Of a DNA stretch of 25,310 bases, positions 1-25,310 are shown piece after piece (positions within the stretch are counted from its first letter, which is position 1; each line of letters opens with the position of its first letter). The stretch spans positions 1 through 25,310 of the IMG/VR virus record IMGVR_UViG_3300033566_000008; one strand, written 5' to 3'. The position numbers and the translations under genes are program-made. The notes under the pieces are model-generated. The model made no database searches. It saw only the letters and a list, made by a program, of their open reading frames with translations, and was not told the DNA's origin. Source of the DNA: a virus (lineage: Duplodnaviria; Caudoviricetes).

Positions 1-405
1 TACTGGCGCCCGGTCAATCTCGGCAAGCACATCAGCATCGTGCCCACCAAGGAGGCCAAGGCCTACAAGGCGGACGTTGCTTGGCGCGCGATCGCCGCGG
101 GCATCAAGACGCCCATCACTGGCCGCGTGCAGCTCCTGGTGCAGCTCTACCCCAACCGACCCCAGGACTACAAGACACGCCAGAGAAAGCTGGGCGAAGG
201 CTGGGACGACAGCGTGCAGTGCATCGACCTGGGCAACTGCGAAAAGGTGCTCAGCGATGCGCTGAACGGCATCGCCTGGGTGGACGACAAGCAGCACCGC
301 CGCATCATCCTGGAGCGCATGGAGCCCGACGAGCACGGCGCCCGGGTGGTGGTGACAATCACGCCCATGGCCACGGCCAGGGTGCAGCAGGAGATTGAGG
401 CGTGA
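1..405 (+). CDS. rusA: RusA-like Holliday junction resolvase, 5'-truncated by the window edge
   Basis: The frame is open from base 1 (YWRPVNLG...). It carries a RusA-type acidic motif DLGNCEKVLSDALNGIAWVDDKQ and lies upstream of the packaging genes, a typical position. Confidence 0.85.
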   Translation, partial: YWRPVNLGKHISIVPTKEAKAYKADVAWRAIAAGIKTPITGRVQLLVQLYPNRPQDYKTRQRKLGEGWDDSVQCIDLGNCEKVLSDALNGIAWVDDKQHRRIILERMEPDEHGARVVVTITPMATARVQQEIEA

Positions 406-776
406 AAGAGCGTAAGCGCCCTGTCCTGTACGTGTGCGGCCCGCAGCCAAAGAACACCAGTTCTTGCCGGACCGAGCACTGGTACGAGATTTACATCAAG
501 GCCGATGGCAAGCCTGGGCGCGCGCTCGTTTCTCACCACGCCTGGTACACGCCTATTCATGCGTGTGACCAATGCGGCCGGCTCGGATCTGCCAAGCGAG
601 TGCACTACCGGTCAATGTGCGACAGCTTCACGCAAGGCAAGGCCGTCATGTGCACAAGTTGCTGGAACCGAATTCGCCCGCTCGCCGACATGGAGCGGGC
701 CACGTGGCAAATCAAGAACCTGACCAACAAACTCATCCGAGAGAACAGGAAAGCAAATGGCAACCAAAACCGGTGA
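402..776 (+). CDS. Hypothetical protein, possible Zn-binding (CDQC ... CTSC)
   Basis: GTGA overlap with the rusA stop, GAGG upstream, two CxxC pairs. Confidence 0.6.
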   Translation: MKERKRPVLYVCGPQPKNTSSCRTEHWYEIYIKADGKPGRALVSHHAWYTPIHACDQCGRLGSAKRVHYRSMCDSFTQGKAVMCTSCWNRIRPLADMERATWQIKNLTNKLIRENRKANGNQNR

Positions 777-966
777 ACTGCGCGAAATGCTGATCGATGC
801 CATCGAGGCCGTCAAAGCCGGAAAGATGGATTCGAACGAGGCAAAGTCCATTGCCATGCTTGCCGGGCAGGTCAATCTGTCTTTGCAGGTGGAGATCAAC
901 GCCCGTCGGGATGAGGCCTCGATCAAGGGCGGGATTGGTGCATTGCCTCTCGGAGAAGAATCATGA
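757..966 (+). CDS. Hypothetical protein
   Basis: AGGA RBS upstream; ATGA-coupled to the next gene. Confidence 0.7.
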   Translation: MATKTGELREMLIDAIEAVKAGKMDSNEAKSIAMLAGQVNLSLQVEINARRDEASIKGGIGALPLGEES

Positions 967-1250
967 TCAGCAAACGCCGCGACTGGTTCACCATCCTGCG
1001 TGACCTCAAGAAGGCAGGTATCAGCTACCAGGAGGTGGGCCGCAAGTGCTCACGCTACGTGGCCAGCGTGCAGAACTGGGCCGAGGGTGGCGAGCCCCGC
1101 GACTCCGACGCCCAGGTCATCCTGGCGCTGTATGCCAAGCACTGCCCCGTGCAGTACCAGGAGCACATGCGCAAACACGGCGACATCGCCGCGCGCATTG
1201 AAGCGATCACCAACCCCGGGGAGACTCGGGTTTTGCCGTTTGTGGGGTGA
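963..1250 (+). CDS. HTH (Cro/XRE-like) DNA-binding protein
   Basis: GISYQEVGRKCSRYVASVQNWAEGGEP is an HTH-like pattern; GGAG RBS; coupled to terS by GTGA. Confidence 0.65.
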   Translation: MISKRRDWFTILRDLKKAGISYQEVGRKCSRYVASVQNWAEGGEPRDSDAQVILALYAKHCPVQYQEHMRKHGDIAARIEAITNPGETRVLPFVG

Positions 1251-1690
1251 GCGTGGACACACCAGCAGTACCAGCCAAGCCGCGCCGCGCTCATGGTGAG
1301 ATCGTGGCCATGCTCGACGCCCTGGGCATCGATGAGATCTGCGAAATGATCATCGCCGGCAAGTTCTACCGCGAGATTGCGCGGGACTTGGGCATCACGC
1401 ACTGGTCGGTGATCGAGTGGGTAGCGGCCGACGCCGAGCGCAGCCGCAGGGTGCAAGAGTCTCGCCGGCTCAGTGCCCAGGCCTTCGAAGAGCAGGCCGT
1501 GGAGGCGATCACAAACGCCAAGGACAAGCTGGATCTGATGAAGGCCAAGGAGCTGGCCCATCACTACCGGTGGAAGGCCTCCAAGATCGCGCCGAAGGAG
1601 TACGGCGACAAGCTGGCAGTAACCGACGGTGAGGGCAACCCGCTGCAGGCAGCGGCGCCCGTGTTCAATGTGACCGTGAGGGGGAAGTGA
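1247..1690 (+). CDS. terS: Terminase small subunit (Sf6/P22-like)
   Basis: N-terminal HTH (ICEMIIAGKFYREIARDLGI...W) and RWKASKIAPKEYGDK motif; lies upstream of terL. Confidence 0.85.
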   Translation: MSVDTPAVPAKPRRAHGEIVAMLDALGIDEICEMIIAGKFYREIARDLGITHWSVIEWVAADAERSRRVQESRRLSAQAFEEQAVEAITNAKDKLDLMKAKELAHHYRWKASKIAPKEYGDKLAVTDGEGNPLQAAAPVFNVTVRGK

Positions 1691-1881
1691 TGGATCAAGA
1701 GAGCATTGATGAAATCCGCGTCCGGTTCAAGATCATCTGCCGAAATTGCGAAAGCGATCAGGTGGCGATGAGCGGGACTGCTGGTGTTGACTACGGAGGG
1801 CAAACGGGATTTGCTCCTGGGCATGTTGCGATTGGCTGCAACGCATGCAAGCAAAACGATCTTTATGTTTTTGACGCATGA
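1687..1881 (+). CDS. Small Zn-ribbon-like protein (CRNC ... CNAC)
   Basis: Overlaps the terS stop (GTGA) and the terL start (ATGA); two CxxC motifs. Confidence 0.65.
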   Translation: MMDQESIDEIRVRFKIICRNCESDQVAMSGTAGVDYGGQTGFAPGHVAIGCNACKQNDLYVFDA

Positions 1882-3419
1882 CCGCGCCCACCTTCAACGT
1901 CGAATTCACCGACAAGCAGTCAATCGCCATCCAGAGCGAGGCCACGGAGATCCTGTACGGTGGCGCAGCAGGCGGCGGGAAGTCCTATTTCATGCGCGCC
2001 CTGGCCATCCTGTTGTGCGGGATGATCCCGGGCCTGAACGTCTACCTCTTCCGGCGCACCTACGACGACTTGATCAAGAACCACATGGAGGGCACTGGCG
2101 GCTTTCCTGAAATGCTGGGCGGCCTGATCGCCTCGGGCCACGCCAAGATCGTGGCCGAGGAAATCAGGTTCTGGAACGGCTCCAAGATCTTCCTTTGCCA
2201 CTGCCAGCACGACAAGGACCGGTTCAAGTACCAGGGCGCCGAAATCCACGTGCTGCTGATCGATGAGCTGACCATGTTCACCGAGATCGTGTATCGGTTC
2301 CTGCGCGGCCGGATGCGTGCGCCCGGCCTGGTGGTTCCCCAGTGGGCCATCGACTTCTTCAAGGTCAAGTTCGGCGTCAACTTGCAGGCCAAAATCCCCC
2401 TGCTGGTGGCCGGCAGCAACCCGGGCAACATCGGGCACCAGTTCGTCAAAGCCTCGTTCATTGATGGAGCCAAGCCCTTCGAGGTGCGCCGGATGCCCAA
2501 GAGCGAGGGTGGCATGCTTCGCCAGTTCATCCCCGCGCTGCTGGAAGACAACGAGCACGTGGACGCCGAGGACTACGAGGGCAAGCTGGAGGGGCTGGGC
2601 TCTGCTGAACTGGTCAAGGCAATGCGGCACGGTGACTGGAACGTGGTAGCCGGCGCCTTCTTCGACAACATCAGCACGCAGGTGCACCAGCTGCCCACGT
2701 TCGATCCGCCCAAGCACTGGACGCGCTTCCGCTCCATGGACTGGGGCAGCGCCAAGCCCTTCAGTGTGGGCTGGTGGGTGGTGGTCGATGAAGACACGTG
2801 GCTGTCGGACCTGGTCAGTAACCTGCGCGGCCATGCCGACCGCAAGATCCCGCGCAATGCCCTGATCCGCTACAAGGAGTGGTACGGCTGCAAGGTGGCC
2901 GAGACAGGCGCCGCGATCCCGAATACTGGCCTGAAGATGACGGCCGAGGCTGTAGCCAAGGGCATCAAGGACCGCGAGCGTGGCGAGAAGATCCACGAAG
3001 AGATGAGCCCGGCCGACCCCAGCATGTGGAAGGAAGACGGCGGGCCCAGCATCATCGAGCGCATGATCAAGTCGCACCAGGTGCGTTTCAGGCCTGCCGA
3101 CAACACCCGCATCACCGGCTGGCAGCAGATGTACAGCCGCTTGTCCTGGGAAGACGTGGACGACGGCGTTGCGATGCTATTCGTCACCGAGAACTGCACC
3201 GACTGGTGGCGCACCGTGCCACCGTTGCAGCACGACGAGCACAAGATGGAGGACATCAACTCCGACCTTGAGGACCACGTGGCCGACGATGTGCGGTACG
3301 CCTGCATGGCCCGACCGATCTCGCGCGTGCACAAGCCGAAGAGTACCGGCCCCAAGCCGTGGACTCTCGATTGGATCATCCAGCAGGACGAGGCTCAGAA
3401 AAAGCGCATGGGCGCATAG
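1878..3419 (+). CDS. terL: Terminase large subunit
   Basis: Walker A YGGAAGGGKS, Walker B LLIDE, GSNPG coupling motif, nuclease motifs SMDWG and EDHVADDVRY. Confidence 0.95.
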   Translation: MTAPTFNVEFTDKQSIAIQSEATEILYGGAAGGGKSYFMRALAILLCGMIPGLNVYLFRRTYDDLIKNHMEGTGGFPEMLGGLIASGHAKIVAEEIRFWNGSKIFLCHCQHDKDRFKYQGAEIHVLLIDELTMFTEIVYRFLRGRMRAPGLVVPQWAIDFFKVKFGVNLQAKIPLLVAGSNPGNIGHQFVKASFIDGAKPFEVRRMPKSEGGMLRQFIPALLEDNEHVDAEDYEGKLEGLGSAELVKAMRHGDWNVVAGAFFDNISTQVHQLPTFDPPKHWTRFRSMDWGSAKPFSVGWWVVVDEDTWLSDLVSNLRGHADRKIPRNALIRYKEWYGCKVAETGAAIPNTGLKMTAEAVAKGIKDRERGEKIHEEMSPADPSMWKEDGGPSIIERMIKSHQVRFRPADNTRITGWQQMYSRLSWEDVDDGVAMLFVTENCTDWWRTVPPLQHDEHKMEDINSDLEDHVADDVRYACMARPISRVHKPKSTGPKPWTLDWIIQQDEAQKKRMGA

Positions 3420-3424
3420 GGCTC

Positions 3425-3468
3425 ATTCGATCAAAAAAGTGTGACCTGAAAGCGGCTCAATGCATGCA
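3425..3468 (+). promoter_or_regulatory. Putative late promoter, copy 1 (leaderless)
   Basis: ATTCGATCAAAAAAG at 3425-3439, GCTCAAT at 3455-3461, ATG at 3468. Confidence 0.75.
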
Positions 3469-3971
3469 TGAGCATCGCAGCCGCAAACGTCGCACCAGAC
3501 TTCTCCTACCGCCGCCGCCTCAGCATCGATGAGCTGAAGCGCCTGGATGACCCTGTGGTTCTCTTCGAGTACTACGGGCACGACAGCGACGGCGAGCCGT
3601 TCTACGTCTACACCGTGGCCGGCTGGCTCGATGGTGTGAACGTGGCCACCTCCCAAGGCGGCTGCACCGTCGGCGGCGACACGATCATCATCCACGCCGA
3701 CACCCGTGAAGTGGCCGACGCCATGGCCGCTCAAGGCCTGGGCGACACCATCAGCCTGCTGGATCTGGAAGACGAAAACCTGGTAGAGGCTGCGGCCTCC
3801 CTGGCTCGCCTGGAAACCATCGGCGCCCTGGACCGCATGAAGCTGGCCACCGCCGCGCCTGCTGACAAATCAGACCAATTCGAGCACGACGCCGCGGCTA
3901 TTCGCGTGCTGCGTGGCGACGACATCGTGCTGAGCGCTGGCGCTGTCAGCGAAGAGCCTCCGGCGAACTGA
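3468..3971 (+). CDS. Hypothetical acidic protein
   Basis: 167-aa ORF with phage-typical codon use; starts at the predicted +1 of the promoter motif and has no SD. Confidence 0.8.
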   Translation: MSIAAANVAPDFSYRRRLSIDELKRLDDPVVLFEYYGHDSDGEPFYVYTVAGWLDGVNVATSQGGCTVGGDTIIIHADTREVADAMAAQGLGDTISLLDLEDENLVEAAASLARLETIGALDRMKLATAAPADKSDQFEHDAAAIRVLRGDDIVLSAGAVSEEPPAN

Positions 3972-4062
3972 TCACCCCGGGCGGTACGGCCCTTCGCTTC
4001 GTACCCGGATGGCAGGTCCGTAGTCTGCCCCGGCCGCTGCGGTCCACGGCATAGGAAATCAC

Positions 4063-4653
4063 ATGTCCATCAAGCGCACTTCTCTGGGCTCGGCCGGTTC
4101 GGCTGCTGACCTCATCCTGATCACCGGCTCGACCAACGCCACGCCCATCGTCATCACCCTGGCGGCCAACCATGGCCTGGCCGATGACAAGCGTCTGGCC
4201 GTGGCCGGCATCACCGGCAACACCAACGCCAATGGCGAGTGGGATCTGAAGTTCACCGGCACGAACACCGCCCAGCTGGTCGGCTCTGCGGGCAACGGCG
4301 TCCACGGCGGAACGCCCCGCGCTGCGCTGATCCTGGACGAAACGCCGCTGATGCAGAACCACTCGGCCTTGCTGGAAACTTTCGGCAACCTGGTGGGCAC
4401 GGTGGACTTCGAGGCCTACGGCTCCTATGCCGACTTTGCGGCCGGCGCCAATACCGCAGGCGCAGAGGCACCAGTCCGCACCGGATCTGGCGTGACCAAC
4501 AGCGCGGGCAGCGTCAGCACCCCCGCGAAATCCACGCTGGGCGCCGTGGCCACCAATGCCGGCTTCCGCGCTGAAGTGCGCTTGCCGCGCTACCTGCGCG
4601 GCGTGATCACTGCCTACACCTCTGGCAGCTTCTTCGCCGGGGTGGCAGCTTAA
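4063..4653 (+). CDS. Putative virion structural protein with N-terminal E1-FCCH-like beta domain
   Basis: AGGA RBS. ITGSTNATPIVITLAANHGL...ITGNTNANG resembles the FCCH-like module of phage proteins; G/A/T/S-rich. Confidence 0.65.
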   Translation: MSIKRTSLGSAGSAADLILITGSTNATPIVITLAANHGLADDKRLAVAGITGNTNANGEWDLKFTGTNTAQLVGSAGNGVHGGTPRAALILDETPLMQNHSALLETFGNLVGTVDFEAYGSYADFAAGANTAGAEAPVRTGSGVTNSAGSVSTPAKSTLGAVATNAGFRAEVRLPRYLRGVITAYTSGSFFAGVAA

Positions 4654-4655
4654 TC

Positions 4656-6872
4656 ATGCCCATGACGCCTCCTGGTGCCGCATCGGTGCCGCAGAACCCA
4701 GCCCAGCCGCCTCAGATGCAGGTGCCAGGCCAGCCAGCCGAGCGCCCCGAGCCTTCAGAGCAGGACAAGGCCCTGGCCAAGGACTGGAAGAAGCGCATCG
4801 ATGCGGCCCAGGAGCGTCACAAGACTGAGTTCAAGCAGTTCGAGGTGAACCGCAAGTTGCTGCGCGGTCAGAAGGCTGGCAACACCAACGAAAAGCAAAA
4901 GGCCAATCTGCATTTCGCCAATCAGGCGATGCTGGTGCCTCAGATTTACGCCAAAGACCCCGAGTATTCTGTGACCCCCACGGCGCGCGTCAGCGAGCAG
5001 GAGATGGAGGCGGTCAAGCTCTTCGCCGAGACCGCCCAGGTCTTGCTGGGCCGCGTGCTGGTCAAGGATGCGAAGTTGAAGAAGCGCGCCAAGCAGCTTC
5101 TGCGCTCAGCCTTCGCTACATCCGTCGGCTGGTGGAAGGTGACATGGCAGGAAAACCGCCGCACCGACCCGCTGATCATCAATGCGCTCAAGGATACCCA
5201 AGACAACATCGACACCTTGCAGGTCCAGCGCCAGGCGCTGGACGAGACCAATGGCCGAGACCAGGATCTGGCAGCGGCCAAGGTGACGCAAACCATGGCG
5301 GGCATCCAGTCCCAGTCCGAGGTGTCGATCGTCAAAGGCCTGGTGGTCGATTTCGCCATGTCTGAGGACATCCTGATCCTGGACGATTCGGTGCGATGCT
5401 TCGGCGACTACGAGTCAGCCTCTGCCATGGCCCACCGCGTTTGGATGACCAAGGACAAGTACAAGGCGCTGTTCGGCTACGAGCCCACCAAGGCCAAGTA
5501 CTACAAGGAGCAGGCCGGCTCTGCCCAGATGCAGGAAACATCGACCGGCGACAAGACCAGCCAACTGTTTTGTGTGTGGGAAATCTGGGATCAGGACAGC
5601 AACCGTGTGTTCACGATCTGCGACGGTGAAGAGGGCTTTTGCAAACAGCCCGAGTCTCCCAACTGGACCGGCAAGCGCTGGTACCCGTTCTTTGGGGTGG
5701 GTTTCAACGAGATCGATGGCAGCTTCTATCCGCTGTCCGACGTTGAACTGACCGACCCCCTGGTGAAGCTTAGCAACGAATCGCTGGACGACTTTGTGGA
5801 TGACCGGCGCGACTCGCGGCCGATCAACCTGGTGCGGAAGGGCGGGGCCCTGACCGACGAGGACATCACGCGCATCCGAAATCGCAACGGCGGCGACATC
5901 GTCATGATCGAGGGCGTGGGCACGGCCCCCATCACAAACGACATCTTCGTGGGCTCCCTGGCCAAGATCGACCCGCAGGTGTACAGCACTGACATGTTCC
6001 GCCTGTACATGGAAATGATCATCGGTGGCGGTGACGCTGCCCGCGGCTCTGTGCTCAAGGCCAAGACGGCCACCGAAGCCGAGATCCTGTCCCAGGGCCT
6101 GCGCGGACGCAGCCAGGAACGCCAGGACTCCATCGAAGACCTGTTGTCCGAGGTGGGTCAGTACGCCGTCGAGATCATGCTTCGCCGCATGACCGAGCAG
6201 GAGGTGCAGCGCATCGCCGGGCCTGGCGCCACGTGGCCGATCATGAACGTGGAAGAGATCTTCGACGCCATCGACATCGAAGTGAAGGGCGGTTCGACCG
6301 GCCGGCCCGACCGCCTGCAGGAGCAAGACCGGTGGACGAAGCTGTTGCCGGTCATCAAGGAAGCCATCCAGCAGGTGGCCGAGCTTCGCGCACAAGGCCA
6401 GGACGCGCTGGCACAGGCCATCATCGTGCTCACCCGCGAAACCCTGCGCCGGTTCGAGGAACGCCTGGACATCGAGCAGCTTTTGCCGCCCAAGTCCGAC
6501 GGCCAGCCCGATGCCGCGCAGCTCATGCAGCAGCTGAACGCCATGAAGGAACAGCTGCAGGTGGTCATGCAGGAACTGCAGCAGGCCAAGGAAGAGCAGG
6601 AGAAGGGCTACATCACCGCGGCTACCACGCTGGCAACCAGCGCAAACCCGGTTCAGGCGATCCCCGCCTTTGTGGCCGCACGCCAAGCCATCGAGGCCGG
6701 TGAACAACCGGACATGAGCGCGGTCCCGGCACCAGCACCGCCCCCGATGGAGCCTGGCGCGGACGGCGCGATGCCGACCGGCATGCCTCCAGAACTCTCG
6801 CAACAGCCGCTGCCACCCATGGACAGCGCGCCCATCGATCCCGCAGCAGACCCGGCCATGCAGCCGCAATAA
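4656..6872 (+). CDS. Portal protein (P22-like size, C-terminal coiled coil and Pro-rich tail)
   Basis: 738 aa between terL and scaffold; KTATEA motif, VWEIWD, Q-rich helical C-terminus. Confidence 0.88.
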   Translation: MPMTPPGAASVPQNPAQPPQMQVPGQPAERPEPSEQDKALAKDWKKRIDAAQERHKTEFKQFEVNRKLLRGQKAGNTNEKQKANLHFANQAMLVPQIYAKDPEYSVTPTARVSEQEMEAVKLFAETAQVLLGRVLVKDAKLKKRAKQLLRSAFATSVGWWKVTWQENRRTDPLIINALKDTQDNIDTLQVQRQALDETNGRDQDLAAAKVTQTMAGIQSQSEVSIVKGLVVDFAMSEDILILDDSVRCFGDYESASAMAHRVWMTKDKYKALFGYEPTKAKYYKEQAGSAQMQETSTGDKTSQLFCVWEIWDQDSNRVFTICDGEEGFCKQPESPNWTGKRWYPFFGVGFNEIDGSFYPLSDVELTDPLVKLSNESLDDFVDDRRDSRPINLVRKGGALTDEDITRIRNRNGGDIVMIEGVGTAPITNDIFVGSLAKIDPQVYSTDMFRLYMEMIIGGGDAARGSVLKAKTATEAEILSQGLRGRSQERQDSIEDLLSEVGQYAVEIMLRRMTEQEVQRIAGPGATWPIMNVEEIFDAIDIEVKGGSTGRPDRLQEQDRWTKLLPVIKEAIQQVAELRAQGQDALAQAIIVLTRETLRRFEERLDIEQLLPPKSDGQPDAAQLMQQLNAMKEQLQVVMQELQQAKEEQEKGYITAATTLATSANPVQAIPAFVAARQAIEAGEQPDMSAVPAPAPPPMEPGADGAMPTGMPPELSQQPLPPMDSAPIDPAADPAMQPQ

Positions 6873-6875
6873 ATC

Positions 6876-7973
6876 ATGAACATCCGCCGTTTCAACTTCC
6901 TGACCCGCATCCTCCGCCGTCCTGAAGACGGTGAAGGCTCAGACCTGGGCGGCTCGCCCGACATCACCAGCACGCCGGCCGCTGAGCCGGTGGACACTGG
7001 CGCCGTGGTGTCCGATGTGGCCAAGCCCACCACCATGCTGGAGGCCATGAGCGCGGCCATCACGCCGCCGCTCGATGCCAACGGCCAGCCCCGAGATGAA
7101 CTGGGCCGCTTTGCCCAGAAGGCGGCGCAGGAGGCCGCAGCGGCAGCCGGCCAGCCTGGCGCACCGGCAGCACCCGGCGCAGCGCCTGCGGCAAAGCCTG
7201 TCGATCCCTTGGCCCCCGTGGTCGAGGAAGACCCGCACAAGATGCCCGAGGGCCTGAGCGAGAAGGCCCAGCAGCGTTTCCAGACCCTGGTCAATACCAA
7301 CAAGGAGTTGACCGAGTGGCGCGCCGAGGTTGAGCCCCAACTGAACTACGTTCGCGAGACCTTCCAGCAGAACGGCATCCAGCGCGAGCAGTTCGACCTG
7401 TTCAGCCAGTTCGCCGGTGCGTTCAACCGCGGCGACTACCAGGCAGCAACGCAAATCCTTCAAGGCCAGATGCAGGCATTGGCTGCCATGACCGGCCAAC
7501 ACCTGACGGCTGATCCGCTGGCCCAGCACCCCGATCTCCGCGAACGTGTGGACAGCCTGCAGATGACCGAGCAGGATGCCATGGAATTGGGGCGCCGCCG
7601 CCTGGCCGATCAGCAGCGCGAGCAGATCCAACAGCAACAGCAGCAGGTGCAGCAGCGCGAGCAGCAAAGCCAGCAGGCGATCCAGTCCGCGCAGGGTCAG
7701 ATCGACCAGTTCTGCAAGACCATGCAGCGTACGGACATGGACTACTCGGCCATCGAAGGCCAGTTGCTGGCCGCTGTGCAGGACGGCCTGCTGGAGGGCG
7801 TGCCTCCCAACCTTTGGGCCGCCAAGGTTCAGCAGCAATACAACTTGATCAAAAAAGTGGCAGCCAGCCAGCGCACACTTTCCCCAGCAACCAGCACATT
7901 GCGTACCACAGGCAACGGGACGCCTTCACAGGCACCCAAAACCATGATGGAAGCCATGTTCGGCGGTCGCTGA
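6876..7973 (+). CDS. Capsid scaffolding protein
   Basis: Lies between portal and capsid; low-complexity N-terminus with PRDELGRFA and a Q-rich coiled coil. Confidence 0.75.
   Translation: MNIRRFNFLTRILRRPEDGEGSDLGGSPDITSTPAAEPVDTGAVVSDVAKPTTMLEAMSAAITPPLDANGQPRDELGRFAQKAAQEAAAAAGQPGAPAAPGAAPAAKPVDPLAPVVEEDPHKMPEGLSEKAQQRFQTLVNTNKELTEWRAEVEPQLNYVRETFQQNGIQREQFDLFSQFAGAFNRGDYQAATQILQGQMQALAAMTGQHLTADPLAQHPDLRERVDSLQMTEQDAMELGRRRLADQQREQIQQQQQQVQQREQQSQQAIQSAQGQIDQFCKTMQRTDMDYSAIEGQLLAAVQDGLLEGVPPNLWAAKVQQQYNLIKKVAASQRTLSPATSTLRTTGNGTPSQAPKTMMEAMFGGR
7843..7886 (+). promoter_or_regulatory. Putative late promoter, copy 2, inside the scaffold gene and serving the capsid gene
   Basis: ACTTGATCAAAAAAG at 7843-7857, GCACACT at 7873-7879, A at the equivalent +1 (7886). 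Confidence 0.7.
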
Positions 7974-8034
7974 AAGCGTAAGCAGGCCTCGCAATCTGCG
8001 CCGTTCTTTTGTCCCATGGTGTGAGCGCAGTTCA

Positions 8035-8113
8035 CCGAGCGCAAACGTGACGTAACGCCGGATTCGTCTCCGCAAAGCAGTTGTCTTTCCCACGTTTGCA
8101 CTCGGAGCACACC
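8035..8113 (+). promoter_or_regulatory. Structured 5' leader of the capsid mRNA overlapping the RBS
   Basis: CCGAG-c-GCAAACGTG (8035-8049) pairs with CACGTTTGC-a-CTCGG (8091-8105); the SD GGAG is at 8104-8107. Confidence 0.65.
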
Positions 8114-9169
8114 ATGCCTTTTACCGCACAAGAAGTCATCGAAGCTGGCTATGCCGGTCTCGACTTCTACCTGGCCAAGAAGCCAGTCGATCAAGTCGCC
8201 CTCGACCGTCCTTTGCTCAAGGCCCTGCAGGCCAAGAAGAAGGAAGCCCCCGGCGCCAAGCAGTTCATCGTTGAACAGCTGCGCACCGGCTACGGCTCGA
8301 ACTTCCAATGGTTCAACGGCTCGTCAGTCGTCACCTACAACCGTCGCCAGACCCTGCGCCAAGCCAATTTCGCCTGGCGCTCGTGCCATGACGGCCTGGC
8401 CCTGGACGAGGACCGCCTGGCCCAGAACGGCATCACCATCGATGACAGCGGCAAGACCGGTGTGGCATCGGATGCCGAGAAGATCCAGCTGACCAACCTT
8501 TTCGAAGAGCAGGCCGAAGTGCTGCGCCTGGGCTTCCAAGAGCAGTTCAGCTACCAGCTGCACATCGACGGCACCCAAAGCACCGACGCCATCACCGGCC
8601 TGGACGCCCTGGTCTCGCTGACCCCCACCACTGGTGTGGTCGGCGGCATCGATCGCTCCGTGGCAGCCAACGCCTACTGGCGCAACAACACGGCCACCGG
8701 CATCACCACCACGGTGGGCACCGGCTCCATCCTGAACCAGATGGAAGTGGCATGGCGTGGTTGCGTCCGCAACGGCGGCCGGCCTGACCTGATCCTGGTG
8801 GGCTCGACCTACCTGGACGGCTACCGCAACTTCGTGCTGGGCACCTATGGCCGCATCGACTTCGGTCCTTCCAACGAGAAGGTGATCGAAGGCGGCACCA
8901 AGATGTGCACGTTCCACGGCGTGGACATGGAATGGTCGCCCGAGTTCGCCGAACTGGACGCCCGTTTCGGCCCGGCCACCCCCTGGGAGAAGCGCGCCTA
9001 CTTCCTGAACACCAACCACATCACGTTGCGCCCCCTGCAAGGGCACGACATGAAGAATCGCAAGCCCCCCCGCGCCTACGACCGGTACGAGTACTACTGG
9101 GCCGTGACCTGGAAGGGCGCACTGACCATGAACCGTGGCAACGCGCACTGCGCGCTGGCCCTGGCTTGA
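8114..9169 (+). CDS. Major capsid protein
   Basis: 351 aa from ATG 8114 with GGAG RBS; follows the scaffold, has strongly biased codons and is followed by terminators. Confidence 0.88.
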   Translation: MPFTAQEVIEAGYAGLDFYLAKKPVDQVALDRPLLKALQAKKKEAPGAKQFIVEQLRTGYGSNFQWFNGSSVVTYNRRQTLRQANFAWRSCHDGLALDEDRLAQNGITIDDSGKTGVASDAEKIQLTNLFEEQAEVLRLGFQEQFSYQLHIDGTQSTDAITGLDALVSLTPTTGVVGGIDRSVAANAYWRNNTATGITTTVGTGSILNQMEVAWRGCVRNGGRPDLILVGSTYLDGYRNFVLGTYGRIDFGPSNEKVIEGGTKMCTFHGVDMEWSPEFAELDARFGPATPWEKRAYFLNTNHITLRPLQGHDMKNRKPPRAYDRYEYYWAVTWKGALTMNRGNAHCALALA

Positions 9170-9176
9170 TGGACCT

Positions 9177-9220
9177 AGGCGCATCCCTGCTCACAGGCCG
9201 GGGGTGCGCCTTTTTGTTTT
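9177..9220 (+). terminator. Intrinsic terminator 1 after the capsid gene
   Basis: AGGCGCATCCC/GGGGTGCGCCT stem followed by TTTTGTTTT. Confidence 0.8.
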
Positions 9221-9231
9221 GCTTGCCTGCG

Positions 9232-9258
9232 GTCCTGGTGCGGCGGCACCGGGCTTTT
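9232..9258 (+). terminator. Terminator-like hairpin 2
   Basis: CCTGGTGC-GGCG-GCACCGGG followed by CTTTT. Confidence 0.5.
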
Positions 9259-9288
9259 GGGTCGGGGGTAACTTCCCGGCCCCTTTTT
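9259..9288 (+). terminator. Terminator-like hairpin 3
   Basis: GGGTCGGGGG-TAAC-TTCCCGGCCC followed by CTTTTT. Confidence 0.6.
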
Positions 9289-9327
9289 GGTGGCCGCCGA
9301 CACCGCGATCAATAAGGAACCACCGCC

Positions 9328-9906
9328 ATGGCCCGCAACCCCGCCGAAGTCTCCGAATCCCCTGAGAAGTTTCTTTCCCGCCGCGTGCTGATCCAGATCA
9401 ACCGCTCCGATGACGTGACCACCTCCACGCCTCGTGTGGCCTGGGAGCACGAGAAGCCAATCCTCGAAGCGATCTTCGGCGAGGGTTCCGTGGAAGACCT
9501 CGACCCCGCTGTGCTGGACGAGGGCTACACCAGTAAGCCCGACCGATCGATGATCATCCACCAGCCCATGAGCGGCAAACAGGATGTGATCCCCCGTCCT
9601 AGCGAAAGTGCCGGCATCGGCTTCGTTTTCTTCGGAGATGCTGAGTCCGAATACAACCGCCTGAAGTCCATCTATGGCTCTGTGCCTGATGAAGACGGCA
9701 AGGGCTCGACCTCCGCCGTGATCCTGGCCTATGGGCGCTTCAACGAGCGCAAGTTCACCAGCGCCATCGGCTCGCCCGAACTGTCCGACCTGCCCGACGC
9801 GCAGCTGGTACAGCTGGTGCACAGCTACGGCCAGGCCATCCCTGACGGCGCCACACGCGAAGAACTGCTGGCCCTGGCTGAAGAAGCCGGCGCCGAACTG
9901 GTCTAA
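9328..9906 (+). CDS. Hypothetical protein in the head module
   Basis: TAAGGA RBS; 192 aa; the C-terminal IPDGATREELLALA resembles a short HeH/Rho-N-like helical motif. Confidence 0.8.
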   Translation: MARNPAEVSESPEKFLSRRVLIQINRSDDVTTSTPRVAWEHEKPILEAIFGEGSVEDLDPAVLDEGYTSKPDRSMIIHQPMSGKQDVIPRPSESAGIGFVFFGDAESEYNRLKSIYGSVPDEDGKGSTSAVILAYGRFNERKFTSAIGSPELSDLPDAQLVQLVHSYGQAIPDGATREELLALAEEAGAELV

Positions 9907-9918
9907 CTGGAGCACTCC

Positions 9919-10182
9919 ATGCCCTACCTCATCGAAAAATCGTGCGGCACCCGCACCCAGGTGGACATCACGGCCGACGAGGCGCGCTACAAGGCGCAAT
10001 CGGCCCGCGTGATCGAGATTGCAGCCGACGGCACGGTGATCGGTGACGTGCAGCCTGATGCATCCAATGACGCGCAGCTGCTGCAGGCCGAGCAAGAAGC
10101 TGCAGGTGATGCAGGTGAGGCGGCACCCGTGGCCAAGCCAGCAGCCAAGAAGGCGGCCCGCAAGACTGCGGCCAAGAAGTAA
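9919..10182 (+). CDS. Small protein with a histone-like Lys/Ala-rich tail
   Basis: GGAG RBS; ends AKPAAKKAARKTAAKK. Confidence 0.75.
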   Translation: MPYLIEKSCGTRTQVDITADEARYKAQSARVIEIAADGTVIGDVQPDASNDAQLLQAEQEAAGDAGEAAPVAKPAAKKAARKTAAKK

Positions 10183-10185
10183 GCC

Positions 10186-10848
10186 ATGGCCTACCGCACC
10201 CTGGAAACCCTCCGCGCTGAGATCCTGGCCCGCTTGGGCATGGGCGGTATGGGGCCGTCTGGTGGTGCGAATCAGGCCCTGATCGATTCATTCCTGCGCA
10301 ATGGCCAAGCTCAGCTGTACCGCCTTCAGGACTGGCGCCACCTGATCGAGTACGAGGACAAGCCCCTGGGGGTCGGTCAAAACCAGATCGACTACCCCAA
10401 CGCCTGCAAGCGCGACCAGCGCGTGCTGCGCCTGGAGTACCCGTACAACGGCGACTACACGCGACTGACAGAGGGCATCACCACCGAGATGTGGTCGCTG
10501 ATGGACGTGCAAAGCTACCCGCAGCGGTACGAGCGTTACGCCCAGATCCTGCTGTTTCCACAGGCAGACCAGGTCTACAACGTGCGCGTCTGGTACGTCA
10601 AAGACCTTGGGCGCTTCACAGAGAACGGCGACAACGCCACGCTCGATGACGAGATGATCTTCTTGCACGCGCTTGCCAACGCCAAGGCGCACTACCGCCA
10701 GCCGGATGCCGCCACCTACCAGGGGCAACTGAACAGCCTGCTGGGCAGTCTGCGCGGGCAGTCCTTTGGCTCCAATGGCGTGTACCGCCGCGGCGATCCT
10801 GGCCCCTTGGAGCGCAAGCCGCTGGTGGTCGGCCGGGATGTTGACTGA
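10186..10848 (+). CDS. Head-tail adaptor (tail tubular protein A-like)
   Basis: 220 aa with adaptor-style N-terminus (TLETLRAEILARLG); lies before the nozzle gene. Confidence 0.7.
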   Translation: MAYRTLETLRAEILARLGMGGMGPSGGANQALIDSFLRNGQAQLYRLQDWRHLIEYEDKPLGVGQNQIDYPNACKRDQRVLRLEYPYNGDYTRLTEGITTEMWSLMDVQSYPQRYERYAQILLFPQADQVYNVRVWYVKDLGRFTENGDNATLDDEMIFLHALANAKAHYRQPDAATYQGQLNSLLGSLRGQSFGSNGVYRRGDPGPLERKPLVVGRDVD

Positions 10849-12269
10849 TGCCAGCCATCACCTACCAGGACTTCTCTGGCGGCCTTGACCGGCGGCTGGA
10901 CATCAAGGTGCAGGAGGCCAACCGCCTCTGGACTCTTCGCAATGCCTTTGTGACCCTGGGCAAGCGCATCCGCAAGCGCCCGGGCCTGAAACTGGAAGCA
11001 TCGGGGCTGACGGGCTCTTTCGGCCTGGAGTCGATCAGTGGCCGGCTGAAGGTGTTCGTTGACCGTGGCTCATCCTTCGTGGCGCCGGCCCTGCTGGACA
11101 CCATTGAATTGGACATCCCTGCGTCGGCCCCAGGCCAGACCCTGGTGCGCATCCACTACGCCGACGTGTTCACCGGCTATCCCTACGTCGTGGCCGAGTA
11201 CAGCGCCGGCGTGCTAGCCCACCACTACGTGGACACAAACCCCACCACGCCGATCACGGACACGAACTGCCCGCAGACCATCAGCGTCACCAAAGCGGCC
11301 AGTCGGGTGTTCGCCATCGGCGGCGAGGTGGTTCGCTACTGCGCTGCCGGCAACCCGCGCGACTGGACGACGGCCAATGACGCCGGATTTCTCCCGGTGA
11401 GCCTGCAGCAAGACACCAAATCCATCGCTACCGCCGTCGGCACCTTCCAGGACAGCCTGGTGGTGTTCTTCGAGGAATCGGCGCAGATCTGGAACGTGGC
11501 GGTTGACCCCACATCCAACGCCATCAGTAAACGCATCTTCGGCGTTGGCACCTCGGCGGCCTTGTCGCTGGCCTCGTTCGCCTCCGACCTGGTGTTTCTA
11601 TCGCCATTTGGATTTCGGTCCATGTCGGTGCAGGCCATCAGCAACCGAATCGATGACACCGACGTGGGCGTGCCCATCGACCCGTTGGTTCAGGTTGACC
11701 TGGCACTGATTGCGGCGCAGGTTGACCCGGAGCAGACCTTCGGGGTATGGATTCCGCAGCTTGGCCAGTACTGGGCCATGCTGGACGTAGGGGCGACCTC
11801 CAAGGTATGGGCCTACACCTTCAGCAAGTCCTCAAAAATTGCTTGCTGGTCTGAGTACACCTTCCCTTACTCCATCAAGGCGGTGACGACGCAAGGCGGC
11901 AGGGTCTACTTGCGTACAGAAGACCAATTGTTCAGCTTCGACGCTGCTCAGTTCACCGATAACGGCACGTTGGTGGATGTCGAGGTGCAAATGGCCTTCC
12001 AGGACGCCAAAACCCCGGGCGTGTCAAAGCAGTTCATCGGCGCTGACTACGTGATGCAAGGCGGTCCCATGGTGTCGTTCAAGTTCGACCCACGCGACCA
12101 GGCCAAGGAAACTGTGGCTCAAACCATCAGCGGCGATACCCGTCCGGGCGACGTGGTGCCCGTTGAGGTGGTGGCTCCGGCCATTGCCCCAGTGTTCCGA
12201 CATTCGCTGGACGAAGAGTTCGAACTGGACGCGGCCACCTTCTACTTTGAGCGGCTTGGCACCGTCTGA
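10848..12269 (+). CDS. Tail nozzle / packaged-DNA stabilisation protein (P22 gp10 / T7 gp12-like)
   Basis: Starts with DFSGGL ... NAFV ... IRKRPG, typical of nozzle proteins; beta-rich, 473 aa; TGATG-coupled. Confidence 0.75.
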   Translation: MPAITYQDFSGGLDRRLDIKVQEANRLWTLRNAFVTLGKRIRKRPGLKLEASGLTGSFGLESISGRLKVFVDRGSSFVAPALLDTIELDIPASAPGQTLVRIHYADVFTGYPYVVAEYSAGVLAHHYVDTNPTTPITDTNCPQTISVTKAASRVFAIGGEVVRYCAAGNPRDWTTANDAGFLPVSLQQDTKSIATAVGTFQDSLVVFFEESAQIWNVAVDPTSNAISKRIFGVGTSAALSLASFASDLVFLSPFGFRSMSVQAISNRIDDTDVGVPIDPLVQVDLALIAAQVDPEQTFGVWIPQLGQYWAMLDVGATSKVWAYTFSKSSKIACWSEYTFPYSIKAVTTQGGRVYLRTEDQLFSFDAAQFTDNGTLVDVEVQMAFQDAKTPGVSKQFIGADYVMQGGPMVSFKFDPRDQAKETVAQTISGDTRPGDVVPVEVVAPAIAPVFRHSLDEEFELDAATFYFERLGTV

Positions 12270-12727
12270 TGGATGGCATCCACACCCTGAACCTTGGAGC
12301 GGCGCAGTACATCTGCCAGAGGATGCGCGCGCTTGATGCAAAAGTGATGCGCGCCATGATGGGGGATCTGAAGCCAGACACCTTCGCCATCAATCGATAC
12401 CAGTCCAATGGCGCGGCATGGTTCATGGAGCAGGACGGCGAGCCCGTGGCCATGTTTGGGCTGGAAAAGTTGAATGAGAAATGCGTTGTGGCCTGGCTTT
12501 GTTGCACTGATTCGATGCGTTCGTTCAAGAAACTGATTCGCTTCTCGCGCACAGTGGCCGGTAACGCTGCAGCTGGTGGGGTCGTTCGGATTGAGGCTCA
12601 CGTCATGGACGGATGGGGCGCGGCTGCCGGCTTTGCTCAAAGGCTGGGCATGGAGTTTGAGGGGACGCGGCGCATGAGCGGCAATGCCGGTGAGTCGTTC
12701 CACATTTTTGCAAGGATTTCATCATGA
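12269..12727 (+). CDS. GNAT-fold protein (T7 gp13-like position)
   Basis: GEPVAMFG and FAQRLGMEFEG GNAT-like motifs; sits between nozzle and ejection genes. Confidence 0.65.
   Translation: MDGIHTLNLGAAQYICQRMRALDAKVMRAMMGDLKPDTFAINRYQSNGAAWFMEQDGEPVAMFGLEKLNEKCVVAWLCCTDSMRSFKKLIRFSRTVAGNAAAGGVVRIEAHVMDGWGAAAGFAQRLGMEFEGTRRMSGNAGESFHIFARISS
12519..12563 (+). promoter_or_regulatory. Putative late promoter, copy 3, upstream of the ejection-protein genes
   Basis: GTTCGTTCAAGAAAC at 12519-12533 and GCACAGT at 12549-12555, with the same spacing as the other copies. Confidence 0.55.
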
Positions 12728-13530
12728 GTAGTGGCGGTGGAGATGGCGGTGCATCGGCGCGCCAAGCACAGATCGAGGCGCAAAAGCAAGCGGCCCGGGA
12801 TCGGTTGAACCTGATCTTTGGCGAGGCGCCAGCCTACTCGCCCACCGTGGACAAGTCCCAGTTCACAACCTACTCGGCCCCAGAGCCTGGTGGTAAATCG
12901 CGCTCCGTGCTGGCTAACGGCAGTACGGCAATCTTCGACAAAGAAGGCTATGACGCAGCAGTTGCGAAAGCTTCAGCTGGCTTGAACGCTGAGGCCGAAG
13001 CCAACAAAGCCGCACGCGAGAAGATCTACAGCGATGTGCGTGCCAACGCATTCACGGCAGGCAAGCGCCGCGTCGATGAGCAGAACGACAACGCGGCTCG
13101 CAAGCTGAAGTTCTCCCTCTTCGCGCAGGGCTTGAATGGTGGTTCGACTGACATTGACCAGAACGCATTGCTCAAGCGCACCTACGACAACGGCCTGCTG
13201 GACCTCGGCGCCAAGGCGGACTCAGCTGCCGCGGGCGTTCGATCAAGCGATGAATCGACGCGCTTGGGGCTGCTGCAATCGATCGATGCCGGAACCGACC
13301 AAGGCAGCGCGATCAGTTCGGCGCTGAACCAGATGAAGATCAACAGCGACCGTGCTGCAGCAGAGGCGCAGGGGACCGATGTTGGTGATCTGTTCGCCAA
13401 TGTCCCGCTTCTGTACCAGAACAGCCAGCGCGCCCAAGGTGTGGCGGATGCTCGTGACCTCTACAGGTACGGGTCCGGCTCAAAGAGTACCGGCAAGGCC
13501 TACAGCGGCCAGATCACGCCTACCAATTGA
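12724..13530 (+). CDS. Internal virion / DNA ejection protein (putative)
   Basis: MSSGGGDGG start, A/G/Q-rich helical protein, podovirus ejectosome position. Confidence 0.65.
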   Translation: MSSGGGDGGASARQAQIEAQKQAARDRLNLIFGEAPAYSPTVDKSQFTTYSAPEPGGKSRSVLANGSTAIFDKEGYDAAVAKASAGLNAEAEANKAAREKIYSDVRANAFTAGKRRVDEQNDNAARKLKFSLFAQGLNGGSTDIDQNALLKRTYDNGLLDLGAKADSAAAGVRSSDESTRLGLLQSIDAGTDQGSAISSALNQMKINSDRAAAEAQGTDVGDLFANVPLLYQNSQRAQGVADARDLYRYGSGSKSTGKAYSGQITPTN

Positions 13531-13539
13531 GGCATCACC

Positions 13540-14157
13540 ATGGCTACCGCAATCCCTTACATCGTCGCCGCAGCTGGAACCTACCTGAGCTACAAGGGCC
13601 AGCAGGATGCCGCCGACGAGCGCCGCAACATCATCAACGCGCAGTTGGAGAACACACAGAAGGCCACGGAGAAGGCCGCGAACCTGGTGCAGCAGGAAGC
13701 GCAGCAGTACGGCGCCCAGAATCGCCAGGAAGCGCTTTCAGCCCAGGAAAAGCAGGCCTACGAGCAGTCTCAGAAGGACTTGTCCACGGGTGCGGGCGGA
13801 AGCATGATCGACACAGCCGGTGGAAACGGCAACGTCTCGACCGATTTCCTCAAAGCCAAGGCTGACAAGCAAGTCAGCGAGGGCAACAACTTGACGGCGC
13901 TGGCTCGTGAAGTTGCGAAGACCCGTGCTCCTTCTTTGCTGCTGACCAAGGAAGGGCAGAGCCGCGCGAACCTCGCCGGCAATCTGCAGAACACGTTCAG
14001 CAGCCTGCGCAACATGGCGGGCGCTGCCAGCAACGATGCATCAGCGGTAGAGGCCCCGGCCTACGGCCAGATCGCCAGCGCAGCCGGCAACCTGGGGGCC
14101 TCCTACCTGAGCAACCAGCCCAAGACCAAAACAAACTCAGGCGTCCAGTGGGCGTAA
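13540..14157 (+). CDS. Internal virion / ejection protein (T7 gp14-like position)
   Basis: Hydrophobic N-terminus, A/Q-rich helix, GAGG RBS. Confidence 0.65.
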   Translation: MATAIPYIVAAAGTYLSYKGQQDAADERRNIINAQLENTQKATEKAANLVQQEAQQYGAQNRQEALSAQEKQAYEQSQKDLSTGAGGSMIDTAGGNGNVSTDFLKAKADKQVSEGNNLTALAREVAKTRAPSLLLTKEGQSRANLAGNLQNTFSSLRNMAGAASNDASAVEAPAYGQIASAAGNLGASYLSNQPKTKTNSGVQWA

Positions 14158-14168
14158 TGGAGCACTGA

Positions 14169-15557
14169 ATGCCTCGCTCGTCCTTCACCTCTTCGTTTCT
14201 GCGTGGCGCAGCCCCAGGCCTTGGCCGTTTGGCTCAGGCCGTCGGAGGCGGGCGCGATGCTTACCAGGACGCCTACACCAAGGAAGAGCAAGCCCAGTCT
14301 CGCATCGCGCAGGCTGTTGCCTCCCAACACGCGAACCAGGCCAAGGCTGATCAGGACAACGCCGAAACCTCAATCATCCAAGGCCGGCCTCAGGTGTTCG
14401 ACCGCACGGTGTCGGCGCGCGCAGGCGTCTCGATCCCACAGGTGCAGGCTTACAAGAAGTTTCAGGACACGGGCGTGATGCCCGAGCGAGAACTGCCGGG
14501 GCCGGCCGACGAGAGCGGCATCGGCCCTGGCTCTGCGCCTGTGCTGGACGAGGCCATGACAAGCAAGATTGGGCAGCTGATCGGGCAACTGGCTCCCGCG
14601 CTGCTGGGCAACGTGAAGGACAACAAGCCAGACGACCTGGCGCGCGCAGATCAGATCTACGGGGACATGGGCCTTCGTGACGACGTGCTTGGCGGCCGGC
14701 GAAATGCTGCAGATGTCGGTGGTGCACAGCGTGCCATCAAGGGCGGTGATCTGTTCAAACAATCCTCGAATGGATCCGTGATTGATCCGTTCTCTGGCGA
14801 GGTGGATCAGTCCAACCCCATTGCGACGGCGACCGTCGATCTCAAGAAGGCGCAGAAGGTCAAGGCCGAGCGCGTGCCTGCGCCTAAAGCCGGCACCAAG
14901 GAAATTGACCGTGAACGCGCGGCAATCCTGGCCCAAGAGCTTCACAACACGCGTGAGGCCATGAAGACAGCCACGGGGCCGGCGCTTGCGCGCTTGCAAG
15001 GCGACGAGGCCGCCGTGGTGTCCGAACTCAAGCGCGCGGGCGTGACGGACTTGGGGCAGCTTGCTGTGCCGAAGCCCGGGAAAGGTGCCGGCGCCCCGAC
15101 AGAAGACGAGCGCAAGGCGGCCGGATGGGTTGCCCAGGCGCAATTTGCCTTCGACAACATGGAGCGCGTTCTCGCGAAGGATCCCTCGGCATCCAAGCCA
15201 AACACCATGGCGGAAATCGCAGGCGCTGTACCGCTGGTCGGCGCTTCGGCCAAGAACGCGCTCAACTCAGCCAGCCGCCAAGAGTTTGAACAGGCTGCAT
15301 CTTCGTTTGCTGAAGCGGCGCTCCGAGCTGCGACCGGCGCGGGCGTGAACATCGAGGAAGCGAAGCAGAAGATCCGAGAGCTGACCCCCCAATGGGGCGA
15401 CAAAGCGCCCGTGATTGCGCAGAAGAAGGCAGCTCTGACGGTTTACCTGGATTCGCTCAAGACCCGAGCGGGCCGCGCGCTGCCCCAGCCATCAGCGCCA
15501 CCGTCCGAGAACTCGCCAGTCGGCGTCACCCAGCGCAACGTGCGCGTGAACTACTGA
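14169..15557 (+). CDS. Internal virion / ejection protein (putative)
   Basis: GGAG RBS; 462 aa; ALRAATGA...E motif seen in P22-like DNA transfer proteins. Confidence 0.65.
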   Translation: MPRSSFTSSFLRGAAPGLGRLAQAVGGGRDAYQDAYTKEEQAQSRIAQAVASQHANQAKADQDNAETSIIQGRPQVFDRTVSARAGVSIPQVQAYKKFQDTGVMPERELPGPADESGIGPGSAPVLDEAMTSKIGQLIGQLAPALLGNVKDNKPDDLARADQIYGDMGLRDDVLGGRRNAADVGGAQRAIKGGDLFKQSSNGSVIDPFSGEVDQSNPIATATVDLKKAQKVKAERVPAPKAGTKEIDRERAAILAQELHNTREAMKTATGPALARLQGDEAAVVSELKRAGVTDLGQLAVPKPGKGAGAPTEDERKAAGWVAQAQFAFDNMERVLAKDPSASKPNTMAEIAGAVPLVGASAKNALNSASRQEFEQAASSFAEAALRAATGAGVNIEEAKQKIRELTPQWGDKAPVIAQKKAALTVYLDSLKTRAGRALPQPSAPPSENSPVGVTQRNVRVNY

Positions 15558-15564
15558 GGCAGCC

Positions 15565-17748
15565 ATGCCCTACAGCATCACCACCAAAGACGGCATCACG
15601 ATCGACAACATCCCGGACGATGTGCCGGCCGATGCTCCGCAACTGAAGGAGCGGGTGGCGAAGATCCGCGGCCAAGGCTCGCCCGCCGAACCAAGCTCAG
15701 TCACAGCCCCGAAATCCGGGTATGTCATGGGCCTGCGCGACCCGATCGATGCGGGCGCCCAGATCCTCGAAAACTTGGTGCCCGAGGGCGTGGCCACCAA
15801 GGTGAACCAGTTCAACAACTTCCTGGCCGACAAGGGTTTCCCCGTCACTCGGGTTGAAGAGTCTGGCAAGGGCGCAACTAAGCTCGTGCAGCAGGTCAAC
15901 AAGCAGTACGGTACACAGCGTCAAGAGCGCGCCCAGTCGAGTTCCGGCGCCAATCCTCTTGATCCGCAGGTCGATCCCGGCTTCGACTGGGGTCGCTTGG
16001 CCGGCAACGTGATCAACCCGGCGAACCTGGCGGGGCCCAGCATGGTCGGCGCGCGCACGGTCGGGCAACTGGCGGTGCGTGGCGCGGCGCAGGGCGCAAT
16101 CAGCGGAGCGCTGCAGCCTGTCACATCGGATGATGCGGCCGAGAATTTCTGGGCGCGCAAAGGTGGGCAGGTTGCGTTGGGCGCTGCAACTGGCGCCGTG
16201 GCCACCCCAGCAGTCGCACGGGCCACCACAGCCATTGGCAACGGTGTGCGAAACGTCGCGGGTCGGGTCCAGCGCGCGGCGCGGCCCATCACGCCGGACC
16301 AGATCAACGTGGCGGCAGCGAATGCGGCGCGGGCTGGCGGCTACGAGTGGAGCGACATTCCAGAGGCGATGCAGCAGGCAATCACTCGCCAAGCCGAAGA
16401 ATCGCTGCGCGCAGGCCAACGCCTTGACCCCGCGGCCATGATTCGCCGAGCAGAGGCTGAAGCTGTGGGCCTGACCGGTGACGCAGGACTGACGGCCGGC
16501 CAGGCCACCGGCAACCCCATGCAATTCACGCAGGAGCGCAACCTTCGGGGCGTAGAGATTGCCACCCCACAGGGCCGCGGCAATCCCCTGATGGACCGCT
16601 TTGCCAATCAGAACCAGGCGCTGGCGAACAACTTCCGGGATCTCGGGGCTGAAGGCGCGACCGAGGCCAATACGGCAGGACAGACCTTGATCGACGCATT
16701 GCGGGCTGCCGACGCGCCCGTGCGCGCTGGAGTGGACGAGGCCTACACGGCGGCCCGGGCCATGAACAACGGGCGCGCAGCACCCTTGGAGCGCGGCACT
16801 TTTAGCCAGACGGCCAATGCAGCGCTTGAGCAAGGGCAGTGGGGTCGATTTCTGCCCGCCGAAGTGCGCGGCCTGCTGAACGACATCAGCAGCGGCCAGA
16901 CGCCATTCGACGTGGATGCAGCGGTGCAGATTGACGGCATCCTGTCTTCTGTGCAGCGCCGCGCGGGCGCAGGATCACCAGAAGCCAGCGCCGTCGGCGT
17001 GGTGCGTAATGCTCTGCGCGACACCCCTTTGCAGGCTACCGAGTTCGCAGACAACGGAGCTGGCCAGGCCGCCCGCGAAGCCTTTGACACAGCGCGCCAG
17101 GCCGCACGCAATCGCTTTGCCAACATCGAGGCCACGCCCGCATTGGCTGCCGCGCTGGATGATGTCGCGCCCGACCAGTTCATTCAACGCTTCATCCTGA
17201 ACGGCAATGCCCGAGACCTGCAGGCCTTGCGCGCCACTCTGGAAGGCGATCCCGCGGCGCTTGGGCAAGCCCGGGCTCAGGTTGCAGCCCACCTGCAGCG
17301 TGCCGCCTTCGGCGAGAACCTGGCCGGCCGTGCTCAGTTCTCGCCCGAGCGGTTCGCCAAGACACTGCGTGCTATCGGTGGCCAACGCTTGGGGGCGTTC
17401 TTCACTCCCGAGGAAATCCAGCAGTTGAACCTGGTGGCTCGTACGGGTGCCACAGTCAACACGCAGCCAGCAGGATCGGCCGTCAACAACAGCAATACCG
17501 CTTCAGGGTTGATGTCGATGCTGAACCGACTGGCGGATACCCCGCTGCTACGCCGTGTGCCGGGCGCGCGCGCGGTGGCCAACCAGATCGGGGAGATGCG
17601 CACAGAGCGCCAAATGAACCAAGCCCTATCGGGTCAGCTTCCGGCACCACCGGCCGAGCTTTCGCCCGAAACGATGCGCGCGCTGGAGCGCCTGTTCCCG
17701 CTGACGGGCGCGGCGGGGGGCGCTCTTGGCGGCATGGCGGTGCAGTAG
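15565..17748 (+). CDS. Large DNA transfer / ejection protein (putative)
   Basis: 727 aa, Ala/Gly-rich with GAAQGAISGA-type membrane-active segments; last gene of the ejection cluster. Confidence 0.7.
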   Translation: MPYSITTKDGITIDNIPDDVPADAPQLKERVAKIRGQGSPAEPSSVTAPKSGYVMGLRDPIDAGAQILENLVPEGVATKVNQFNNFLADKGFPVTRVEESGKGATKLVQQVNKQYGTQRQERAQSSSGANPLDPQVDPGFDWGRLAGNVINPANLAGPSMVGARTVGQLAVRGAAQGAISGALQPVTSDDAAENFWARKGGQVALGAATGAVATPAVARATTAIGNGVRNVAGRVQRAARPITPDQINVAAANAARAGGYEWSDIPEAMQQAITRQAEESLRAGQRLDPAAMIRRAEAEAVGLTGDAGLTAGQATGNPMQFTQERNLRGVEIATPQGRGNPLMDRFANQNQALANNFRDLGAEGATEANTAGQTLIDALRAADAPVRAGVDEAYTAARAMNNGRAAPLERGTFSQTANAALEQGQWGRFLPAEVRGLLNDISSGQTPFDVDAAVQIDGILSSVQRRAGAGSPEASAVGVVRNALRDTPLQATEFADNGAGQAAREAFDTARQAARNRFANIEATPALAAALDDVAPDQFIQRFILNGNARDLQALRATLEGDPAALGQARAQVAAHLQRAAFGENLAGRAQFSPERFAKTLRAIGGQRLGAFFTPEEIQQLNLVARTGATVNTQPAGSAVNNSNTASGLMSMLNRLADTPLLRRVPGARAVANQIGEMRTERQMNQALSGQLPAPPAELSPETMRALERLFPLTGAAGGALGGMAVQ

Positions 17749-17820
17749 TTCTTGAACGATGGCCCAAAAGACCGGGCCAATCGCCGCAGCCAGGATCAGC
17801 CGCAAAGTGTCATTGCTCAT
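17626..17820 (-). CDS. Small single-TM membrane protein with basic tail; candidate superinfection-exclusion moron
   Basis: MSNDTLRLILAAAIGPVFWAIVQ is a TM segment; it has its own sigma70-like promoter 6 nt before the ATG; it lies antisense at the end of the last ejection gene. Confidence 0.65.
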   Translation of the reverse strand: MSNDTLRLILAAAIGPVFWAIVQELLHRHAAKSAPRRARQREQALQRAHRFGRKLGRWCRKLTR

Positions 17821-17855
17821 GCGCGCAGTGTAGTCAAATCGGGCAATTCGATCAA
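17821..17855 (-). promoter_or_regulatory. Sigma70-type promoter for the leaderless minus-strand gene
   Basis: TTGATC (17855-17850), 17 nt, TACACT (17832-17827), 6 nt, ATG (17820). Confidence 0.7.
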
Positions 17856-17889
17856 AAAAGCCCGGGGCCGCGCTGGCGTAATGCGTTTA
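17846..17889 (+). promoter_or_regulatory. Putative late promoter, copy 4 (leaderless)
   Basis: ATTCGATCAAAAAAG at 17846-17860 is identical to copy 1; GCGTAAT at 17876-17882; ATG at 17889 has the same 43-nt offset. Confidence 0.78.
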
Positions 17890-18428
17890 TGGCACAGGCA
17901 CCAAAGTACACCCCATCTACGTCGTTCTACGACGATTCGCGCAATAACGCGGGCGGGCGTGAAACTGTACGCACGGATCGGCTTGACGCCGAACTGGGCG
18001 CCATCGAGATCACCGCGGATGCCCTCTGCGAGAACTTGGAGTTGATCCAGCGCGATGACGGCAAGCTGCGAGACCAGATCGTAGAGCCCTATGCGCTGAG
18101 CGTGACAACGCGCGCCTACATCCAAGGTTCGAGATTCACGCCGCGCGGTCAGTGGGCATCAAGCGTGCTGTACGCCGTCGGCGATCTCATCGATTATTTA
18201 GGCGATGCCTATGTGTGCGCCATCGTCCACACATCCACGTCATTCGCTGCCGATTACGCGTCCGGACGCTGGCAGGTTTTCACCACTGTGCCCGGCTCGT
18301 CTGACGTTGACTTCACGCCTACCGCAACAATCTCGGCCACCAACGTGCAGGCCGCCATTGTTGAGGTTGAGCAGGAGGCTAAGGCTTCCATTAACCCACT
18401 CCTTGCAACTCTCTACGGAGCACTCTAA
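17889..18428 (+). CDS. Tail-fibre/spike anchor protein with CBM5/12-like motif
   Basis: N-terminal anchor-like LDAELGAI...IQRDDGKL; WASSVLYAVGDLIDYLGDAYVCAIVHTS motif; C-terminal ISATNVQAAIVEV. Confidence 0.65.
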   Translation: MAQAPKYTPSTSFYDDSRNNAGGRETVRTDRLDAELGAIEITADALCENLELIQRDDGKLRDQIVEPYALSVTTRAYIQGSRFTPRGQWASSVLYAVGDLIDYLGDAYVCAIVHTSTSFAADYASGRWQVFTTVPGSSDVDFTPTATISATNVQAAIVEVEQEAKASINPLLATLYGAL

Positions 18429-18838
18429 TGGGCTCGACACCGCAATTCGTTGCCACCGGGAAAACTCCCGTCGCATCTGTCGCCAATGCAGATGGGACCG
18501 CTTTCAAGCCTCTTTACACGGCAGGCGCAAGCGGGGGGCGGATCGACTCTGTGTTTGTTACGAACAGCGACAACGCCAACCCGTACACGGTGCAGCTGGC
18601 CATTCAAAAGTCAGGAGTGAACTATGAGCTTGGCGAGGTGTTGATTCCCGCAGGTTCAGGCACCAACGGCAGTGCGAAATCCGTGGCGGCGCTGAACCCT
18701 ACCGACATTCCTGGCCTGTCGTATACCGAGGGCGGCGCCTTGATGATGGAGGCCGGCGCCATCCTGGTGGTTCGCAGTAAAACAGCCGTCTCTGGCGCGA
18801 ACAAGCTCAACTTCTGCGGCGTGGCGGGAGATTACTGA
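18428..18838 (+). CDS. Small beta-sandwich tail accessory protein (putative)
   Basis: TAATG-coupled, GGAG RBS, beta-strand-rich 136 aa. Confidence 0.65.
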   Translation: MGSTPQFVATGKTPVASVANADGTAFKPLYTAGASGGRIDSVFVTNSDNANPYTVQLAIQKSGVNYELGEVLIPAGSGTNGSAKSVAALNPTDIPGLSYTEGGALMMEAGAILVVRSKTAVSGANKLNFCGVAGDY

Positions 18839-20355
18839 TGTTGGGCGGCTATGACGGTCAGCCGCTTCTCAAGAGTGCTGCAGCATTTGTCAGCCGCGCC
18901 CTTGAGACCGGATCAACTGCATTAGGGTTCAAGAACCGGGCAGCTTCTGGCGCTGGGTTGGTTGGCTTCAACCCAACCCTGAACTACGCGGCCGGCACCA
19001 TCGGCGCCAGGCTCAAGGCCACGATTAATGTCACCGATTTTCCATGGCTTGCAAAACTGGATGGCGCGACCGACGACTCGGCGGCGATCAACGCAGCAGC
19101 TACGGCAGCCGGGAATGGCGGGCATCTGCACTTCCCGCACGGAACGGCACTGTGCTTGGCACCCTTGCTGTTCGAAAACTTCCGTGGCCTGCGCATCACG
19201 GGCGATTCGGGGCAATACGGCTTCTCGGGATCACGCATCATTGGGCGTCACACAGGCAAGGCCACAGTGTCGCTGGTTGGCAGCTTGTTCTGCGAGATTT
19301 CCGGGCTGTCCATTGAGGGCGATACGGCATCAAGACCGGAAACCGGCCTGCTGCTTGGCCGGTCGTCTGCCGCAAGCGCGGGAAACCACACATTCACGAA
19401 CACGCGCGTGCAAGGCTATTTCCAAACGGCTGGCCTCTACAACGTGGCCAGCGAAGAAAACACCTTTATCAACTGCTACATCGTGCCGACCACGGCCACG
19501 CTGGCGGGCGTCTACATGTCCCAGGCAGACAACTTCGGCGTTGGAGGCTTGACGCCAAGCAGCATGGAGTGCAACACCTTCATGGGCGGCACCATCGGCA
19601 ACGTGGACACGACAGCCGGCACGACCGGCCTTTACATCGACTGCGGCGCGGCCACTGGGCACCATCAGTTCTTCGGCACTTTCATGACCAAGGCTGGGGG
19701 AGATAGCTTCGTTCTCCTGCGTCTGGGCGCCACGGACGGCCTTGACACCAACTTCCCCATCTCGCTTTACAACGTAATCGGCGAGATGAACGGCACGGCG
19801 CCTGCAAGCGGGCTGCACTTCGTCTGCGCCAGCACCAAGATCCTGTCCGGCTTCACGGCCAAAAACATCCGCTTTCAGACGCCAGCCACGAACAACATTC
19901 TGTGCGACGGAGGCGGCACCGTGTACTTGGTTGGCGCTGACATCTCCACTCCATACGGGGGTGCCGCCAAGCCTTCCAACTTCCACCGCGTGGACGGCTC
20001 GCGCCTGTCGCTGCTGAGCGAGTCGGCAATCACCATTGCCACGCTGAACAGCTCAGACCTTATGCACAACACGGCGGGGCCAACCATCACGGCGCAAGCT
20101 GGGTGCATAGTGCGCGACCTTGGCGGCACCGGTTTTTCCCTGTCCGAGGGCCTGAGCCTGGCGGCAGGGGAGGCCATCTCCATCGGCGGCCTTCAGGTCG
20201 TGGCTGCCCGGAAGACCGGCTATACGCCCATGACAGGGGCGGCTGATCGCGGGACATCTTTTGATCCTGGGACCGTCACTCTGGTGCAACTTGCACAACG
20301 TGTGAAGGCAATTCAAGACGACCTTACTGTTCAACACGGCCTCATTGGAGCCTAG
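18838..20355 (+). CDS. Tailspike / depolymerase with pectin-lyase-like beta-helix
   Basis: GAGLVGF...TIGARLKATINVTDF and DGATDDSAAINAA...LHFPHG beta-helix cap motifs; G/N/T-rich body. Confidence 0.8.
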   Translation: MLGGYDGQPLLKSAAAFVSRALETGSTALGFKNRAASGAGLVGFNPTLNYAAGTIGARLKATINVTDFPWLAKLDGATDDSAAINAAATAAGNGGHLHFPHGTALCLAPLLFENFRGLRITGDSGQYGFSGSRIIGRHTGKATVSLVGSLFCEISGLSIEGDTASRPETGLLLGRSSAASAGNHTFTNTRVQGYFQTAGLYNVASEENTFINCYIVPTTATLAGVYMSQADNFGVGGLTPSSMECNTFMGGTIGNVDTTAGTTGLYIDCGAATGHHQFFGTFMTKAGGDSFVLLRLGATDGLDTNFPISLYNVIGEMNGTAPASGLHFVCASTKILSGFTAKNIRFQTPATNNILCDGGGTVYLVGADISTPYGGAAKPSNFHRVDGSRLSLLSESAITIATLNSSDLMHNTAGPTITAQAGCIVRDLGGTGFSLSEGLSLAAGEAISIGGLQVVAARKTGYTPMTGAADRGTSFDPGTVTLVQLAQRVKAIQDDLTVQHGLIGA

Positions 20356-20363
20356 GAGATCGA

Positions 20364-20567
20364 ATGGGAACCAATACCACCACAGAGAACGGCGTTGGGA
20401 AAACGCTCACAGTGATAGGGCCCAATGCTGGCCCAGTACTGATGGTCGCAGCGCCTGCCACTTCAACATCGTCTGGTGCGCCCAACATGATTGCCACGGA
20501 TGGAACATACCTGTATGTCTGCATTGCGGCCGATTCATGGAAAAGGGTTGCATTGGCTGCGTTCTGA
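20364..20567 (+). CDS. Small tail-fibre tip-like protein
   Basis: AGGAG RBS; ends IATDGTYLYVCIAADSWKRVALAAF, a motif common at phage fibre C-termini. Confidence 0.75.
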   Translation: MGTNTTTENGVGKTLTVIGPNAGPVLMVAAPATSTSSGAPNMIATDGTYLYVCIAADSWKRVALAAF

Positions 20568-20610
20568 TTCGTTCAAAAAACAGCGGGCCAAATCCGCAAA
20601 ATTGCATTGA
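20567..20610 (+). promoter_or_regulatory. Putative late promoter, copy 5, for the SGNH gene and lysis cassette
   Basis: ATTCGTTCAAAAAAC at 20567-20581; GCAAAAT at 20596-20602, 1 nt closer than in the other copies. Confidence 0.68.
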
Positions 20611-20717
20611 CTGGAAGGCTATGACCTGAAGGCAAACGCAGACCATTTCTAAATGCTTCTCCGCCGAGAAGCGCATGCCCAGCGATGGGTTTTTGCGCAG
20701 CGCGCAGGAGTATTTCA

Positions 20718-21995
20718 ATGGGCACCAATACCCAGCCTTCGGGCTTTACCTCGATCAGCCAGACTGTCAATGGACCGCAGAATGCATTGACGCCTGGCCA
20801 GGCTCAAGCACTCTCCTTGAGCGGCGTTCCCGTTCCGTCAACTCAGAATGGCACACTTTTCTTGCCGGCTTTTGCAACGAACCTCAAAGAAGCGTTGCCT
20901 CTTGCTTACAAGGCCGTTCAAAGTGCCCGCGGTGGTGCGCACACCATGTTCGCCCAGATGCGGAACTCCACCGGGGTGGGCTACCAGGGCGCTACCGACA
21001 AGTACACCAAGAGTCGAGCCCTGTGCCCGAGCAACGTTCTCTGCAAGCGCCTGCGCGCCCTAGGCGTTGCGACGTACAACCAGAACATCGTCGGAGACAA
21101 CGGCGTCAGCCTGGCGCCTGCAAGCCAGACTGCCGCAATCTACGACGCGCGCTTCAGCATTCCTGCTGGCGCCACTGTTGCCTCATTGGCTGGCCCAGGC
21201 CGCAACGCCTTTGTGAACAGCGCTAACGCGAACCCCTGGGCCTTCAATTGCGACGTGCTGGTTGACACGGCCATGGGCATGTACGTGACCAACAACACGG
21301 TGCTGGCTGATCTCACGCTGGACGTGGGCGGATCTGCGCTGGTCACGATGGCCGGCAACAATGCCGGGGCACCCATCGCGTCTGCTTTCCGCTTTACTGC
21401 CCCCACTTCTCTTGGTAAGGCCAGCAACTACACCATCAACGTCAAGAATCCGTCCGGCACTGGCGGGAACTTCTTCCAGGGTGTGATCGCGTGGAACGCG
21501 GCAGAGGGCGGCATCAGCGTTCTGAACATCGGCTTCGCAGGTATGACCTCGACGCAGATGGCCGCAAGTGGCAGTGCATGGAACATGCTGCCCACCATCG
21601 CTCCCATGGTTGCGGCTGGCGTCTCGCTTTTCATCATTGGCGAAGGCATCAATGATGGAATCGCCGGTACATCGACCGCAACGCACACGGCCAACCTTAC
21701 TGCGGTCATCAACGCGATCAAGTCTGCCGGCGCTGACGTGATCTTGGTTGGTGATCCTGCGTCGGACTTCAGCGTGGTCTCCAAGACTGTGCAGGACTCG
21801 TACCGCTCGGCTGATCGTGCTCTCGCTGCAGCAACCGGCATCCCATACATTGACCCCATCCCCGTGCTGGGCCAGAACGACGGGAGCACTGCCCAGAACC
21901 TGATATATGCCGATACCACGGGCCACCTGACGCCTTACGGCTCGGCCTTGCTTGGGCAGATCATCGGAGATGCGCTTGTCGGCGGCATGGCATAA
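20718..21995 (+). CDS. SGNH/GDSL-family esterase, probably a virion-associated deacetylase
   Basis: AGGAG RBS before ATG 20718; block II NIGFAG, block III GEGINDG, block V DTTGHLTPYG. Confidence 0.78.
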   Translation: MGTNTQPSGFTSISQTVNGPQNALTPGQAQALSLSGVPVPSTQNGTLFLPAFATNLKEALPLAYKAVQSARGGAHTMFAQMRNSTGVGYQGATDKYTKSRALCPSNVLCKRLRALGVATYNQNIVGDNGVSLAPASQTAAIYDARFSIPAGATVASLAGPGRNAFVNSANANPWAFNCDVLVDTAMGMYVTNNTVLADLTLDVGGSALVTMAGNNAGAPIASAFRFTAPTSLGKASNYTINVKNPSGTGGNFFQGVIAWNAAEGGISVLNIGFAGMTSTQMAASGSAWNMLPTIAPMVAAGVSLFIIGEGINDGIAGTSTATHTANLTAVINAIKSAGADVILVGDPASDFSVVSKTVQDSYRSADRALAAATGIPYIDPIPVLGQNDGSTAQNLIYADTTGHLTPYGSALLGQIIGDALVGGMA

Positions 21996-22007
21996 CCAGA
22001 GCCGGCC

Positions 22008-22418
22008 ATGAGCATTGAATCAGCAAGCGAAGCCGGGGCCGCATACGCCTCAAGCATGGGCCTGAAAGCAGCCATCGGAGGCGGCGGCATCGCCTTTGGT
22101 ATGGCCATGGGCACGGCCCTGGTGCTGATCCTGAAGCGCCCCAGGACCACCGGCGAGTGGGCGGTTGCGCTCATCAGCAGCGTGATGTCTTCGATCTGCC
22201 TGGGCGCATTCGTGATCCTCTACTTCGACCTGCTGGCCTGGGTGCTGGTGACTGATGAGGTGCGGGCTCTCACCGGGTTGATGGCCATCATCGGCGTGGT
22301 GTTCGCGTGCTGCCTTCCTGGCTGGGTGTTTGTGCGCATCGCCTTCAACACCATGGCGAAGTTTCAGGACAAGTCTGCTGACGATGTCTATCACGACGTG
22401 AAGGAACTGCTGCCATGA
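22008..22418 (+). CDS. Holin (3 predicted TM segments)
   Basis: Three hydrophobic stretches and a charged C-terminus; ATGA-coupled to the endolysin. Confidence 0.75.
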   Translation: MSIESASEAGAAYASSMGLKAAIGGGGIAFGMAMGTALVLILKRPRTTGEWAVALISSVMSSICLGAFVILYFDLLAWVLVTDEVRALTGLMAIIGVVFACCLPGWVFVRIAFNTMAKFQDKSADDVYHDVKELLP

Positions 22419-22852
22419 ACCTGTCAACGCACTTCACCCTAGCCGAGCTGACCGCCTCGCAGACGGCAGTCCGGCGCGGCATCGACAACAGGCCAAGCGA
22501 CGAGATCATCAAGAACCTGGAGCACCTTGCTCTGGGCCTTGAGGGTGTCCGCACGCTGCTGGGCTGTCCACTGGTCATCAGCAGCGGTTACCGCTCGCCT
22601 GAACTGAACACGGCGGTGGGTGGGGCGCGTGACAGCCAGCACAAGTTGGGCTTGGCTGCCGACTTCATTGCCCCCGGATTTGGTTCGCCGATTCAGGTTG
22701 CCAGGGCCATCGCAGCAAGCGGCATCAAGTTCGATCAGTTGATCTGCGAAGGATCCTGGTGCCATATCAGCTTCACGGCCACGCCACGGCGCCAGGTGCT
22801 GACCGCTACTTTCAAGGACGGCGGCGTGCGCTACTCGCCGGGGCTGGCATGA
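22415..22852 (+). CDS. Endolysin, peptidase M15 family (Zn peptidase)
   Basis: LSTHFTLAEL, ISSGYRS..LN..VGG...SQH..GLAAD and WCHIS motifs. Confidence 0.9.
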   Translation: MNLSTHFTLAELTASQTAVRRGIDNRPSDEIIKNLEHLALGLEGVRTLLGCPLVISSGYRSPELNTAVGGARDSQHKLGLAADFIAPGFGSPIQVARAIAASGIKFDQLICEGSWCHISFTATPRRQVLTATFKDGGVRYSPGLA

Positions 22853-23034
22853 CTTCGCCCGCCATCGAAGCCCGCGAGAAGGCGTATCTGATGCTCACGG
22901 ACGATGCGAAGTTCTACAAGCTGCCGCCTCCGCTTGATCGCTCGTGGCTGTACGGCATCAAGTACGAGTCAGGGGAGGCGCTGGCGCTTGCTCGAACCAT
23001 CTGCCCGCACATCTGGAAGGGTGACGACGAATGA
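22849..23034 (+). CDS. Small hypothetical protein inserted in the lysis cassette
   Basis: ATGA overlaps at both ends (endolysin stop and Rz start); 61 aa MTSPAIEARE...KGDDE. Confidence 0.6.
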   Translation: MTSPAIEAREKAYLMLTDDAKFYKLPPPLDRSWLYGIKYESGEALALARTICPHIWKGDDE

Positions 23035-23444
23035 GCATCTACGCCAAGGCCGTCGCCATCCTGTTGGCAATCGTTCTATTGGTGGGCCTTGGCTTCGGCG
23101 TTGGCACCAGGCTCAAGCAAGGCGAGTGGGATGCCGATGTGCTGGCCCGCGAACAGGCCGCAAAGATCAAGGCCAAAGCCCAGGCCAAAGAAACCGCAGA
23201 GCAAAGGAAACAGCATGCAGATGAGATCCGCACTATCAACGCTCGCCTTGCTGATGCTCTTGAGCGGCTGCGCAAGCGCCCCGAGAGGATGCCCGAGCCT
23301 GCCCGCGCCGCCTGCCAAGGTGCCACTGGGGCCGAGCTTTCAGGACCAGATGCAGGTGTTCTTGTCCGGCTCGCAGCCCGAGCCGATGAACTCCGAGCAG
23401 CCCTCGGAGAGTGCCAAGCCTGGGCCGAAACAGTGAGCCGGTGA
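23031..23444 (+). CDS. Rz: Inner-membrane spanin (i-spanin)
   Basis: N-terminal TM helix, coiled coil, ends ADELRAALGECQAW. Confidence 0.85.
   Translation: MSIYAKAVAILLAIVLLVGLGFGVGTRLKQGEWDADVLAREQAAKIKAKAQAKETAEQRKQHADEIRTINARLADALERLRKRPERMPEPARAACQGATGAELSGPDAGVLVRLAARADELRAALGECQAWAETVSR
23215..23436 (+). CDS. Rz1: Outer-membrane lipoprotein spanin (o-spanin) embedded in Rz in the +1 frame
   Basis: AAGGA RBS; signal peptide MQMRSALSTLALLMLLSG-C with lipobox; Pro-rich mature part. The start may be 23221. Confidence 0.85.
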   Translation: MQMRSALSTLALLMLLSGCASAPRGCPSLPAPPAKVPLGPSFQDQMQVFLSGSQPEPMNSEQPSESAKPGPKQ

Positions 23445-23445
23445 T

Positions 23446-23862
23446 TGGTGAGGGCGGCCGGGAGCCCCCAACCCTGCGCAAACGCTTGACCCTCGAAATG
23501 AAGAGAGCGGACACGACTCGAACGTGTCTCCGGGCACCTGCACTGCTCCAGAATCGAACTGGACCGGGATGACTCTTCGCCATCGCCACCTGGCACTCTC
23601 AGATCTGCGGGCCGGACTTCACAACCGGCTTTCACTCGGACATCGGCTTAGCGGGTGAAAGGCAACGGGACACTACCGAACGCATGTCTTGTTCCGTCGA
23701 GCCTGCGTGTTCAGCACACGCCGCCGCTGATCTGAGAGCCCCGGCATCCACTCGCCGAGAAAGCGCCCATCGGTGCGCCGAAATCTGGACGGACAAAACG
23801 CACCGATGAACTAGCGGGCCCAACCGAGCCCTTCTACAGCCTGCCGCCGTTAGCAGAAGGCG
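23446..23862 (-). ncRNA. Candidate large structured ncRNA with multiple tRNA-like T-arm modules and an ACCA 3' end
   Basis: Dedicated promoter, at least 10 helices, two canonical TTCGANT T-loops on 5-6 bp stems, and G-U pairs that work only on the minus strand; no credible ORF. Confidence 0.75.
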
Positions 23863-23867
23863 CCCCA

Positions 23868-23896
23868 ATTCTACCGCCGTGATGGCGGGAGATCAA
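23868..23896 (-). promoter_or_regulatory. Sigma70-type promoter of the ncRNA
   Basis: TTGATC (23896-23891), 17 nt, TAGAAT (23873-23868). Confidence 0.75.
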
Positions 23897-24134
23897 TCCC
23901 CATCAATTCCCCACCGATCCGCTGCGCCCCGCGTAGAACCTAGATTTCTTGGTGCCCCGGACCGGTAACTTTCCCATAAATCCCGATTATCCCTGTAGGT
24001 AGCGGATTCCCCACCAAACACCATGGTTTGAGCCGTTCACCCTGGGATTTGCCCCGGTTCGGTTGCCGTTCTGGTTCCCGATTTTCCCCATGTTCGCCGT
24101 TAAGATCGCCGCCACTCCCCACGGTTTACCCACG
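23895..24134 (+). repeat. Integrase arm-type binding repeats (consensus WTTCCCCAYN)
   Basis: AATCCCCATC 23895, ATTCCCCACC 23906, ATTCCCCACC 24006, TTTCCCCATG 24083, ACTCCCCACG 24114, TTTACCCACG 24125; both outer pairs have 11-bp spacing. Confidence 0.7.
23950..23965 (-). mobile_element. attP core equal to the 3' end of a tRNA gene (probably tRNA-Leu)
   Basis: The minus strand reads CCGGTCCGGGGCACCA (3' T-stem, acceptor strand, ACCA) without the rest of a tRNA; it lies upstream of int and between arm repeats. Confidence 0.75.
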
Positions 24135-24136
24135 GA

Positions 24137-25135
24137 ATGGCCTACATCTACCAACTTGACAGCGGACTTTGGCGCGCTCAGATCGCCAAGAAGGGCCATC
24201 CCAGGGAGTCCAAAACATTCGCCACCAAGACGGCGGCCAGGACGTGGGCGACGAGCCGGGAGGCGGAGATAGACGGCACGCGGCGCGGAGCGGTGGTGCG
24301 GAAGACTGTAGCCGATGCACTAGACCGCTACGCTTTGGAGGTGTCGCCCACCAAGAAGGGCGCGCGTCTTGAGCTTTTGAGGCTGGCCGCCTTCAAGCGC
24401 GAAAAGTGGGCGCAGAAGTGGTTGAAGGACATCGACGCCCCGGACTTCAGCGCGTGGCGGGATGAGCGCTTGCAGGCCGTCACCAAGGGCTCAGTGCAGC
24501 GGGATTTCAACCTCATCAAGGCGGTGATGAACCGGGCGCGCAAGGAGTGGCGCTGGCTGACTCACGATCCGATGCTGGGGGTGGTCATGCCCGGGGACAA
24601 CGAACCGCGCACGCGCCGTGTGCTGCCGTCCGAGGTGCGCAAGATGTGCCGGGCCCTCGGGTACGCTGGCGGGAACCGAATCGATACCAAGATGCAGGAA
24701 CTGGCTTTTGCCTTCCTGGTGGGCCTGCACACGGCCATGAGGCAAGGGGAAATCCTGCGGCTGACGGCCGAAGACATCGACCTGGCCAGGCGGACGATTC
24801 ACATCGCCGAGCAGAAGAACGGCAAGAAGCAGGACATTCCGATCACCAAGCCAGCGGCTCGGCTCCTGGCGAAGCGCCTTGAGGTGGTGAAGGAGGGCGC
24901 CTTGTTCACGATCACCAGCGCCAGCGCGGATGCCCTGTGGCGCAAGTGCAGGGAGCGGGCAGGCATCGAGGGGTTGAACTTCCACGACTCCCGGGCCGAG
25001 TGCCTGACGCGCCTTGCATCGGTGCGCCGCGTTGATGTGATGACGCTGGTGCGCATCAGCAGGCACAGCGACATCAAGATCCTCATCGAATCGTATTACC
25101 GGGAGGGCGCCGCCTCTATTGCCCAGCGGCTCTGA
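24137..25135 (+). CDS. int: Tyrosine recombinase / phage integrase
   Basis: N-terminal arm-binding domain (WRAQI...SKTF.TK..A..W); catalytic TAMRQGE, KNG, FHDSR, SRHSD and YY. Confidence 0.93.
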   Translation: MAYIYQLDSGLWRAQIAKKGHPRESKTFATKTAARTWATSREAEIDGTRRGAVVRKTVADALDRYALEVSPTKKGARLELLRLAAFKREKWAQKWLKDIDAPDFSAWRDERLQAVTKGSVQRDFNLIKAVMNRARKEWRWLTHDPMLGVVMPGDNEPRTRRVLPSEVRKMCRALGYAGGNRIDTKMQELAFAFLVGLHTAMRQGEILRLTAEDIDLARRTIHIAEQKNGKKQDIPITKPAARLLAKRLEVVKEGALFTITSASADALWRKCRERAGIEGLNFHDSRAECLTRLASVRRVDVMTLVRISRHSDIKILIESYYREGAASIAQRL

Positions 25136-25310
25136 TCTGCTGGGCCTGGCGCCACTGGTCGAACTCGTCGCGCAGCCAGCGGCGTGTTTTCTGCGACAGG
25201 CGGATGACGGGCTTGGGAAAGTCCGGGCGGGTGACGACGCGCTGGCAAGCGTGCTTTGGCGTCACGGCCAGTGCTTCGGCGATGTCTTTGGTGGTGATCA
25301 GTTCTTCCAT
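25116..25310 (-). CDS. xis: Excisionase / AlpA-like recombination directionality factor
   Basis: LITTKDIAEAL...PDFPKPVIRLS...RRWLRDEFDQW winged-helix signature; convergent with int and overlapping it by 20 bp. Confidence 0.85.
   Translation of the reverse strand: MEELITTKDIAEALAVTPKHACQRVVTRPDFPKPVIRLSQKTRRWLRDEFDQWRQAQQIRAAGQ

Follow-up and report, generated by a model that had tools for sequence, protein, structure and literature searches.

What purpose is served by two canonical tRNA T-arms lying side by side in a non-coding part of a phage genome? The window analysed here is a virus record of 25.3 kb (25,310 nucleotides in full; about 58% complete by contig completeness estimate). On its minus strand, as the initial annotation had pointed out, T-arm 1 (23563-23547) has five Watson-Crick pairs and the loop UUCGAUU, T-arm 2 (23528-23510) has six pairs and the loop UUCGAGU, the two are 18 nt apart, and the sequence has no CCA after either. 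With a T-arm defined as G-UUCRANY-C on a stem of at least 5 pairs, these are the sole T-arms in the window, the canonical feature (G53-C61, UUCRANY loop) being present twice. The twin T-arms are real and not a product of chance: 1000 dinucleotide shuffles averaged 0.062 T-arms each and none of them (0/1000) had a pair within 60 nt, and a search for the twin pattern gave 0/100 in shuffled sequences. Both loops also fit what we take to be the substrate consensus of TrmA and TruB.

Genomic setting of the T-arms

Comparison with PHROGs identified terminase, portal, major head protein, endolysin, Rz-like spanin and integrase genes in the window, and the phage, which carries an RNA array of ~420 nt, is temperate. 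A non-coding gap separates the Rz stop (23444) from the integrase start (24137). The Rz-like spanin gene (23031-23444, plus strand) converges on the 3' end of the array, while the tyrosine integrase gene (24137-25135, plus strand) is divergent from the array promoter. This sigma-70-like promoter, TTGATC-17-TAGAAT (23896-23868, minus strand), has a predicted start near 23862; one was found against a shuffle mean of 0.3, and TAGAAT is equally placed before the related arrays L127/L245, L128, L235, L237 and L241. The 381 nt behind the promoter fold better than 100/100 shuffles (z -2.95). Neither Rfam (at the gathering threshold and also with E up to 10) nor ARAGORN returned a match in the array gap, and no GOLLD, ROOL or other Rfam 15 family reached the gathering threshold in the window or its relatives.

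The whole accessory cassette occupies 23445-23921. A near-identical phage contig from sequencing run X1 lacks the array and has 26 other letters instead; because this contig, whose two flanks are each 95-99% alike, runs directly from 23444 to 23922, the cassette is optional. The 3' end of the array lies two bases from the Rz stop (23444-23446), and the minus strand has no terminator-like site before one inside Rz (23233-23215); transcripts that read through would therefore be antisense to the spanin genes. A stretch resembling a tRNA 3' end (23966-23950, minus strand, CACCA end) lies between the array promoter and the integrase gene and is a putative attP core; its best match among tRNA 3' ends is only 13/17 (a tRNA-Leu end).

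A two-T-arm module with a predicted tRNA-shaped fold

The initial annotation had placed the T-arms in a 79-nt domain closed by GAAGAG/CUCUUC. These bounds proved too short, as the unit runs from 23600 to 23499 on the minus strand and includes 22 more bases at its 5' side. The two hexamers are complementary, and they pair at P ~0.8 only in the 79-nt cut; P is 0.00 in the 105-nt module, in a 156-nt piece comprising modules B and D and in the 418-nt RNA, and in the longer contexts GAAGAG is part of a 6-bp hairpin (P 0.98-1.0). The closing helix of the unit, here called module B, is GAGAGU(G)/(C)GCUCUC, with its first six pairs at P 0.95-0.99 in the module. When closings were forced in the uncut precursor, GAAGAG/CUCUUC came to ~7 kcal/mol above the free minimum and the module B cloverleaf to 11-13 kcal/mol, and the former helix may exist there as a minor form.

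Module B (23600-23499, minus strand) is predicted to be a 102-nt tRNA-shaped RNA with two T-arms, the cloverleaf being its MFE structure. The 5' strand of an acceptor-like helix (23600-23594) pairs with 23509-23503 over 7 bp, or over 6 bp with an unpaired C. The annotation had described a domain with no D arm, but a GG-bearing D-like hairpin lies 5' of its start and a second lies between the T-arms. The first (23594-23585) has 3 bp and the loop AGGU in the MFE form, and an alternative (23594-23579; 4 bp, 8-nt UGG loop) has P 0.0. At the anticodon-arm position there is a 6-bp hairpin (23584-23568, P 0.98-1.0) whose 5-nt GAAGA loop stands in place of a 7-nt anticodon loop. T-arm 1 (stem P 0.5-0.7) falls within a variable arm closed by CCGG/CCGG (23567-23564 with 23533-23530), a closing found in the MFE and absent from the centroid, and it is followed by the second D-like hairpin (23546-23534; 3 bp, GG in the loop), a predicted T-loop partner. 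T-arm 2 (P 0.82-0.99) is stacked on the acceptor-like helix, and the 3' acceptor strand (23509-23499) ends in a UUCA tail without CCA. The predicted cloverleaf thus includes an acceptor/T stack of 12-13 bp. The folding z-score, at -1.7 to -1.8, is modest, and the centroid lacks the weaker helices; two further points against the cloverleaf are its cost in the uncut 418-nt RNA, given above, and D-like hairpins of only 3 bp.

Where a tRNA gene has 7/5 stems and a 7-nt anticodon loop, module B has 7/6 or 6/6 stems and a 5-nt loop, and neither ARAGORN nor RF00005 matched it. The segment is also not collinear with any of 220 phage tRNAs: the longest match is 15 nt and covers a T-arm only, so the possibility that it aligns to decayed ordinary tRNA genes, which the annotation had named as one of two refutations, was not borne out.

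The presence of two GG-bearing loops bears on one of the two readings first offered for this domain, an interdigitated double T-loop platform that binds the tRNA elbow in the manner of T-box Stem I, RNase P and the L1 stalk. Such a platform has two T-loop pentamers per domain, as does module B, in which they are 36 nt apart. According to PMC3664808 (the comparison also draws on PMC4810234 and PMC4919913), the core residues of interdigitated modules are AG..A and UG..A, and packing and platform pairs consist almost entirely of purines, whereas both loops here have the core UU-C-G-A. The central loop residue, which takes part in the platform pair and is a purine in known modules (RNase P table), is C in both. 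Furthermore, the loops of a platform bind the elbow, while the UUCGA loops of module B, carried on tRNA-type stems, resemble the elbow itself; GG-loop partners are at hand for both T-loops; there is no specifier-like or antiterminator element; and Rfam gave no T-box or RNase P match. We consider this reading very improbable.

Organization of the array and exchange of its modules

Module B is one exchangeable module of the ~420-nt array between Rz and the integrase gene. Transcription in the minus direction would pass first through a 5' hairpin region (23862-23739), which is itself exchangeable, as a contig from run X4 skips 23757-23860 and relatives carry a GGAAAGAC hairpin in its place. The GGAAAGAC loop-motif hairpin is seen in the 5' part of arrays L127, L128, L131, L235, L237, L238 and L241, and at L131 it belongs to a different structured RNA, with one T-arm, that occupies the same slot. 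Module A (23738-23596) is a multibranch domain with a 10-bp plus 4-bp closing helix (P 0.99-1.0 in the 418-nt fold) that is common to L128, L235 and L237. The last unit, module D (23494-23446), is a 49-nt three-way junction with a 6-bp acceptor-like helix and an encoded ACCA end.

These units follow a common grammar, in which a shared promoter box is followed by long-helix modules (A) and then by helix-framed modules (B and D). All 12 of the B and D modules examined close with a helix of 5-7 bp starting GA and followed by a short tail; the closing helices show compensatory changes, and two of the 12, including module D of the window, end in ACCA. NNCA-type tails recur with closing helices at each module end. 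Where A precedes B or D (7/7 cases), 5-8 nt of the next module's 5' strand is shared with the closing helix of A, compared with an overlap of only 3 nt after module C of L237. In the window, the 3' arm of the A helix includes the 5' acceptor strand of module B, and because of this sharing the A helix and the helix of the next module are mutually exclusive. In the uncut 418-nt window RNA it is the A helix that wins (P 1.0).

This last result would suit an array that works as one large uncut RNA, with the A helix permanently closed and the T-arms serving as internal tertiary docking sites or as part of a switch between helix and cloverleaf. T-loops serve as tertiary docking sites in other large structured RNAs. 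The good folding of the 381-nt region, the lower cost of the forced GAAGAG/CUCUUC closing in the full-length RNA, and the occurrence of a single T-arm inside module A of L235 and of another in the different RNA at the L131 slot are all consistent with such a role. Free swapping of modules between phages, however, fits independent units better than one cooperative fold, as do closing helices with NNCA-type tails at each module end, and we regard an uncut working RNA as improbable.

The exchange of modules is evident in contigs assembled from sequencing runs, which switch partner at module edges. Runs X3 and X4 keep B and D behind another upstream part, run X6 keeps module A with another B and other neighbours, and run X5 keeps only D. 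Four of eight runs, from four studies, yielded contigs with an unchanged T-arm domain and no listed change in 23495-23600, although these four are near-identical by selection, having been found by exact words. Coverage of module B in run X8 was considered as evidence of expression and set aside, because X8 was only guessed to be RNA and had been found with this stretch. No RNA run was among the sequencing runs listed for it.

Related phages differ in what they carry at the position of module B. The annotation had suggested that conservation of the UUCGANU loops be checked across homologues; the B slot of L128, L237 and L238 is without T-arms (0/3), which indicates that the twin T-arms belong to this module and not to the array family. 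At L238 (2555-3158, minus strand), the B-slot module keeps a 7-bp closing helix and an ACCA tail around a gene encoding a 181-aa GIY-YIG/NUMOD3 protein; this gene starts within a hairpin that bears a TATAAT box.

Module D, by comparison, is constant. It is the last unit in seven related arrays (L235, L237, L238, L240, L241, L242 and L245), and at L242 it stands alone behind a TACAAT box, before the integrase gene. Its covariation was assessed over eight sequences: 99% of cells are paired, four pairs have changed on both sides, and 0/500 shuffles equalled the score, with the qualification that part of the invariance is by construction, being due to the fixed letters of the search pattern. The family ranges from 45 to 80 nt, with compensatory changes and no Rfam match. 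Variants among reads change its UUUG loop to UUCG and a U-G pair to C-G. In the 58% complete contig, the longest match complementary to module D is 10 nt. A related Rz gene was found at 11 loci (10 contigs), two of these loci have a related RNA behind it, and pattern scans added six more contigs with parts of the array family.

The constancy of module D gives weight to a different explanation of the T-arms, namely that they are processing and stability marks. By recruiting RNase P and 3' trimming, the tRNA-like unit would cause the array to be divided into small RNAs, of which the neighbours would be the working products. Chief among these would be module D, as a possible antisense RNA of the C4/CI-like kind or one antisense to the converging lysis cassette. 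Module D is the covarying unit, can stand alone and ends in ACCA in the window, whereas B-slot modules differ widely with the closing helix kept. RNase P, moreover, measures the T-stem/acceptor stack (PMC4810234), and the predicted 12-13 bp stack of module B is of the length that it measures. One T-arm would nevertheless be enough for a cutting mark, which leaves the second arm and the second GG hairpin unexplained, and free-standing RNAs of the same layout occur outside such arrays. There is also no C4-type match in Rfam, and no complementary stretch of more than 13 nt elsewhere in the window, a contig ~58% complete. On balance we think it somewhat unlikely that the T-arms are processing marks.

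Searches for homologues and a wider class of twin-T-arm loci

Searches with blastn of the cassette gave no real match among 50,697 phage records (seven chance 22-mers) or among 72,556 plasmids. With a strict pattern of twin T-loops plus 3' end, 16 stretches were found in viruses, and the 14 matches listed all lacked T-stems; the pattern also found two stretches in genomes, with no blastn match to the cassette at E < 0.3. In metagenomes, the module A pattern found 58 stretches in 17 groups, one of them homologous (L168, the same as L235), and the module D pattern found 15 stretches, seven of them real. Because the phage, plasmid, genome-pattern, metagenome-pattern and related-record searches turned up no diverged homologue for module B of the window, its helices are without support from covariation. 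In the literature searched, neither a two-T-arm tRNA mimic nor this array is described, though supplements and subscription papers may hold one.

The architecture of module B is not confined to the window. A scan for two T-loops 22-32 nt apart in 7 of the 64 parts of IMG/VR found 126 viral stretches, corresponding to ~1200 in all of IMG/VR, and after weak stems and duplicate linkers had been dropped 90 of 127 loci were left (the window plus the 126). At 48 of these 90, T-arm 1 ends a tRNA of its own and the second arm belongs to a duplicated or nested 3' half. At 15, including the window, T-arm 2 closes an acceptor helix over T-arm 1, for which the chance rate is 5% per locus (231/4500). The other 27 are of neither type. 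Several arrangements were seen among individual loci. L019, L020, L036, L047, L054, L085 and L099 have a complete tRNA and then a 3' half-like tRNA from the anticodon loop, and look as though whole tRNAs sat inside the anticodon loop of another, outer tRNA; in L006, L027, L040 and L117 an outer acceptor closes over an inner insert bearing a T-arm; two further groups, L024, L055, L126, L072 and L100 on the one hand and L005, L104, L119 and L123 on the other, have a UGGU loop between the arms and no detected acceptor helix; and in L055 and L064 three T-arms follow one another.

The large group of duplicated or nested 3' halves raises the question of whether module B is itself neutral debris, composed of tRNA 3' halves, duplicated or decayed, that integration and recombination left behind beside attP. 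It lies ~400 nt from the possible att core, and its two halves share a start of 10-11 nt. Against this, both T-stems are fully Watson-Crick and both loops canonical, and module B lies between exact, recombining edges and is unchanged in contigs of four studies. An origin as debris is quite unlikely in view of the perfect stems, the absence of a separate acceptor partner for T-arm 1 and the lack of any alignment longer than 15 nt with the 220 tRNAs.

A GG-loop hairpin lies between the arms at 10 of the 15 loci with an acceptor helix over T-arm 1 (4.8 expected), at 16 of the 48 (12.6 expected) and at 11 of the 27 (7.8 expected), a moderate enrichment measured with a shuffle that keeps base composition only. 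WGGY anywhere in the linker does not separate the classes (27/46 with 14.0 expected, against 18/40 with 10.6 expected). In a partial scan, nine other phage loci had the order D-X-T-D-T inside one acceptor helix. Module B has the order of this class: acceptor, D-like arm, hairpin, T-arm, GG-loop hairpin, T-arm, acceptor. The clearest members (L015, L041, L073, L082, L097 and L078; 111-118 nt) begin with a 7-bp acceptor and a normal D-arm, after which come an anticodon-like arm that varies, a T-arm, a UGG hairpin and a T-arm. Extrapolation would put the class at some 90-130 stretches in IMG/VR. Streptococcus phages Javan577 and Javan584 carry L015 without annotation, as does phi5218 at 83%; L015 and phi5218 have T-D-T cores that are told apart by few letters, one of them inside T-loop 1, and their anticodon-like arms have diverged. 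In L015 (149-735), a prophage of streptococcal type, the two-T-arm RNA has a GOLLD RNA immediately on one side and a tRNA on the other, and Rfam calls this RNA a 113-nt tRNA.

A model built from nine phage RNAs, none of them from the window (R3), returned 23600-23499 exactly at 33.3 bits, with the next best match in the window at 9.2, and placed both window T-loops in register with the T-loops of the model. As ordinary tRNAs reach 23-40 bits with this model (training members, 50-113), the score supports a shared layout and the ends of the module and not common descent. R3 did not match any of five related phage records. For a model made from two sequences (R1), the best window match was 23637-23501, with other ends and a score of 21 bits that is within the ordinary-tRNA range. 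In alignment A7, which was fitted to its structure, nine matches came from 11 sources (L114 and L044 were below the cut) and T-arm 1 of L009 is misplaced, so that its pair counts lean towards the model.

Proposed function

Of the two readings in the initial annotation, tandem elbow mimicry agrees with the anatomy of the module and with an architecture that recurs in phages, while the cores of the loops speak against the interdigitated tRNA-binding platform. Module B is most likely an undescribed two-elbow tRNA mimic. More fully, we tentatively favour the reading that the two T-arms form one 102-nt tRNA-shaped module with two elbows, likely cut from the array and likely a non-decoding decoy. 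In the predicted structure, the acceptor-like helix would stack on T-arm 2 and T-arm 1 would sit with a GG hairpin in the variable arm, so placed that each T-loop could dock a GG-bearing D-like loop in a contact of the C56-G19 type, giving two flat elbows per molecule. The helix of module A would sequester the acceptor strand pending cleavage of the precursor by host nucleases, and the released RNA would then be modified like a tRNA and bind host proteins that read the elbow or the T-arm. By analogy with known mimics, such an RNA is likely to be a decoy for host tRNA-handling proteins rather than a platform for tRNA binding; the most plausible targets would be tRNA-directed toxins, nucleases and modifying enzymes active in anti-phage defence or stress.

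A broader proposal, which we put forward as possible but doubtful, is that phages of many hosts encode two-elbow tRNA mimics as bivalent decoys against tRNA-targeting defence, a class that tRNA finders would have missed or misread, and that in this phage the mimic is part of a mix-and-match array in which an anti-acceptor helix keeps units unfolded until they are cut. To our knowledge, the bacterial tRNA mimics described so far (tmRNA, Y RNA and irregular tRNAs) carry one elbow. If the proposed structure is correct, a single acceptor frame holding two T-arms together with two D-like loops would constitute a new mimic design. RNAs of this kind, at 100-120 nt, are small enough for direct structure work and are present, unannotated, in prophages of cultured hosts. 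Should they titrate tRNA-directed toxins or enzymes, they would bear on why phages carry non-decoding RNAs shaped like tRNA. The array itself is a family absent from Rfam with naturally shuffled modules, so each unit can be tested alone.

Comparison with known systems

The structured phage RNAs GOLLD and ROOL are several hundred nucleotides long (bioRxiv 10.1101/2024.12.08.627333 and PMC5737381). The array differs from them, as far as these sources describe, in being smaller, modular and shuffled where they have one conserved fold, and it has no Rfam match. A link to GOLLD does exist, in that class member L015 lies right behind a GOLLD RNA. RNase P excises the small antisense RNAs C4 of P1 and P7 and CI of P4 from precursors by way of a tRNA-like shape. 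In size and shape, module D is similar to them; they are without twin T-arms, however, and the array has no Rfam match, nor was a target found in the window.

The tRNA-like domain of tmRNA also has a frame of acceptor and T-arm without an anticodon and tolerates large inserts, a property that recalls the B module of L238. Module B differs from it in having no tag frame, no CCA and no tmRNA match with ARAGORN or Rfam. Allo-tRNAs and irregular tRNA polycistrons comprise non-canonical cloverleaves, some of them serving outside translation and some with five-stem junctions (PMC5389517). As described there and in the review PMC7609411, allo-tRNAs have 8/4 or 9/3 acceptor/T stems and anticodon loops, unlike module B with its 7/6 stems (or 6/6 with a bulge), 5-nt loop and two T-arms.

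Bacterial and phage Y RNAs such as YrlA and Yrn1 are non-decoding RNAs with tRNA-like T and D arms, in which the T arm may lie 5' of the D-like arm, and they are known substrates of TruB, DusA, RNase P and the CCA enzyme (PMC4201824). A TROVE/Ro60 gene was found in none of five related phage records (0/5), three of them at least 90% complete, although a Ro60 of the host is possible, and the Rfam Y RNA models did not match the window. As described in PMC4201824, a Y RNA combines one T arm with a Ro60-binding stem, whereas module B has two T-arms; by analogy, we suggest that module B may work in the manner of Y RNAs and other non-decoding tRNA mimics.
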